IMG/VR virus record: IMGVR_UViG_3300036766_000686
Location: 27,711-91,710 of that record
Origin: a virus
Strand: one strand, 5' to 3'
DNA length: 64,000 nt
Part shown: positions 1 to 64,000 of the stretch, one piece after another
Layout of the letters: each line of letters starts with the position of its first letter
How positions within the stretch are numbered: position 1 is the stretch's first letter
Program-made: the position numbers and the translations under genes
The notes under the pieces: generated by a model
Database searches by the model: none
Told to the model about the DNA's origin: nothing
The model's input: the letters and a program-made list of their open reading frames with translations, nothing else

Positions 1-1113
1 AAGTCCTACTTCTCTTAACTTTACTTTGTCTAGCTCCTCGACGATTGAAGCGTCCAAATACTTTCCCAACGCCTCCTCGTGTTGTGATGGCTCTTGAATC
101 TCCAGCCGTTGCTCGTGTTGAAACACAGGAACGTGGCGGGTAAACACGTTGACCCCGCGTTCCTTCAACGCATCGACCTCGCGTTGTAAGTTCGCAAGCG
201 TCACCTTCGCCTCGGCATGGGTCGCAGGGTAATCAATGCGAACATAGTCTCCTTCTCCCACTACCAGTTGCGATTGAAAGCCCCCGCGCTCCCATACCGC
301 AGAAAAGAATCGAGGGGCGACAATGGCAACGCGTTTATGCTCGATACTCGTTCCAGTGAACGTATAAACCGATACCGCTGTTCCGTTGTTACATTCGCCA
401 AAGTCGAGTTGCATTGGAGCGCCAACGTATTCGAAAGTCCGAACCCCCGATACTTCACTATAATTCCTGCGTTGATAAGTATGGAAATGCCCGCTCAGCA
501 CCAGGTCGAAACCTTCGATCAATTCCGAAAGTTCCATCCCTTCATCGCACTCCCACGCCCCATCTCGCATCCCCTTGACGCTTGCGTGAGTTAATAGAAC
601 GTTGCGCGCCGTGACAAAGGAGTTAGATTTTTTGATACCGTCAAGCTCGGCACGCATTTCCGAGAGCGGTGCCCACGATAGCGCATGGAAAGCAACGCCG
701 TCCGCTTTAGAAAACGTGTATCCCTCTCCGCTCTCCATGACGGTTACGGAAGCGCCGTTGACGTGAGGAGCGATCGCGGAGAATACGTCCACGAGCGATC
801 GCCCCCCGTACTTAGTGTGGGCATCGTGATTGCCCGGCAACAGGTAGACCTCGTGTTGTGCCGATAGTTCAAGTATGGCGCTAACCCCCGCGCGTAACGT
901 CACGGCATCAAGGAGACGTTTATCGAATATATCTCCCAAGACCATGATGGCATCGGCATCGAAATCGCGCGCCACTTTCCCGATCTGCTTTACGACCTCT
1001 ATCTGGTCCTTGAGTCTGTCCGTAAGCCCTCGTCCGTCGTCAAGCGGGCGAGCGTAGGGTAGAGCGTTCGAAAAATGAAGGTCAGCGGTGACAACGAGCG
1101 TTAGGTTTTTCAT
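1..1113 (-). CDS. SbcD/Mre11/T4 gp47-like metallophosphoesterase nuclease (3' end runs off the window)
   Basis: Not in the ORF track because it has no stop in the window. Manual translation of the start from ATG at 1113 (ATGA overlap with recA stop) gives MKNLTLVVTADLHFS...VLGDIFDKR, with LPGNHD further on, the calcineurin-like motifs. The same frame is open at the window edge. Confidence 0.85.
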   Translation of the reverse strand, partial: MKNLTLVVTADLHFSNALPYARPLDDGRGLTDRLKDQIEVVKQIGKVARDFDADAIMVLGDIFDKRLLDAVTLRAGVSAILELSAQHEVYLLPGNHDAHTKYGGRSLVDVFSAIAPHVNGASVTVMESGEGYTFSKADGVAFHALSWAPLSEMRAELDGIKKSNSFVTARNVLLTHASVKGMRDGAWECDEGMELSELIEGFDLVLSGHFHTYQRRNYSEVSGVRTFEYVGAPMQLDFGECNNGTAVSVYTFTGTSIEHKRVAIVAPRFFSAVWERGGFQSQLVVGEGDYVRIDYPATHAEAKVTLANLQREVDALKERGVNVFTRHVPVFQHEQRLEIQEPSQHEEALGKYLDASIVEELDKVKLREVGL

Positions 1114-2168
1114 CCCACCACCCCCGTCTCCAGTGCGCTCAGCAGTTTCGCCTTTAGCTCGGGGTTGTCTTTCAGCACCCGCACCATTCCCTCTTCCCCG
1201 TGATAGCTCTCTCCAGCGAACGCGAGCCAGCCTCCGTGGGCGCGTTCGACGATCCCGACCTTCAACGCTTCCTTGAGAATTGAATCCACGTAATCAATGC
1301 CCTTCCCATAAATCACGGTGAACTCCGCACGACGAAACGGAGGGGCGATCTGGTTCTTTGCGATATAAACCTCAACGCGGTTCCCTATCGCTTCCTCGCC
1401 CTCCCCCTTGATCGTGTCCTTGCGGGATACCTGCATCAATAGCGAGGCGTAAAAGCGCGGGGCGTTCCCGCCCGCCGTACGCTCCTTCGACCCGTACATC
1501 ACCCCGATCTTGTCCCGCACCTGAGACACGAGCAACAACGCGATATCCTCGCGGCTCAACATGGGAACGAGTTTCGGCAAGCAACGGCTCCAAACGATCT
1601 GCTCCGGTGTTACCAGTTGTTGATCCCATTCTCCCTCTACCGTTGCCTTCGCTTTGGTGGCGTCGATGGAATCAAGGACAACAAGAATCGGAACCCGCTG
1701 TCCCGAGCTTCGAAACTCCTGAGCAACGTTTACCATGACCTCGATTTTTTCGAACGCTGCCTCAAGGTATCGGGGCTGTAGTATGACCAAGTGATCTGTG
1801 TCCACGCCCAACACCTTCGCATAGTCGGGGTCCAACTTGTGTTCGCTGTCAATGTAGATCGCCATGCCCCCGCGCGCTTGCGCTTCCGCTACACAGTGTA
1901 AAGCCAGTGTCGATTTACCCGCGCCCTCCTTGCCCCACAACATAGTCACCCGACCGAGCGGGATGCCTCCGCGCCCAATCGCTTTGTCGAGCGTTGCGCA
2001 CTGAGTAGAAATTACCCCGCGAATTTTGATCGCCATTCCATCGCTACCGAGGAGCTGCGCGGGGGAGAATTCTTCTCCTCGATTCAACTCCTCGAGTAGC
2101 CGCTCCGCGAAGCCCCCCGGCTTGTGCGCCGGGGAGACCTCGCGTTGTTCCTTCTTGCGGCTTGCCAT
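1110..2168 (-). CDS. recA: RecA recombinase
   Basis: Walker A GKEGAGKST, YIDSEHKLDPDYA, SQVRDKIGVMYG, GGNAPRFYAS, KNQIAPPFR. Confidence 0.95.
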   Translation of the reverse strand: MASRKKEQREVSPAHKPGGFAERLLEELNRGEEFSPAQLLGSDGMAIKIRGVISTQCATLDKAIGRGGIPLGRVTMLWGKEGAGKSTLALHCVAEAQARGGMAIYIDSEHKLDPDYAKVLGVDTDHLVILQPRYLEAAFEKIEVMVNVAQEFRSSGQRVPILVVLDSIDATKAKATVEGEWDQQLVTPEQIVWSRCLPKLVPMLSREDIALLLVSQVRDKIGVMYGSKERTAGGNAPRFYASLLMQVSRKDTIKGEGEEAIGNRVEVYIAKNQIAPPFRRAEFTVIYGKGIDYVDSILKEALKVGIVERAHGGWLAFAGESYHGEEGMVRVLKDNPELKAKLLSALETGVVG

Positions 2169-2176
2169 TGTCTTTC

Positions 2177-3502
2177 CTACTTCCTCTTTTGTTTGGCGAT
2201 ACGGTCAACCTCGGCCTGTATCGCATCAAGTTCGGTGTCCTCGCTGCCGACAGGTTCCGCGGGCGCGTCCTCAACCGCTTCGGGTTCTGCTACAATGTCC
2301 TCAGCCTTCGCTCCTCTTGTCTCGACACGACAGACCTTGGCAAGGTCGCATTTCCCGCAAGCATCGTCGTCCTCAAGGAAATCGCCATAACATTCAGGTC
2401 GCGCCTCGTCTCCCTGTGACTTGCTCGCGGACGTTGTTGCGCGTTCCTTCTCGGCGGACTTAGATCGCAGATCGATCTCCTCGAAACAAGAATCCCCGTC
2501 CTTGCAAGTGCGGCAGATTTTATTTCGAGGCGCTTCCAATCCCACGCCCCAACACTTGCGCCGCTCTTGTGTCGGCGCCTGAGCGAGCGCGGGTGCGGGA
2601 CGTTCGCGTTCGCTCGTGTTGTTTCGCCGCGTCTCGCGCGGCTCTTGTTGTGTCTGCCTGCGACGGTCACGAGGAGGGAACTCGGTAGCTTCCTCTTCCT
2701 CGGCATCAATGCCCAATAGAGCGGCTTCCATCTGATCGGGCGTCTTGATCCAGTTCGCAATCACTCGGAACAAGTCACAGTGGCCGCCCACTCGAACCGC
2801 GTCCTCGATCGCGGCGCGTTGCGCCTCGTCGAACTTCGTCGGCTTCCTAAGCGTGTCCTTGTCGATTGACACTTTATAGTCCGTATTGCTGAAATCCTTT
2901 CCCGTCCTCGACACTTGCAACAACACAACAGGGTCAAGAGCGGTCAAGTCAATGTCGCCCGAATCGTCCATCTCCGAACACACCCCATCAAACACTGTGG
3001 TTCCCGAGAGGTAGACCTTCGGTTCGAAAGGCAAGCGCTTCCAGTCCCGCAATCGCGGAGCCCTGTGGTACATCGGGGTCATGCCTAGTAACCAACGCTT
3101 TGTTCGTCTATGCTTCTCCCCGATACCCGCTACCGCCTCGACCATTTCCTCGCTCAACTTCTCCTTCGACGTTGCGAAGGCTTCACAGATCGGGCAACGC
3201 GTCCTGGGAGTAATGTCGAGGTTCTTGCGCCCCTTGACGTGATCCCGAATCAACGGGTGCAGAATCACGGGATTCCGCTCGGGGTCGAGACACACAACTC
3301 CGCCCTTGCCAACGCCGTAGTGCATCACCACCTGAAGGAAGTTAAGCCCCGCTGTAAAAGCAAAGTCGTCCTCAGAGTGAACTAACCCGTGGAGATAGAC
3401 TTTATAATCCCCTTCATCGAGCTTCCAAAGTTTTCCTCCTCGGTCGCTATCGCTCCGCGCCTCGTCTCGCCGTTGTCGTACTTTGTCTAAATCAATTCCC
3501 AT
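2177..3502 (-). CDS. Phage single-stranded DNA-binding protein (gp32-like) with Cys-rich, acidic C-terminal extension
   Basis: MGIDLDKVRQR N-terminus, HYG..CL..CPICE zinc motif, RTGKDFSNTDYKV, acidic tail; lies between uvsY-like gene and recA. Confidence 0.7.
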   Translation of the reverse strand: MGIDLDKVRQRRDEARSDSDRGGKLWKLDEGDYKVYLHGLVHSEDDFAFTAGLNFLQVVMHYGVGKGGVVCLDPERNPVILHPLIRDHVKGRKNLDITPRTRCPICEAFATSKEKLSEEMVEAVAGIGEKHRRTKRWLLGMTPMYHRAPRLRDWKRLPFEPKVYLSGTTVFDGVCSEMDDSGDIDLTALDPVVLLQVSRTGKDFSNTDYKVSIDKDTLRKPTKFDEAQRAAIEDAVRVGGHCDLFRVIANWIKTPDQMEAALLGIDAEEEEATEFPPRDRRRQTQQEPRETRRNNTSERERPAPALAQAPTQERRKCWGVGLEAPRNKICRTCKDGDSCFEEIDLRSKSAEKERATTSASKSQGDEARPECYGDFLEDDDACGKCDLAKVCRVETRGAKAEDIVAEPEAVEDAPAEPVGSEDTELDAIQAEVDRIAKQKRK

Positions 3503-3556
3503 TTTTTGATCTCCTTATTCTGCTTTGTTCGTTATTCATCTTATTCGCCTATTGAG

Positions 3557-3997
3557 CTACCTCCGCGCGGGGGTGCCCATGTTAATCGCGGCCATTTCCT
3601 CGCGCATCCTCGCGCCCTTGGAGCGCAGGTTCTGCGACTTCTCTTTGAGCGCTACAACGAAATTTTCCAATACCGTTTCATTATATCGGCAATGTGCCTC
3701 GGCTTGTTTGTAGGTCATGAACTTGTCGTCCGATTCGATCGCGGACTTGGTTTTCCACTCGCTCAACTTCGAGTCCTCAACCAACGACTTATGCGCAACC
3801 CCCGCCCGCCACTTCCTATAGAGAGAGTCAAGGATCACCGTCTCGCATCGAGCCGTTGCCAGCAGCGTTCCATAGAAGGCAATCTGGGCCGAGACACGAT
3901 CCATCTCCTCGTCTATGTTCTCCCCGATACCCGCAACCTCCTCCACGTTGATTTCGAACTCCTCTTTGCCCAACTTTACTTTAACTATCGCGTCCAT
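3557..3997 (-). CDS. UvsY-like recombination mediator (helical)
   Basis: 146-aa coiled-coil ending ALKEKSQNLRSKGARMREEM; context next to SSB and RecA. Confidence 0.55.
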   Translation of the reverse strand: MDAIVKVKLGKEEFEINVEEVAGIGENIDEEMDRVSAQIAFYGTLLATARCETVILDSLYRKWRAGVAHKSLVEDSKLSEWKTKSAIESDDKFMTYKQAEAHCRYNETVLENFVVALKEKSQNLRSKGARMREEMAAINMGTPARR

Positions 3998-4256
3998 ATT
4001 CCTTCTCTTTCCTCAGTTGATTGCTTATCCTGAAATATAGCGTCCTCGATTTCTTCTTCCCCTTTGAATCCGAAAACGAAAACACCCCATTTTTGCGGGA
4101 CTTCACAGCATTCCCCGCGTAAACTTCATCAATAACCCTTCGCAACAACTCGTCCCCAATGTCTTTAGAACTCAGCCGCGCGCCACAGCAATTGCAATAC
4201 ATCCTAACGCTCGCGGAAATACGGGTGAGAGGTTTAACCTTACTCATACGCCTCAA
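3981..4256 (-). CDS. Hypothetical small basic protein (CxxC)
   Basis: Fills the gap between dnaE and the uvsY-like gene with short overlaps. Confidence 0.5.
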   Translation of the reverse strand: MRRMSKVKPLTRISASVRMYCNCCGARLSSKDIGDELLRRVIDEVYAGNAVKSRKNGVFSFSDSKGKKKSRTLYFRISNQLRKEKEYGRDS

Positions 4257-7200
4257 CCTTTTCGTGCTTATCGAGTGACCACGCCCCTCCGTCTATCCCG
4301 TGTAAAATCGTCTTGATCAATGCTCCGTTTTTGATGCTAGGTTTCAACTCTCTCCACGAGGACGCGAAACACAAGACGCGCAAAAACTCGCCATTGCAAG
4401 CGAGCCCAAACCTGCCCATCGCACGCCCTTCTTTGTCAAAAAGTTCCGACACCCTCGCCACAACTCCTATCACCTTTGCCCTCTTGTCGCTCAGTCTTAC
4501 AACCCCCGCTCTCCCCAGTTTCTTATCCGCTCGATTATTCCACTCCCTCAAAGTCGCAGGGTGTTCGAGGAACAACTGCTCCGCATAGGACTTAATAGAC
4601 TTGTCGTCCATCAACTTTCGAATGTCCGCTAGATAGTTGATGTAAACATTATGCCACTCCGCAGACACGTCTCCGCAGACAAGCAACGGGACTCCATAAT
4701 CTATGACTGGGCGAAACTCCTCGTATAAGTTCCAATCGAGCTTCGCCCACAACGTCGTTCCGCTTGCGCCCTCCAGCAAGACCTTCAACCACTTTCGGTC
4801 CCACCCCTTGTGCTCTCTCTCCTTCTCAGTCCCGGGAATGTTTTCTGCCAACGTCGTGTCCCCGACAAGTCTTTCCTGAAAATCTTTCACAGCCCCAGCA
4901 AGGTAAACCGTTCCCGTCTCCGCAAACAACTCCTCCGATACATCGAATAAAGCTACCTTGACCTTTTCGTTGATGAATCCTTCAAGGTCCACGAGCGGGT
5001 GGGGCAACATGGCAATAGGATTTATTTCAGCGGCAACCGTCAAGCGTTCCCTCTCGGAATACTGAGGCGCGGAGTGAAGGCGCGCACCAAAAGCTTTAAC
5101 AAACTCCTCCTCTTTCCCTTTTGCCACGTAGGTCCAGAAGGCTTCGAAGTTCTCCACGACCCACTTGGGATTCACGAGCAGCGAATCCAGGGCTCCCGAC
5201 TTCGCCAACACGAGCACCGTTCTCTTTGTAACAGCCCTTCCCCTCCGTCGCAAAAAATCAACAAGGTCAGCGTAAGCGCCCCCCTTACCGCGCTCCTCAA
5301 CGATTGATTGCGCTCCAGCTTCTCCAACCCCTTTGATATGCAACAACGACCCGACAATGCACTCCCCATCTTTGTCGAGGGCAAAGCGGGCGCTGGACTT
5401 GTTGATATCGGGAAAGCGAACTGTGACTCCGTGCCTCTCCGCGTCCTTAGCGTATCGTCTAACCTGATCAAGGTCGGGTTCGTTCGCCAACAACGCCCAA
5501 TAGAACTCCAGCGCCCAATGACATTTCAAATACATGGTCCAATACGAGTGCAACGAATAGGAGACGGCATGGGAGTTATGAGAAACAAGCCCGTTAGCTA
5601 AGGTGAATAAATGATCTCCCCCAACTTCGATATCAACCACCGGTCGCACACCCGCGTCCTCCCAGCGTACAAGTCTCCGATAAGAGTAAGTCCGAAAGGC
5701 GGGTCCTTCAGTATTCGAAGCACAGGAAGTTCCCAAACTTTGCGCAAATTTCCGGATGTGGAAAAGCAGTCTATCGACAAACGAACCAAAGATTTTTTTT
5801 GTTTTATTTTGATCCAACGGTCTAAAGCATCGTCCCTCTCTGCTGTTATCTGAAAACGATCTTCTCCCCATAAAGGTTGGAAATGGTGAAGCCCATCTAC
5901 CTCGATTAAAAAAGGGCCAACGAAATCTACTTGCCGAACCATTGTTCCTATCCGTATTTGGACATTTCTCTTGAAGGTTGATTGATCCAACAAGCTCCAA
6001 ATTTTTTCTTCCATATGAGAAACCGTCTTCCGTCTTATTTCTCCCGTCGCCATTCGTGCCGACAGCCGTCTCCCTATCTCTTGAATTTTTTCCGGGTTTC
6101 TCGTCCGCCACTCTTTTAGGCGCCGCGACCGAGCTTCCAAAATGTCTTGTCGAGAAGAGGTTTTTTTCGCCGTTAGTCTCGCCCACTCGATTATCTTGGC
6201 CCTCTCGGCAGGATCGGCCCACCTCTTGCGACAGTTCTCCGCTCGAATATTCAACTTCACTTGTTGGCATACCGTACAGTGTTTTAAGTGCTCGGTCTTT
6301 TGCGACCTCACTTGAAAACTCTGGCCGCAAAGTGTCTTCCATCCTCCGAACTTTCGTTTCATCGACAAGCAATCCGGACACGTCCGCTGATGGTCGATAA
6401 CTTTTTTCATTCCTCGAAGTTCCTGCCCACACCTCGTCTTGTAGAACACACAAGCCTTCCTCAATAATTTCTCTGGTGCTGCATATCCCTCGTTCGGTTT
6501 GCCATCTGTGCCCGAGAGTGCATACCGTTGTTGAACCATCATCAAACTCCAACCTAACCGTTGGCCTGTATTCAATCGGCCAAATATGAATTACTTTTTG
6601 AGTTGTAGGTTTGCCGTTTAAGAACCCAAATATCTTGTCGCCAGCACGTAACTGCCCGATCTCCTTCTCTCCTTCAACCGTAGCGACTTTTTCGGATATG
6701 TCAATACACTTGTTGAAACCGTATCGTCCGAATTTCACAATGGCATCCCACAACTCGTTTCCCACATGCGCGCTCATATCGGGGGTTCGCTTCGCGCAAC
6801 CATCAAGAAACATCTTGCGAAAATCCTCGATTGCGGCGGCGCCTTCGGACTTGCCGATCTTCTTCCTCAATCTATCAGCTTCCTCAGCAGAGAACCCCGC
6901 TACGTCCGTTGCAATCTTGATCACCTGCTCTTGGAATATCAGCAGCCCGAAAGTTTCCTTCGTAATTGCTCCAACTTTGGGGTGGAATAGTTGCTCCTCT
7001 GTGCGCTCAGGCCTCTCTTGTCGAAGTTTGTACTCCGTAGCGAAATCTTTGGCGCCGGGGCGATTTACTGCGTTTAAGTTCACCACATCGTTAAAGCCCT
7101 TGAACGTAAGCCCCAAGGAACAACGGTGAGCGGACGAACTATCAAACTGAAATACTCCTACGAAATCGTGTCCCGTGAACGCTTCTAGCGTCTTGGGATC

Positions 7201-9126
7201 GTCAAGAGGAATACCGTATAACGCGAACGCGGGGGAGACTTGTTTGATGGCTTGCTCGGCTTCGCTCAGTACCGTCACCGTACGGGAGGATAAGACGTCT
7301 ATCTTAATGAGCCCCAACCCTTCAATGCCTTCCATGTCAAACGCCGTTACCACTCCCTTGTTACGGACCTCGATCGGACAGGTATTAACGATAGGCTCTG
7401 GCGCAACAACAACCCCCGCCGCATGAACGCCAAAGGATTTCGTAAGTCCCTCCAGCGCCACAGCGTGTGCAACCACAGAAGGATTTTCCGCGGCGAACTT
7501 CTTAAAAATGTCCTTGTCTTTTAGCGCCTTCTCGATTGCTCCTCGATCGTCTTGCGGCTCGATAGCGGAGGCGGCAATCGAGACGGACTGGTAAGGAACG
7601 TCAAAAACGCGCGCAACGTCTCGCAATACCGCCTTGCCGTTCATCCTGCCGAGGGTCCCGATCAACGCAACTTTTTCCTCTCCGTACTTCTCCTTCAAAT
7701 ATTCAACGATCTCTCCGCGCCTGTCCGCACTAAAATCAATGTCACAGTCAGGCATGTTGATACGCCCCGGGGAGATAAATCGTTCAAACATCAAGTCAAA
7801 TACGATCGGGTCAACGTCGGTTATCCCGAGTAAATACGAAATGAGGGACCCCGCCGCGCTTCCTCGTCCCGGACCTTTTGCTATCCCATGCTCCCGCGCC
7901 CACCTACATACGTCGTATAAGATCAAGAAGTAATCCACGAATCCGTATTTACCCAGCACCTTCAACTCCCGCGCCACTCGCGCGGTATAACTATCGAACT
8001 GAGCAGAGGGCAGCTTGTCGAGCCCGCGCGCCCTTATCCCCTCCCCCGCTAAGTTTATCAAATACTCAGCAGAGGATAAGAAGGGAGGAGGCAAGGATAC
8101 ATGAGGTAATCGAGCTTTCAAAGGATCAATAACTATTCGCGCGCTACACCTTTCGGCAAGTTCCACAGTATTGCGCAACGATTGTTCCACTAAGTGCTCA
8201 GGAATGTGATGGTGATACTCTGAAAACCCATGCCGCATTTCCTCAGCGGACTTGAGGAAATACTGTGTGCCATCGAATGTAAAGCGATCGTCCGTTGCCA
8301 TCGTCGCCTTCGTGCCTATCGCCAACATGACCTCGTGGTGCGCCGCGTCTTGCTCCCGCAAGTAATGAGCGTCTTGAGTTGCTAACAGTTTGCACTTCCC
8401 GCCCGTCAGTGCCAGACAATCCAACGCGAACTGATTTACCCGTTGTTGCCTTGCCTCGCGTAAATCGTGAGGCATGATTTCAAGGTAAAGGTTCTCCCCG
8501 AAGGTATCGTAAAGCATGGAAAACGCTAAGTCCAAATCTTGTGATCTTTTCTCAATCAACGCTCCATTGATCACCGATCCCGCGCACCCCGTTCCCACAG
8601 CAAGCCCTTTGCTCATAGAGCATAGGAACTGTAAATCTATTCTAGGTTTATAATAGAATCCTTCAAGCCACGCCTTGCTCGATAGTGCATACAAGTTCCT
8701 AAGCCCTTCGTCGTCCAGAGCCCACACCGTCAAGTGTTCAACGCGCCTGATGCCCTTCTCCTTTTCTATCTTCTTAATCTCCTCGCGTGTTCTCTTGCGC
8801 TTACCGGAGAAATCAGGATTTACAACGAATAGCTCCCCGCTCGTTTCTTCTTCGTATTTTTCAGCGTCCTCAAGTCCCCGCTGTTTCATGTCCTTGCCAA
8901 CGTAGAACTCGACGCCATAGACAGGCTTGACCCCATGCTTATTGCACTGAGCGGTCAACAGGTACGCCCCACGGATCGTTCCGTGATCAGTCAACGCAAT
9001 CGCGCCATCTCCTCGCTTCGCCGCAGCTTGAACATAGTCCTCGACACGGGCGCACCCGTCCAGCGCACTCATATCCGAATGAACGTGAAGGTGGACGAAC
9101 TCACCGCCCATAATAACCCTCCGCAA
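4240..9126 (-). CDS. dnaE: DNA polymerase III alpha subunit (family C), intein-containing
   Basis: PHP motifs HLHVHS/ALTDHG, GPGRGSAAGS, PDCDIDF, GVHAAG, GVFQF, YGFNK|intein|SHAVSY. Confidence 0.95.
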   Translation of the reverse strand: MRRVIMGGEFVHLHVHSDMSALDGCARVEDYVQAAAKRGDGAIALTDHGTIRGAYLLTAQCNKHGVKPVYGVEFYVGKDMKQRGLEDAEKYEEETSGELFVVNPDFSGKRKRTREEIKKIEKEKGIRRVEHLTVWALDDEGLRNLYALSSKAWLEGFYYKPRIDLQFLCSMSKGLAVGTGCAGSVINGALIEKRSQDLDLAFSMLYDTFGENLYLEIMPHDLREARQQRVNQFALDCLALTGGKCKLLATQDAHYLREQDAAHHEVMLAIGTKATMATDDRFTFDGTQYFLKSAEEMRHGFSEYHHHIPEHLVEQSLRNTVELAERCSARIVIDPLKARLPHVSLPPPFLSSAEYLINLAGEGIRARGLDKLPSAQFDSYTARVARELKVLGKYGFVDYFLILYDVCRWAREHGIAKGPGRGSAAGSLISYLLGITDVDPIVFDLMFERFISPGRINMPDCDIDFSADRRGEIVEYLKEKYGEEKVALIGTLGRMNGKAVLRDVARVFDVPYQSVSIAASAIEPQDDRGAIEKALKDKDIFKKFAAENPSVVAHAVALEGLTKSFGVHAAGVVVAPEPIVNTCPIEVRNKGVVTAFDMEGIEGLGLIKIDVLSSRTVTVLSEAEQAIKQVSPAFALYGIPLDDPKTLEAFTGHDFVGVFQFDSSSAHRCSLGLTFKGFNDVVNLNAVNRPGAKDFATEYKLRQERPERTEEQLFHPKVGAITKETFGLLIFQEQVIKIATDVAGFSAEEADRLRKKIGKSEGAAAIEDFRKMFLDGCAKRTPDMSAHVGNELWDAIVKFGRYGFNKCIDISEKVATVEGEKEIGQLRAGDKIFGFLNGKPTTQKVIHIWPIEYRPTVRLEFDDGSTTVCTLGHRWQTERGICSTREIIEEGLCVLQDEVWAGTSRNEKSYRPSADVSGLLVDETKVRRMEDTLRPEFSSEVAKDRALKTLYGMPTSEVEYSSGELSQEVGRSCREGQDNRVGETNGEKNLFSTRHFGSSVAAPKRVADEKPGKNSRDRETAVGTNGDGRNKTEDGFSYGRKNLELVGSINLQEKCPNTDRNNGSASRFRWPFFNRGRWASPFPTFMGRRSFSDNSREGRCFRPLDQNKTKKIFGSFVDRLLFHIRKFAQSLGTSCASNTEGPAFRTYSYRRLVRWEDAGVRPVVDIEVGGDHLFTLANGLVSHNSHAVSYSLHSYWTMYLKCHWALEFYWALLANEPDLDQVRRYAKDAERHGVTVRFPDINKSSARFALDKDGECIVGSLLHIKGVGEAGAQSIVEERGKGGAYADLVDFLRRRGRAVTKRTVLVLAKSGALDSLLVNPKWVVENFEAFWTYVAKGKEEEFVKAFGARLHSAPQYSERERLTVAAEINPIAMLPHPLVDLEGFINEKVKVALFDVSEELFAETGTVYLAGAVKDFQERLVGDTTLAENIPGTEKEREHKGWDRKWLKVLLEGASGTTLWAKLDWNLYEEFRPVIDYGVPLLVCGDVSAEWHNVYINYLADIRKLMDDKSIKSYAEQLFLEHPATLREWNNRADKKLGRAGVVRLSDKRAKVIGVVARVSELFDKEGRAMGRFGLACNGEFLRVLCFASSWRELKPSIKNGALIKTILHGIDGGAWSLDKHEKVEAYE
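5575..6708 (-). mobile_element. Intein in DnaE (378 aa), no in-frame endonuclease
   Basis: Starts CIDISEKVAT after GFNK; block B CTLGHRW; ends VVDIEVGGDHLFTLANGLVSHN followed by Ser+1; removal restores GFNK-SHA. Confidence 0.92.
5598..6410 (-). CDS. Vsr/DUF559-like PD-(D/E)XK endonuclease nested in the +1 frame of the DnaE intein
   Basis: Track ORF 5598..6575; likely start ATG 6410 (AGGA 10 nt upstream). CPDC/CTVC zinc motifs, basic helical region, SHMEEKIW..FKRNVQI..VDFV..LIEVDGLHHF..RDDALD. Confidence 0.8.
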   Translation of the reverse strand: MKKVIDHQRTCPDCLSMKRKFGGWKTLCGQSFQVRSQKTEHLKHCTVCQQVKLNIRAENCRKRWADPAERAKIIEWARLTAKKTSSRQDILEARSRRLKEWRTRNPEKIQEIGRRLSARMATGEIRRKTVSHMEEKIWSLLDQSTFKRNVQIRIGTMVRQVDFVGPFLIEVDGLHHFQPLWGEDRFQITAERDDALDRWIKIKQKKSLVRLSIDCFSTSGNLRKVWELPVLRILKDPPFGLTLIGDLYAGRTRVCDRWLISKLGEIIYSP

Positions 9127-9916
9127 TCACGGCAAACGCCTTCCCGCACCTACGCGCCTCGTAAGCTGTAGACATATAAAGTCTAAGCGTTGTAAACCTC
9201 GCCTCCGCAATACGACAACGAAACGGGGGAACACAGTTGTTTAAGCGCTCAGCAATCTCGACACGCCAACGTCTTACCCCGATTATTCTTGTCATCGCCC
9301 CACCCTTCCAATCCTCGAACGTGCAAACAACGCGCGGGGTATGTTCAAGTCTTAGGACTTCACGAGGACGGGTGTCTATGCGATACAGCGACCCTTCGAT
9401 CGCCGCAACATATCTCTCCTCGCCCTTCTCCCCCAACACGTATGCCGCGGGGTGCGCAAGTTCAAGGCCGCTTAGGAAATGCTGGAATAGCTTTTCACCA
9501 CGCCTCTCCATGCGCTCTCGGGCAAAGCGCTCCATCATTTTCGAGCGTCCTCTATCCAATGTCGCCCTCGTCCGCTCCGCGTTTATTCTATCCACCCGCT
9601 CCTCATTCAACGGTCCGACAACGCCTTGCTTCCTCAAGCGCTCGACCCTACGCATCCAACTTTTTATCTGCCCTATCTCCCGCCTTCTGCTTACGAACCT
9701 CTCCGTTTCTATCTCGTTTAGTTTGCAATAAGTTCGGAAGCGTTCACATGCTGTCCGAAACTCACACCTTCCGACGTTGTTTCCTCGCGAAGGCAACCCG
9801 TGTATCGTGTTACGCTTGATGCCTTCGCACCTTTCCGCTCCGATGGCGAACGCGCCGAAGCATCGAGGAACCACGCGTGCGGATATTAACTTGTGTTTAC
9901 TTTTCTTATACTTCAC
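9101..9916 (-). CDS. Hypothetical basic protein with N-terminal Cys motif
   Basis: 271-aa ORF in operon; RCFGAF...C...CEFRTAC. Confidence 0.55.
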   Translation of the reverse strand: MKYKKSKHKLISARVVPRCFGAFAIGAERCEGIKRNTIHGLPSRGNNVGRCEFRTACERFRTYCKLNEIETERFVSRRREIGQIKSWMRRVERLRKQGVVGPLNEERVDRINAERTRATLDRGRSKMMERFARERMERRGEKLFQHFLSGLELAHPAAYVLGEKGEERYVAAIEGSLYRIDTRPREVLRLEHTPRVVCTFEDWKGGAMTRIIGVRRWRVEIAERLNNCVPPFRCRIAEARFTTLRLYMSTAYEARRCGKAFAVIAEGYYGR

Positions 9917-10484
9917 GTTTCCCGTACCCGAGGGGGTCGCGCCACCCGGGCGCCATCACGTCGGACTTGGTTCGCTCTCGAACCCACTCCTCTGTGTTTC
10001 TCTGTAATACTCCAATCAATTCTCGTTTAGTCACTCCCCATTCCTTCTCCAAATAATCGACAAGTCTTTTAATAAATCTATTCTCCTGCTCTCCTACCCC
10101 ACCGCATACTTCAACCGACTTCACAAGCGTCCTTAAGTTCAAAGCGTTTTCCCCCTCTACCCTAAACACTTCCTTCCACCACTCCCTCCACTTAGCTATC
10201 AGCGCCATGTCCGCATTCGTCCGCTTTTTATCTCGCAACATTTTCGCCATCGAATACGGTGTTTCCCCTTCCAACTCTTGAGGGAATAGGGGAGCTTGTT
10301 GAGACCTGAGCCCGCCCCGTTCTATGTCGTCCTCGACGACCCTAAGCCACTTCGTCCTTCCTTCTTCCGTCTGCAAAGTTATCTTCCATAGTTCGCTCAA
10401 GGTCTTTGGCGGTACGCCTACACTCGATAAGGCGCCCTCGCAGTTTGTTGACCCGTTCGCTGCCCTTCCTTCGCTCTCCATCAT
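9906..10484 (-). CDS. Hypothetical protein
   Basis: GGAGG 6 nt upstream of ATG; overlaps the 3' end of the initiator-like gene by 143 nt. Confidence 0.55.
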   Translation of the reverse strand: MMESEGRAANGSTNCEGALSSVGVPPKTLSELWKITLQTEEGRTKWLRVVEDDIERGGLRSQQAPLFPQELEGETPYSMAKMLRDKKRTNADMALIAKWREWWKEVFRVEGENALNLRTLVKSVEVCGGVGEQENRFIKRLVDYLEKEWGVTKRELIGVLQRNTEEWVRERTKSDVMAPGWRDPLGYGKREV

Positions 10485-11871
10485 CTATTGCCTCCAGTTC
10501 CTTTAGGATTGCTTGTTGCTCTAGGTTTATCTCGCCTATTCTACCTTGAGCCTTCGAACGTTCCTGCATCCGCTTCCCCCTGAGCCACCAGCGGTTCAGG
10601 TTCTTTTCAAACATCTGGATAGGGTGCCCTGCTTTCCTAAGCCATTCATCGTCCCGCGTTGACCAATACCCGAACGCTGCCCACGTTACAACGTCGTAGG
10701 CGCTTATCCCTTCGTCCTTCGCTACCATCGACGCCCACTTGGGAATCGAGGACAAAGTTCGCTCGTGAGAAGGAACCAACGAGTAGCGTCCCGCCTCTGC
10801 TTTTTTCATGCCTTCATCAATCGCGCCTACAACCTCATCAATCGAAATCGTGCCGTTCCTGCGCTTGAAGGCACAAGCAGGCTCAAGGATTCGCGCAGAA
10901 GCTACGGCGTGTATAGACGGGAAAGGTTGGGGGGTGTTGTTGTGGGACTCAGCATACGCAAACACGACCTCGGGGGTAATGCCCGCTTCCAAGCAACTCA
11001 CTCCGATCTTGAAACAAGCATCCCTCCAAGTCCCCGTGCCCTTGAGGAACTTCTCCCCAGTGCGCTTCCCGCGTATCGCAACGTAAAGCCGGAACACTTC
11101 GTCCTCGAGGACTTTCCTCACCCGAGACGTTTCCTCGGCCTCGCTCACCCCGCTCGCCTGCAGTTGCGCAAGCAACGAGGCGCGCCCTGCTGTGTCGAGT
11201 CCGAAAAGTTCGGAGCAGGCGGGAGCGAAGTTTTCGACGACCCTGACCAGCTTGCCTTCCCTGCTGGCGTTGCGCTTTGCTGTGCCCGTTCCTTGGGTTC
11301 GCTTGGTAGCTCGCGGTTGAGGTTTGTCAAACTCGCTTACGCTCGTTTGTATGTTCGCTTTTGAATTTAGATTCTTAACTCTTAAATTCTTAACTCTTAA
11401 ATTCTTAACTCTTAAATTCTCTTTACTTGCTAACGCAAGTAAGGGGGGCGCGTGACGGTCTGTGACGGCATCGTCACACTTCGTCACATGACCCTCCTCG
11501 CCTTGCTCTTTGTGACGGCCTGTGACGGCATCGTCACACTTCGTCACACCGTTCACCACTGGGGTTCGTTTTGTGCGCCATCGTTGCGTTCGTTCCGCTC
11601 CAGACAGGGGCGGCGGTTCAACTTTCAAAGCTCGTGTCCTCGAGGTTAACAATTCGCCCAGTTCGATGCACTCCTTCAACCCTATCTCCACAATTTCTTT
11701 CGGTAAGCTCGTGAAATATTCCACCACTTCGTTCAGGCTTTTATTCTCAATATTCGCGTGATTTTTTGCTGTTTTGATTAACGTGGCTATCAATGCTTGG
11801 GCTTCCCAACTCAGTAAAATATTCCCCGCCGCCTCGTCTTTGAGGCGAACGTGTTGAGGAGCGTCACTCAT
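10342..11871 (-). CDS. Putative replication initiator/replisome organizer
   Basis: N-terminal helical region with AERTQRWR motif, low-complexity linker containing iteron-like DNA repeats, position between helicase and dnaE. Confidence 0.6.
   Translation of the reverse strand: MSDAPQHVRLKDEAAGNILLSWEAQALIATLIKTAKNHANIENKSLNEVVEYFTSLPKEIVEIGLKECIELGELLTSRTRALKVEPPPLSGAERTQRWRTKRTPVVNGVTKCDDAVTGRHKEQGEEGHVTKCDDAVTDRHAPPLLALASKENLRVKNLRVKNLRVKNLNSKANIQTSVSEFDKPQPRATKRTQGTGTAKRNASREGKLVRVVENFAPACSELFGLDTAGRASLLAQLQASGVSEAEETSRVRKVLEDEVFRLYVAIRGKRTGEKFLKGTGTWRDACFKIGVSCLEAGITPEVVFAYAESHNNTPQPFPSIHAVASARILEPACAFKRRNGTISIDEVVGAIDEGMKKAEAGRYSLVPSHERTLSSIPKWASMVAKDEGISAYDVVTWAAFGYWSTRDDEWLRKAGHPIQMFEKNLNRWWLRGKRMQERSKAQGRIGEINLEQQAILKELEAIDDGERRKGSERVNKLRGRLIECRRTAKDLERTMEDNFADGRRKDEVA
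11371..11420. repeat. AT-rich 15-bp tandem repeat (attcttaactcttaa) x3.3
   Basis: Directly visible; encodes (NLRVK)n. Confidence 0.95.
11452..11547. repeat. Two copies (60-bp spacing) of a quasi-palindromic GTGACG-N4-GTGACG-N4-CGTCAC-N4-CGTCAC block; candidate origin iterons
   Basis: 11452-11487 and 11512-11547 are near-identical, with 10-bp phased hexamers. Confidence 0.85.
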
Positions 11872-12097
11872 GGAGCGACCTCACAGAAAAGGGTGGCCTC
11901 CCTCTCCGATAGGGTATTTAGTTGCGCGATTAGGGGGGGGCGAAACCACGCAACATGGACGGGGACAAGCAATAAACCCCGACTATATGCGCCCGATCTT
12001 GGGGAGAGGGAGGCATAAAAACTTTCGCAAAGTTTCGTCATAGGTGCTTGTGAACGCTAAGAATAAATCGAATAAATCAAAAAGTAAATAAAAATCG

Positions 12098-13537
12098 TTA
12101 CCCGTCCACCACGCTCACCTTGAACGCTCGTTCTTTTCGATACACGCCCATCCTACTCCTCGAGTGCTCCGCGAAATAGGGATGGGTTAAATCAACGAAA
12201 TCCACAATAAAAGCACGCTGCTTCCCTGCGTGAGGAGTCAAGCATCGTAACCTTTGGTAAGTCCTCTTGATATCTGACCCGCCTTCTGCAATCACCACCG
12301 CGTCAATCTCGGGAATGTCCACTCCCTCGTCGAAAATCGTCCCAACTAACACGAGTATATCCCCATTCTTGAATCGTGATACCTCACGTTCCCGGTCCTC
12401 GGTCTTGGTTTCGCCGGTCAAACAAGCGTACCGAACTCCTAACTTGTCGAGACGATCGCACAACTCCACAACTTGTTCCAGCCTGCTCGATATCACAACA
12501 ACGCGCAGCCCTTCCTTTGACATACGGAAAGCCTCTGCGGCTATCTTGTCGTTTCGGTAATCGTTGAGGATGATTGCGTCCTTGTGAAGTTTCTGGGACC
12601 AACGACGGCGCCCAAGGTCGGGCTTCCGAATGACGTGCAAAGATACCTCGGGGCGGACCAAATAGTTTTGATCGATCAAGTCGCTCATAGGAACATCGAT
12701 CAAGATGTCCCCGGTACAAGCGTGAAGCCAGATCACGCCAAGTTCCGTTTCGCGTTCGTTGTCGAAAAACACAGTTGCCGAAAGCCCGAGTTTGTAAGGA
12801 GCGTCGGAATCGAGTAGAGCCTGCCTCCACGTTTCACTTTTCAAGTGGTGAATCTCGTCCGCTATCACGAGGTCGGTTCGTTGCAGGAGTTCAAAGTACT
12901 TTTCAAACGTTCGCCCACGGGCCGAGGACAGGGTTTGAAACGACGCCACGTTAATGTCCCGCTCGTTCCATTCCCCATCTCCCATTACGCCAACGTCAAC
13001 CTTCAACGCTTTTTCCAGCGCTTGTCGAGTTTGATGGAGCAGGAAAGTTGCGGGGACGAGAAATAGAGTCCTCACGCCCAGCCGGGCAATGATTGCGGCA
13101 GCGGTGCGGGTCTTGCCCGCCCGAGGAGGCATCTTGACGATGCCCCTCCCGATCGTTCCCAAAGCCCCCTGCGGTGTCGTGGCGCACGTAAGCGCCTCGC
13201 ACTGATAGGGTCGGAGCCCGTCAACGGGCGCGAGACGAAGGAAGGACGCGGGAAAGCGCCGACAGTCCTCGAAATCAAACTCCGTGCCTTGCTCTCTCAG
13301 CGTTGCCATGACGTCGTTAGCCATGCCAGCGGGGAACCTGAGACTGCCATCAGGTAACGCCTTTGCAAGTCTCACCCTACCGTCCCACGTGTGCGCAACA
13401 AAGCGAGGAGAGAAACGCCGCCCCGCCATCAAGTAGGAAGTCCTTTGGGAGATTGCCTTGAGGACTGCCGTGGGGGCTCCGTACAACCTCCCGTGTCGAT
13501 TATCTAAGGTCAGCCTCACTCCTACATTATCGCACAA
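12098..13537 (-). CDS. Superfamily 2 (DExH) helicase, UvsW/XPB-like
   Basis: LRPYQ, PPRAGKT, DEIHH, LGLSAT, EGVDIP. Confidence 0.9.
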   Translation of the reverse strand: MCDNVGVRLTLDNRHGRLYGAPTAVLKAISQRTSYLMAGRRFSPRFVAHTWDGRVRLAKALPDGSLRFPAGMANDVMATLREQGTEFDFEDCRRFPASFLRLAPVDGLRPYQCEALTCATTPQGALGTIGRGIVKMPPRAGKTRTAAAIIARLGVRTLFLVPATFLLHQTRQALEKALKVDVGVMGDGEWNERDINVASFQTLSSARGRTFEKYFELLQRTDLVIADEIHHLKSETWRQALLDSDAPYKLGLSATVFFDNERETELGVIWLHACTGDILIDVPMSDLIDQNYLVRPEVSLHVIRKPDLGRRRWSQKLHKDAIILNDYRNDKIAAEAFRMSKEGLRVVVISSRLEQVVELCDRLDKLGVRYACLTGETKTEDREREVSRFKNGDILVLVGTIFDEGVDIPEIDAVVIAEGGSDIKRTYQRLRCLTPHAGKQRAFIVDFVDLTHPYFAEHSRSRMGVYRKERAFKVSVVDG

Positions 13538-13666
13538 GGCGGGGGCGGGGTAAATGAGAAAAGCGCCTCACCCCCCCCCCGCCTCCCCAGAGTTTCCAGA
13601 AGGCGTTTTGTTGTCGGGGGCACAGAATCGTAGCTCCCCGGAGGTGAAAGTCGGAAATAGAGGGTG

Positions 13667-14143
13667 CTATGGCGGGGCGTTTAGGGTGCGCGAGCCCAAC
13701 CAAGTCACCGTTACGACCTCGTCCAACTGCTTTGCCGTTTTTCTCAATTCTTCGAGCGCTCGGTCAATACGTTTCGGGTCTGCGGACTCGACCGCGTCTT
13801 GAGCATCCAGCCGGGCCTTGTCGAGTGCCAGCCACGCATCATTGAGCGTTGCACAGTCTGCCCGCAGTTTGCGCAACGTCACGTCCGCGTCCGCGTCCTT
13901 GTCCACTACCCCCCTCGCCTGCAGCTCCCGCTCCCTCACGTCACACGCCGCCCGCGTTGCCTCAATCGACGGGACGAGGACTGTCTGGATTACGTGCAAG
14001 AGGGAATGGATTGTGGAGATAGAGGATGCAAACTGAGAGGGCGAGCAAGCCGCCAAAAGCCCCACGGCAAGGAAAGGTATGGCAAGCCGGGCGATCAAGC
14101 ACTCGAACAGACTGGTCAGGATTTTTCTTGCTTTGTTTTGCAT
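13667..14143 (-). CDS. Lipoprotein, candidate spanin component
   Basis: Lipobox GLLAA-C followed by a helical/coiled-coil region; downstream of endolysin. Confidence 0.55.
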   Translation of the reverse strand: MQNKARKILTSLFECLIARLAIPFLAVGLLAACSPSQFASSISTIHSLLHVIQTVLVPSIEATRAACDVRERELQARGVVDKDADADVTLRKLRADCATLNDAWLALDKARLDAQDAVESADPKRIDRALEELRKTAKQLDEVVTVTWLGSRTLNAPP

Positions 14144-14171
14144 CCTCGTCCTCCTCGGTTTTCTTACACGC

Positions 14172-14198
14172 GGTAGCGGGTGCAGGAATCGAACCTGC
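14172..14198 (-). pseudogene. Orphan 3' tRNA fragment (T-arm + acceptor 3' strand)
   Basis: GCAGG-TTCGATT-CCTGC-ACCCGCT-ACC; no matching 5' half seen upstream. Confidence 0.65.
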
Positions 14199-14203
14199 CA
14201 TCC

Positions 14204-14884
14204 TCATGAAGTTGCAGGGAGAGAAATCGAATCTCTAACCTCGTGGGTATGAGCCACGCGCGCTGCCTTTGCGCCACCCTGCACAAGTTTTTCCAACTCA
14301 ATTAATCCATGATCTAGTTCCCAATGATGATTAGGACACAAAGTAACCAGATTTTCAATGGCATTCACAGCCTCAATTTTTGTTGCCCCGGAAAATTTGG
14401 CGATAGCGCGAACATGACAAATTTCTACGTGCCGATCGTACCCACAGACGAAGCACACACGCTGCCGTTTCGATCCTAAATAAATATGTCTTGCGTGGTT
14501 TTGAATGGAGGAACGCGAGGACTGATAACCTTTGCAACGATCACGATGCTCTTCCAACTTATACCCCTTTATTTTTTCACGTTGATGGCAATCTTTGCAG
14601 GCTCGCAGCCTCAACCCTTCTGGAATAATTTTCCCGCAGCGTTTGCATTTACGAGGAGATTTATCGCGCTTGCGTTCTTTATTGGTCGTTATCGCCGCGC
14701 AGGATCTTGAACAGTATTTCCGCTTACGCGTGTCAGCTATTTTACTTTTACCTTTTACCGAAATAGTTTTGCCGCAATTTTGGCATATCCGGGGAGAAGA
14801 ATAATAGCGACTTAAAGCGGCTTGCCGACTTATTATCGCTGTCGCCCGTCCACCAAAACTTTGAGGACTAATTGGATCGTTCAT
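14204..14884 (-). CDS. Free-standing HNH endonuclease with N-terminal zinc fingers
   Basis: CQNCGK..YCSRSC, CKRCG, CFVCG..EICHV..NAIENLVTLCPNHHWELD. Confidence 0.88.
   Translation of the reverse strand: MNDPISPQSFGGRATAIISRQAALSRYYSSPRICQNCGKTISVKGKSKIADTRKRKYCSRSCAAITTNKERKRDKSPRKCKRCGKIIPEGLRLRACKDCHQREKIKGYKLEEHRDRCKGYQSSRSSIQNHARHIYLGSKRQRVCFVCGYDRHVEICHVRAIAKFSGATKIEAVNAIENLVTLCPNHHWELDHGLIELEKLVQGGAKAARVAHTHEVRDSISLPATS
14212..14283 (-). tRNA. tRNA-Met (CAT), no encoded CCA
   Basis: Acceptor TGCAGGG/CCCTGCA, D-stem GCGC/GCGC, anticodon arm CGTGG-CTCATAC-CCACG, T-arm AGAGA-TTCGATT-TCTCT. Confidence 0.85.
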
Positions 14885-14958
14885 CCTCTCAGTTTAGCGG
14901 GTAAGCGTTACGAAATCAACAAACCTATGCGTGCCTCCAGTACACCTACCCGCAACAA

Positions 14959-15417
14959 CTACCCTCCACACGTTCGAGTGAAGCAAGGCTCCATGTTCTG
15001 CCTCAACCTCCACTCGTTTATTCTCAATATGCGATCGTATTCGGATGAGCGAGTCACGGCGTCCCGAATCGGATCCGTCACCCGGTGAGCCTCGCGGCTC
15101 GCTCGATCCTGAATTATGTCCATTCGAATTTGCTGTACCGAATCCTTAATTTCGGTAACGGCTTTTTCGTGAACGTCGAGGCGCTTCTTAATTTCGACGT
15201 GTTCCTGAGTATTCGTGTCCTTCAACGTCTTGACCTCTTGTGGTTCGGCACCTTCGGGGAACTGAAACGCCCCGCCCGCCGCCTGCAGTAACGCCGCTCC
15301 CCACCCGCCACCGCCCACCAATACGATAATCCCCGCAACGACGATCCACTTGATCCTTACGGTCAGCGTTGACGGGCCTATGGAGATTGGCGGATCAGTA
15401 TTTCCCATGTATACCAT
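14959..15417 (-). CDS. Single-TM coiled-coil membrane protein (holin or inner-spanin-like)
   Basis: TM WIVVAGIIVLVGGGGWGAALL then coiled coil and C-terminal Cys pair; immediately after endolysin; start moved from 15510 to avoid overlap. Confidence 0.55.
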   Translation of the reverse strand: MVYMGNTDPPISIGPSTLTVRIKWIVVAGIIVLVGGGGWGAALLQAAGGAFQFPEGAEPQEVKTLKDTNTQEHVEIKKRLDVHEKAVTEIKDSVQQIRMDIIQDRASREAHRVTDPIRDAVTRSSEYDRILRINEWRLRQNMEPCFTRTCGG

Positions 15418-15446
15418 CTTACCAAGTTTGTAGGTTTCTGTCACCT

Positions 15447-16130
15447 TCAAACCCCCGTCGCCCACTGAAAGTGCATGGGGTCGGGGTTGCTGTGAAACTT
15501 CGCGCCCCACGTAAATCCAGCCGCCTCGAAAATCTGCACCACACCCGGGTGAATCCTGCTCGGGTGCCCCGGAGGATTTTCGCTCCAGTTTACATCACAC
15601 GCGATTGCCCACGAGTGCAGGGAAAGAGGTTTGCTCGGGTCGTTCATCTTGTGCCGCGGCGCCCACACCGCGAACTGTCGGACCTCGCTCGACAGCCCTT
15701 GCCTTTGCACCTGTTCGAACACTTCGAAAAATACGTCCGCGAGTTTCTTGTGGACGATTTCCTTGCCGACAACAGGGAGGAAAATAGCGACCGTGTTGTC
15801 CTCACTCCACCCGTTTGTGATCTTGATCCTCCCACCCTCCGCGTTCACGTATTGAATTTGCCCAAACACGCGCGCCACGTTGTCGAGCCCATGAGGAATC
15901 TCGACCACAGAGGCGATTGGATGCGGGACGGCAACATCTCGCGCAATCGCGCCCAACGTCACCTCGTCCACTGTCCCTGTAACAAACCTTTGCCGCTGGT
16001 ACTCTCGTACCGCGCTCTCCGTGATGCGTCCATACTCTCGATCCATGCGCCCGTGATAGTACCCGAGCTTGCCCAAGTCCTCTTGTAACTTGCCGACCTC
16101 CGGCCCTTTGTCTCCAATGTGAAGTTCCAT
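15447..16130 (-). CDS. Endolysin: PG-binding domain + M15 zinc peptidase
   Basis: GDKGPEVGKLQEDL..YG..TESAVREYQ; SLHSWAIACD..WG..DPMHFQ. Confidence 0.9.
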   Translation of the reverse strand: MELHIGDKGPEVGKLQEDLGKLGYYHGRMDREYGRITESAVREYQRQRFVTGTVDEVTLGAIARDVAVPHPIASVVEIPHGLDNVARVFGQIQYVNAEGGRIKITNGWSEDNTVAIFLPVVGKEIVHKKLADVFFEVFEQVQRQGLSSEVRQFAVWAPRHKMNDPSKPLSLHSWAIACDVNWSENPPGHPSRIHPGVVQIFEAAGFTWGAKFHSNPDPMHFQWATGV

Positions 16131-16139
16131 TTTGCTCTC

Positions 16140-18065
16140 CTATAGTGGGATGGGAGCCAGGTCGATTCCCGTGAGCCCGTGACGGAGTGTGGTGAACAGC
16201 CCCCCGTGAGGATTGCCAGCGTCCACTTTGACCACACCCCCAAATACCCACGCTCCTTGCGCAAATCCCAACCCGTAGACGGTAAAGGCGGGAAGATAAG
16301 TCGAATCAATTGATGCTAAGGACGCGAGAGGATTCCACGAGGAACCATTGTCGATAGAGACCCACAAACTGTTTAACGATCCCCCGCATATCATCAACCC
16401 CGTATCGTCCGAACAAATTGAGAATCCTTGGATCAGGCCGTCAAATACCGCTCCAACATCGTTCCACGTCGTACCGTCCGCAGAAGTGGCGACCTCGCCT
16501 CCCTCCGTGATAAGACTAAACACGGTTCCGTTCCACGTGATATCGTTGACCGCGTGGGTGATCGAAGCAGGGAGCGTCCGGGCCGTCCAAGTTTCGCCGT
16601 CTGGACTGGTGAGAATTTTCGGCACCCCACCGCCCGATCCACCCGCGACAAATAAGCGCGAACCGTTTGGCGTTCCACAGCATACACAATTTAAATCACA
16701 GTTTGGAACGCCTGTTGTTTTCTGAACCCACGTTTCCGCGTCCACGCTACAAAGGATCACCGCATTGCTCCCATCGTTTTTCCCAACCGCGATAAATAAC
16801 ATAGCTCCATCCGAAATCACGTCATTTAAGATTGCAATTGTTGGAGTTATTTGTTCCACCCACGAACTAAAGTCCGGCCCTTCCCCCTTCGCCACAAAAG
16901 AGTCTCCCCCTGCCTCTCGGGAGCCAACTACCACAAACACCCCGTCTTTGCTAAAGTTAAAAGGATCAAAACATACGCTGGTTAAATAGAGATTTTTGGC
17001 AACCGTATCGTACTTCCAATCCTTGCCCCCGTAACTCCAATAAATATAACAGGGCGCTGGGCCAGGCAGTTGAAAGGCTACGGCGCAATAAACAGGAACA
17101 AGACCAATACCGCTCCCGTTATTTACCGATCCTCCCGCCACTTTCGAAAATACTCGGTAGTCCGTTCCGTTGTTGAACCAGTTGAGTATAGTAGATGCAA
17201 ACGATTTCCTAAGTTCCATCTTGCTCGTATGCGCCTCTGACCAGTCAGAAAGCGAGTAAGGCAAAAACCGTTGCCCCGTCACATCGAACACTGTCGGACT
17301 AGTTCCGATCCCGCTTCCCTTTACTTTGCCAACCCACCAGTACCCCGATACGTCGAATAAATCCCCGCTCTCTAACGTCTTGATAGTCGGCCCGATAAGT
17401 CGAACCTTGTAATGGGAAGCGTCCGTATCTACGCTCCCCACCTGCTGTCCGAGCAAAGCCGCCGTCTCGATATAGTTTTCCGTTTCCCCGCCATCCCACT
17501 GTACCGTGCAAGTCTCGATGGCGACGGACTCGCTCGTTCCGTTTTGCGCTGGGGTAATCAACCAAACCTGCACCTCTCTCCCCGCGTTCGAAACGCCTGC
17601 CTCGGTAATGGTATCGACGACCAAGCGCAACGTGGTCCCTTGATCCGTAACTTCATCGGGGTAATCACATTCCCCAATTGCCTCTTCCCAGTTTATGTAT
17701 TCGGGATATCCGGTGCGAGGATTGACCTGTACTCCGCTCGGTATCTCGCATTTTTTGAGCGCCACTTGGTAATACGTTGCGGAGGTGTTCTCAAAGTAAT
17801 AGTCCTCATCACAGGTGTTAAGCAGGATATTTCCAATCGCATCCGTGCCGTAGAAGGCTCCGGTCAACTTAACTCGATCCGTCTCGCTACTCGACAGGGT
17901 TATCCTTGTGCTGCCGAACGTGCCTTGAAGGGTATAAACCCTTGCGGTCAGAGCCTTTACAGAGTTTATCAAGTAATCAAGGAAATAGTCCTTGAAGGGG
18001 CTAACACCCATCAAACGTTTAAGGGTAATGTTTACGAACTTATCCTGAGTTGTCATGGTACTCAC
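16140..18065 (-). CDS. Tail fibre/receptor-binding protein with BNR-repeat beta-propeller
   Basis: Repeated SxDGxTW motifs (SVDAETW, SPDGETW, SADGTTW, SIDNGSSW); follows baseplate genes. Confidence 0.7.
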   Translation of the reverse strand: MSTMTTQDKFVNITLKRLMGVSPFKDYFLDYLINSVKALTARVYTLQGTFGSTRITLSSSETDRVKLTGAFYGTDAIGNILLNTCDEDYYFENTSATYYQVALKKCEIPSGVQVNPRTGYPEYINWEEAIGECDYPDEVTDQGTTLRLVVDTITEAGVSNAGREVQVWLITPAQNGTSESVAIETCTVQWDGGETENYIETAALLGQQVGSVDTDASHYKVRLIGPTIKTLESGDLFDVSGYWWVGKVKGSGIGTSPTVFDVTGQRFLPYSLSDWSEAHTSKMELRKSFASTILNWFNNGTDYRVFSKVAGGSVNNGSGIGLVPVYCAVAFQLPGPAPCYIYWSYGGKDWKYDTVAKNLYLTSVCFDPFNFSKDGVFVVVGSREAGGDSFVAKGEGPDFSSWVEQITPTIAILNDVISDGAMLFIAVGKNDGSNAVILCSVDAETWVQKTTGVPNCDLNCVCCGTPNGSRLFVAGGSGGGVPKILTSPDGETWTARTLPASITHAVNDITWNGTVFSLITEGGEVATSADGTTWNDVGAVFDGLIQGFSICSDDTGLMICGGSLNSLWVSIDNGSSWNPLASLASIDSTYLPAFTVYGLGFAQGAWVFGGVVKVDAGNPHGGLFTTLRHGLTGIDLAPIPL

Positions 18066-18068
18066 CTC

Positions 18069-21000
18069 TTACGAGTTAATTTCGATCGTATCAGATTCGA
18101 GAGGCAAAGGCATAACCTCAACCTCGTCTATCGTTACCACACTTTTCTCCGCGCCTAACCCCACGTTCCCGGAAACGAACGCGGTAAGATAGTCGGCGTC
18201 ATCATGCACCAATACATTATCAACATAAAACCTAAGCCAGTTCGAGTAAACTGGATGGTCTGAAATCTCGAACCGATACGCGTACCAAGCTCCCAAGTAA
18301 ATCGGTATTCCTATCTCGTTCCGAGTATAGGTTACAGAGGAAACAACGCTCCCACCAACAACTTTAGAAATCGTGATCGAACTATTCCCGTCCACACCAA
18401 ACACAATCCGAGCCGAATAATAATCGAGCCCGTCCGAGCTCACCATCTGGCGCATTTCAAACACCGGGGAGGATTGCGAGGACTCGACCTTTGCTTTTAC
18501 CGTGTATAGACCATGCCCGAAATCTGCCCAATTGACTGAGGACAGCAACGTTCCCACCCCACTCGCGCTATCCGCGTCAATCTCCATCGTTCCCCCGCTC
18601 ACGCTCACAGTGGCATCGGTCAGCGTAGGATTCCATTGTGTGAAGTCCGCATCCTTTTCGAATAAATCGAGTAAGCCCAAATAAAATACCTCGAAGTTTT
18701 CGCCCGAAGGGCGCATCAACCGCAGCAGGGACAACACGAGGTCGCGGTTAAGCGCTCCGTTGTCCACAATTCTAATCGTGCTCCAGTACTCATCCCCAAG
18801 CCCTTCGCCCGGGTGCGCTATAACCCATGGATCCGAGTGAGCGTGTTCCTCCCAAATGCCCGTCTCCTCCATGATCCAGCGATAGTCGAACCAGTTCAGG
18901 ATTCTATTTCTCGCTCCCGTTGCGAAATACAAGATTTCCCGCGTTGCGCTTTCCGGCCCGCGCCTGCGCCACATGGGAACAGATACGGAAATCAAACGCC
19001 TCAATTCATCATAAGAGAGCCCATCCGTAATGCTCGACAAGTCGGGGGTCCATCCGACTATTCTCTTGAGGTACTGTAAGAGTTCATCAGGACATTTTTC
19101 GACGTCCCACAACTCGGGGACGGTCTTATACAACTCCACAAGACGCTCCCATACGAGTTGCGGGCCAAGGAGCCAACGCCACAATAACTTATTCCCTACA
19201 CGCTGGTCTTCCATGCGCACAGGTTCAATTAAAAACTCGTATAGGGAACGCGGGGTCAGCAGGACGGTGGGAACTGCCTGCCCGTAGACCTCGGACTTGT
19301 CAATGCTCAACGTGTCCGAAAAATCCCTTAGGAAAAAATTTCCGCGATAAATAAAGTCCGAGATTGCGAGACCATCGACAAAGGTTCGGTCGTATTCCGC
19401 AAAGTGGTCACAATCTTCGATAAGGGTCATAGTGTCCGCGATACGGACCTCAAACGTCACCCCGACCGCCAACGTTTCGCTCAAGGATAGAGAGGAAGAA
19501 AAATCTCTCAGGTACCGCGCTTCGAAATTAGTCCGCTCCGTTAGCGTCAACGAATCGAAGGAACCGACAAACCGCTCCGCTTCAATCTCGATCCACTCCC
19601 CCTCCATCCCCACTGTGTCGTTTTCCTTACGCTCGAAAGTTTCTTCCTTCGCAACTTCGTCCAACACCTCCAACGTTTCAGTTTCGGTTTTTTCCGCTTG
19701 CAGTTCCGTACCAATTGTTTCGACCAACGTAGCCGAATCCTGTGTTTTCCTCTCGCCTTCGTACTCCTGCTCCAGCCTATCCTCCGCCCCGATTTCATCC
19801 GCAAGAGCTTGTGCCTGATCAACCTCGCTCCTTACCTCGTCATTCAATACCAACGAATCCGCTCCGGCTGATAACCCCATCTCTTGCCCTAATCGCAACT
19901 CATCCGAAAATTCAAATTCATCGGAGGCGGATCTTCCAAACTCGAACCGTTGAGAAATCTCCTCAGCAACGTCCATGGAATCGCTCGAAAGGCGCTCCAT
20001 CGACAATTCAAAATCCAGATCACCTCCGAATCTATAAATCTTTCGTTGGTTACTGATCCCAACGTAGACGGAGGAGCGATAAGCAACAAGCCCGGAAACA
20101 GGAGTGGAAGCGCCAAAGTTGTAAAGGGTTTCCCCCACGTTTATCCCAGGTATCAAGTATCTTTTGATAGCTCCGTTATGCTCGAAATAGACCCAATCAC
20201 CAGCCACAGACAAATCGAGCGGCCAATAGGAAGGGCTTGGCAAAAAAGCGAATGTTGCTCCATTGTTTTCGACCGCTGTCTTGAGTACCTTTTTGACATG
20301 GACCACAGTTGTGCCGTTAGTGAAAATCACCCAGTCCCCATACAACGTCAAGGTCATCGGTCCATTAGAGGCTTGAGCATTGGTTACATTCGTTACGCTA
20401 CCACCGTCCTTAGCAACTCGGCGCACTCGTAAAGACGGGGTATTGGTGATCCAGTACAAAAACCCATCATCCTTTTCAAGCCCTTGAATCGTTCCTTGTC
20501 CGGTAACGATATCCTCAACGCTACCGCTTCCATCACAATGTATTCGTTGTATCTTCCCGCCGCCAGTAGTCCACCAAACGTATTCGCCATCCGTTACCAC
20601 TTCGCCGGGATTATTCAAACCGGTAGCAAGATCGGTCACAGATCCACCGCCGATAGGAACCTTGCGGATTGCTCCTCCCCACTTATCAGCAAGGTAAACG
20701 TTGATCCCATCAACGGCAATCCCCGCTACCATAGACTGTCCAGACGCCAAAAGCGAAGGAACTCCGCCGCTTATCGGTAAGGAGTATGCCCTCTGTAAAG
20801 TATCATCTGTCCAATACAGATATGGCCCCCACTTGACCATCCGAAAAACATATGAATAGCCATCTTGTAAGAGGTGTGACGGAGTTACGTCAATAGAATC
20901 CGAAACGGACTTAGTTGATTCCCCCGCGATCGATAATAAATCCGAAATCTCAGCAGAGTCCGAAATCGGCTTGTGAAATTCCCTTCCACTTGAGAGTAAA

Positions 21001-23114
21001 TCCGAAGCACCAATAGCATCCGAAACCAACTTGTGAAATTCCCATCCACTTGAGAGTAAATCCAAGACTCCAACAGCGTCCGAAACTGGCTTGTGAAATT
21101 CCCATCCTCTTGAAAGTAAATCCGAGACTCCAACAGCGTCGGTAACGAGCTTCTCAATCCCAAGCGATCGATTGAGGAGGTCGGTCGCATTAATCGTTTC
21201 CGAAATCGCACGGAGAGAATTTACCGAACGCGCAAGCGCATCGGTACTCGACACAGAATCGGAAATAGATTGTTCAAACAGTTGCCCAACCTGTGCGAAC
21301 GTGATCCGAAAATATATCTGCCTCGTAGTATTGTTAACGACCCATTTAATCGTGTCTTTGTCCTGATAAACTCCACGCCGCTCGAAAGTGGGCGACCCTC
21401 CCGGCGTTCCAATATCACCGTTGCTGTCAGCCAATACGGATGCGCCGGTATCTCGGGCTCTCTCGCTCGTGTTTCCTGTGCGGGTAAATAGCCCGCTATA
21501 CTGATTAAGTCCCCCAGAAACTTGAACCGAACCGACGAAAGAAGATCCAAGCGTATCGTTCACTTGGTCAGAGTTGCTGTCAGCTCCAAATAGGAGCATG
21601 GCGGCAATGCTCTCCCCGTTGGCAAAAATCACGTCGTCCTGATTTGTGTCGGCTACCCCGGAAGCGTCACCGTTAGCGACCTCACCTTCCAAATAGTATC
21701 GCTTGCCGTTAAAGTTCAACGCGAGCACCTGAACATCATCGGCATTAGTGAATCCCGTCCACGAAAATCCGTTCGACAGCCACTCCGAAATCCAGTTCCG
21801 CCAAGTCAAAGTGCTTGAATCGGTTTGTTGTGAGAAGGCTCCCGGTGACACCACGTGATTGAAATTAGATGCGGCAGGTCCTGCCGATAAACTCCAACAA
21901 CCACTCGCTCCGCCCTTGCCCGCAAACCCGAGCATCATCGCGGCAGTGGTTCTTATCTGGTCAGTCCATCCGTCGATACACTGAGAAATACCAAATAGAA
22001 AATCCGGTGCCCACGGGTAACCCGTATGGCTCGCCGTGTCGGCTGAACAGGTTATCATGGTCGCGCGCAGATCCGCTCCTCCTAGCGCGATGTATCGCAA
22101 CTCCTTCCCACTTGAAACCGCCGTCCAGTTGAGCCTAAAGCCGTTCGTAATTTTACTGTAGGTAGCCAGCATGTCCGGGGAACCAAGCGTGCTATTTCCC
22201 GCCGTGTAATAGCCGACGATCTCTCCATTGCGAGAGTAGCCGCTATGCGAAGTCCCCCCGCTATCATGCCACATTCCGACGCATCCTTGAGTTACGCCTG
22301 TCACCCCGTCGTCCGCTCCGGCGCCAAACATCAACTCGGCGTCCTCGGTGACGTTACCATCCGATACGCCAATAGAAAAAATCAACAACGCCTTCACGTC
22401 AAAACCGACCGTTGTATCCTGATTCCCTGTACTGCCGGGACAAGTGATCGTCCCGGTCTTAACTTTGATATCCGCTTTGGTAGTACTATCCGAAGGTTGA
22501 ATAATCAGAGTAAAGGAACAAAACTCGTTATTAGTAGAACGATTGATGGTTGGTGCACCAGTGCTTCCAGCCGAAGCAAACGCCTTGGTATACATCCCGT
22601 AAGAGAGGGCGGAACCGACATCCTCTTCGCTACGCTCGGTCCACGTTGCATCCGAGATATAAATATCAACGGTCGCATTATTGTACCAAGTGTAGGCGAT
22701 GACAGCCATCGTACCATCGACCTCGGTGCTCTGTGCCTTCGTGGGAATAAGGTCGTCGTTCCCAATAACCCCTGAATAGCGCCGAATCGGTTTGGCTTGA
22801 TCTACTCCGCGATACACCGTTAAAATCGAGCCGACATACATCGAGGAACCGAAGTTAAAAGTCGGATTCGACTCTGATCCCGAAGTGGCGATTTTCCAAA
22901 AAGAGATAAGTCGAATAGGTGTATAATCAACGCACGGTCCCCAATGCCATCCTGCAGGCGGATAGCAATGCATATTGGTAGTGTCGCCGCCTCCGTATAC
23001 GTGCAAGGTTACGAGCAACAAATCACCCGCCTGATGTGACGGCATCGTGATCGTCAGGCTCGTGCCCGGATTGGCAATAGAGGCCGCGCTTTTGCTGATA
23101 TAACTGACCGCCAC
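18069..23114 (-). CDS. Large baseplate wedge/tail protein (P2 gpI-like C-terminal domain) with beta-rich modules, beta-propeller and SDS-repeat stalk
   Basis: C-terminal WDVEKCPDELLQYLKRIVGW..RRLI..WRRRG; position right after baseplate J. Confidence 0.7.
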   Translation of the reverse strand: MAVSYISKSAASIANPGTSLTITMPSHQAGDLLLVTLHVYGGGDTTNMHCYPPAGWHWGPCVDYTPIRLISFWKIATSGSESNPTFNFGSSMYVGSILTVYRGVDQAKPIRRYSGVIGNDDLIPTKAQSTEVDGTMAVIAYTWYNNATVDIYISDATWTERSEEDVGSALSYGMYTKAFASAGSTGAPTINRSTNNEFCSFTLIIQPSDSTTKADIKVKTGTITCPGSTGNQDTTVGFDVKALLIFSIGVSDGNVTEDAELMFGAGADDGVTGVTQGCVGMWHDSGGTSHSGYSRNGEIVGYYTAGNSTLGSPDMLATYSKITNGFRLNWTAVSSGKELRYIALGGADLRATMITCSADTASHTGYPWAPDFLFGISQCIDGWTDQIRTTAAMMLGFAGKGGASGCWSLSAGPAASNFNHVVSPGAFSQQTDSSTLTWRNWISEWLSNGFSWTGFTNADDVQVLALNFNGKRYYLEGEVANGDASGVADTNQDDVIFANGESIAAMLLFGADSNSDQVNDTLGSSFVGSVQVSGGLNQYSGLFTRTGNTSERARDTGASVLADSNGDIGTPGGSPTFERRGVYQDKDTIKWVVNNTTRQIYFRITFAQVGQLFEQSISDSVSSTDALARSVNSLRAISETINATDLLNRSLGIEKLVTDAVGVSDLLSRGWEFHKPVSDAVGVLDLLSSGWEFHKLVSDAIGASDLLSSGREFHKPISDSAEISDLLSIAGESTKSVSDSIDVTPSHLLQDGYSYVFRMVKWGPYLYWTDDTLQRAYSLPISGGVPSLLASGQSMVAGIAVDGINVYLADKWGGAIRKVPIGGGSVTDLATGLNNPGEVVTDGEYVWWTTGGGKIQRIHCDGSGSVEDIVTGQGTIQGLEKDDGFLYWITNTPSLRVRRVAKDGGSVTNVTNAQASNGPMTLTLYGDWVIFTNGTTVVHVKKVLKTAVENNGATFAFLPSPSYWPLDLSVAGDWVYFEHNGAIKRYLIPGINVGETLYNFGASTPVSGLVAYRSSVYVGISNQRKIYRFGGDLDFELSMERLSSDSMDVAEEISQRFEFGRSASDEFEFSDELRLGQEMGLSAGADSLVLNDEVRSEVDQAQALADEIGAEDRLEQEYEGERKTQDSATLVETIGTELQAEKTETETLEVLDEVAKEETFERKENDTVGMEGEWIEIEAERFVGSFDSLTLTERTNFEARYLRDFSSSLSLSETLAVGVTFEVRIADTMTLIEDCDHFAEYDRTFVDGLAISDFIYRGNFFLRDFSDTLSIDKSEVYGQAVPTVLLTPRSLYEFLIEPVRMEDQRVGNKLLWRWLLGPQLVWERLVELYKTVPELWDVEKCPDELLQYLKRIVGWTPDLSSITDGLSYDELRRLISVSVPMWRRRGPESATREILYFATGARNRILNWFDYRWIMEETGIWEEHAHSDPWVIAHPGEGLGDEYWSTIRIVDNGALNRDLVLSLLRLMRPSGENFEVFYLGLLDLFEKDADFTQWNPTLTDATVSVSGGTMEIDADSASGVGTLLSSVNWADFGHGLYTVKAKVESSQSSPVFEMRQMVSSDGLDYYSARIVFGVDGNSSITISKVVGGSVVSSVTYTRNEIGIPIYLGAWYAYRFEISDHPVYSNWLRFYVDNVLVHDDADYLTAFVSGNVGLGAEKSVVTIDEVEVMPLPLESDTIEINS
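20935..21145. repeat. 60-bp tandem repeats (about 3.5 copies) inside the tail gene
   Basis: ttgtgaaattccc..cacttgagagtaaatcc recurs at 20971, 21031, 21091; encodes SDAxGxSDLLSxGWEFHKxV. Confidence 0.9.
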
Positions 23115-23115
23115 T

Positions 23116-23193
23116 TCAAGTTCCTATCGTGATAGTAATGGTTCCCGCAATCGGAAGTTCCGTTGAGCCAAGCGATAAATCCGCCGCCGCCAT
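23116..23193 (-). pseudogene. Relic duplicate of the baseplate-J C-terminus
   Basis: Translates to MAAADLSLGSTELPIAGTITITIGT*, versus baseplate J end SASDLTLSAYELPVAGSIAIVEG*. Confidence 0.65.
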
Positions 23194-23249
23194 CGTTCAT
23201 ATAAGGCGAAGGAATCAGAAATTTTACGGGTTATCAGGGTCACGGCTTA

Positions 23250-25412
23250 TTAACCTTCAACGATAGCGATTGACCCCGCCACAGGCAACTCGTAAGCGCT
23301 CAAAGTTAAGTCGGAAGCGCTACCGTTAATTTTTAGCCCTGTTACTCGGTATATACTGGGGTCGGCGGCAAAAATCTCGTGGTAAATGCGTGATAAATAA
23401 ACGTCACCACCAAAACTCCATTCAAAGTTAATGCCATCTGCTTTTTTTGCATCGGGTTGAAGAAGAGCCGCGATAACCGCCTCGATTGCCGAGATACTGA
23501 CCGCTCCATAGACCGTTGCTTCAATGTCCACGATCTTTCGTTGATAGTTCAACGCGAGAACCTCTTGGTTCGCTACGAGGCGTTTTCGCACAGGTGGGAG
23601 CGCGGTATCGTCTCCGTTAAAATAAGTCTGTATCTCCTCGAGTTGTTCCGCACTCGCAACCCCAGCTCCCGACACAGCAAGAATAAGAATAATGGTCTTG
23701 GGTAACGCCAGCCCTCCCTCGATTGCACAAGCGCGAATAAACGGACGCGCTCCTGCTTCATTTTCATACTCCAGCGTCAATAACTCCACATCGTCCGGAC
23801 CTAACGCAACCTCACTGATACGCAACGAGGCCGGGCCCCTGACCTTCGCTATTTCTAAGCTCTCCTCGCTCGCCACGTCCGATTCCTGCCAACCTATTGC
23901 GGGTCGAGGGTTCCAGAGAGTATTTACCACGGCCAACCCCGACTTATCCGCAACGATTGTCCCCGCGCCTACGTTCCCGTTATCGTTCGCGCCTTTACGA
24001 TACGTTACCGAAACTACCCCGCTGGGAATCGCTCCCGTTACCCCGTCTCCGAATTTTATACTCGCCTTATCATTCTCCCCGAGCACCACGCGATAATGAC
24101 GATCGGTGGAAACGCTCTGGAGGAAGTTCGTCACGCGTGCCCATGTCGTGCCCGCTACCGTTACCGTATCGCTCCCGTCAATGAATCCCTCCTGAGACGT
24201 TGCGAAGGTAAGCCCCGCGGTCACTCCATCTCCAGTGCCGATATTCGAATCAATCTGGCGCTGTCCTTGCACCGCGACCGCCTTCACGTATTGCCCCCCT
24301 TGATCAATCCTTAGCCGATAGATTTCGGGAGAGGCAGGGCCGGAGACGGAAATCAAGCGATAGCGCAACCAGTACGCCTCGATTCCATTGACCTCGCACT
24401 TGTTCCACTGTTGCGTCAAGGACTCGGGGAGAGTGTAAGAGACCGAGCCTCCCGCGTTCCAGTTCGAAGTGCTATCGGTCGTGGTCAACTCTTTCCACTC
24501 CGTTCCTACCGTGTAATCGTTGACGTCACTTGCGTTCGCCTCGCTTACCGTCTGCCCAAGGAGCGTTGTCGTGTGAATCTTATTTTCCCCCGACTCCCAA
24601 ACCGAAACGCACTCCTCGTAGGCTCCGGAACTGTCGAGTTGAACCCGAACGATTGTGCCTACACGTTTCGCTGTGCCGAGGATGCTATTGACGCCGAATA
24701 CCAACGTTCCACCGTCAACAACCTTCGTGCCCGGCTTCCCCGTCAAGACGTCGCCATCATAGTATTCCCAGATACCTGTGAGCCCGCTCCCACCCGTTTT
24801 CAATGTTACCCCGAGCTTGTCCCACATGACTCCAGAATGGCCGACGTAAAGCATGTCCCCAGCGGCAGGCGTAGCCCACGGAACAAAAGAAGCGGACGGA
24901 CCCGTGTTCGCCTCAAGCGTATAGTCCGTATAAACACTACTTTCCAAAGCGAACACCGCGGTCAAAAACCCGTTGGCGCTCGCGGCGACACCCAACGCCT
25001 CAAGGAACTCGAAAGGTACGGACTTCTCGGTAAGGGTAGCGCGGGTAGCGACTTGGGCAAACGCCGATAAGACCTGTGTGCTTGCGGCTAGAGCGGCAGT
25101 CAGTTTACATACAATATCAGCAGAGGCGGGATTGGCGGGAGATAACTCGTACCCGATAAGACGAAGCATGTTCCGCACGACCTCAGGGAGCTTAGCGGTG
25201 GGGAGCGTGGATTCGTTTGCCACCATGTCTATATCACACGAGTTAAGATGCCCCACCAGCGCCATCGCGCGAAGCGTTTGGATCAAGGGGTCTTGCGGGG
25301 ATTCGTCCGTGTGCTCGGGGCAATTAATGCGTTTATCTGCAATCAACGCCTCAAGAATTTGAGGGTAATAAAATGCCGTCCACTTGAAATTCGGAACGCT
25401 TATTGTTGTCAT
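23250..25412 (-). CDS. Baseplate J-like wedge protein
   Basis: ANESTLPTAKLPEVVRNMLRLIGY, IKFGDGVTGAIP, YRKG..GNVGAG. Confidence 0.9.
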   Translation of the reverse strand: MTTISVPNFKWTAFYYPQILEALIADKRINCPEHTDESPQDPLIQTLRAMALVGHLNSCDIDMVANESTLPTAKLPEVVRNMLRLIGYELSPANPASADIVCKLTAALAASTQVLSAFAQVATRATLTEKSVPFEFLEALGVAASANGFLTAVFALESSVYTDYTLEANTGPSASFVPWATPAAGDMLYVGHSGVMWDKLGVTLKTGGSGLTGIWEYYDGDVLTGKPGTKVVDGGTLVFGVNSILGTAKRVGTIVRVQLDSSGAYEECVSVWESGENKIHTTTLLGQTVSEANASDVNDYTVGTEWKELTTTDSTSNWNAGGSVSYTLPESLTQQWNKCEVNGIEAYWLRYRLISVSGPASPEIYRLRIDQGGQYVKAVAVQGQRQIDSNIGTGDGVTAGLTFATSQEGFIDGSDTVTVAGTTWARVTNFLQSVSTDRHYRVVLGENDKASIKFGDGVTGAIPSGVVSVTYRKGANDNGNVGAGTIVADKSGLAVVNTLWNPRPAIGWQESDVASEESLEIAKVRGPASLRISEVALGPDDVELLTLEYENEAGARPFIRACAIEGGLALPKTIILILAVSGAGVASAEQLEEIQTYFNGDDTALPPVRKRLVANQEVLALNYQRKIVDIEATVYGAVSISAIEAVIAALLQPDAKKADGINFEWSFGGDVYLSRIYHEIFAADPSIYRVTGLKINGSASDLTLSAYELPVAGSIAIVEG

Positions 25413-25792
25413 TATTCGGGCCTCGTTGAATAACTCTTGGCGAACTCCTCGACCTTGTCACTCTCAAGGTTAACATATTTGAAGGTAACTTTTAATTCTC
25501 CTTCCGCCTCAATCGTGAATTCTACCGTTTCTCGCATCAATCTAAAAAGCTTCCTTTGCTCGAAATCAACAAAGATCGCGGACAGGCGGCTCAGTATGTC
25601 CGACCTTAGTTCCGTCGTGTCTCCTTTGAATATCGGGGCGTCCCCAAGGTTTATGTCCTGTTGGAAAGCGTGGGCGCTCTCCCCGCTCGACAACGCGATG
25701 GAGATTAATTGAAAGGCTTGCTCGTCCCCTTCGACCATTTGGGTTCGACCTGCCTTGTCTACGCTTACAGGTATTTTAATTCCTCGTGACAT
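25412..25792 (-). CDS. Baseplate wedge/sheath initiator (gp25-like)
   Basis: Size, position before baseplate J, GIKIPV N-terminus. Confidence 0.65.
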   Translation of the reverse strand: MSRGIKIPVSVDKAGRTQMVEGDEQAFQLISIALSSGESAHAFQQDINLGDAPIFKGDTTELRSDILSRLSAIFVDFEQRKLFRLMRETVEFTIEAEGELKVTFKYVNLESDKVEEFAKSYSTRPE

Positions 25793-25798
25793 AACACC

Positions 25799-26047
25799 TC
25801 AAGATAACCCGCCGGTGCTTTTATCGGGGTCTCCCGTAAGACTAACTGGCGCGGCGTTGGGAACCCCAGCTTGTGCAGCTACAAGAAAAGTTCCTGTTGG
25901 AACAGTGACTTCCGCTACCGCTGTTTTAACGTAAGTGTCTATCGCGTTCGCTAAGGCCTGCGCCGCTTGCGCCGCGGTCTTTGACGTTCCAAGGTCTTCG
26001 AATACGGATTGTATAGCCGTTTTCAACGTGGTCTTGTTAAGGGACAT
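25799..26047 (-). CDS. Small baseplate-associated protein
   Basis: MSLNKTTLK..LANAIDTYVK pattern typical of small genes after spike genes. Confidence 0.6.
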   Translation of the reverse strand: MSLNKTTLKTAIQSVFEDLGTSKTAAQAAQALANAIDTYVKTAVAEVTVPTGTFLVAAQAGVPNAAPVSLTGDPDKSTGGLS

Positions 26048-26063
26048 TTTTTTCTACCTTTAG

Positions 26064-26393
26064 CTAATCGAGCGGACAAGGTGGGAGTTGTGGAAGGGAA
26101 GGTAAAGCAGGGAAAGGGGGGATAAGAGGGGGGACAGGCGGGAAGGGGATACCTGGAATCGGAGGTAGGGGGATAGCAACTTCAAACGAAGGCAATTGTG
26201 GAAGGGAAGGTAAAGCAGGGAACGCAGGAAGGGGGATAGGCGGGAAGGGGATATCTGGAATCGGCGGTAGGGGGATAGCAACTTCAAACGAAGGCAATTG
26301 TGGAAGGGAAGGTAAAGCAGGGAAAGGGGGGATAAGAGGGGGGACAGGCGGGAAAGGGATACCTGGAATCGGCGGTAGGATACATTTCGACAC
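26064..26393 (-). CDS. Proline-rich tandem-repeat protein
   Basis: Three ~36-aa units PPIPGIPFPP..PALPSLPQLP, flanked by Cys (SKC.. and CPLD). Confidence 0.55.
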   Translation of the reverse strand: MSKCILPPIPGIPFPPVPPLIPPFPALPSLPQLPSFEVAIPLPPIPDIPFPPIPLPAFPALPSLPQLPSFEVAIPLPPIPGIPFPPVPPLIPPFPALPSLPQLPPCPLD

Positions 26394-26396
26394 ATA

Positions 26397-27221
26397 CTAC
26401 CTCACCATAAGCACTTTTGCCTTTACGACGTCAAAGGCCAGAGGCGGTACTTCAAGAGGAGGACCACTTGGGCCGGTGCCGGTCGGGTGCGTGTGCGCTC
26501 GGAAGATTGTCAAAAACTGATTGGCAAGGACGGCGGGTTCGAGCAACGCCAGCGGGCTCCCGTCGCCTCCTACGTTCACCGTGGGCGCCTGTATCTGAAT
26601 GTACCCACCCTTTGCGCTAAGTTCGATAAACCCACCTTTCTTGTCCACGAGCTTGATCCCATCCGTGTTTGTCGCAAGCAGGTTCCCAAATTCGTCAATC
26701 ACCGCAAGTTCCCCGCTTGCCGCGTTGAGATAAATCAACGATCCGTTTTTGTTGGCGACAACGACCGACCCGTCCTCGTCAATTGAAAATATCGCATAGT
26801 GCCCCGCTCCATCGTGCCACGCGAGATTGATCTTTCGCGCTCCCTCCGTATCGTCAAAGCACAACACATGCCCGCCCGGAGTGCAAAACCCACGCCTCTT
26901 GCCGTAGTTCGTCTGGAACATTTCATTGGGCGTGACGGTGGGAGAAAAGAACCTGTCCCCGCACCAGCGAACGTTGGGAGTGGAGAGAAACGATTGTCCC
27001 CGAACCTCGTCCGTCGAGCTTCCCGCATCCACTTCGATTTCTACTTGCTCTCCTACGTCCGGCACCAACACAAAACCCCACGTCAACTTGGGCTCGACCC
27101 ACTGATTATAAACGACCTTCTCGCTTCCCAACAAAGCCCCACACTTGACCTTAATGCGGAATCGGTTTTCGGGGTCGCTCGTATCTGCGACAACGGCAAT
27201 ATGGCGCTCGGTTCTTATCAT
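26397..27221 (-). CDS. Baseplate central spike (gpV/gp5 OB-fold)
   Basis: VVADTSDPENRFRIKV..VPDVGEQV; C-terminal HTHP metal-binding motif. Confidence 0.88.
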   Translation of the reverse strand: MIRTERHIAVVADTSDPENRFRIKVKCGALLGSEKVVYNQWVEPKLTWGFVLVPDVGEQVEIEVDAGSSTDEVRGQSFLSTPNVRWCGDRFFSPTVTPNEMFQTNYGKRRGFCTPGGHVLCFDDTEGARKINLAWHDGAGHYAIFSIDEDGSVVVANKNGSLIYLNAASGELAVIDEFGNLLATNTDGIKLVDKKGGFIELSAKGGYIQIQAPTVNVGGDGSPLALLEPAVLANQFLTIFRAHTHPTGTGPSGPPLEVPPLAFDVVKAKVLMVR

Positions 27222-28366
27222 GCGAGAATCTTCCTTGCTGTAAAATCACAAGTGTACCCGCTATCCCTGTCGAACTTGTGAGCCACACGAGAGAAATAAT
27301 AGTCCCCAGTTAAAGACATACTCGGCAAGGTGAGAGAGTGGGTTTGCCTTGCGCGTAAGTCCTCGATTCCGATCACCGACCCACGCCCCATCACAAAATT
27401 TTCCCGCTTGCGCTTGAACCATTCCTGCGCCCACACCTTCATGTCCACGGCGCTCGAAAACTTTTTATCCGTGATAACGTCCACAGCGTAATCCCCAAAC
27501 ATCAACCTTACCACCGCCCCTGCCGTCGTGTGTGTTTCGTCAACGACTTTGGAAGGGTCGCCTTGGTACTTGACGTCTGGAGCGTTCGCTAGATCGTCGA
27601 ACTCCTCCACGTAAAGTTCATCGGTTAGAGGGTTGCGGGACTGGACTTGCAACCGAGTGACCGCGCCGGTTAGCGCAAGCTCGGGCCGGAACTCTAACAA
27701 CGAACACGATCCCACCGCGTGTTCGAAAGTATATTTTTTGTCCTGTATCATCCCGCTTCGGTTGTCGGGATTTACAAAGTATAGACACCATCCAAGCACC
27801 TCGTTGTAATCGACCCAGAATAAATACCCCACCAAGTTCGCCAACCCTTTTACGAATTCGAAATCGGACATGTCCGACTTTTGAGGAGAGGTATTGCGGT
27901 TGGGCGTTGGGTCCACAAACGCCTTGAAGTTATAAGGAGCGCAAGCCGCAATCCGTTCAATGGCTTGGTCGATCTGGAATACCTCGAACTGAGTTATTGA
28001 TTCCTCTTGAGGACGAGCGTCCTTCGGCTTGTTTTGGGTCATTAGAATATCCTTTGTATACCCCTTGATGGTGATTGTCGGCATCCCATCTTGGACAAAG
28101 GATAGTTCGGGTTTGCAGATTATTACCCGCCCGATAAAAGACAACTGTGTGCCGTAACCGCACCAAATATCTAGTTCGTTTCCCGGCTGCCATAGCGGGG
28201 AATCGCATAGGATATAATCTGGGTTGGCAAGCGTCACGCGAGCCTCGTCCACTACCCCGTCCGCACTCTCGTACTCGACGGACTGAACCAAGTCGGAAAT
28301 CCCCGTTCCGAGTTTGTTGCCCGCAACTGCTACTTCGAAATTCGGGGCGAGGTCATCGTTGCTCAT
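27218..28366 (-). CDS. Baseplate hub (late control D-like)
   Basis: GNELDIWCGY, SDFEFVKGLA, GDYYFSRVAHKF..GYTCDF. Confidence 0.85.
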   Translation of the reverse strand: MSNDDLAPNFEVAVAGNKLGTGISDLVQSVEYESADGVVDEARVTLANPDYILCDSPLWQPGNELDIWCGYGTQLSFIGRVIICKPELSFVQDGMPTITIKGYTKDILMTQNKPKDARPQEESITQFEVFQIDQAIERIAACAPYNFKAFVDPTPNRNTSPQKSDMSDFEFVKGLANLVGYLFWVDYNEVLGWCLYFVNPDNRSGMIQDKKYTFEHAVGSCSLLEFRPELALTGAVTRLQVQSRNPLTDELYVEEFDDLANAPDVKYQGDPSKVVDETHTTAGAVVRLMFGDYAVDVITDKKFSSAVDMKVWAQEWFKRKRENFVMGRGSVIGIEDLRARQTHSLTLPSMSLTGDYYFSRVAHKFDRDSGYTCDFTARKILA

Positions 28367-29208
28367 CCGTACCTCACGATCGAGGACGAATAGGACAAGC
28401 TGTTACGGTCAACGACGTCTTGCCTCAAAGTTTTTTGGTCAGAGGTTTTCGTTGAGGTGACTCCCTGAAAAATCAACGAACGAGGCTTGACCGCAGTAGT
28501 GCGCAAGGATTCCACGGAGTGTAACGTCACCACCTCTCCCTCGCTCAATAGCAACTTGTCGGGGTGTTGCTTGCGAACGAGGTCGCCAAGCATCGGGTTC
28601 CCATATTCGAAATAGGCTAAATACTCGAAATAGTCTCCTTGCTTTGCGCGATGGTAACGAGTCTGAGGCAAGGGCTCGGATTTCAGTTCGAACTTGGTAT
28701 AAGCGCGAAGGGTGATCGTAGAGTTCCACCCGCGGATCCCACCCGCTCTTTCCTTCGGCGGATCGTAATACTGAACATCCCCGAGGGACATTACCGCCGA
28801 TCGCATTGACACCTCTCCGTCACCGAGCGTAAAAGCGACAAGAGGCGGGCGTAAAAGTTTAGGATCGCGCTTCGACCAGTTTTTCAAAACCTTTAGAATT
28901 TTAGCAGGCGTTTCGTCCTTGTCGTCCGTAGCGAAAAAATAGGCATTGAAAGTAAGTTGGTCCCCGCTCCCGTGAACGTATTGCAGAATAGGCTCCCCGC
29001 GATTAAGCGAAGTATGCTCCGCGTAGACCGACACGCCGGGCTGTTCCTTGAGGTCCGAAGGACCAAACTGCCCCTTGACCTTTTCTTTCGTGTCGAGATT
29101 AGATAGTTCCCAGCGGTGAATACGCTTTGTAAAAAGCGAGGAGAGCAAAGGACCGAAAGCGCCAGCCGCAACCCTTGCAACGTTTCCCGCTATACCTTCG
29201 CCTGCCAT
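28363..29208 (-). CDS. Tail tube initiator with LysM-like domain
   Basis: PILQYVHG..LTF, RPPLVAF, YHRAKQGDYFEYLAYFEYGNP. Confidence 0.75.
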   Translation of the reverse strand: MAGEGIAGNVARVAAGAFGPLLSSLFTKRIHRWELSNLDTKEKVKGQFGPSDLKEQPGVSVYAEHTSLNRGEPILQYVHGSGDQLTFNAYFFATDDKDETPAKILKVLKNWSKRDPKLLRPPLVAFTLGDGEVSMRSAVMSLGDVQYYDPPKERAGGIRGWNSTITLRAYTKFELKSEPLPQTRYHRAKQGDYFEYLAYFEYGNPMLGDLVRKQHPDKLLLSEGEVVTLHSVESLRTTAVKPRSLIFQGVTSTKTSDQKTLRQDVVDRNSLSYSSSIVRYG

Positions 29209-29216
29209 CGTGTCAC

Positions 29217-31535
29217 CTATGAGAAATTAACCCACGCCGTTACCCCATGCTCGACCGCGAGCCGACGTTGCCACGGGGTCGTCTCAAATCCGGATCTGAC
29301 CTTGATTTCTTCCTGATGCTTGGCATTGGCTCGCGCTACTTCACGCCCGTCCACGTTGACGTTGGTGGGTTTACCTGCGGCTTTATTCGCCGCATTTGCC
29401 GCCGCTTCCGCTGATTTCGCCGCAGCCGCAGAGGACCGAGAGCTATCCGCTGTAAGCGCGCCTAACTCTTTCAACGTTTCCAAGAAATTTTCCCCGGCCT
29501 TGGTCTCCTTTTCTGAAACAACCGCTCCGCGTGCCGCAACCTGCTCTGCGAGCCCGCGAGCCCCCGGAGCCTTGGCTATCGGCGCTTTGTTTTCAAGCAT
29601 CCCCGGGAGAAACCCCTTGGACATTGAACGGACAAGAGCGGGAACCATTGCTCCTTTGCCCGCCATATCGAATAGCGCGATTACCCCTGCCATGAATAAT
29701 CGAATAGGGGCTGTAATAACGTCCGAGATCGTTGCGAATATCCACTTCAAACCAGTAGCGAGCATACCGAACGCGTCAAGGATAGACTTTGCTGCCATGA
29801 TCCCATAGGTGCCTAACTCAATAACCCCAGTGACCAAAGTTGAAATCATCGCCCCAATGAACATTCCAACATTTTTCCAAGTCTCTGTGGACTCTTCCGC
29901 CGATCCCCCGAACGCGGCAGACAACGCGGCTCCGCAAGCGACAATGGTATTAAGGATATCATCGAACACGTACCCCACAACCGCCCCGAGCCCTTCGAAT
30001 ACCGCCCACAGTTGATCCTTGAAAATGAGCACCACAGCAACCAGCGCCCACATAGGCCAGGTCATTCCCGCAATCACTGCGCCTATCCCTGAGATTATTG
30101 TCCAGAGCCCGGTGAATAGACCGAATAAACCCGATACCAAAAATCCCACCACTCCGAGTGACACGATCACAGGAAGAAGTGCGGCAGCGGCAAGCCCGAT
30201 TACCACCCCGAACTTCACTATATTTCCAATCGCGTCGGAGCCGAAAGTTTCCACAATCCAAGACTTCGCGCGGGACATAGATTCTATAAACCCGAGAACC
30301 ATGCCACGCACCGTTTCGAAAGCCCCAGAAATTCCTATCGCCACAGCCTGTGAGGTCTCGTTTAGCTCACCGAAATCCCCCGACTTGACGGCCATCATTA
30401 TCTTTACCATTTCCGCGGCTACGCCCCCCAGCGGTTCGGCAATTTTCATTAAGTTTTCCCCCAACACCTGTCCAAATAAAATTTCAATGCCCTCCTTCTG
30501 CGCCACAAGCTGTCTCATCTTAAAAGCCATCGTCCCCGCCATTTTCATAAACGCTTCCTCAGCCGCTCCAGACCGTTCCTTCATCCCCTCCAACATGTAA
30601 TTGAACATCTCACCACTATTTGTAGTAATTGCCATGATTGCTCGCAAGGCGCGAGTGGAGCCGAATAATGCCGCAGAGGCCGCCTCGTTCCCGTACACCT
30701 TCGGGATTATCTCGCCCAAAAAACCCGCGAGCCCTTTCGACTTCAAAGCGGTCACAGAAAAATCCACCCCTAGTTTCTTCGCCGTATCGCTGGCTTCCTT
30801 TGTCGGGTTAAGCACGTTGGACAAGGCGGCGTTAAGTCCCGTTGTTGCCATCGTGGTGTCAACGCCTTGCATAGTGCAAGTGGCCAAACCCGCCGCCAGT
30901 TGCTCGAACGGGACCCTTAGTTGCGAAGCTACCGGGATGACCTTGCCCAGATTCGAGGCCAATTCGGGCATCGTGGTCTTGCCTAGTTTAACCGCTGTAA
31001 ACATTACGTCATTGGCGTCGGCAGCGGTAAGGTTCATCCCTTTATAGGCGTTGAGCGCAGTGGTCAACACGTCAACCGCCGAAAAGGTATCCGTGAGCCC
31101 TGCGACCGCCAGTTTATTCGCGTTAATCAAAAGCCCAACCGCCGAGCTTGCCGTAATGTTTCCCGCCGATATCGCTTGGTATAACCCCTTGGCCTGCTCA
31201 GCGGCAGTGGTTCCGAAAGCCTCTGAGAGCTTTAACGCGGACGTCTCTATGGTCTTAATTGAAAACGCGGTGGGATCTGCGATGGTGCGTACCTCCGTTA
31301 CTGCGGTCTCGAACCCTCGCGCCGCTTCCATCGAGCGATACATGCCGTAAGTGAGCGGAGCGGCAGCTACGGACAATTTCATCAATGATCCGCCCACCGT
31401 GCCGATCCCTCGCGAAATCCTTTCTGCCCCGCCCCGCATTGACTCCATAGCCGCTTGCGTCCGAGCCATTGATTCCAACGCTTGTCGAGAATCGAATTGG
31501 AAAATAGCTTTAAGAAAAAATGATTCCGTCGCCAT
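29217..31535 (-). CDS. Tape measure protein (TP901-type)
   Basis: Ala/Gly-rich helical protein, AVKLGKTTMPELA, hydrophobic segments, VNVDGREVA. Confidence 0.92.
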   Translation of the reverse strand: MATESFFLKAIFQFDSRQALESMARTQAAMESMRGGAERISRGIGTVGGSLMKLSVAAAPLTYGMYRSMEAARGFETAVTEVRTIADPTAFSIKTIETSALKLSEAFGTTAAEQAKGLYQAISAGNITASSAVGLLINANKLAVAGLTDTFSAVDVLTTALNAYKGMNLTAADANDVMFTAVKLGKTTMPELASNLGKVIPVASQLRVPFEQLAAGLATCTMQGVDTTMATTGLNAALSNVLNPTKEASDTAKKLGVDFSVTALKSKGLAGFLGEIIPKVYGNEAASAALFGSTRALRAIMAITTNSGEMFNYMLEGMKERSGAAEEAFMKMAGTMAFKMRQLVAQKEGIEILFGQVLGENLMKIAEPLGGVAAEMVKIMMAVKSGDFGELNETSQAVAIGISGAFETVRGMVLGFIESMSRAKSWIVETFGSDAIGNIVKFGVVIGLAAAALLPVIVSLGVVGFLVSGLFGLFTGLWTIISGIGAVIAGMTWPMWALVAVVLIFKDQLWAVFEGLGAVVGYVFDDILNTIVACGAALSAAFGGSAEESTETWKNVGMFIGAMISTLVTGVIELGTYGIMAAKSILDAFGMLATGLKWIFATISDVITAPIRLFMAGVIALFDMAGKGAMVPALVRSMSKGFLPGMLENKAPIAKAPGARGLAEQVAARGAVVSEKETKAGENFLETLKELGALTADSSRSSAAAAKSAEAAANAANKAAGKPTNVNVDGREVARANAKHQEEIKVRSGFETTPWQRRLAVEHGVTAWVNFS

Positions 31536-31768
31536 CAGCGGAGCCTTCCTCGATTAGATTTTTTAAGAAGCGGCGCCCACTTACCTTCTTCCTTTTGCAA
31601 AGTTTGGTTGAGTCTCGACAAATACTCCTGACGCTCCTCTCGTGTCATTTCCAAAGCGTCTCCCCATGTCACTCCGTTCCCGTAATAGGTGATTGAAAAT
31701 AATTCATCATAAATTGCCTTTACGTCCGAGACGGGGAAGAAACTGCGAAAAAACTTTGATAGTTCCAA
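31535..31768 (-). CDS. Tail assembly chaperone C-terminal part (T-like), reached by -1 frameshift
   Basis: In the -1 frame of the upstream chaperone, overlapping a T TTT TTC slippery site; abuts the tape measure gene. Confidence 0.75.
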   Translation of the reverse strand: MELSKFFRSFFPVSDVKAIYDELFSITYYGNGVTWGDALEMTREERQEYLSRLNQTLQKEEGKWAPLLKKSNRGRLR

Positions 31769-32583
31769 TCAACTGTTCGCAGTACCAACGCCCTACACTG
31801 AGGTGTAGGACACTTGGCTTCAATGCGCATATCGGGACCGATCAAGTGTTGATCAAATTGTCCTACTATGCCCTCAAGGTCCCGCTTGGAAAGTTCGTCA
31901 ATTTCGTTATCCGCAAGAGGTATCTCCCCGAGTTCCGCCGCGCCCCGTATCGCTCCGCATATCACCGCAAGCTTCCCCGATTCGAAATCCCAACGGCTCT
32001 CAGGGCGAGAAGTCTCCGCACGATGCCACGCCGGTTGACACAGCCACAACGTTTCCACCCGCTTTCCTCGAATCTCCATAGGGTTGATCAACTTATACTC
32101 CCAGTAGGAGTCCTCAAGTTTGTCCACTACTGAAATCGTGAGCGACCCCAAGTCCCCAACCCAATCAAAACTTCTTCCGCAGACTGGGCAATCCAAGGTC
32201 ATCGGAAGTTCCGCTCCGATAGCCGAATAGCGAAGCCAGCAGTAGGCATGGAACACGTCACCCGCCGCCATTTGACTTACCACGAGCCTCCGCTCCTTGT
32301 CGGACATGCGGGTAAAGTCATGCGGGCCGATACGGGTACACATTGTAGCGAGGACATGGCCCACATATTCTGCCATGTTCGCCGTTTTCAAGTTCTCCCT
32401 CAGCCTGCCCAACTCCCGCTCTTGTTTCGCTTTCCACTCTCGAACCTCAAGCGACTTGTTGAGCGCTCCCCCCGGCTCCACGATTCCTAACGCAAGCAAC
32501 GGTCCCCGCTCAGCAAGGGAGACAACTGTTTTATTTCTGAGCCCTTCCGAAGGCTCTTTTTTCTTAGCTACGAACTCCTTCAC
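31720..32583 (-). CDS. Tail assembly chaperone (G-like)
   Basis: Between tube and tape measure genes; CPVC and CPTPQC motifs. Confidence 0.75.
   Translation of the reverse strand: MKEFVAKKKEPSEGLRNKTVVSLAERGPLLALGIVEPGGALNKSLEVREWKAKQERELGRLRENLKTANMAEYVGHVLATMCTRIGPHDFTRMSDKERRLVVSQMAAGDVFHAYCWLRYSAIGAELPMTLDCPVCGRSFDWVGDLGSLTISVVDKLEDSYWEYKLINPMEIRGKRVETLWLCQPAWHRAETSRPESRWDFESGKLAVICGAIRGAAELGEIPLADNEIDELSKRDLEGIVGQFDQHLIGPDMRIEAKCPTPQCRALVLRTVDWNYQSFFAVSSPSRT
31747..31753 (-). promoter_or_regulatory. Programmed -1 ribosomal frameshift heptamer T TTT TTC
   Basis: AGT TTT TTC in frame 0 becomes AAG TTT TTT CGC in frame -1; canonical G/GT location. Confidence 0.75.
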
Positions 32584-32654
32584 AGCGCACCTCCAATCGG
32601 CTCACACGTCGAGCCTTGAGAAGCCCCGCTGGTTGGGGCAATTAGTTACTCGGT

Positions 32655-33095
32655 TTAGACGGGAGTGACCTCGTCCGCTTGAAACTTGTAGGTCAACTCG
32701 GCCATTTCGCCTTCGTTTTTCATGTCCCCTCCGGGGATAGTGCGACCCGAAATCCAGAGATTGAGCAACGAAAATGTCCTGACCCCGCCGTCCCCTCGGT
32801 AGAAAATCATCGTTGCCGCTTTTTTGTACCCCGGTTGCACAGGGTCCTGACCTTGCTTGTACCAGAGTTCCATTGCGGCAATTTCAACGTCGTGGTGCAT
32901 CGGGAGTTTTCCCGAGAAGTTGACCGGCTTGGTCTGTCCCCCGCTCCTCACGGTGCGGTCGGGAAGGGTAACGGCTTCTAGTTCTTCTTCGATATCGTCG
33001 AAGGAGATCAGGGTGATCTTGGGCATTCCCAAAACCAAGAGGTCGAACTTGTTAAGCGGAATGTGATTTTCTTTTATGAGCCCTTTAATGGTCAT
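32655..33095 (-). CDS. Tail tube protein (T4 gp19/contractile type)
   Basis: 146 aa after sheath; ELWYKQ..YKKAATM..NLWI..GDMKNEGE. Confidence 0.8.
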   Translation of the reverse strand: MTIKGLIKENHIPLNKFDLLVLGMPKITLISFDDIEEELEAVTLPDRTVRSGGQTKPVNFSGKLPMHHDVEIAAMELWYKQGQDPVQPGYKKAATMIFYRGDGGVRTFSLLNLWISGRTIPGGDMKNEGEMAELTYKFQADEVTPV

Positions 33096-33148
33096 TGAGA
33101 TTCCTCCTTACGGCCAGTGCTTCCTAAAAGCCTGTTGCCTTACTCGAT

Positions 33149-33601
33149 TTATCGCACCGCAAGCGTGGCGGTCTGCCTGGTCCGCGCCGACACTGTAACG
33201 TTGGCCGCACCTGTCGCCACCGCCGAAAGCGCAATAGTCACCACATCGTTTTCGGCCAGTGCGTCCGTCAATGCCGTTTCCGCCACCGTGCCGTCGGCAT
33301 CGTCGTGGGCAACGCTGACCGAGCCCTTTTCCACGCCATTGACGTAAACCTTCGCCGTCGTTGTACCAGCCGTTCCGCAGATGCCGACGGCCATGCGCAG
33401 GTCGGTCAACACGCCCGCCTGCTCAACAACGGCGCCCACGAGCGTTACTGCAGTAGGCGAAGCCACGAAAGCGGTAATCAACTCGCGTACCGCGTTGATT
33501 GCATTTACGATCGCCACGAGGACGTCGTAAAGCGTGTCCTTGCCCGCCATCTTGTCGAGCCCGCCGCCCGCCTCGCCCATATACTGTTCCAAATATTTCA
33601 T
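33149..33601 (-). CDS. Small virion structural protein
   Basis: Ala/Val/Thr-rich beta protein between sheath and tube. Confidence 0.55.
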   Translation of the reverse strand: MKYLEQYMGEAGGGLDKMAGKDTLYDVLVAIVNAINAVRELITAFVASPTAVTLVGAVVEQAGVLTDLRMAVGICGTAGTTTAKVYVNGVEKGSVSVAHDDADGTVAETALTDALAENDVVTIALSAVATGAANVTVSARTRQTATLAVR

Positions 33602-33634
33602 TTCCTTTTCCTCCTATACGAGTGACCCGCGCGA

Positions 33635-35959
33635 TTACGGTGCCACGGATTCGAAAATTCCTGCCTTTGAGATATTGAATACCATTCGCTCCACGACTCC
33701 CACGAGCCGCAAAGTTATTTTCATTATCATGTCCCCCGCGTCTTTCGTTTCTGGGGTGTTGATTTCAAGGTCACACTTCAAGACGCAAGCGTCCTCGAAT
33801 TTATAGTCCCTATCTAGCGCACCCTTGCGGTACTCGGCTTTGAAAAACTGCCGCACGGCTTGAAGCGTCATTTCCCGCGCCGAGGCGTCGTTGAGCGAGA
33901 AAATGATCCAATCAAAACTCTCCGCGAGGACCTGTTCGTAGTAGCTCATGGTTTCGCGTTGGTGCTTCCACTTCCACGTCGTGTCGGCGGCGGGGATGCG
34001 ATCCCCCCAGATAACAAAGTTGCCTTGTTTGACCCGAATCACGGGGATGCCGCGCGGGTTCAAAAGCTCCTCGTTGAGTATTCGATTGCCCGTGGTCAAC
34101 TTGATCACGGAGGGCAGAATCGCATCAATGCCCGCTTCCGCTCGATGGTATCCTTCGTTGTCCTCGGCCATCCGCGCCTCGCGCCCATGAATTTCACCCG
34201 TTCGCGTGGTCAGCTTTAACTTGTTTTCTCCCACGCTCTCGGGGTCGGTCACGTAAGCGTAGGAAGGAAAGGTCACGGCCATATAGTTCGACCGCCCGAT
34301 CGTGTCGTTGACGTATGCGTCCGCGCCTTCATCCGAAGTTGTCCCCGAAGGAATCTCGATTCGGTACTGGTGGTTTTTCGCGTAGGAGTAAGCCACGCCC
34401 GCCTTCTGTACCGCGGTCGAAGTAACCCCGGGGGTTGCAAACTTTACGAGCCCCAAATTCTTGCCCGCTATGCGATTAAACAACGAGGTGCTGGGCTCCC
34501 ACGCCTTGAGGTAATCTGCGTCCGCAACGTCCGCGTTCCCGTCTCGTCCCCCCTCAAACTCCTGAGCCACAGTCACCATGAACTGGTCCCCGTCCCCGCC
34601 GCTTGTCGTGAGGTCGGAGCCGTCTGCCACGGTGATCGTCTTGTGGTCGTTGTCGGTAATGCGGTAGCACTCGCGCTTGGCGTTAACTTTGTCGGGGTAC
34701 AAGTACCCGCCGATCAACGCATCCGCAACAAACGGCTTAAAGTTAATCACAAGGGTATCCGCTGCGGAAAGCGCCGATACCCCCGCTGTAATGGTGAACG
34801 TCGGAGCCCACTTGTTTTTCAACGCGCCGCCCGTTGCTGCCGTGGGGTTGAAGGCTGACCCAAGTGTAACCGTGCCTAAAGCTCCATACCTGTCCGAGAC
34901 CACCGCGCCAGAGGTCGGGCTGGACATCGTGATCGTGATTTTCTGCGCCAACATTGTATCACTCGTTGACCCGAGGGCGCAGGTCGGATTGCCTCCTCCC
35001 GCCGAATTAATCGTGAAGTCGTGAATCAGGGAGGTCAGGACAGTTTTCGTCGGCGCTTCACTCGTGATCCCGTAAATGTTCGCGGGGCGAACGTTCGCAA
35101 CGATCTCCCCCGCGAACGACATGGTGGCGGTCACTTCATAATTCGATTCGTCGTTGTTAATGAGATTGACCCAGTAACGGGATGACGTGGAATCAAGCGA
35201 CAGGTTCGGATAAGGGTTCACCAATGCGCCATCCACGTAAATGAACAGCCCGAATTCGGTATCAGGGTTTTCCTCGCCATCGCGTATCTCGACACTTAGC
35301 GCCTTCCCACTATTTTCGCGTACCAGATAGTAGCGAAGGTCAGCAGGAGTGCCCGCTTGCAAGTCGGCTTTCAACGTGGCGTCCGATGACACGGTGATCA
35401 CCCCCGCTGCCGTGTTGCCTACGATCAGGTATTGCTTGGTGGGAGTAGCGGTGCCCGAGAGTTGAACGTACCCACCCGCCCACTCGTCCTTTTTGAAAGA
35501 GGTCGTGTCCTCGGTGTCGAGTGTGGTCGCCGTGAGCTTGCCAATAGCCGACAGGTCTTTGGAATACCTTTTGAGCTTACCGCCCCACCTTCCGCCGTTT
35601 TTCGCGGACAGCGTGCCCACGAGCGTCAACAACGATCCCCTCCGCGCGTACAAGTTGAAACTTGCCTTGACCTCGTTGCCATCGGTCAAGCGCAACGCAA
35701 CGACCCCTCCTGCGCCTCCCGCGACCTTCAAGGAGTCGTAGATAGCGTCCGGGCACAGGGAATCCGAAATGTAACTGCCGATCCTTCTGAGCGCTTGATC
35801 TTTCGAAGCGATAAAAATTAATTCGTCGGTGGGTCCCTTTTCCAAGAGCCCCGCATAACCGCGCCATCCGAGAGCCCCCGGAACGATAGGATTTCCTCCT
35901 GTCTGTTCAACGATTCGAGTGCCTGCCGCACGGGTGGGTCCGAAAACTCGTTGTGCCAT
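33635..35959 (-). CDS. Tail sheath protein
   Basis: GLLEKGP, FEGGRDG, LNPRGIPVIR..VIWGDR, WIIFSLND. Confidence 0.92.
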   Translation of the reverse strand: MAQRVFGPTRAAGTRIVEQTGGNPIVPGALGWRGYAGLLEKGPTDELIFIASKDQALRRIGSYISDSLCPDAIYDSLKVAGGAGGVVALRLTDGNEVKASFNLYARRGSLLTLVGTLSAKNGGRWGGKLKRYSKDLSAIGKLTATTLDTEDTTSFKKDEWAGGYVQLSGTATPTKQYLIVGNTAAGVITVSSDATLKADLQAGTPADLRYYLVRENSGKALSVEIRDGEENPDTEFGLFIYVDGALVNPYPNLSLDSTSSRYWVNLINNDESNYEVTATMSFAGEIVANVRPANIYGITSEAPTKTVLTSLIHDFTINSAGGGNPTCALGSTSDTMLAQKITITMSSPTSGAVVSDRYGALGTVTLGSAFNPTAATGGALKNKWAPTFTITAGVSALSAADTLVINFKPFVADALIGGYLYPDKVNAKRECYRITDNDHKTITVADGSDLTTSGGDGDQFMVTVAQEFEGGRDGNADVADADYLKAWEPSTSLFNRIAGKNLGLVKFATPGVTSTAVQKAGVAYSYAKNHQYRIEIPSGTTSDEGADAYVNDTIGRSNYMAVTFPSYAYVTDPESVGENKLKLTTRTGEIHGREARMAEDNEGYHRAEAGIDAILPSVIKLTTGNRILNEELLNPRGIPVIRVKQGNFVIWGDRIPAADTTWKWKHQRETMSYYEQVLAESFDWIIFSLNDASAREMTLQAVRQFFKAEYRKGALDRDYKFEDACVLKCDLEINTPETKDAGDMIMKITLRLVGVVERMVFNISKAGIFESVAP

Positions 35960-35985
35960 GTTTGATCTCCTTATCAGTGCCCGGG

Positions 35986-37356
35986 TCAGGTTGCCAAGGC
36001 GTATGTTACCGCGACCCGTTTAACCAACTTATCGTTCGATACATCACCGCCCCAAACCCTGAAATGTTCGACACGGACGGTCCTTGTCCAGTTGTGCAGG
36101 TCTTCGGCGTTCGGAGTGGGCCTGTAATCATAATCCGCTACCAGCCTCAGTGTATACCGTTCATCCAGTCCTGTCGATATTAGCTCAGGATTGCGGGCGA
36201 GAAAACGGTTGAACGCGTCGGATAAACGGAAGTGATCTGTGAGCTTATCCGCTATCCCGCGAAGTGACAAATCCAGCGGGCCTTGCTGGGGGCGCGAGAC
36301 AACAAAAGCATCCCCCGAACTTCGATTGCCGACCGATTCTTCACCAGCCAGCCCCAGCCCCCGAAAATTAACACGCTCGATTACCACGGACGGCACGTGC
36401 TCCAACTCGTAATAATCCCTCCCCGTGAGCACTATCACCTCAGGCTCTATCAAGAGACGAAGCCACAACACCTTCCCCGCTGCCATAGCCTCACTCAACA
36501 CGACAGAATCCACCGTACCGTCGAGACGGGGATTGGTGCTGGTGCGGGTCGTGTGCGAGTAGTAAAGGGAGCGCAAGTGATCAGGATCGTCCGTGTGATT
36601 GAACACCCCGTCCACGTCAATAACCCGGTACTCCGTCTCCAATCGAAAATCGTTGTCGCTTGTCGCGTTGCCAAGCACGAGGTTCAACGAGGAAGCGGGT
36701 GAAGCCAAGAGGACGGGAAACTCCGCTACGCTTTGTAACCCTTCACGCAACGCGGGAAGAAATGAGCGAACAACCATGTCCTCAATTTCCGAGTCCATCA
36801 CCGCCCCGTACACAACTCGCACTTCCTCAAGCTCAGGGGTAACAGAGTCCTCGTTGGTAACGAGATTAACCACGACCTGCAACGCCTTACCCTCAACAGG
36901 GAAGCGGGAAATGCCAACATTGACCTCGCTCTCCGTGTTCCACTGTCCAGTTCCGGCGACTTCCCACGCCACGCCGTTCCAGAAATAGTCGGTTGTGCCA
37001 TCCGAAAGCCTGAACCCGGCTGAGGTAACTGTGGCTCCGTTCACGACCTTGTGATCAATCACAGCCTCAAACGCTACCCACTCCCGCACAGCTTGAGGAC
37101 GCGCAACATGGCTCCGCACAAAGTACCCCGCCCCCGTGGGGTAAGTCGGGGAGTTCCACGTTCCCAACTGCGCCTTATTTGTCGCGGGGTTGATGCGTGT
37201 ATTCTCTCCCAACGTCACCCGAGAGCGATCCCCCTCTTGCCAAGTAAAGTGCTTAACGAAATGCCGAAGCGAAAAACCCACCCTTCCCACCAGCGAACGT
37301 GTTACCGAATCGCTTGAGGTCAACGCATCGGATTGGCTTTTCTCGTATAGCGACAC
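35986..37356 (-). CDS. Neck/tail-completion-type structural protein
   Basis: Position immediately before sheath; no diagnostic motif. Confidence 0.5.
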   Translation of the reverse strand: MSLYEKSQSDALTSSDSVTRSLVGRVGFSLRHFVKHFTWQEGDRSRVTLGENTRINPATNKAQLGTWNSPTYPTGAGYFVRSHVARPQAVREWVAFEAVIDHKVVNGATVTSAGFRLSDGTTDYFWNGVAWEVAGTGQWNTESEVNVGISRFPVEGKALQVVVNLVTNEDSVTPELEEVRVVYGAVMDSEIEDMVVRSFLPALREGLQSVAEFPVLLASPASSLNLVLGNATSDNDFRLETEYRVIDVDGVFNHTDDPDHLRSLYYSHTTRTSTNPRLDGTVDSVVLSEAMAAGKVLWLRLLIEPEVIVLTGRDYYELEHVPSVVIERVNFRGLGLAGEESVGNRSSGDAFVVSRPQQGPLDLSLRGIADKLTDHFRLSDAFNRFLARNPELISTGLDERYTLRLVADYDYRPTPNAEDLHNWTRTVRVEHFRVWGGDVSNDKLVKRVAVTYALAT

Positions 37357-37369
37357 ACCGCCTTACCCT

Positions 37370-38101
37370 TTACTCGATATATTCATCAAAAGTTGACGCG
37401 GAGCCGGACGTCCTGCGCCATGTGGGTATAGTTCGTAAGCGTGACCGACCCGCTCCCGAAGTATCGACCTCAGCGGTCGTCACCTTCGTCCCGCCCATGT
37501 AGTAGACCCCAGCGGTTATTTTTAACTTAAGCCCAGAAGGCTCACTCAACGCGGAACCCGTCGCCCACTCAAACCCGCGATAGGTCAGCCGGTCAACTTC
37601 GGAGCGAATAAAGTTGGGAAGCGTCTCCCCTGCGGTCAGTACCTCGACGCTTGACCCCGACTTGAAAATTTGTCCGAGAACAAACTGGTCGGTGAGGCGA
37701 ACGGACTCGGGGTTCGTTGTCGATAGGTAGCGAGGCGTCCCGCTGTTATAGTCAACGTAAATCCAGTTGGTGGAGTTGTCGGTCAAACTAGCCGAGGCGA
37801 TATTGCCCGCCCCAAGGTCGAAAAACTTACTCGCCGCAAGTACCGAGTTAGATACTTTAATCAACCCCTTGAGGGCGCTAATATTAACGCCTCCCGATCC
37901 ATCGCTTGATAGCTGCCCTCCATCAACTCGACCGCTCGACCAGAGATTGAGCATGTCCACGATCGTCTTGTAGGTCGGGGTGCCTACTTGGCTCGCGGAC
38001 AACTCTATGTCCGAAAACTTAGGTGTTCCCCCCGTTACGCTTTGAGGCGGCGATTGATTGAGCTTGAGGCAATCGCCTCGCGTGATTTCAACGACTATCA
38101 A
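37370..38101 (-). CDS. Putative virion fibre-like protein (possibly truncated)
   Basis: Ser/Gly/Thr-rich beta protein; NWIYVDYNSGTP, LKITAGVYY. Confidence 0.45.
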   Translation of the reverse strand: MIVVEITRGDCLKLNQSPPQSVTGGTPKFSDIELSASQVGTPTYKTIVDMLNLWSSGRVDGGQLSSDGSGGVNISALKGLIKVSNSVLAASKFFDLGAGNIASASLTDNSTNWIYVDYNSGTPRYLSTTNPESVRLTDQFVLGQIFKSGSSVEVLTAGETLPNFIRSEVDRLTYRGFEWATGSALSEPSGLKLKITAGVYYMGGTKVTTAEVDTSGAGRSRLRTIPTWRRTSGSASTFDEYIE

Positions 38102-38271
38102 CGATTAACCCTCGGGAAAATGTTGCGACACTGGGGGTTGGAACACTCCAACGCCTCGCCCGTTTCTACGGGAAAGGCGTCGCTTCCGCATTTCGGGCAC
38201 TTGTCGCGTGGAACGCTTCGGATCAATTCGACCTTGACGTGTTCCCCGACTTTCAAATTGTCCGAAATCAT
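38098..38271 (-). CDS. 57-aa zinc-ribbon protein (below ORF-track cutoff)
   Basis: MISDNLK..KCPKCGSD..LECSNPQC; ATGA and TTGA overlaps with both neighbours. Confidence 0.6.
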   Translation of the reverse strand: MISDNLKVGEHVKVELIRSVPRDKCPKCGSDAFPVETGEALECSNPQCRNIFPRVNR

Positions 38272-39002
38272 CGCGTTCCTCCTTGGTTTTTGACTTGAAA
38301 GATACGTTGCCGAGCTAACTCGTATAAATCACGCCATTTCACCCCAAGTTTTTCGTTTGCTATTTTGAAGAGAATATCGCTCTCGATTTTATGCTGTAAT
38401 GAGTGACATTGACGGCAAAGACGCTCAAGGTTATCTGGTTCGTTATTGCGGATATCGTGATCTTTATGCCCGACGTCTTGCCCAAACGCGCCACAAATAA
38501 CGCAAGGCCCATGTTTGACACTTCGTCTGGCACGAGCGCGTAGAGCGACCTCGGATAAAATCGCTGGGTCCTTCCTGCGTGCGAAACAAGGCCTTGTTAA
38601 TTTTGCTTCGCTTATTCCCCGAGGCGCTAAACCCAGTCTTAGTATTGCCTGATAAACGCTCTGGGGGGTAGCACCCACGATCCTAGCTATCTCGGAATAG
38701 TTCAACCCTTCGACTTCGTATTTTCGTACCATCCATTCTTTATTATTTATTGTGGCAAGGAACTTCTTGCGCGGACGGGGAACCCTTGACCCATGAAGCA
38801 CCCCCCGTCTCCACATAAGTTGGATTACTTCTGTTTGTCCCTTTACTTGGAAACCATGTTTTCGAAGTTGCCTTAATACCGCACTGTTATCGCAACCAAT
38901 CAGTCTTGCAATATCAGAAGCGGTATTATCAGCTTCGGCATACATGCGCTGTAACCATTCTTTACTGTAAATAGTCTCTTCAAATTTCTTGCTGTAAGGC
39001 AT
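38268..39002 (-). CDS. Free-standing HNH endonuclease with two HTH repeats
   Basis: KEWL..Y..IARLIG repeated twice; CVICG..HKDHDIRNNEPDNLERLCRQCH. Confidence 0.88.
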   Translation of the reverse strand: MPYSKKFEETIYSKEWLQRMYAEADNTASDIARLIGCDNSAVLRQLRKHGFQVKGQTEVIQLMWRRGVLHGSRVPRPRKKFLATINNKEWMVRKYEVEGLNYSEIARIVGATPQSVYQAILRLGLAPRGISEAKLTRPCFARRKDPAILSEVALRARARRSVKHGPCVICGAFGQDVGHKDHDIRNNEPDNLERLCRQCHSLQHKIESDILFKIANEKLGVKWRDLYELARQRIFQVKNQGGTR

Positions 39003-39044
39003 GCTTACAGCATAAAATCGAATCGAGAAAAAGTAAAGTTTATG

Positions 39045-39539
39045 TTACGAAATGCGCAACGAATATGTAATTTTTATCTTGTCGGATTTCGTCTTGTTGA
39101 CGCTGGTGCCGAAGATCGCCCGCATCAACGCCGTGCCGCCGGGGGTCGTGATCTGGTTCAGGATGCAGACTTCCTTGATCCCCGCAACCGACAACGAGCC
39201 CGCGCTAGAGGCGTAGCAGGCGACGATCTGGAGGGTGCGCGGACCACCCGCCGTTGCGGACATGGTCTTGGCGGAAAACGTCTTGCGGGTCGAAGCGATC
39301 GGGCTGAGCAGGTTGGTCTGGACGCTAGACACCGCGGCGCCCGAAGTGCCGATCCGCATGCACTTCATTAACGAGGTCTGGAGCCCCACGAGCGTTCGAA
39401 GCACCTGCCTCTTGCCCACGTTGACCACGGTGTTGTGGGTTTCTTGACGATGGATGACCTCTGGCCCGTGCTTGCCATCTCGGATCACTTCCATCGTGAC
39501 CACACCGACCATTTTCTTGATTGAATCAAACTGTTCCAT
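39045..39539 (-). CDS. Virion structural protein
   Basis: HNTVVNVG..MRIGT..IKEVCI..VNKTKSDKIKITY, typical of phage fibre/collar N-terminal-like domains. Confidence 0.6.
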   Translation of the reverse strand: MEQFDSIKKMVGVVTMEVIRDGKHGPEVIHRQETHNTVVNVGKRQVLRTLVGLQTSLMKCMRIGTSGAAVSSVQTNLLSPIASTRKTFSAKTMSATAGGPRTLQIVACYASSAGSLSVAGIKEVCILNQITTPGGTALMRAIFGTSVNKTKSDKIKITYSLRIS

Positions 39540-41400
39540 TTTTATTACTCTCCTTGTCTTGTGGCAAACGATTAACCGTTAACCGCTCCAGTTCTTTTAT
39601 AATTTGCCGAGATTCCTTCACGACCTCATACGGAGCGTCATCAGGAAGCAATTCGAGAGCGCTCCTTGCCCACCTAAGGGCTTCCTCTCCGTTTCCCAAT
39701 TCTGCGCATACCATGGCAAGCCGCTGGGCAGGCAGGTAAGAGTATGCCGCCTCGTCAATCCACCAGACGGTAAAAGGAGCTTCATTGATCCCGGTTGCCG
39801 CATACCTATAGAATTTATATGCCTGTTCGTAGGCTTCGTCAATGTTTGCAAGATCCCCAAGCCAAAGCCAGTGCTCCGTCCTCGACCAATCGTCCGCTGT
39901 AGCTGCAAACAAAGCCCTCCTCGCCCTCTCTATGCACTGTCTTTTTTCCCCCTTATCTTTTGATAATAAATATCGCCCCATCGACTCCTTGGCGATCACG
40001 AGTTGGACTTGGTAACGCTGAGGCCCGTTGTGGCTACGGGCAAGAAATTCCTCATAGCGGGTCAGCGCCTTATCTGTGTTGAATTGTCGCCACTCTTGCG
40101 CCAGATAAAACAAAGAATTTTCATTTTGGTTCATGCGCCAATCATCGAGGAGTGTATTGCGGTTTTGCGCGTTGCGTTGTTGAGCACGGGCGTGGGCGTT
40201 GTCTTGCGAACGCTCGTGGTAGGTATGAATCTGCGGAAGCCTAACGCAATAGGTTCCATCGGGATAAGACAACGCATTATGGACGGCACGAGAGAATTTG
40301 ATATCGGGGGCGCGTTGGAAGAGCCAAGGAAAAGCCCAACGTTGCCCGCCCCCGTTCCTGAACACAAAGCCCACGCGAGCTTGTTTCGGCATCACTTTGT
40401 CAAGGTGCCTCAGCACCATGTCCCCTTGGATCAACCGCTCGTGCCCCTCGGTCATAAAAATCCAATCACCCGTGCATTGATCTAGGCACTGATTTCGACA
40501 ATGCGAAAAATGCGCCTTGCCTTCCCCTTGAAATTCCTCGCCAACTCCCGCGGGGGAGTCGATAAGAAATACCTTGTCCGCGTACCGCTCCGCGATTTCA
40601 AACGTGTTGTCCTTGGTGCGCGGGTCGATCCCAATTACCATTTCGTCCGCGACCCCTCGAAACGACGCCAGCACCTTTTCGATATCTCGCGCCTCGTCAC
40701 GGACGGGCATCGTCACGGACAAGCGGTAGGGCTTGTGAGCGATCGGCCCGCAGACCCCGAGTAGAAAAGGGCCAAGCGCTTCCACGAACACGTCCTCGAA
40801 AAACTGCCCGAGATAATGCTTGAACTGGATCGCGGTAAATTTGATCGTGTGTTGAGGCTCCTCCTCGGGACCGAGCCGATTATTTGGAACACTGAAAAAA
40901 CACCCCGCATACTTTTGAGCGCTTGCGATATTGAGAATTTGCCCACGCGTTGTTTCGGACAAGTGTTCGAGGACTTCCGTTGCCACGAGGAAATTGTTTT
41001 TACCTTCGTGCGAAATTTCGTGCCCCCGAAATACGTTCCTCCACTGTAAATCATCCTCAAGGTCAGTGTGGTAGATCTTGTGACCTTTTGCGCCTGCCAA
41101 CGCCAACGCCTCCTCGCTGATATCGCACACGCAAACACACGCCTGCTTGGCTTCTTTCAACTGGTCCGCGAGTATTCCCACGCCCCCGCCCAAGTCCACC
41201 ACTCCGCAACTCTCGGGCAGCTCTCGCTCGATATGTCGGTATACTCTATTTAGCGCTTCCTTGCGCCATGATTCATCCCCTTCCGCAACCCACAGCTTAT
41301 CCCACAAGTCCGCGGAGTTCATCTGGCGAGCGTGCCTCTCGATACGTTCCTTGCCTTCATCGAAAGGTTCCTCGACGTTTTTTGCCATATCAGTCATCAA
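39526..41400 (-). CDS. SAM-methyltransferase + GT2 glycosyltransferase + TPR fusion
   Basis: VVDLGGGVG, EVLEHL; LSVTMPVRDE..FSHCRN..DWIF; C-terminal TPR-like helices. Confidence 0.8.
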   Translation of the reverse strand: MMTDMAKNVEEPFDEGKERIERHARQMNSADLWDKLWVAEGDESWRKEALNRVYRHIERELPESCGVVDLGGGVGILADQLKEAKQACVCVCDISEEALALAGAKGHKIYHTDLEDDLQWRNVFRGHEISHEGKNNFLVATEVLEHLSETTRGQILNIASAQKYAGCFFSVPNNRLGPEEEPQHTIKFTAIQFKHYLGQFFEDVFVEALGPFLLGVCGPIAHKPYRLSVTMPVRDEARDIEKVLASFRGVADEMVIGIDPRTKDNTFEIAERYADKVFLIDSPAGVGEEFQGEGKAHFSHCRNQCLDQCTGDWIFMTEGHERLIQGDMVLRHLDKVMPKQARVGFVFRNGGGQRWAFPWLFQRAPDIKFSRAVHNALSYPDGTYCVRLPQIHTYHERSQDNAHARAQQRNAQNRNTLLDDWRMNQNENSLFYLAQEWRQFNTDKALTRYEEFLARSHNGPQRYQVQLVIAKESMGRYLLSKDKGEKRQCIERARRALFAATADDWSRTEHWLWLGDLANIDEAYEQAYKFYRYAATGINEAPFTVWWIDEAAYSYLPAQRLAMVCAELGNGEEALRWARSALELLPDDAPYEVVKESRQIIKELERLTVNRLPQDKESNKNGTV

Positions 41401-41411
41401 AAGCCTCCTTG

Positions 41412-42035
41412 TTATTTTTTCATTTTCTTAATGGTAAGTCCGACCGCTTGTTGCCATTGCTCCTCTGCGAATTCTCGTACCCCGGGGTCTGCCATCGTAG
41501 CAGAAAAAAAAGGGCGGGGAGGGATTACTAAAGCGTTCGTTGAAAGTTTCAAAGGCAGGAACCGTTTTCGGCGGGAGGGTTTCGTAGCGTCCCATATCTC
41601 CTTCGCCCTCCCAGTCAATTTACTCACAGGGAGCCTTCCCTGCCCTGCAAGCCACAGCGCCCAAAAGAGTCCGTGCATTTTCGCGGTCACGGGAACCGTG
41701 GCACCCTCGTGAACTATTCGCGCCACATCCCACTTCCCGTTCGTTCGCTGTACCCCGACAACAACTCCATACCACCCAATCTTGTCGAACGTCACGGAGT
41801 TAAACAAGTTCGCCCCTTTGGTGCCTACAAGCGCCTTGCTCCCCCCTTTTATTACCGCGGTCAAAGGGGCATTTTTTTCAAAGTCCCCAGATCGAATTAC
41901 ATCACGTACCTTCCCGCGCGTTTCCAACCCGATCCGCAAATTAGCCGACTCCACATTTTTTTGCAGTTCGGGGCCGAATAAGGTTATCGCCCGAGCGAAG
42001 TCCGAGAACCCAATCAACTTGACCGAAAACGTCAC
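41412..42035 (-). CDS. Virion morphogenesis/tail-completion protein
   Basis: NAPLT..KG..L, ARIVHEGAT, IPPRPFF. Confidence 0.75.
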   Translation of the reverse strand: MTFSVKLIGFSDFARAITLFGPELQKNVESANLRIGLETRGKVRDVIRSGDFEKNAPLTAVIKGGSKALVGTKGANLFNSVTFDKIGWYGVVVGVQRTNGKWDVARIVHEGATVPVTAKMHGLFWALWLAGQGRLPVSKLTGRAKEIWDATKPSRRKRFLPLKLSTNALVIPPRPFFSATMADPGVREFAEEQWQQAVGLTIKKMKK

Positions 42036-42460
42036 GACAAGCGCCTCGGTTGCTTTCCCGGCTGGCGATCTTCGAAATACGCCTTAATCAAAGTCGCGCC
42101 CCCGAGGTCGCCATAGTGTCCTTTAGGTTCTAAGCGAATAATGTAGGCATCGTGTTCGACCGCTCCGATTTTCGTAATACGATCGCCAATAGACAAAGTA
42201 ACCTCAACCGCTTCCAAGTCCCTCGTGCGAAACAACACGTACCCGCTTTCCGATTCTCTCGTCCCTGCCGTCTCGTAGGTGATTTCCTTCGACGTTCCAT
42301 ACTTGACTTGCCCTTGTAACTCGATAACGGGCTTCCTTGTCGCTTGTTGCACGGGGGCTCGGGTTGATTCGTCATAAACAGTCCGCGACTTATCAATCCG
42401 TTCCAAGCGAACGCGCACAGGGTGGATCAACGTGGGATAGGAACGCATCAATAACTCCAT
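42032..42460 (-). CDS. Head closure protein
   Basis: Position, size, IGDRITKIG. Confidence 0.6.
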   Translation of the reverse strand: MELLMRSYPTLIHPVRVRLERIDKSRTVYDESTRAPVQQATRKPVIELQGQVKYGTSKEITYETAGTRESESGYVLFRTRDLEAVEVTLSIGDRITKIGAVEHDAYIIRLEPKGHYGDLGGATLIKAYFEDRQPGKQPRRLS

Positions 42461-43221
42461 GCGGCGGGCGTGGCTACTCCGATCGGAGCACGATATAGAG
42501 CGAATATATCCAAGATTTCCATGTCCGACGTGATACCAAGAAGTCCTGAGCGGCGCGAGTTTGTCGATTGAACTCCATAGGAGATGCTGTGTCCGTCTGT
42601 GGTTTCCGACACTACCGTTCCCGCAATCACAGTGGACGTTCCCCCGCTTGCCCCTGCTCCATATTGAGCTACCAACTTTTCCGTGACTAGTTTCGTCAAC
42701 GCTCGACGGATCGGGCGAGGGGCTTTGTTCCCCGTGATAACGTGCCCGAACACGCCCACGATCCTTTGATTCTGATAGCCTTTATAAAATCTCGCATCCC
42801 CTCCTCGCAACGCTGCGGTATAGAGGTCAGCTATTTGTTGGGCGTGGGTCAGGCAAATTTTGGGGTCTCGATAGTCGAGATAAACCTTGTAGGCAGAGGA
42901 GTCGAGCGCTTCCACGCCCCCATTAATGTAAACTTCGCTTACCGAGATAATAGGAACGCCAAAGTGAAGCACGTCCGAATCGTTCCCATTGACTTCAAGG
43001 GTAAGCGACTTCGGGTAAAACCATTGACGGCAAATCCGCTCTATGACCTCCTGCCATAATTGTATCGCGGCAAACACGCCTTCGTCCGATACTTGTGAAG
43101 GGGTCAACCCCGAAAACTCACGAATGTCCTCGATGGAAGCGTAGATTGTTGCACCCCCCTCCTCTGCCACTGAGTCCGAAACTCCCAACGAATCCGATAT
43201 AGATTGTATAAACTCAGCCAT
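42448..43221 (-). CDS. Head-tail connector (adaptor)
   Basis: YASIEDIR, IERICRQWF, PRPIRRA, SETTDGHSISY; start set to ATG 43221. Confidence 0.7.
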   Translation of the reverse strand: MAEFIQSISDSLGVSDSVAEEGGATIYASIEDIREFSGLTPSQVSDEGVFAAIQLWQEVIERICRQWFYPKSLTLEVNGNDSDVLHFGVPIISVSEVYINGGVEALDSSAYKVYLDYRDPKICLTHAQQIADLYTAALRGGDARFYKGYQNQRIVGVFGHVITGNKAPRPIRRALTKLVTEKLVAQYGAGASGGTSTVIAGTVVSETTDGHSISYGVQSTNSRRSGLLGITSDMEILDIFALYRAPIGVATPAAWSY

Positions 43222-43579
43222 GTTTTTGCTCCATGCGAGGATTATACGCCAGTTTACCAGTTTTCGACAAACTGATCCTTGCGGCTCGTTGCTCTTGATG
43301 CACAAGCACCACAGCCCTCAGTTCCCCCGCTTGACAGATCAACCTTTCCCCACCTTTGAACCTTCGTTGCGGATCGGCCAACAAGTGTTCGCAATCGACA
43401 AAAACTCCTTCGAAGCCAAGCGGGCGAGTGAATGAATACGATACCCCACCGCTTTGCAACGTGACCGCGCTTATTCGTTGCTGGAAAGCAAAGTCCTTAA
43501 CAAGCTCTTTCCACCCTGCGCCGTCCGAAACAAGGTCGAACTTGAGCGTTGTCCCGTCCGTTAGATGAACACACAACAC
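43214..43579 (-). CDS. Hypothetical protein
   Basis: Contiguous minus-strand ORF in the head-neck operon. Confidence 0.55.
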   Translation of the reverse strand: MLCVHLTDGTTLKFDLVSDGAGWKELVKDFAFQQRISAVTLQSGGVSYSFTRPLGFEGVFVDCEHLLADPQRRFKGGERLICQAGELRAVVLVHQEQRAARISLSKTGKLAYNPRMEQKHG

Positions 43580-43597
43580 ACGCCCGCTCCTACGCTC

Positions 43598-43969
43598 CTA
43601 TTGCAGCCGCGTTCCTCGTCGGCGTCGTATCGGGGGAATCTTGTCTGGGTCGGAGGCTGGAGCAGGGACGGGCGCGGAGGCTATCGAACGCTCGACGACC
43701 TCAACGCCCGGCCCAACCACAATCTTCGCAATCGTCAAGCGCAGGGAAAGGGGGTTAGGCGGGACAACGATCGAAGGATCAAAGTAAGCGCCACGCCCCC
43801 GCAACTCTGGGCAACTCGACAAGACGCCAAGCCACTCATCCTCTGTCACAACATAAGATGCCCCCGGGCGTAAATAGAGCGCTCCCTTGACGGTGCGCTC
43901 CTTGCCTGCAGGCACTTCCACTTGCTGGAGCCGCGAATCCCGCGGGTAGATGAAGGCGACGCGAATCAT
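43598..43969 (-). CDS. Hypothetical protein
   Basis: ATGA overlap with upstream ORF. Confidence 0.55.
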   Translation of the reverse strand: MIRVAFIYPRDSRLQQVEVPAGKERTVKGALYLRPGASYVVTEDEWLGVLSSCPELRGRGAYFDPSIVVPPNPLSLRLTIAKIVVGPGVEVVERSIASAPVPAPASDPDKIPPIRRRRGTRLQ

Positions 43970-44232
43970 TCCGAGCGCTTCGCCGGGACGCGCCCTCGCG
44001 CCTCGCCGGGGAACGCGGGCTTGTGTTCGTTCATTTCGGGGTCGATGGGCGGGAGGACTTCGTCTCGCTTTGTCACCTCGACGGAAAACTGGGTACGGGT
44101 TTTGCAGTATTCAATTAACCGCTCGTCCGTCGTGATAAATGCCCGATCGTTTTGCAACACGACCTCCGTTTGCATGTGCGGCAAGCGTAGCGTGTGCGAT
44201 CTGCCTTCCAACAATCCGATTCTTGCTTCCAT
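43966..44232 (-). CDS. Hypothetical protein
   Basis: First ORF after the capsid gene; GGAG upstream. Confidence 0.55.
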   Translation of the reverse strand: MEARIGLLEGRSHTLRLPHMQTEVVLQNDRAFITTDERLIEYCKTRTQFSVEVTKRDEVLPPIDPEMNEHKPAFPGEARGRVPAKRSE

Positions 44233-44337
44233 CTTGAGACTCCTTTTCCAAACGATGGTTATTTACTTTCAATATCTCACAGCCCCAGAGACAACTCCCC
44301 GAGGCCGTGAGCTATTAGGATAGTAGGTTTACGCGAG

Positions 44338-45528
44338 CTATACGCCCACGCCGATGTTGTACGCCTTGACCAGAGCGTCGGTTTCCTCGATGTTGACCGA
44401 GACCTTCGCGGTCACGACGTATTCGTTGGCGCGCTTGTGGATGTTGCGCTGTTTCTCCATGCGAATGTCCCGACCAATGCCGAGGATGAAATTCTGCATG
44501 TGGGTCAGCAGAATTTGCGGGTACGCTTTGTAGGTGACCTTCACCGTCGCGCCGTCACCGATCGCCCCGCCGCCCTTCCGATTGATCTGGCCGGTGGCAT
44601 AGTCGATTTCGTAATCGGTGTCCTTGATGTACTTCGTGGTCGGAGCGCCCGCGAGGGTGCTCGGCAAGACGACCTCTTCGGTCATGGGGGAATAGCGCAA
44701 GGTGACTTTGGTCGTACCGCTGAGGACGACGTGTTGCACGATGGACTGGTACATCGAAAGCAACGGCACCTCGACGATCGGAATACCGAACGGGGTCTGG
44801 GTCTGTCCTTCGCTCGCCGCGTCGCCTTTCGGAGTGGCGCGAGTGGCGACCTTTTCGATGTAAATCTGCGCAAGGTCGCTGGACATGAAGAACCGCAGGT
44901 TGGCTTTGTTGCGCCGGAACTTCTGGGGCATCGCTCGAATCATCGATCCGAACACGCTCAGACCGATGTTGGATCCTCCCGCGTTGACGAGGTGCGAGCT
45001 ATCGCCCGTCCTCATCCAGCCATCGAACATGGCGAGCAACGGGTCCTTGATGTATTTCGCGGTGTCGCCGTTGTCGTGGACGTCGCCTTGGATCGACGCC
45101 TGACCAACGATATCGCCGCAGAGAGCCAAGGTCTCGGCGTCGTTACGCCAGCCCGTAGCAAACATCTTGACGATATGATCCTCGACCGATTCGCCTTCCA
45201 AGGACAGTTCCTTGAACGCGTCCGAAATATCGAACGCGGCAATCACCTCTTTCGGGGTCAAGGTGATCTGTGAAGTCGAGACGCCGCTCCGCTGGTCGGG
45301 AGCGACGTACTCGGCGGCGGGCTGCATGACCCGCTTGCCGATTCCGATCTTGTCGATGTTCAATTGTTCGTTCCGAAAGCGAACCACACGGACGTTGTCC
45401 TGCAGCACCGATTCGTCCACGACGTAATCAATGAACTTGTCGGACTGGGCAGGGTTCAGTTTGCCTGAGGAGGCAAGCGCATCCGCCGCCGTGATTGCCT
45501 TTTCCCTCAACAGTTGCTCGTTATCCAT
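44338..45528 (-). CDS. Major capsid protein (HK97 fold, XkdG/P2-like) with internal beta insertion
   Basis: GKLNPAQSDKFIDYV, IDKIG, SLEG, FDGW, FGIPIVEVP, NFILGIGRDI. Confidence 0.9.
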   Translation of the reverse strand: MDNEQLLREKAITAADALASSGKLNPAQSDKFIDYVVDESVLQDNVRVVRFRNEQLNIDKIGIGKRVMQPAAEYVAPDQRSGVSTSQITLTPKEVIAAFDISDAFKELSLEGESVEDHIVKMFATGWRNDAETLALCGDIVGQASIQGDVHDNGDTAKYIKDPLLAMFDGWMRTGDSSHLVNAGGSNIGLSVFGSMIRAMPQKFRRNKANLRFFMSSDLAQIYIEKVATRATPKGDAASEGQTQTPFGIPIVEVPLLSMYQSIVQHVVLSGTTKVTLRYSPMTEEVVLPSTLAGAPTTKYIKDTDYEIDYATGQINRKGGGAIGDGATVKVTYKAYPQILLTHMQNFILGIGRDIRMEKQRNIHKRANEYVVTAKVSVNIEETDALVKAYNIGVGV

Positions 45529-45568
45529 TTCCGTTTTTCTCCTTCTGAGTTTGAATCCCTGAGCCCAA

Positions 45569-46522
45569 CTAGATCAGGCCCTTCCAAATGTTGTCGCTCT
45601 TTGTGACGATGCCTTTGTCCGTACCGTCGCCCTCACCCTTCGGCGCGGGGCGTGTGTTCTCGATGGTCGCGAGACGCTTCTCCGTTTCCTCGAGTTTGGA
45701 TTGGAGCGGAGAGGTCGCCGCTTTGACGGCTTCCTCAATCTCGCTCTTGCTCACGGACTTGGCGGGAGTGGCAGTCGTTGCCGAGGTCCACTTGATAGAA
45801 CCGGGAAGTTCCTTGCCCACCAAGGCTTCCATGACGCCCTTGGCCGCTTCCGAGTCCACGCCAGCCAACAGTTCGAGCATTTTACGTGCCGTATCTGCAA
45901 GGCTCGCGGTGCGTTCGCTGGTGAACTGCTTCCCGCCCTTCGCCACGTCCGCGTTGATCGTGACCCGACCGTCCTCGTCAATCTCCACGAGGTTCTTCTT
46001 GGCGGGGATGGACTTCGCTTCATACCCGCATTTCTCGCACACGCCGTCCTTCATGGCACCTTTGCACTTGGGGCAAAGCTCGGGAGCGGCTTTCGTTTCG
46101 CCTTTGTTGTCGGCGGCGGCTTTCGTTGTCGCGTCCTCTTTGCAGGCGCCCGCGCTTCCCGGCGCTTTTTTGTCGGGGGTCGCTTTGGACTCGGGCGAAG
46201 GGTAGGGGTAACTCCCGCCCGCGACCTTGCCGAGAAACGACACAACCCGGGCAATCGAGTCCATGGGGACCCCATCGCCTTTTTGTTGACCCAGCCAAGC
46301 AACGCAATCCTTAATTGCCGTTGCAAGGTCGGCGGGGAGAGCCTTGTTGATTTCTTCGGACGAGCCCCCGTCCTCCCGATCTTTTTCAAACGCGCCCATA
46401 TTTTCCTCCTGTCTTTTGATGACCAGAAACTCCCGCAGAATGGCGGGGCGGTCCACGAGTGATACTTCCTTTACCATCAGGTCAAGTATTTCTCGTGGGT
46501 CCTTTGTATTCGATTCTGCCAT
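45569..46522 (-). CDS. Scaffolding protein
   Basis: N-terminal EVSLVDRPA..FLVIK, charged low-complexity body, coiled coil; directly upstream of capsid gene. Confidence 0.75.
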   Translation of the reverse strand: MAESNTKDPREILDLMVKEVSLVDRPAILREFLVIKRQEENMGAFEKDREDGGSSEEINKALPADLATAIKDCVAWLGQQKGDGVPMDSIARVVSFLGKVAGGSYPYPSPESKATPDKKAPGSAGACKEDATTKAAADNKGETKAAPELCPKCKGAMKDGVCEKCGYEAKSIPAKKNLVEIDEDGRVTINADVAKGGKQFTSERTASLADTARKMLELLAGVDSEAAKGVMEALVGKELPGSIKWTSATTATPAKSVSKSEIEEAVKAATSPLQSKLEETEKRLATIENTRPAPKGEGDGTDKGIVTKSDNIWKGLI

Positions 46523-46530
46523 GTATTTTT

Positions 46531-49500
46531 TTAGCTGGCGATCGTTGCCACTCCTCCAATTGAGAAGCCTGTTAACTTTCCAGCCTTGACGTCACTCCAA
46601 ACCTTATCACTGGTAACATGGACTGTCATTATCCACGAACCTTTTTTGACCTTCTCGTTTCCCAACGCAAACTCAGCGGGGGCAACATAGGACTCCACAA
46701 GCTCGATTCCCAGATCGCCAAAGGCGCGGTGCATCAATCCTAATTGTGTGCCGTTTTGCCCCACCGGTTTATTATAATTCATTAAGAATTTGTGGGCGGC
46801 GCGTTCGATGGTCTCGGGCTCCTCGTAATCGTGTTGGGCATCAATGACATTCGGCTCCAGTACCACCCCAGTGACTAACCTCTTTTCTTGCCCGTCCGCT
46901 CCCTTCCGCAACTCGACACGATAGACAGGAACAAAAATTTCGAAATCATAACGTTTCTCCGCGCTTTGCACTTCGGGAGCCTCCTGAGACGGAGCCCACA
47001 ACCATTGGTTACTTTGCGCGTTGCGCGTCAAAGTATAAACGCCTTTAAGCTTCTTCCCGTGGAATCGCGCTTTGATGAATGTATCGGATTGGGAAAGTAT
47101 TTCCGCGCGTCCCCTGTCCACCGCGTCAACGAAAGAAGGCGTTTCTTTGGTCGGATTTAGATAGTGCCCCGGCTTGACCACGCCCTCTATGCCCATCGAA
47201 TCCCTATGTCCGTCATGGGAAACCATCGTTGAAATTTGCTCGTTGCTCAAAGGGTCTTGAGGCATTTCGAATACCAGCAGATCGCCTACGCCCAAGTCCA
47301 CCCTGATAAACCAACGCCTGCGCGAAGGACCGAGGCGTATCTGGATTGGCCCCCGCCAAGTTTGATCTTGCAATACGAACTCCGCGTCCAGCAAGGATTT
47401 CTGCGCCCGCTTGTAAGGAGCCTCGAAATCGAGCTTGACCTCGCCCTTCGCAATCGCGTCCACGAGTGCGTCACGCATTGCCAACGCTTCCTGCCCCCGC
47501 TTGTCCCAGTATTGAAAACCTTTAGGCACTTGAACGCGAACGGCTTTAGGAAGCGCCGAGTACCCGTCCGGGGGCATCCATTTTTTGTCCACCGCTTCTT
47601 TTCCCAACACGTAAGGGGTCGGGTCGTCGGGGTAGATTGCGAGCCACGCCGCTTCATCCCCCATACCTTGATCCTCGGACGGAGGCAAAACCACGTCGGC
47701 CTTTTTCAGCAACTCTTTGGCGCAATCTAAACAGAGTAAAGCCTTGTCACCTTCCGCCCACCCTATCGCTACCGTCGCTTCGGACTCGGGGTGGGTCTCA
47801 CAACACTCGCCTTTGTTCGCAGAGTTGAAGGCAAGCTCTCGGAAAAACATACGATAGTTAAGCGCTTTGCCGTGGAAGAAATACTCATGGAACCAAGACT
47901 TTTGCGCTCCATATTCTACCGTTCCTTGATCAAGAATCAAAAATACCCCGGGGTACTGTCGAGTGCCCCCGACAGGCGGGGGTTGGCCGGGCTGAGGGTC
48001 TTTCGTCTTCCCCTCGACGTCGATCCATGCGTAAGGTTCCGGGGCCTTACGTTCGCTTTGAATTTCAGCCCGTACCAATTTATCCGTGCCTCCTTTAGGT
48101 CGCGTCGCCCACTCGCCCGTCTTCCAGTTGATCTTTTGCTTTCCATCCTCAGCAATCCATCGCCTTGCGTCCGCAAGCGACAGAATAGGGCGATCAGGAT
48201 TGCCGGGAATCTGTGTGTTAAGTGTCCATCCGGCCAGCAAGTCCTTGGGGCGCATTTCGATCCTAAGGTCATTATGAACACTCGCGCCTCGAAAATGGTT
48301 TTGCACCACATAGCGATAAGCGCCGTCCTCGGGCGGAACCTCTAGGTACGGGTCTTGTTGCTTCGCCAAGCCCTTAGCAAGGTCGGGGTAGGAATGTTCA
48401 AGCTCCATAGCCACATCGTCCGATTCCCAACGTTGCTCAAAAGCCTCCTTGACCTTTCGTTTGTCTCGCTCAGATAGCGCTTCCCATAGCGTCTTAACCT
48501 TCTTGCGCCCTTCCGACCCTAAAAATGCCGCTACTGCGCCTGACCATTCATTGGGCGGGCCAGCTTCGACCAGAAGTTCCGCGACGGTACGAGACTTACG
48601 AACGCCTTGCCCCGTGGGGCGATACGATACGTTGCCCTTTACGTCCACGTCCTTTTCTTGCAACACAAGGTCGCGCCGAGCTTGTGTCACCACCTCGTCC
48701 ACAGTGTTCGCGCCCCCATGCCCTTCCGATAGAACGCGAGGGACCCACGCTGAAATGTCAATGCCTTGAGGTGAACGCGTGAGGTTAATCGTCTCGCCCT
48801 CTATTCTCAACAGATCTCCCATTTCCAAGTCGAGGGACGTGGTAAACGTGTCGCCCATCGGCACCACGTCTTGCTCTTTTACTTGAACTATCGTTGCAGG
48901 CTTCTCGCGCCCCGGAAGCACCCCGTATTGATAGGCCCACGCGCCTCCCGCTGTTTTTTTCTTGCCGAGAATAACCGCAGTAAATACCGTGGCGTTGTGG
49001 TACTTGATCTGATAGTCAGGGTGGGTAAGGGCGAGCAAGTACGGCGCGTCCACTTGTTTGCATACAACGCCCTCCGAGCCCGGGAGCGTTCGATACTCGC
49101 GGACAACACGTTCGAGGTCGCGCGTATTGTCTACAACAACGAACGGGGCGACGTTGAGGCAATAACGTAAATCAGGCGCTCCTTTGGTCCCTTGCTTGAC
49201 TCCGAGTTTCGACAGTAAGCCAAGGCGATAGGCCGCTTCCTTGACGTGAATGTCACCCTCCTTGCCGTACCACAGGACATCGTAGATATTGCACACGAGG
49301 TTGGAATCGTCTGGAGCGCCCGTTGAGTGAATGTACCCGCTGGCGACCTCGCGGGGCATGTGTTGCGATCCCTCCCACGCCTCGATCTCCATCGGTACAA
49401 CGAGCGGGTCAACAGGAAGAGCCAGCAACTCCTTCACAACGTTGGGAAGCCGATCGGTATTATCTGTTCCGTCCTCGGAGAAAATACGCACCTTCCCATC

Positions 49501-51738
49501 CCACTTGTGCGCTTGATGGTTGGAGTTGGAAACAAGTATCTCCCCAACAAAATAGTTGTGGTTGCCTTCGACCTCTATATCAAAGCGCCCTTTAGAACGA
49601 GAAAATGAAACTCGCCTCGACCATTTGACCTTACGAGGGATTATTCCTTCGTAAGGTTCTTCGGCATGTCTCCACCCTTGACCAATGACATTAAGTCCGG
49701 TTCCGCCTAACTTATACGCCATATCTTCGCAAAACCAAGGGGCGCATTTTTGCAGAATAAGTTTTGTACCCTTACTACTAAACGCCAAATATTCGTAACC
49801 GCGAGATAGATAGATTTTAACTTCAAATCCGAAACTACAAAAATAGTTTTTGATTAGCTTATTCTCTTTCGAAGAAAACCCTTCTGTATGAAGTAACAAC
49901 CTTGGAGACTTATTCCAAGCAATAGACCCGTCGTCCATAATCCAAGCAGCCCAAGAAACCGGGGACAATTTATACAGAAAATCTTTGGTGATCGTTTTTT
50001 TGAGTGCCCCGTCCGGATGTAGTTCTTCCCAGATTTCCAGTAATCCAACGTCGGAGCGCGAGTCCCACCTTACTCCGGGGTGCCCAAACTGAGATATCCT
50101 CGGCTTAATCTCGCCTCCTAAAACGCCAAGCAATCTCGATTTCCATTCCAAATACGCCTGTTGCTTTATCGAGTGAGAAATAGAGACATACGGAGACTGA
50201 GATTCTTTTTGACGAGGTAAAGACGTATCCCCCATTAAAGAACCACGCAAAAAATCCTCCCTTTCCTTTCCAAGAACACTTCCGCGAACACAAACAAGAT
50301 CGTTGGCTTTAATGTCGGATGCGTTTTGTTTTGTGCCTGATGCGGTGTAAATACCGTGATTGCCCGTACAGGTAAGCATCCGCCTTCTTCCGTTTTCGCC
50401 AGAGCATCCAAATGAGGTGTACTCATGGCACGAACCGTTAGTAAACCAATTTGTTACCGGCTTCCACTCAACTCTCTTTGTTTCCCAGTTATACGATTTA
50501 ACTTTTACTTTCAACCGAGCATTTACAATCTCCCCTATCGGCAACGAACCTCTGTTCGTTTCGATCTTTGTTCGATACGGAAAACACCCGTCATACTTTT
50601 TTTGAACTAAAGTCGGTAACCACTCGTCCTCGTTCTCCTCGAATAGCGTTATGAAGTTTTCGACGGTCTGAGGCTGATCGGGGTATTCGGGACGGTAGGG
50701 TTTCATCATTGGGAAAAACTTGCCCAGCGTGATCCCCTCGACCTTTCCTACGCTGAAATAACGAGACGCGAACGCCCCGTCCTCCTCGTCCAATTTTGCA
50801 ATCGCCATCTGTGTCAAGAATTCGTACCCCTTGCGGGAGTTCGCTTTGTAATACTCCCACAAGGATTGCAGGTACTTTTCCATCTCTCGAAAATTGAAGC
50901 GACGCCGATCCACTTCATTATCAAGATCAAGCTTCCATTGCTTCGCCAACTTTGAGACGGCTTCAGGAGCCTCACGACCACGCCCCACCGCGTACCCCGA
51001 GCAACGCGGAGGCATTCCTTCTGCTTTCGGCTCGCGGCTCAACATCACGCGCCCGTACCCGCCCGCGATAAAAATGGACGCGGCGTCGAAGGACTTGATC
51101 ACATCGAAATAGGGTAGAAACTTGCGCAGTCTCGAACCTACGCCTAAAAGGTGAATGTCGTTTAGAGGAGGAACCTTGGCCAACTTGTACCGCTCACTCA
51201 CGCGGTTCGCAATCGCGGTCCACTGCGCGGGGGTCATAAATTGAATCGTGTACCCCGCGGGCATTTTCTTTTCCAAATGCCAATCGCCCATCGGGGTTTT
51301 CTCCCCCGCGAGAAACCCCGCCCAACACAAGCGCCCCCCGTCCTTGTACCAAGACTGAGCGTGGGTATGTACCTTGAACCACATATGGTCAACGACGATC
51401 GGAGACAGACCTGATTCCTTCATCTTGAGGTAGTGGTTGACCGTGACCTTCGTCTCCAGAGGGTCGTCGAGGACGATATATTCATCAAACAATTCCTTAT
51501 GCTCGTTGAGCCATCGCACGTACCCGTCCAATGTCACCGAGCCCGGGTGGGCGATATTCGAGTGGGCGCCTGAATCGAGAATAAACTTGACCCCGTTCTT
51601 AACGCCTTTCTCGATTCCCTCCAGATACCCCGCGCCTCTGCGCGCGTAGGCGTAGGAAACGAGGATGTGCTTTGCACCTTCTTCCATCAAGAAGTGGATT
51701 CGGTCAGGGTTGTTGGCGACGTAATAACAGTTAAACAT
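46531..51738 (-). CDS. Polyprotein: TGT/DpdA-like + ATP-dependent ligase (intein) + LigD 3'-phosphoesterase-like domain(s) + XkdF-type prohead protease
   Basis: ILDSGAHS/LDD/IHLLG/SFDAAS; QKKYDG, YDVL, SEGVVCK, QIKYH; VVQNHFRG..HNDLRIE; VTGVVLEP..DAQHD..AAHKF..GSW..LTGFSIGG. Confidence 0.82.
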   Translation of the reverse strand: MFNCYYVANNPDRIHFLMEEGAKHILVSYAYARRGAGYLEGIEKGVKNGVKFILDSGAHSNIAHPGSVTLDGYVRWLNEHKELFDEYIVLDDPLETKVTVNHYLKMKESGLSPIVVDHMWFKVHTHAQSWYKDGGRLCWAGFLAGEKTPMGDWHLEKKMPAGYTIQFMTPAQWTAIANRVSERYKLAKVPPLNDIHLLGVGSRLRKFLPYFDVIKSFDAASIFIAGGYGRVMLSREPKAEGMPPRCSGYAVGRGREAPEAVSKLAKQWKLDLDNEVDRRRFNFREMEKYLQSLWEYYKANSRKGYEFLTQMAIAKLDEEDGAFASRYFSVGKVEGITLGKFFPMMKPYRPEYPDQPQTVENFITLFEENEDEWLPTLVQKKYDGCFPYRTKIETNRGSLPIGEIVNARLKVKVKSYNWETKRVEWKPVTNWFTNGSCHEYTSFGCSGENGRRRMLTCTGNHGIYTASGTKQNASDIKANDLVCVRGSVLGKEREDFLRGSLMGDTSLPRQKESQSPYVSISHSIKQQAYLEWKSRLLGVLGGEIKPRISQFGHPGVRWDSRSDVGLLEIWEELHPDGALKKTITKDFLYKLSPVSWAAWIMDDGSIAWNKSPRLLLHTEGFSSKENKLIKNYFCSFGFEVKIYLSRGYEYLAFSSKGTKLILQKCAPWFCEDMAYKLGGTGLNVIGQGWRHAEEPYEGIIPRKVKWSRRVSFSRSKGRFDIEVEGNHNYFVGEILVSNSNHQAHKWDGKVRIFSEDGTDNTDRLPNVVKELLALPVDPLVVPMEIEAWEGSQHMPREVASGYIHSTGAPDDSNLVCNIYDVLWYGKEGDIHVKEAAYRLGLLSKLGVKQGTKGAPDLRYCLNVAPFVVVDNTRDLERVVREYRTLPGSEGVVCKQVDAPYLLALTHPDYQIKYHNATVFTAVILGKKKTAGGAWAYQYGVLPGREKPATIVQVKEQDVVPMGDTFTTSLDLEMGDLLRIEGETINLTRSPQGIDISAWVPRVLSEGHGGANTVDEVVTQARRDLVLQEKDVDVKGNVSYRPTGQGVRKSRTVAELLVEAGPPNEWSGAVAAFLGSEGRKKVKTLWEALSERDKRKVKEAFEQRWESDDVAMELEHSYPDLAKGLAKQQDPYLEVPPEDGAYRYVVQNHFRGASVHNDLRIEMRPKDLLAGWTLNTQIPGNPDRPILSLADARRWIAEDGKQKINWKTGEWATRPKGGTDKLVRAEIQSERKAPEPYAWIDVEGKTKDPQPGQPPPVGGTRQYPGVFLILDQGTVEYGAQKSWFHEYFFHGKALNYRMFFRELAFNSANKGECCETHPESEATVAIGWAEGDKALLCLDCAKELLKKADVVLPPSEDQGMGDEAAWLAIYPDDPTPYVLGKEAVDKKWMPPDGYSALPKAVRVQVPKGFQYWDKRGQEALAMRDALVDAIAKGEVKLDFEAPYKRAQKSLLDAEFVLQDQTWRGPIQIRLGPSRRRWFIRVDLGVGDLLVFEMPQDPLSNEQISTMVSHDGHRDSMGIEGVVKPGHYLNPTKETPSFVDAVDRGRAEILSQSDTFIKARFHGKKLKGVYTLTRNAQSNQWLWAPSQEAPEVQSAEKRYDFEIFVPVYRVELRKGADGQEKRLVTGVVLEPNVIDAQHDYEEPETIERAAHKFLMNYNKPVGQNGTQLGLMHRAFGDLGIELVESYVAPAEFALGNEKVKKGSWIMTVHVTSDKVWSDVKAGKLTGFSIGGVATIAS
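49525..50586 (-). mobile_element. Intein in ligase motif I (354 aa) with in-frame LAGLIDADG endonuclease
   Basis: KYDG|CFPYRTKI; CTGNH; GSLMGD and WIMDDG; ends FDIEVEGNHNYFVGEILVSN|S. Confidence 0.92.
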
Positions 51739-52846
51739 TTTGTAACTCCATGCACCACCGAACTATCTCGGCAAGGCTCTTTTCATATTTCAACGCGTGT
51801 CCTCTCACGGAGAACGGGAACGCGATGGCGTCCTCTATCAATCGCACTTGTTCCTCCAAGTCATGCGCCTCAAACATACAACGCCTTTCTCCATCCAAAA
51901 GCTGAGGGTGGGAAAAACCAAAGGGAACAATTGGTATTGTATCCAATGCCATCGCTTCCAGCACACAATAACCAAAGTTTTCCTCGATCGTATTGCTGAC
52001 CATGACCTTCGCTCGTGAAAGAAGGCAAAGGTACTCGCGCTTCGAAATGCCTTCCCGTATCTCGATTACCCCCCGCCTTTGAAGTTCCAACGCTCTCTCT
52101 CTCAGTTCCCCCGCCCCCCACTGCCTCCTACTTGTCGTGACAAGGAAACGCCAATCAGGGTGCCGAAGTTTCAAGGACTCGAAAACTGTTAGCGACACCC
52201 CGGGGCGTTTCTCGAAATCAGGACGATTGGTTAATATTATTAGGTTCTCCTTCGCTCCATTCTGCGCTCCTACAAGCTCCCCAAGCTCCCCGAGCTTGTA
52301 TGGGTTGCCGGAAACGACGATCTTGGAATCTGGGACGCCCCTGCGCTCCGCAAGCTGCCCCTTGTGATACTCAGAGCCAACGAATAGCAGGTCAAACACC
52401 GCTCCCCACCCTCGCTCATAGTGTCGAGCGAACGGAGCACACTTTTCCATGAAGTCCTCACGCGTATAGGAACCGGCGTGAACGAACCCCGCCATCTTGA
52501 CGTCCACTCCGTTCAACGTCGCCAAGTACCTGATCGATTCAATGCCCCAGAACTCCACGTCCGCAACAAAAAACAAGTCCTTGTTTTTGATCGTTCCTTC
52601 GTGAAACAACCTCGCAACTTTCCTCAACTGTGTTGCCTTGTAGTGGAGCGTGGAGTTGACGTCGAGGAACGTTCCTACTTGAATCTCGTTGCTAAGCGCC
52701 TCTCCGTCAATCGTCCTGCACTCGGCTCTCTGTCGAGCAAACTCCTCGGGGAACCAGCGGTACCACTGCTCCGTGTATCGTTCGTCAAGAGGTTCAATAG
52801 GTAGGTACCAGATCACCTTCCACCTCGCTTGCAAACCCAAATCCAA
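51731..52846 (-). CDS. GT-B (GT4-like) glycosyltransferase
   Basis: NRPDFEK, EENFGYCVLEAM. Confidence 0.85.
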   Translation of the reverse strand: MDLGLQARWKVIWYLPIEPLDERYTEQWYRWFPEEFARQRAECRTIDGEALSNEIQVGTFLDVNSTLHYKATQLRKVARLFHEGTIKNKDLFFVADVEFWGIESIRYLATLNGVDVKMAGFVHAGSYTREDFMEKCAPFARHYERGWGAVFDLLFVGSEYHKGQLAERRGVPDSKIVVSGNPYKLGELGELVGAQNGAKENLIILTNRPDFEKRPGVSLTVFESLKLRHPDWRFLVTTSRRQWGAGELRERALELQRRGVIEIREGISKREYLCLLSRAKVMVSNTIEENFGYCVLEAMALDTIPIVPFGFSHPQLLDGERRCMFEAHDLEEQVRLIEDAIAFPFSVRGHALKYEKSLAEIVRWCMELQNV

Positions 52847-53325
52847 CTTCCCCCTCTTATTCTACCTCGAACCTCAACCGCTCGTGACAAGTAAAACCTC
52901 GATTCCGAAAGAAATCTGAGGACGTTTATTTTACAGTCCCTATTCGCCGTGATCACCAACACCCCGCCGCGTCTCGTTATTTCGTAAGCTCGATAGATCG
53001 CCTGCGCCACTTCGTGTTCGCTATTCAACCCATACCCTATCAACCCAACCATTAGAACGTTATCGAAGGGAACGACGGGGTAGAAATCTTGCAGCTTTAC
53101 CACCCTGTGTTGTTTCATCCCGTAGACCGATCGCTCGGGTTCGCAGTCAATCGACTCCGCGCCCTCGGGGAAGTGCTCGGGACGGGTATGCCAGTCCACG
53201 CCTACGACCAACGTCGCCCCGCGCAACTGGGCGTAGATTGCTCGCAGGACACGACGTTCCGAGGGCTCCCAGATTCCTGCCCGCCACAACTGCACCCAAA
53301 ACCATTCGCTCAGTCTATTCCACAT
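52813..53325 (-). CDS. Class I SAM-methyltransferase-like protein (divergent)
   Basis: TLVVGV, FDNVLMVGLIGY, TRRGGVLVIT; start set to ATG 53325. Confidence 0.55.
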   Translation of the reverse strand: MWNRLSEWFWVQLWRAGIWEPSERRVLRAIYAQLRGATLVVGVDWHTRPEHFPEGAESIDCEPERSVYGMKQHRVVKLQDFYPVVPFDNVLMVGLIGYGLNSEHEVAQAIYRAYEITRRGGVLVITANRDCKINVLRFLSESRFYLSRAVEVRGRIRGGSWIWVCKRGGR

Positions 53326-54073
53326 CACAACCATTCTCCCCGTCCTCGTACAAGGACACACGGACGAGACGATCGGGAAAAGTAATTTCGAGTTGTCGCT
53401 TGATATGTCGCGCCGCCGCCTCGCAGGACATGCCGCGGGGTCGCTCCCATTTCGTCTCCAACATATCGTTCACGATATCCCGGACCTTCGCGCGTAAAAT
53501 AAAATACTCCAGTTCTCTATCTCCCTCGAACTGCTGGACGCGGGCGCGGACGTGAAAAATATGCCGATGCGGAAAACGCAAAAACCCGACCTCGTCCGGC
53601 GCCTGCTCCCATGCGTGAAACTCCTCGAACTTCCAACCCACACTCGCCCAAGTGATTTCGTCAAAAGGTTGGACACTTCGAAAAAGCCAATACTTGTGAT
53701 CCACCAGCCTCTCGCGCTCACGCGGGTAAAGCTCGCGGAACAACGCTTCCTTTTCACGAGGGCGCAATTCTTCCTCAAGCCACGGCGTGTTCATTTCCAC
53801 CGAGTAGTACATCAATCGAGCGGGGAGCAGGAGTCCGATCCTGCGCACCAAATGGTGAAGCGGGTGCAGGTCGAAGCGCGAAGGAACGAACACTGTATCC
53901 CCCGCCACGATGCGCCCCACGCTATCCGCTTCCCACTTAGAGTAACGCGGATCCGCCTTTATCGCGTCCACTCTATAATCGTCCGTGAAATAGAAAATAC
54001 GATCGATCGTGTCCAAGACGTGAAAACAACCGATCACTTCGTCGTCCAGATGTGGTGCGAGAATATAACGCAT
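53315..54073 (-). CDS. PIG-L/LmbE-like deacetylase fused to QueD-like T-fold domain (DpdL-like)
   Basis: APHLDDEVIG and HPLH; C-terminal FHAW..FLRFPHRHIF..SCE..VSLYEDGENG. Confidence 0.7.
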   Translation of the reverse strand: MRYILAPHLDDEVIGCFHVLDTIDRIFYFTDDYRVDAIKADPRYSKWEADSVGRIVAGDTVFVPSRFDLHPLHHLVRRIGLLLPARLMYYSVEMNTPWLEEELRPREKEALFRELYPRERERLVDHKYWLFRSVQPFDEITWASVGWKFEEFHAWEQAPDEVGFLRFPHRHIFHVRARVQQFEGDRELEYFILRAKVRDIVNDMLETKWERPRGMSCEAAARHIKRQLEITFPDRLVRVSLYEDGENGCDVE

Positions 54074-54075
54074 AA

Positions 54076-54684
54076 CTACAACCCCAACAGGCGCAACGCC
54101 TCGTCCCGCCCCCGATGGTCCTCAAGCCAGTCGCCAAGTATTGCGCTTGTCCTCATAACGGAGTGCGGTTGTTGTACCCCTCGCGCAACCATGCACATGT
54201 GGGTTCCTTCGACGATCACCGCAACCGCACGGGGAGAGATCGCCTGATCGATCGTCTCCGCAATCTGTCGGGTCATGCGCTCTTGTATCTGCAATCTTCG
54301 CGCCACATGATTCGTTATCCGTGCGAGCTTCGAAGCACCCAAGACGTGTCCAACGCCATCTTGCGACACGGCGGGCAGGTAGGCGATATGGCATTGCCCA
54401 AAAAAGGGCATCATGTGGTGCTCACAAAAGGAGAAATAGTCGATCCCTTTGATTGCCACAACCTCGTCGTAGGTTTCATCGAACACGCGAATTTGCCCGC
54501 CGATATCCTCAGTATACCCCGCGAACAACGTCTCCCACGCTTTAACCACGCGCTTCGGAGTATCACGAAGCCCTTGCCTGTCGGGGTCGTCTCCGATGAG
54601 CGTGATCAACTCGCGGATAAGACGCTCCGCGCGTTCCCTCTTGCCTACATCAACTGCTCCCACGTATTCTGCCTCCATTGTCAA
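54076..54684 (-). CDS. folE: GTP cyclohydrolase I
   Basis: GLRDTPKRV, CEHHMMPF, SKLAR, RLQIQER, HMCMVARG. Confidence 0.95.
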   Translation of the reverse strand: MTMEAEYVGAVDVGKRERAERLIRELITLIGDDPDRQGLRDTPKRVVKAWETLFAGYTEDIGGQIRVFDETYDEVVAIKGIDYFSFCEHHMMPFFGQCHIAYLPAVSQDGVGHVLGASKLARITNHVARRLQIQERMTRQIAETIDQAISPRAVAVIVEGTHMCMVARGVQQPHSVMRTSAILGDWLEDHRGRDEALRLLGL

Positions 54685-54702
54685 CTCCTTGCCTCCTTCA
54701 GT

Positions 54703-55350
54703 TCATTTAATTTTCCAAACCTTGTGTTGTTGCACCGATAGACGAAGCCTCGGGTTATCTTTTACTTTTTCTATGCACCACGCCAGCGCTGCCTCGTCAA
54801 TCTCATTGCCTCGCGTTGCTGGAGAAACGTAAACGAGGGCGGCGGGGGAAATTGGCAACATAGGCTCAAGGACTTTTTGTCCCGTGGTGATTACGAACCT
54901 GACCTCGTCTGCCCTCTTGATCACTTCGTCCCTCAGCGGGTGACGAGTGGGGAACTTGGGAGAGACCGAAACCCAATCTAGTTCGGCGGGAGGAAGTTTG
55001 ACTGTGCCGTTCGTCTCGATTGCGATATACTCGAAATACTCTCTAAGCGTCTCCAGCAATTTGCCATCGACTTGCAACGTAGGTTCGCCCCCCGTCAACA
55101 ACAGGGCGCGATTATCGTACCCTCCCGACACACGAATCCCATCCGTAATGATTTCAGAGGCGGTAAGGCTGTCGCATTTACTGTGGTCGGTATCGCAATC
55201 GAAGCCCCCGGGCGATAGCGGGCCGGGTTGCATACGGCAACGAAGGTTACACCCCGCAAAGCGAACGAATACAAAAGGTCGCCCCGCGTTCGCTCCCTCG
55301 CCCTGCAAGGAATAGAATATTTCGGATATGCCGTAGCGCTTCGCCTTCAC
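54703..55350 (-). CDS. queE: 7-carboxy-7-deazaguanine synthase (radical SAM)
   Basis: EIFYSLQGEG, FVRFAGCNLRC, CDT, LTGGEP, IETNG, VSPK, LSVQQHK; GTG start overlaps queD stop. Confidence 0.92.
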   Translation of the reverse strand: MKAKRYGISEIFYSLQGEGANAGRPFVFVRFAGCNLRCRMQPGPLSPGGFDCDTDHSKCDSLTASEIITDGIRVSGGYDNRALLLTGGEPTLQVDGKLLETLREYFEYIAIETNGTVKLPPAELDWVSVSPKFPTRHPLRDEVIKRADEVRFVITTGQKVLEPMLPISPAALVYVSPATRGNEIDEAALAWCIEKVKDNPRLRLSVQQHKVWKIK

Positions 55351-55793
55351 CCCGTCACCTCCGCTTTGCTGTCCTCTGTTTCCCACACCGTTACTTTCGA
55401 TACGCTGATCCACGGCATGTCCGCAAACAACTTCCGAGACACGTCAAGCAATAACGCTGCCATCTCCTCTGCGGTTGGGTTCGACAACATTGGGTACTCC
55501 TTAGTGTCCAGAGGCACGTTCCCCGAAATCGTGGGCAACGTGAGCCCCAACGGCGAGTCCTCTTGGTGGCGTAGATACGCATGGTCCCAAAACGAATCGA
55601 GCCACGCGCCTATTCGCGCTTTGATCTGGGAGAAATCAACAACCATTCCCGTTGTCTCATTCACGCCCCCGTCTATTCTACGCAACGAGACCTCAATCTT
55701 GTATTCGTGCCCGTGAACGTTAAAGCATTTTCCTTCATGAAATCTCAGCCTGTGCGCCGCACTTATTCGAAATATCTTGGTAACGGTTATCAT
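55347..55793 (-). CDS. queD: 6-carboxy-tetrahydropterin synthase
   Basis: AAHRL..KCFNVHGH, VVDF, DH, NPTAE, VWET. Confidence 0.92.
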   Translation of the reverse strand: MITVTKIFRISAAHRLRFHEGKCFNVHGHEYKIEVSLRRIDGGVNETTGMVVDFSQIKARIGAWLDSFWDHAYLRHQEDSPLGLTLPTISGNVPLDTKEYPMLSNPTAEEMAALLLDVSRKLFADMPWISVSKVTVWETEDSKAEVTG

Positions 55794-55819
55794 CCTTTCT
55801 CCTCCTGTTTTTACTTGCC

Positions 55820-57268
55820 TTAGTCGTCCTCAAAGGATTTTTGCATCGCCAAAAAGTACCCTTCTTCGCGTTCGTCCAACGGTTCATCCTCCGCGGACTT
55901 CTCAATCGCAAGACGCATTTCCTTGACCTCGTTGTTTGTCGAACGTTCCAAAACTAGATCGAATAACTCCATGTGGTTCGTGAACGGCCCGCGCTTTCGG
56001 TCATAGTGAATGGACAAGCGCTTCGCCACGTCTCCCGATAACGCTCGTCCCAAACGAAACGCCAACACTTCCTTGAGCCAATCGGGAACGTTCGTCTCCT
56101 CGTCGTTGACAAGGATATCAATGTCACCTTCCGTCTCTCCGTGATTGGCCAACCCCCCAACCAACATCACGTAAGGCGTCCTAACCTTGAACGTCTTGAA
56201 GTTGTCCACCACGTCGTTGATCTTGATCAAGGGACCAAGCTTGTTCCCGGAGTGACGGATATCCATGTACTCGCCCTTTTCCGTTGCCTTCGCTTCAAAG
56301 TCTGCGGACATTTCGTCCAGCCCCGTATCGGGCGGAGGCGGGTGTTTTTCGCCTCTCGCTCTCAACTCGTCCACGACCCTCGCGTGCATATTCACCACGT
56401 CCTCGACGCTCCAGCCGTCCCGCTCTTCCAAATACATGCGGTGCAGTTCATCGTGGGCTTGGCAAAGCCAATCGAGTGACTGCGCGGTAGGGTCGGAATC
56501 GACGTCGAAAACAAATTGGGATTTATACATCGTAGCGGGTACGTTTGCCTCGTTTGCCGTTTCCATAAAAAACCTCCTCACGCTTGTTTTCATCCCCTTC
56601 GGATCGAAGCTCACCACACCTGGCCCCCGTTTCACAAGTTCTTTTAATACCACCACCAACAAGCGCTTGATAGTTGCTAGATCGTAACGGAACCCGCTCG
56701 GGTTTTTGCGCCATGTTGAGTACCACGCCAGCAGTATGCGCATATCGTCCCGCAACTGCGCGTCCGTCATTTCGGCGGGGTTATAGGAGTTTACATCATG
56801 TATCTTGGACAGCCCCTCCACCTGAACGTCTCGCACCGTTACCTGAGGTCCGCTTCCCACGTTCGTCCTCAAGGGGCTATCGAACTTGTCCAGCACTTTA
56901 ACGTTCCAGCAATACAGCGTTCCTTGTTTCCAAGAAGGCTGAGCCTCTGCCCATTGCGCTCTAAGCTCAGAGGTTATTAAGTGTTGCGGCTCAGTTGCGG
57001 CAAACTCCTCATTGCCCATTTCCTTCATCGGGCCAAGATGCACCACGCCAAGCGCCTGACGTTGACTAACAAGAATAAAGTCCTTGTTTGAAATCTCAAA
57101 AGGCTTGGTCTTAACGATCAACGTTTTCCTGCCGTCGATAACCGCGCGAGCCATAAACGAAGGCGACAAGATCAATCCATCGTGAACGTTCAAAGCGGAA
57201 CTCCCGATGGTTGCAGGAGACAGTTTCCCGCCCGTTGCCAACGCGTCACTTGTGATCGCCTTATTCAT
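55820..57268 (-). CDS. Multidomain protein: capsid-like N-terminal peptide + ASCH-like domain + helical domains + Pol-beta-type minimal nucleotidyltransferase
   Basis: AVIDGRKTLIVK..ALGVVHL..LYCW (ASCH); VMLVGGLANHGETEGDIDILV (hGG..DxD). Confidence 0.7.
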   Translation of the reverse strand: MNKAITSDALATGGKLSPATIGSSALNVHDGLILSPSFMARAVIDGRKTLIVKTKPFEISNKDFILVSQRQALGVVHLGPMKEMGNEEFAATEPQHLITSELRAQWAEAQPSWKQGTLYCWNVKVLDKFDSPLRTNVGSGPQVTVRDVQVEGLSKIHDVNSYNPAEMTDAQLRDDMRILLAWYSTWRKNPSGFRYDLATIKRLLVVVLKELVKRGPGVVSFDPKGMKTSVRRFFMETANEANVPATMYKSQFVFDVDSDPTAQSLDWLCQAHDELHRMYLEERDGWSVEDVVNMHARVVDELRARGEKHPPPPDTGLDEMSADFEAKATEKGEYMDIRHSGNKLGPLIKINDVVDNFKTFKVRTPYVMLVGGLANHGETEGDIDILVNDEETNVPDWLKEVLAFRLGRALSGDVAKRLSIHYDRKRGPFTNHMELFDLVLERSTNNEVKEMRLAIEKSAEDEPLDEREEGYFLAMQKSFEDD

Positions 57269-57530
57269 TGATCGGTTCCTCCGTTGTTGAAGTCTTGCCG
57301 TGTTGCTCCATAAAAGCGTCTTGTTGCGTCTCCAATTTTAGGTCCAACTCCTCGAATCTGTTGGCATCAAATAGCAAGCTAAGGCACTTAACGTATTGGG
57401 TATCCGTCATATCGCCTCGTTCCTTCAACACCTCTGCCGATAGTTCAAGTATACGCTCCACCGTCCACGACGGGTCGCGGGTGGATTCCTCAAGGCGATA
57501 CGCCGCCGTACCTTTTTTGGGATCGCTCAT
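57261..57530 (-). CDS. Hypothetical acidic protein
   Basis: ATGA overlap with MuF stop. Confidence 0.6.
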   Translation of the reverse strand: MSDPKKGTAAYRLEESTRDPSWTVERILELSAEVLKERGDMTDTQYVKCLSLLFDANRFEELDLKLETQQDAFMEQHGKTSTTEEPINE

Positions 57531-60500
57531 AGCACCCTCAATTTCGACAGTGCGTCCTGTAACGCTACCTTTTGCTCCCTCGTAAGCTCAGCATTTCCCG
57601 GCAACAACTCGATAAACATTCTAGGCGCATTGTAGTGGGACGCGATGGTTGAGGCAGCGCTGGTACTCATCAGGTGGGAGGCTCGCTCGATTTCGGTCCA
57701 CGCTCGTTCCTTGGCCCACCCCGTCGCCTTCGTGACCGAATTAACTAGATCGTCGATTACCTGACCGTAGGAACGTGACATTGTAAAAATAGATTCCCCG
57801 GCAGGGAACTTGTGCCCAGTAATATCGACAAGAATTTTCCGAGCCGTGATCTCCGTGGATGCCTCACACAACGCCTTTCCTTCGAAATTGTAAGCGCTGG
57901 AAAGGAGACGATTGGAACCGTGGACGGACTCGTGAATGAAGGTAAAAAAGCCCCCATCCCTCATTGTCCCGTTACTTGTTGCTCCTATGCTCGCGGACAT
58001 ATCATCAAAGCGCTTGCCCCTGAGCGTGATCCCCTCGAACCCGTCTCGCCATCCGTTATATTTTCGCGTCCGAGCGTTCCTCTCTATCAAGTCCCTCCGC
58101 GCACCTCCAGTGCGGCTAGGCTCTAAAGACAAACCCCACTGTTTCTCAAAAAAGTCCTCCGTGTTTCGACGAAACTGCGGGAAATCAAACTTGCTAATTT
58201 TTTTCTTCTTATTGCTCGCAAGCGTTTGGTCCCACAGCGTCTTAAACTTCTTGACCTCTTGTTGCAAAACTTCAGGAGCAGCAGGAGTAGGCAAAAGGGG
58301 AATCGGACGCGGAGGAATATAGTTCGACAAGGGTGCGGCGGGGATTACAGCAACAGGCGCCTCAACAGGGACGGCGGCGGGTGCTTCAATAGGTAAAGCC
58401 ACAGGAGGTTCGATTGGGATGGAAACGGGGGGAGCGATCGGGGGTGCTGGAGGGGGGGCAACCGGAGGACGAGGGGCGACAACTGGAGTGCCGGGGATCC
58501 TCGATACCACATCAATGCTACAACGACAGTTATGTACCGCAAATAGTTGTTCACCAACTAAGAAACTCTCATCCTCTTCGACGGTAAGATTCCAGACCAC
58601 TCTATGACTGGAAAATCTTTGAATAAACCCAATAGGAACAAACCCAATTTCTGAAAATGAGAAGGGGTCACATAGATTAAGTGTTCTGGAAATAGCTCTT
58701 GTATAAGATGATCCCTCGGTTTGAACCATCCTTTGACCTCTATCCAAATTTTCCGTCTCGGCAAAAAGAAATCCGGAAGGTATGTTAAGTCCGGGGTCAA
58801 ATAGAAACGTTGGCACTCGTAAAGAAAAGGTTCCTGCAAGGTTAATAATTCTTTGGCTAACTTGTCTTCCCAAGTGCTTCGCAATCTTAACGTACCTTGC
58901 CAAGGTGTCTCCAACGTAGACCAACGCCCGTGCCCAGGCTTTTTGCCAAACATGGGATTTTTTGCACCGGAAAATTGTCCCTTCCTCGCCCCACCTCTGG
59001 GACCACAACCCAATCTCTTCCATCGTTTCGTTCGACAGCCCAGCGAACACGTAAAAATATTTTCTGAATGACACGGAGTCCGCCAAAACTTTTTTCCACA
59101 TTCGGAACAAGCAACGTATTCCCCTTTTATATGGGATATTCTCTTGCACTCGCTGGAACAATAGTGAAACCGATCCTTCTGAAAAGAAGGAATCAAAACT
59201 ATTTTCCCACATTGAGCGCAACGCGCTTGAACCTTCGCGGAGGCAGGCCCCCTCATGGAGCCAGCGCGCGCCCGATTCGCCAACATATATTCGCGAGAAC
59301 AAGACTTCTTCGTTCCGATTCGCGACGGCATTACCATAATGATCTTGCCGCAATTCGCGCAATGGGATGTTACACGGGTTAACTTTTCCAACGAGATCGT
59401 CCTCGATGACTGCACTAAAGATATTACACCCGTCACGGCGAATCAAATAAGGATGGTCCGCTGTCGAAATTATCCCCTCGATGTTTATGAAATCCCCAAG
59501 AAAATCCCTGGACATCACGTTAGAAACTTTTTTCCAACGCAACTTGTGAGTTAAAACCTCGTCTCCAACGCGGATGCTACTTATAGGAATCAAACCTCGA
59601 CGGGACAAGACAGGGGTAGACCCGATAAAACAGTTTAGGTGGAAGGGGGGCAACGCGTTCCCATTCTCTTCCAACTTGCTTGTCAAAGAAGGACCCATCG
59701 GTCCTCGCGCTCCCCCGACAAGCGACAGCGTATCGGATATTGATAGGAAGGGTTGTATTGTCCGTATGCTGGTAGGGTTTTTCGCGCCCAGTATTCGGTT
59801 CGCCAAAGCGCTTCCATCTGCGACCTTGAACCGCTTCCCGTCCAATATCTCGCACCTATCACAGGTCCGTTGGTCTTTCGGATTGACGATTCGATACTCC
59901 GTATACCCTGCGCGCCGCATGACGTTCACACTCGAAATCGCCCGAGACGTCGTTGCGGCGTTGCTCACAAGCCCTTCGAAGTATCGAGCTTGTGTCCCGT
60001 TAAATCCCTTCGGTACGGTGACTTGTGATAGCGTTCGCCCCACCAAGCGCTCCAGCGCCCGCCCCGCCACTTCGTTTGACCTACCTTGCTCCATCACAAA
60101 CTTTTTCGTGGTGGAGGCGATAGCGTTGCCCACGTTTGCCGAGTAATGCTCTCCGATCCAATAAGTTTGATGCTTACCCAAGACGTTCATCGCCGCCTTG
60201 TCTTGCAACCCAAAACCCACACGCAAATTAGGAGGGGGCTCGGCTTTCGTGACCGTCCCCGTGTCCCACTCGCCTATCGGGTACTCAATGGGAGCCTTCA
60301 TCTTGCCCGATATGCGAGCCTGCATTACCTCGAAGGACAGTTTGTAGATCGCCCGCATATCCCTAGTAAATCGTTCCTCGACGATTCCCGCCCACTGTTC
60401 CATCGTCTTTCCTATGCCATTGGAAATCGTCTCCGCGTCCTTATCCGTAAGATCGCCCTTCATCGCCATGAAGCGTTCCCGCGCTTCCCTCGCTGCCTTT

Positions 60501-60658
60501 TTCGCAAGCTGTTCCCACTGAGCCAGCAGGTACTCGCGGAGTTTCGTCTCAATACGAGCGGACTGGGCTAACGCATCCACGCCAATCGACTTAGCGACAA
60601 GATCGTCCAGCAGCCTTACCCCATCGTAGAGGGCATCAATTGTGAGCGTGTCCCGCAT
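57527..60658 (-). CDS. Head morphogenesis protein (SPP1 gp7/Mu gpF) with intein and C-terminal HExxH domain
   Basis: DQRTCDRCEILDG, PPFHLN|intein|CRC; follows portal; Pro-rich linker then FIHESVH..E. Confidence 0.88.
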   Translation of the reverse strand: MRDTLTIDALYDGVRLLDDLVAKSIGVDALAQSARIETKLREYLLAQWEQLAKKAAREARERFMAMKGDLTDKDAETISNGIGKTMEQWAGIVEERFTRDMRAIYKLSFEVMQARISGKMKAPIEYPIGEWDTGTVTKAEPPPNLRVGFGLQDKAAMNVLGKHQTYWIGEHYSANVGNAIASTTKKFVMEQGRSNEVAGRALERLVGRTLSQVTVPKGFNGTQARYFEGLVSNAATTSRAISSVNVMRRAGYTEYRIVNPKDQRTCDRCEILDGKRFKVADGSALANRILGAKNPTSIRTIQPFLSISDTLSLVGGARGPMGPSLTSKLEENGNALPPFHLNCFIGSTPVLSRRGLIPISSIRVGDEVLTHKLRWKKVSNVMSRDFLGDFINIEGIISTADHPYLIRRDGCNIFSAVIEDDLVGKVNPCNIPLRELRQDHYGNAVANRNEEVLFSRIYVGESGARWLHEGACLREGSSALRSMWENSFDSFFSEGSVSLLFQRVQENIPYKRGIRCLFRMWKKVLADSVSFRKYFYVFAGLSNETMEEIGLWSQRWGEEGTIFRCKKSHVWQKAWARALVYVGDTLARYVKIAKHLGRQVSQRIINLAGTFSLRVPTFLFDPGLNIPSGFLFAETENLDRGQRMVQTEGSSYTRAISRTLNLCDPFSFSEIGFVPIGFIQRFSSHRVVWNLTVEEDESFLVGEQLFAVHNCRCSIDVVSRIPGTPVVAPRPPVAPPPAPPIAPPVSIPIEPPVALPIEAPAAVPVEAPVAVIPAAPLSNYIPPRPIPLLPTPAAPEVLQQEVKKFKTLWDQTLASNKKKKISKFDFPQFRRNTEDFFEKQWGLSLEPSRTGGARRDLIERNARTRKYNGWRDGFEGITLRGKRFDDMSASIGATSNGTMRDGGFFTFIHESVHGSNRLLSSAYNFEGKALCEASTEITARKILVDITGHKFPAGESIFTMSRSYGQVIDDLVNSVTKATGWAKERAWTEIERASHLMSTSAASTIASHYNAPRMFIELLPGNAELTREQKVALQDALSKLRVL
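58529..59632 (-). mobile_element. Intein in MuF (368 aa), no in-frame endonuclease
   Basis: Starts CFIGSTPV..IPISSIRVGDEVLTH; block B STADHP; ends VVWNLTVEEDESFLV..AVHN followed by Cys+1; removal restores PPFHLN-CRC. Confidence 0.92.
58558..59436 (-). CDS. PD-(D/E)XK endonuclease with three zinc-finger repeats and NUMOD3-like motif, nested in the +1 frame of the MuF intein
   Basis: CxxCGK..CS..C x3; GAKNPMFGKK; RSTWE..YE..YLPDF..WIEVKG; alternative start TTG 59391 with GAGGA 8 nt upstream. Confidence 0.85.
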   Translation of the reverse strand: MTGVISLVQSSRTISLEKLTRVTSHCANCGKIIMVMPSRIGTKKSCSREYMLANRARAGSMRGPASAKVQARCAQCGKIVLIPSFQKDRFHYCSSECKRISHIKGEYVACSECGKKFWRTPCHSENIFTCSLGCRTKRWKRLGCGPRGGARKGQFSGAKNPMFGKKPGHGRWSTLETPWQGTLRLRSTWEDKLAKELLTLQEPFLYECQRFYLTPDLTYLPDFFLPRRKIWIEVKGWFKPRDHLIQELFPEHLIYVTPSHFQKLGLFLLGLFKDFPVIEWSGILPSKRMRVS

Positions 60659-62384
60659 CGTTGTCGGCGCCCTCAGTGTGCTCCCCGTCTACCTCTCGAT
60701 TCCAATCTTCCTCAAGTTGCAATCGCAACGCCTGCAACCCTTTGACGATCTGCGCCGCCGCACTGTCGCCCCCGAGTATCATCCCCGCCGCCTTCAACGC
60801 GGTCACGGTCTGTCCGGGCTGTGTTGTGTCGCCTAGATTTTTAACCGCCTCTGCCATCGTGAGACTGAATGGAATGTCTGGGTCGAACCCCTCCTTGAAC
60901 GGGGGCAATTCGTCCCCGAGAATTTGCTCCAGCACTTGTCGAGCAATACGCGGGGTCATTCCACCTGTGCGCTCCGACCCACTTAGTATGCTTACCAGTT
61001 CCGCGTTGTCTGTCGTGTTCGGGCTGTTGGACTTGAATTGATGGTACAAGGCTTGCAGGTGCGGAAAGAGAATACGATTAATAAAATCGTCGAACTCATC
61101 CCGCGCGGGGGCAAATACCTGCTCATCCGCGAGCCTTCTTGCCGTGTCCGCAACGTTACGCGAATAGTCGCTGGAGCGTCCAAGAAAAATGGGCGGGATA
61201 CGAAACGCCACGCGCACCTTCACTTGGTTCGCCTCACTGTACTTCTGGAAAAGGGCGTCGCTTTGTTGCGCGGCGGAAAGAGGTTGCGCTTGAATCTTCG
61301 CCGTCCCCATCTCCTCGCCTTCCATTCCCAACGGCTCGGCTTCGATTACTAGGACTTTACTTCGGTTATCGTCTCCCTGTAATCGTTCGAACATTTCCTT
61401 AATCCGATCGATTGAATCGGGGGTCAAGGAACCATTGCTGACCATCACCAACAAGGAAGGAACGTTGTTATTGTTGAAGGTGACGTAATTGACCTCGCTC
61501 GCCTTGCGATCCCCGAACATATCCACGAGGCACCCCACGTAACGAGGCATCCCGTAAGGCGACCTCGACGAATAGAGCTTCCAGTGGATCACTTCGTTGG
61601 CTTGTTTCGCAGGAGAGCAGGTAACGATCTGTCCCGCGGGAACTTCTTGCCCCGTCTCGTTGTCATAAACGCGCGGATCCCCGAACTCCTTAAACCAACG
61701 TTTTTTGTAACCTCCCGATACCGCTCCCGACCTGATCGCAAGATTGCGCTGGACGAACTTGCGGAAACGAATCATGCACGGTTTCGCCACGATCGTGAGC
61801 GACCCGTCCGGCTGTATCACGTATTGAGGAACGTTGACACGGTAAGGGTCGGATTCGGTCGGGGTAATACGAACTTGGTAAGACTTCATGTGGGAGAAAT
61901 AAACGATCTCCCCCTTCCCGTTGCGCACCACTTCCCAATACGCGTTCCCCGTCGCCTCCAGGTCGTGTCGAGTTTTTACCCTAAGCGTTCGAAACGAATC
62001 CGAGGGGCCGCCCCCGTAGAGGAAAAAGTTTGTAAGGCGTATCTTCTCCGCTTTTACTTTTGCTATCAGGTCTTGACCCACTTCGGGTAGATGGAGATTG
62101 ATGCGATTAACTAAACGATGCCCGAACCCGTCAATATTCTGTGCCATCGTGTCGATACAAGGTTCAAGCTCGGTGGAGTTCTCGGGCATCGTTGCGAGGG
62201 CGAATTGATCAAAGGGCGGTTCGATCAACAACCCCTCTCGAATCATCGCGGTAAAGGGGTCGTCCTCTGCGACCTGCTTTGAGGTTCCGGGATCAAGTTC
62301 GGGAGCAGGAGGCACGGAAGGGTCAATCGGAAAGAGCTTTGCCACTATTCGTTGTGATCTTTTTCTGTCGCTATTGAGTCCCAT
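60636..62384 (-). CDS. Portal protein (PBSX-like)
   Basis: DLEATGNAYWEVVR, NEVIH, YGMP, FNNNNVP, FRIPPIFLG. Confidence 0.92.
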   Translation of the reverse strand: MGLNSDRKRSQRIVAKLFPIDPSVPPAPELDPGTSKQVAEDDPFTAMIREGLLIEPPFDQFALATMPENSTELEPCIDTMAQNIDGFGHRLVNRINLHLPEVGQDLIAKVKAEKIRLTNFFLYGGGPSDSFRTLRVKTRHDLEATGNAYWEVVRNGKGEIVYFSHMKSYQVRITPTESDPYRVNVPQYVIQPDGSLTIVAKPCMIRFRKFVQRNLAIRSGAVSGGYKKRWFKEFGDPRVYDNETGQEVPAGQIVTCSPAKQANEVIHWKLYSSRSPYGMPRYVGCLVDMFGDRKASEVNYVTFNNNNVPSLLVMVSNGSLTPDSIDRIKEMFERLQGDDNRSKVLVIEAEPLGMEGEEMGTAKIQAQPLSAAQQSDALFQKYSEANQVKVRVAFRIPPIFLGRSSDYSRNVADTARRLADEQVFAPARDEFDDFINRILFPHLQALYHQFKSNSPNTTDNAELVSILSGSERTGGMTPRIARQVLEQILGDELPPFKEGFDPDIPFSLTMAEAVKNLGDTTQPGQTVTALKAAGMILGGDSAAAQIVKGLQALRLQLEEDWNREVDGEHTEGADNDAGHAHN

Positions 62385-62392
62385 TTTTCCTC

Positions 62393-64000
62393 CTACAACA
62401 ACCCGAAGCTCGGACGTTCTCTACGCGGACGACGGATCCCGCGCTTCGCCGCTCGCAACGCGTGGTCAAGGCTATCGAACATATCCCCAGTAAACCGACC
62501 GTCTGGGAAGCGCACTAGGTGGTCAATTGCTCGCATCTGGACGGCACGCTTGAAAAATACCCGCTTGTTTTCAAACAACGGAGCGATCTTCCATGCCCTC
62601 AAGAGTTTGTCCTGAGAGGTCGGGATTTTTTCTACGACCATGCCCGGGCGCAACTCTCGAACTAAGTCTGCCAACAACTCTTGGTACTGGACTGTTTCAA
62701 TGCCCACGCGCAACGGAGTCCAGCGGTCGTAAAACTCTAGGACTTTTTCGGGCTGCTTGGTCGCCTTCAAGTGGTCAAGGTAAAAGTCCACAAGATAAAC
62801 TCTATAATCATCCTTCAAGATCGACCCGAGCAACCCGATCACGGAAATCGAAAACATCGAATGGCGCTCCTCGGCTTGCGCCGCTAAGTCCACGCCCATG
62901 TATAAGCGCAACTCTGCGTCCTTCGGGAAATCCGCTTCCCCTATCTGCTGGCAATCGTCGTAGGCAAATACCTCGCCCTTCATCGCCTCGGTATCACACT
63001 GGTATTGGGAGTTTCCAGAAATAAGCACGCGCCCATTACGTCGCGTTATCAAGGTTTCATTAGGAACGGAAAAACAAACAATTTTGCCGTCGTAATCTAC
63101 CTCTTGGGTTCGTTCAGGAAGATAGGTCAGCACCTCAGCATAATGCCCATAGGAGTCATAACTAGGGTTCCACATTGGGTTAGAAAAAGTATCGCATCGG
63201 CTGGACAAAACGATACCAACCCTCAAACATAAATCATGTAAATCGTCATTAAGTTGTTTTGATATTGTCGAATACCAAAACGAGCCCTCACTTCCCGCCG
63301 GGTTACGACTGCCATCCCCTGATACCAGCGTATCCAAAAATTCTTCAATCTCAATCGAAGGTAAACAAAAAACTATTCTAGGAACTTTCTTTTCTTTGCT
63401 ACACGTTCCACAGTTCCGACGCAACCACGACCAAAATCCCATGTGAGCAAACCCAAAATGGACATACGGAGAATGATTCCTGTTAACCCACGGCTCGATT
63501 CCTAGTTGCCGAATCGTTTCGATCATATCATCGGCAATAGCGCCCTCCTTCTGAGAGAAAGTCACCGTCCCTCGCACAGGGAAAGTGGTATGTCCTTCCG
63601 AAACAAAGTACCCCAAGAATCTTACGAAAGGTCGAATCTTCAACTTAAGGTCCCCTACGTGCACTGTCTTAGGTAGCTTGCGATTCGAATAGCACCGAGG
63701 GGAATCTTTTATACAAAGGTATTCACGACGTTTTCCTCGCCAAATCGTGGTCGCGGGAAACTGAACCCTTCCGGTACGTGTGCTCTTTGCCTTATCGAGT
63801 TTATTCGCAGTCACGAATTTCCAAGTATCTTGACGCTCATCACCGCCACGTAACGCTCGGGTAAGAAAGCGATGATCCACGGTGACTAAAGCATCAACGC
63901 TCCTGCTCTTAAGGTGAAGCATAGACCCACGGTAGCGTTTTATTAATCGACATAAAGGACGCTGAAATTCCAACACCCATTTTTTTTGATTGAAGGTCGC
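62393..64000 (-). CDS. Terminase large subunit (5' end outside window), intein-containing
   Basis: Nuclease domain YMGVDLA, IGIE-like VGIETVQYQ, DKLLRA, FP..DMFDS; frame open to window edge. Confidence 0.88.
   Translation of the reverse strand, partial: ATFNQKKWVLEFQRPLCRLIKRYRGSMLHLKSRSVDALVTVDHRFLTRALRGGDERQDTWKFVTANKLDKAKSTRTGRVQFPATTIWRGKRREYLCIKDSPRCYSNRKLPKTVHVGDLKLKIRPFVRFLGYFVSEGHTTFPVRGTVTFSQKEGAIADDMIETIRQLGIEPWVNRNHSPYVHFGFAHMGFWSWLRRNCGTCSKEKKVPRIVFCLPSIEIEEFLDTLVSGDGSRNPAGSEGSFWYSTISKQLNDDLHDLCLRVGIVLSSRCDTFSNPMWNPSYDSYGHYAEVLTYLPERTQEVDYDGKIVCFSVPNETLITRRNGRVLISGNSQYQCDTEAMKGEVFAYDDCQQIGEADFPKDAELRLYMGVDLAAQAEERHSMFSISVIGLLGSILKDDYRVYLVDFYLDHLKATKQPEKVLEFYDRWTPLRVGIETVQYQELLADLVRELRPGMVVEKIPTSQDKLLRAWKIAPLFENKRVFFKRAVQMRAIDHLVRFPDGRFTGDMFDSLDHALRAAKRGIRRPRRERPSFGLL
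63011..64000 (-). mobile_element. Intein in terminase with in-frame LAGLIDADG endonuclease (N-terminus outside window)
   Basis: Block B VTVDHR; FLGYFVSEG and LVSGDG; ends IVCFSVPN..LISGN|SQYQ. Confidence 0.88.

Follow-up and report, generated by a model that had tools for sequence, protein, structure and literature searches.

Inteins with out-of-frame endonuclease genes

Inteins overlapped by a nuclease gene in another reading frame are of a known kind (Gorbalenya, 1998; Gosselin, 2025; Phillips, 2026). The cyanobacterial dnaX intein harbors a LAGLIDADG endonuclease that is read out of frame (Gorbalenya, 1998, as described in a citing preprint), for which secondary invasion of a mini-intein has been proposed (Phillips, DeSimone & Gogarten, bioRxiv 10.64898/2026.09.14.751524). 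Inteins whose homing endonuclease (HEN) gene is out of frame are also found in phages, and free-standing phage endonucleases were proposed as their origin (Gosselin, 2025). The hosts in that study include minor capsid (MuF-type) proteins, with non-canonical HENs only, and the quoted minor-capsid cases (seven inteins) carry an anti-sense LAGLIDADG HEN. Two related arrangements have been described. In fractured genes a free-standing GIY-YIG or Vsr-like endonuclease gene lies between the halves of a split intein (Dassa et al., 2009, PMC2677866), while the ShiLan insertion in a phage methylase gene hides an HNH endonuclease in another reading frame (Arsenault, Gosselin & Gogarten, 2025, PMC11855218).

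The window analyzed here is a 64,000-nucleotide stretch of viral DNA (positions 27,711 to 91,710 of IMG/VR record IMGVR_UViG_3300036766_000686). An initial annotation, made from the letters of the window alone, placed an intein at 58529–59632 of a MuF gene with a nuclease in its +1 frame, and these coordinates turned out to be exactly those of the intein. Like the phage inteins of Gosselin (2025), it is contiguous, sits in a phage gene and has a nuclease in another frame of the HEN region while the intein frame stays open. Unlike them, its nuclease is a T7-endonuclease-I-like PD-(D/E)XK enzyme with three zinc ribbons rather than endonuclease VII-like, and the hosts are uncultured phages of non-actinobacterial type. 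Both it and the dnaX intein have overlapping frames, a nuclease frame under purifying selection, a relaxed overlapped intein frame and mini-inteins at the same site, but the dnaX case concerns a cellular host gene and a LAGLIDADG nuclease, whereas here a phage structural gene and a PD-(D/E)XK fold are involved.

As in the window, the endonuclease gene of the fractured genes is inserted into a phage-gene intein at the place of the HEN; the 3′ end of the nuclease gene overlaps the C-terminal intein part, and NUMOD3 is N-terminal to a restriction-endonuclease-fold domain. In the window, however, the host frame is unbroken and the intein is contiguous and predicted to splice in cis. The ShiLan insertion likewise has an out-of-frame nuclease and a host-frame reading without stops, yet it lacks a splicing domain, whereas the window has intact intein blocks and a Shine-Dalgarno-like motif. 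What is new here is the nuclease family and the variety of layouts at a single MuF site. No earlier report of a T7-endonuclease-I-like PD-(D/E)XK nuclease with triple zinc ribbons in inteins was found in the literature searched.

The MuF-like gene and its intein

The MuF frame runs unbroken from 60658 to 57527, and the host gene is not split into two ORFs. The gene and the parts of its product are as follows.

60636–62384, portal gene (PF04860, E 1.5e-18), in synteny with the MuF-like gene
57527–60658, minus strand, MuF-like minor head protein gene encoding a 1043-aa precursor, with the portal gene immediately upstream
59633–60658, minus strand, N-extein, ending in PPFHLN
58529–59632, minus strand, predicted class-1 intein of 368 aa in frame 0, from Cys1 to His-Asn, followed by Cys+1 of CRC
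59369–59632, minus strand, Hint N-terminal lobe (about residues 1–88) with blocks A and B, mostly outside the overlap
58634–59368, minus strand, frame-0 "shadow" linker of about 245 aa, the nuclease gene read in the intein frame without stops
58529–58633, minus strand, Hint C-terminal lobe (residues ∼334–368, based on alignment) with blocks F and G (...VVWNLTVEEDESFLVG...VHN)
57527–58528, minus strand, C-extein, starting with CRCSIDV and continuing with a Pro-rich linker and a C-terminal domain

The N-extein matches PF04233 (MuF) with 23.8 bits (E 7.7e-5; cut-off 29.6), and the MuF-like protein matches phrog_115 "minor head protein" (E 2e-5). In the related locus L163 the MuF domain scores above the cut-off (53.5 bits), and the end of the domain (model position 107 of 112) is the exact start of the intein. 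In two unrelated metagenome phages, L009 (GC 45–49%) and L010 (GC 58–62%), the MuF protein terminates 8–10 residues past the intein. On the record of the window's own phage the long MuF ORF is the sole ORF given for this region. The GC content of the window's N-extein is 55.4%. That of the intein is lower (45.6% against 54–55% for the exteins), a difference that was listed in favor of an origin by invasion.

Cys1 of the intein is residue 343 of the precursor, and the terminal His-Asn pair is residues 709–710, directly before CRC. The residues C1, T57, H60 (block B TxxH), H367, N368 and Cys+1 do not vary between the window, L009 and L010, which points to a class-1 intein with intact splicing residues, and splicing itself is predicted. 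The N-lobe of the intein matches Hint_2 with 19.9 bits (E 0.001; cut-off 28.4), and a related intein in locus L108 lies above this cut-off with 36.3 bits. The Hint N-lobe is 40–43% identical to those of L009 and L010 and can be aligned to the mini-intein of L133. It also matches other inteins (P0010–P0013) and hits proteins with PF13403 or PF14890.

The initial annotation had described the intein frame over the nuclease as stop-free but unrecognizable. This description holds: the overlap has no stop, no homologs and no confident fold. Two homology searches with the middle of the intein frame returned only the sequence itself or Hint N-lobe matches. The structure predicted for the intein frame has a mean pLDDT of 34.7, with 66–76 at residues 1–40 and values below 50 at residues 55–342; the low values are weak evidence for disorder, because only 3 sequences went into the prediction. 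The DNA of the Hint C-lobe is also covered by the tail of the nuclease ORF, which is not conserved. In the nuclease relatives P0001 and P0014 this tail keeps "SGI", which could go together with a block F (VWNL) that overlaps it in the −1 frame.

A conserved nuclease gene in the +1 frame

The +1 frame contains the following features.

59400–59404, minus strand, Shine-Dalgarno-like GAGGA, 8 nt 5′ of the TTG codon (59389–59391)
58558–59391, minus strand, nuclease ORF of 277 aa from TTG 59391, with its stop at 58558–58560
59287–59361, minus strand, zinc-ribbon module 1, CANCGK...CSREY, with Tyr in place of the fourth Cys
59146–59220, minus strand, zinc-ribbon module 2, CAQCGK...CSSEC, complete
59035–59109, minus strand, zinc-ribbon module 3, CSECGK...CSLGC, complete
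58939–58968, minus strand, NUMOD3-like half motif GAKNPMFGKK, sub-threshold for PF07460
58651–58881, minus strand, PD-(D/E)XK nuclease domain of T7 endonuclease I type, matching phrog_9019 and PDB 1m0d

The ORF spans intein residues 81 to 358, and alignment with the mini-intein puts it at the junction of the two lobes. The frame is open from 59442, and an alternative GTG at 59436 (292 aa) lacks a Shine-Dalgarno motif. A search for homologs gave 1193 representative proteins at E ≤ 1e-3. The closest relative, P0001 from a 2219-bp ENA contig, is 49–51% identical over 90% of the length.

All the short motifs quoted in the initial annotation (GAKNPMFGKK, RSTWE, YLPDF and IEVKG) are found in the ORF, whereas two of its domain assignments held in part. 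It listed three CxxCGK...CS..C repeats; modules 2 and 3 are complete, and the Cys residues of module 2 are invariant across 8 relatives, but module 1 reads CxxC...CSxxY. The corresponding place in P0001 reads CSREC. The NUMOD3 assignment stands as a half motif only: it covers model positions 16–27 of PF07460 and scores 13.1 bits (E 0.095; cut-off 20.4), while at the homologous position a free-standing relative, L156, lies above this cut-off (26.5 bits).

T7 endonuclease I (gp3; PF05367; PDB 1m0d and 2pfj) resolves four-way junctions as a small domain-swapped dimer. It has the same E...PD...ExK motif as the window nuclease, but neither zinc-ribbon nor NUMOD3 modules. The nuclease domain of the window matches phrog_9019 (E 8e-15) and T7 endonuclease I itself (PDB 1m0d, E 2e-3, 38% identity over ∼80 columns), with all of the E/D/E/K residues aligned. 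Numbered from GTG 59436, these catalytic residues are E190 (RSTWE), D222 (PDF), and E233 and K235 (IEVKG), and they are invariant among 50 homologs. A search of the window ORF against PF05367 (Phage_endo_I) gave nothing at E ≤ 0.1, and relatives reach 18.4–25.8 bits (cut-off 29.1). We therefore file the nuclease as endonuclease-I-like within the PD-(D/E)XK superfamily and not as a member of the PF05367 family.

The AlphaFold2 model of the nuclease has a mean pLDDT of 87.4, with 96–98 in the PD-(D/E)XK domain. Analysis of model residues 152–264 with VIA-align 2 gave PD-(D/E)XK matches with Z-scores of 8–9.9 overall, among them I-Bth0305I (Z 9.6, rmsd 2.7, 85 residues aligned), Bax1 (9.3), TnsA (8.2) and Vsr (8.0). 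Foldseek with the whole multi-domain model gave no match in the PDB at E ≤ 1e-3. The ORF is a real and conserved gene with a triple zinc ribbon, a NUMOD3-like motif and a PD-(D/E)XK domain.

Start signals and selection on the two frames

The initial annotation had proposed GAGGA-N8-TTG as a plausible internal start. The motif is present in the window, and L009 and L010 have counterparts at the equivalent position (GGAG-N7-ATG and AGAGG-N9-ATG, respectively). The three loci thus each have a Shine-Dalgarno-like motif 7–9 nt 5′ of a start codon, which falls on intein residue 81, 83 or 87, and in each of them the +1 frame has a stop 9–19 codons 5′ of the proposed start. At the other end, the stop of the nuclease gene is 29 nt from the end of the intein in the window; the corresponding distances for L009 and L010 are 20 and 47 nt. 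The start signals suggest that the nuclease has its own internal start at TTG 59391, with GAGGA 8 nt upstream. Two counterpoints concern the codon of the window, which is TTG rather than ATG, and the ribosomes elongating in frame 0, which would mask an internal Shine-Dalgarno motif.

The intein frame of the window has no stop in the overlap, against an average of 14.1 when the nuclease ORF is reshuffled among its synonymous codons. For L009 and L010 the expected numbers are 18.2 and 10.2, respectively, and again none is found. None of 3000 synonymous shuffles was stop-free in any of the three loci, and an open alternative frame was not seen in any of ∼60 free-standing nuclease homologs.

The three loci are too divergent for dN/dS, and purifying selection on the nuclease frame was judged from bit scores and from identity by codon position. 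In pairwise comparisons the nuclease frame gives 112, 80 and 158 bits, while the middle of the intein frame gives 39, 23 and 45 bits. Within the overlap the lowest identity (0.37) is at position 3 of the nuclease codons, which is position 1 of the intein codons, whereas in the Hint N-lobe outside the overlap it is at position 3 of the intein codons (0.30–0.39). Both frames are under selection, and the nuclease is more constrained than the overlapped intein frame, as judged from these comparisons.

Relatives at the MuF site and elsewhere

L009 and L010 carry the same nuclease family, also in the +1 frame, in an intein at the same MuF site as in the window. The junctions read PPPYHGY|C...SHN|CRT in L009 and PPPYHFR|C...THN|CRT in L010. 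Four lineages, only 33–50% identical to one another, have an intact nuclease ORF.

The initial annotation had suggested looking for mini-intein relatives at the MuF site and for free-standing relatives of the nuclease, and both were found. L133 and L134 have a 132-aa mini-intein at the same site. Free-standing nucleases of identical architecture are encoded in L155/L156, L157/L235, L162 and L191, in agreement with the earlier remark that this architecture is typical of free-standing phage homing endonucleases; in L156 the gene is flanked by tail-fibre-like genes. The claim that a free-standing nuclease gene invaded a mini-intein is consistent with both sets of relatives, and we infer this direction of events.

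Split inteins of the type described for fractured genes (PMC2677866) also occur at this MuF site. In L163 and P0080 the MuF protein, the N-part of the intein and an endonuclease-I-like nuclease are fused in frame; in P0080 the nuclease is C-terminal, following the intein N-part, and no intein C-part comes after it. The split inteins of L110 and L112 have an HNH nuclease fused to the intein C-part instead. Among the 150 best representatives P0080 was the one long protein examined, and a nuclease set in frame between the two intein lobes was not seen, three mid-sized matches (457–517 aa) aside. L172 was considered as a further nested case and rejected, as every frame is open in this high-GC contig.

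Among the cultured phages of INPHARED only matches to the nuclease domain were obtained, at 21–27% coverage, and none was nested. The cultured-phage relatives are annotated as "T7-like endonuclease" or "Holliday junction resolvase", the latter also for relatives in PHROG and GenBank.

A probable composite selfish element

We consider it probable that the 1104-bp MuF insert is a composite selfish element, made up of a class-1 intein and a homing-endonuclease gene in the +1 frame of its center. Ribosomes in the MuF frame would make a precursor in which the two Hint lobes (∼1–88 and 334–368) are joined by an unstructured linker of ∼245 residues, which would merely be the nuclease gene read out of frame. 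Protein splicing would then excise the entire insert and join PPFHLN to CRC, so that the MuF domain regains its conserved end. Internal initiation at TTG 59391 would give the 277-aa protein, whose zinc ribbons and NUMOD3-like motif may bind DNA while the T7-endonuclease-I-like PD-(D/E)XK domain cleaves it. Presumably, the nuclease cleaves MuF alleles that lack the intein in co-infecting relatives, close to the HxN|CRC codons, and recombinational repair would copy the intein and the nuclease gene together (homing). Stops in frame 0 would be purged by selection because MuF is needed for head assembly, and homing would preserve the nuclease frame. Internal initiation, splicing and cleavage specificity are predicted features of this scheme, and the element probably arose when a free-standing nuclease gene invaded a mini-intein.

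The contig was assembled from a metagenome, and a pair of compensating indel errors could have put an in-frame nuclease domain of the intein out of frame; an assembly indel was also a scenario that the initial annotation saw as fatal to its reading. The same +1 relation is, however, found in three independent assemblies that differ in sample and GC content, and because of this an artefact is effectively refuted and has next to no probability. A frame 0 without stops, where 10–18 are expected, would moreover be an unexplained coincidence if it were never translated there, and every one of the nuclease ORFs comes with a start codon, a Shine-Dalgarno motif and a close upstream stop of its own. 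The start signals are conserved as well, which also speaks against a decaying relic, that is, a once in-frame endonuclease knocked out of frame and now a silent pseudogene, with selection on the MuF frame only. Decay of the endonuclease once it is fixed is predicted by the homing-cycle model, and module 1 of the window has lost or lacks its fourth Cys. Yet the ORF is intact in the four lineages despite their divergence, with invariant catalytic residues; the nuclease frame is the better conserved of the two, and position 3 of its codons is the variable one; and an in-frame form with both lobes was not seen among the 150 best representatives (the three 457–517 aa matches aside). We regard a relic as quite unlikely.

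The function of the nuclease could also differ from the one proposed. It is presumably a homing endonuclease, but this role is assigned by analogy, because T7 endonuclease I is a junction-resolving enzyme and relatives are annotated as Holliday junction resolvase. T7 endonuclease I is nearest to the catalytic domain by sequence, cultured-phage relatives carry the labels given above, and the gene lies within a terminase-portal-MuF module, all of which would suit a domesticated DNA-maturation enzyme that resolves branched DNA and is merely lodged in a head-gene intein. However, the triple zinc ribbons and NUMOD3-like motif form an architecture of free-standing homing endonucleases that T7 endonuclease I lacks, and free-standing relatives occur at unrelated sites, such as that of L156 among tail-fibre-like genes. 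The same catalytic domain at the same MuF intein site in split form (L163) fits site-specific homing, and the lower GC of the intein suggests horizontal arrival, which makes domestication unlikely. In place of internal initiation, ribosomes in the MuF frame could undergo programmed +1 frameshifting and make the nuclease as a fusion with the N-extein and the Hint N-lobe. L163 and P0080 encode such an in-frame fusion, so in relatives a fused product is viable. No shared slippery motif was evident in the three loci, however, all of which have the Shine-Dalgarno motif and start codon, and any frameshift would be confined to a very short stretch because of the +1-frame stop 9–19 codons 5′ of the starts. 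Frameshifting thus seems very unlikely to us, and we retain the composite element with internal initiation as the preferred explanation.

Possible nuclease capture at a single MuF site

The inteins at this MuF site can be arranged by the position of their nuclease.

Sense, +1 frame, overlapping: the window, L009 and L010 (endonuclease-I-like)
Antisense: L108 (DUF559/MTES_1575)
In frame: L105 (DUF559)
Split, nuclease on the intein N-part: L163 and P0080
Split, nuclease on the intein C-part: L110 and L112 (HNH)
Empty mini-intein: L133 and L134

It is possible, though we say so tentatively, that the HxN|CR(C/S/T) end of the MuF domain is an arena where related Hint domains captured at least three nuclease families in every possible topology. 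If so, the series would provide natural intermediates for a "splicing-first, endonuclease-invades-later" origin of bifunctional and split inteins, and zinc-ribbon endonuclease-I-like proteins would be a homing-endonuclease family not recognized before. Since five forms (overlapping, split, antisense, in-frame and empty) occur at one site, the invasion model can be tested both comparatively and experimentally.

Inteins with an overlapping nuclease gene have a bearing on how bifunctional and split inteins arose, and their hidden dual coding is missed by gene callers, as at the MuF ORF of the window. With its modular DNA-binding part, the nuclease is a candidate for a site-specific enzyme, and the predicted tolerance of the intein for a foreign linker of ∼245 residues would be relevant to intein engineering.

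A quick IQ-TREE analysis of the nucleases does not separate one from several origins of the nested arrangement. In this tree the window groups with P0001 and P0014 (support 99), and L009 and L010 fall in a neighboring group with weak support (84). Finally, a scan of genome contigs identified one free-standing relative, which is located on the chromosome of Rubrobacter marinus.

The head module and its MuF intein

The window derives from an IMG/VR virus record of 91,710 bp and carries a head module of the standard type, with terminase, portal and MuF-like genes all on the minus strand.

Features of the head module in the window
62393–64000 (window end), minus: terminase large subunit; Terminase_6C follows an intein match
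60636–62384, minus: portal gene (PF04860, E = 1.5e-18), adjoining the terminase gene
57527–60658, minus: MuF-like open reading frame (ORF) of 1043 aa, with sub-threshold MuF matches
59632–58529, minus: class-1 intein of 368 aa (MuF residues 343–710), with a Cys start, block B TxxH and a His-Asn end, then CRC
59442–58558, minus: nuclease ORF in the +1 frame, open from 59442 to its stop at 58558

The MuF part before the intein (N-extein) matches PF04233 with a sub-threshold 23.8 bits, and the MuF ORF matches phrog_115, 'minor head protein' (E = 2e-5). The interval 58529–59632 proposed in the initial annotation coincides exactly with the intein boundaries, from the Cys start to the His-Asn before CRC. 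An in-frame LAGLIDADG intein is also found within the terminase large subunit (62393–64000, minus; PF14528, E = 5.8e-7), so that the head module holds at least two inteins, one canonical and one non-canonical.

Past the intein, the MuF ORF runs on for ∼330 residues (57527–58528) with a Pro/Ala/Val-rich linker and another domain. In L009 and L010, two metagenome phages with the same nuclease layout, the MuF gene ends 8–10 residues past the intein, and hence the extension is an addition peculiar to the window's phage.

The intein reading frame (frame 0) had been described as stop-free but unrecognizable, and this holds: it contains no stops, and homology searches with its middle part gave nothing beyond the Hint N-lobe. 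Its structural model has a mean pLDDT of 34.7, with residues 55–342 below 50, which is a weak sign of an empty reading since the prediction was built from only three sequences. Over the nuclease DNA, the intein frame is an empty reading.

A nuclease gene in the +1 frame

Every motif quoted for the +1 ORF in the initial annotation is present. Three zinc-binding modules of the form CxxCGK...CS..C could be identified as described, except that the first lacks the fourth Cys (CSREY; CSREC in the close relative P0001), and the proposed NUMOD3 is a half-motif that stays below threshold (E = 0.095). The ORF matches phrog_9019 (E = 8e-15) as well as T7 endonuclease I (PDB 1m0d, E = 2e-3), in the latter case with an alignment that includes all four catalytic residues (E, D, E, and K). 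A search of 1.84 billion representatives gave 1193 homologs at E ≤ 1e-3, nearly all of 120–360 aa, a length typical of free-standing proteins. In an alignment of 50 sequences the catalytic residues do not vary, and the model that AlphaFold2 built from this alignment has a mean pLDDT of 87.4 (96–98 in the nuclease domain). According to VIA-align 2, residues 152–264 of this model have a PD-(D/E)XK fold (I-Bth0305I, Z 9.6; Bax1, 9.3; TnsA, 8.2; Vsr, 8.0). The +1 ORF is a genuine gene.

The overlap recurs and both frames are maintained

A metagenome scan with the nuclease gave 66 loci, each of which was checked by script for open alternative frames. Only in the two closest, L009 and L010, does the nuclease ORF lie wholly inside a long open frame, and the two frames are offset as they are in the window. 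Each of the long ORFs is a MuF-like gene whose intein occupies the window's MuF site (slashes mark intein boundaries): PPPYHGY/C...SHN/CRT in L009, after a portal gene, and PPPYHFR/C...THN/CRT in L010, where the upstream gene is not visible because the contig starts within the MuF gene. L009 and L010 are far apart in GC content (45–49% and 58–62%), and the three nucleases share only 33–36% identity among each other.

Synonymous-codon shuffles of the nuclease ORF lead one to expect 14.1, 18.2, and 10.2 intein-frame stops in the window, L009, and L010, respectively. None was observed in any of them, and no shuffle was stop-free (0/3000 in each). Scores between the loci are 112, 80, and 158 bits in the nuclease frame against 39, 23, and 45 for the overlapped intein-frame segment. 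Within the overlap, nuclease codon position 3 (intein position 1) is the least conserved (identity 0.37). The Hint N-lobe, which is not overlapped, shows the normal pattern, with intein position 3 the least conserved (0.30–0.39). The higher scores and the variable site at its third position show that the nuclease frame carries the constraint; as the intein frame is nevertheless stop-free, both frames are maintained. The nuclease frame is kept for its protein and the intein frame only for its openness. The overlapping layout is neither an artefact nor chance, and an assembly indel, named at the outset as a possible refutation, is excluded, as L009 and L010 show the same frame relation.

In each of the three nuclease ORFs, a Shine-Dalgarno-like motif lies 7–9 nt upstream of a start codon, which sits just past the final strand of the Hint N-lobe.

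Putative internal starts of the nuclease
Window: GAGGA-N8-TTG (59391), intein residue 81
L009: GGAG-N7-ATG, intein residue 83
L010: AGAGG-N9-ATG, intein residue 87

The TTG had already been put forward as a plausible start, and its counterparts at equivalent positions speak for it. The nuclease frame is closed by a stop 9–19 codons ahead of the putative starts. A longer start in the window, GTG at 59436, has no Shine-Dalgarno motif, and the TTG is also the better fit to the N-terminal end of P0001. At the other end, the nuclease stops 20–47 nt ahead of the intein end, so that its tail, which is not conserved, shares DNA with blocks F and G.

Proposed mechanism and origin

From these features we infer an intein with an internally initiated nuclease. 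Frame 0 would yield a precursor in which a disordered linker of ∼245 residues connects the two Hint lobes, and splicing is predicted to restore ...PPFHLN-CRC.... Internal initiation would give the nuclease protein, whose zinc ribbons and NUMOD3-like motif may bind DNA and whose PD-(D/E)XK domain would cut intein-less MuF alleles; repair of the cut allele would then copy the element. The data fit less well with an artefact, with a silent relic, with a domesticated junction resolvase or with a frameshift fusion than with this internally initiated nuclease. The observation made in the initial annotation is thus confirmed, and its interpretation is supported.

That interpretation had a free-standing gene invading a mini-intein, and relatives of both kinds were found. 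L133 and L134 have a 132-aa mini-intein (PPLHPN/C...VHN/CRC) at the window's MuF site, which can be aligned with the N- and C-lobes of the window intein, leaving the nuclease region as an insert between them. Free-standing nucleases with the full architecture exist, such as that of L156, located between tail-fibre-like genes (NUMOD3 above cut-off with 26.5 bits; Phage_endo_I, 25.8 bits). A further case, and the only match in species-representative genomes, is on the Rubrobacter marinus SCSIO 52915 chromosome (2965600–2972175; L235, also L157), where the relative is free-standing, 254 aa long and has matches of NUMOD3-like and endonuclease-I-like type. This locus is probably a prophage, because an IMG/VR virus record matches it at identical coordinates. 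Among the 156 fetched loci with the nuclease domain, a Hint lobe lies upstream of it only in the window, L009, L010, and L163.

The GC content of the window intein is 45.6%, against N- and C-extein values of 55.4% and 53.6%, whereas the inteins of L009 and L010 are just 1–4 points below their surroundings, which points to a later arrival in the window's phage. Together with the mini-inteins and free-standing relatives, the intein GC is compatible with invasion of a mini-intein by a free-standing gene, the direction that we infer, as well as with the model given by Dassa et al. (2009) and Gosselin et al. (2025). A quick nuclease tree did not separate a single from a repeated origin of the nesting.

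Other layouts at the MuF site

An intein with an overlapping out-of-frame nuclease is a published layout, reportedly proposed by Gorbalenya in 1998. Described cases include an out-of-frame LAGLIDADG endonuclease in a dnaX intein (bioRxiv 10.64898/2026.09.14.751524), and the host proteins of such inteins include minor capsid proteins (bioRxiv 10.1101/2025.01.02.630785). Also known are a hidden HNH within the insertion of a phage methylase gene (PMC11855218) and fractured genes with split inteins (Dassa et al., PMC2677866). Neither an intein-associated T7-endonuclease-I-like nuclease nor such a spread of topologies at one MuF site was found in the searched literature or cultured phages.

Like the mini-inteins, the further layouts at the window's MuF site come from a scan with the MuF-intein alignment. 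In L105, a zinc ribbon and DUF559 nuclease are in frame with the intein. The L108 intein (L108:3016–3969) has a frame-0 middle without Pfam match beyond the Hint N-lobe, and on the opposite strand (L108:3157–3849, minus) lies a 230-aa HTH and DUF559/MTES_1575 nuclease (43 bits, above cut-off), an antisense nested endonuclease. L110 and L112, contigs of different samples with 99.9% identity in this region, represent a split-intein form: a portal-MuF fusion (L110:745–3294) stops after the intein N-part, and the next ORF (L110:3291–4001), beginning at an ATGA overlap, joins a zinc ribbon, an NPMFGK-type motif and HNH to the intein C-part and to a C-extein starting CRC....

L163 (L163:343–3360) and P0080, a related protein, are portal-MuF fusions in which the intein N-part, at PPLHIN/C, is followed in frame by an HTH, NUMOD3 repeats and the window's type of endonuclease-I-like catalytic domain, then a stop. 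The MuF domain of L163 passes the Pfam cut-off (53.5 bits) and ends at the intein start. A separate small ORF (L163:3336–3563) encodes the intein C-part (..VYNLGVAEDMTYF..VHN) and a C-extein starting CRS.... The frame of this ORF is −1 with respect to the nuclease, which matches the 3′ arrangement seen in the window. L163 is a fractured MuF gene with the window's nuclease family. P0080 has an additional HNH intein within its portal part. The MuF genes of L133 (L133:1–3924) and L134 seemingly contain two inteins: besides the 132-aa mini-intein there is one that ends ...LVAHN/CPFCQQMDG, at the conserved Cys motif of the MuF domain.
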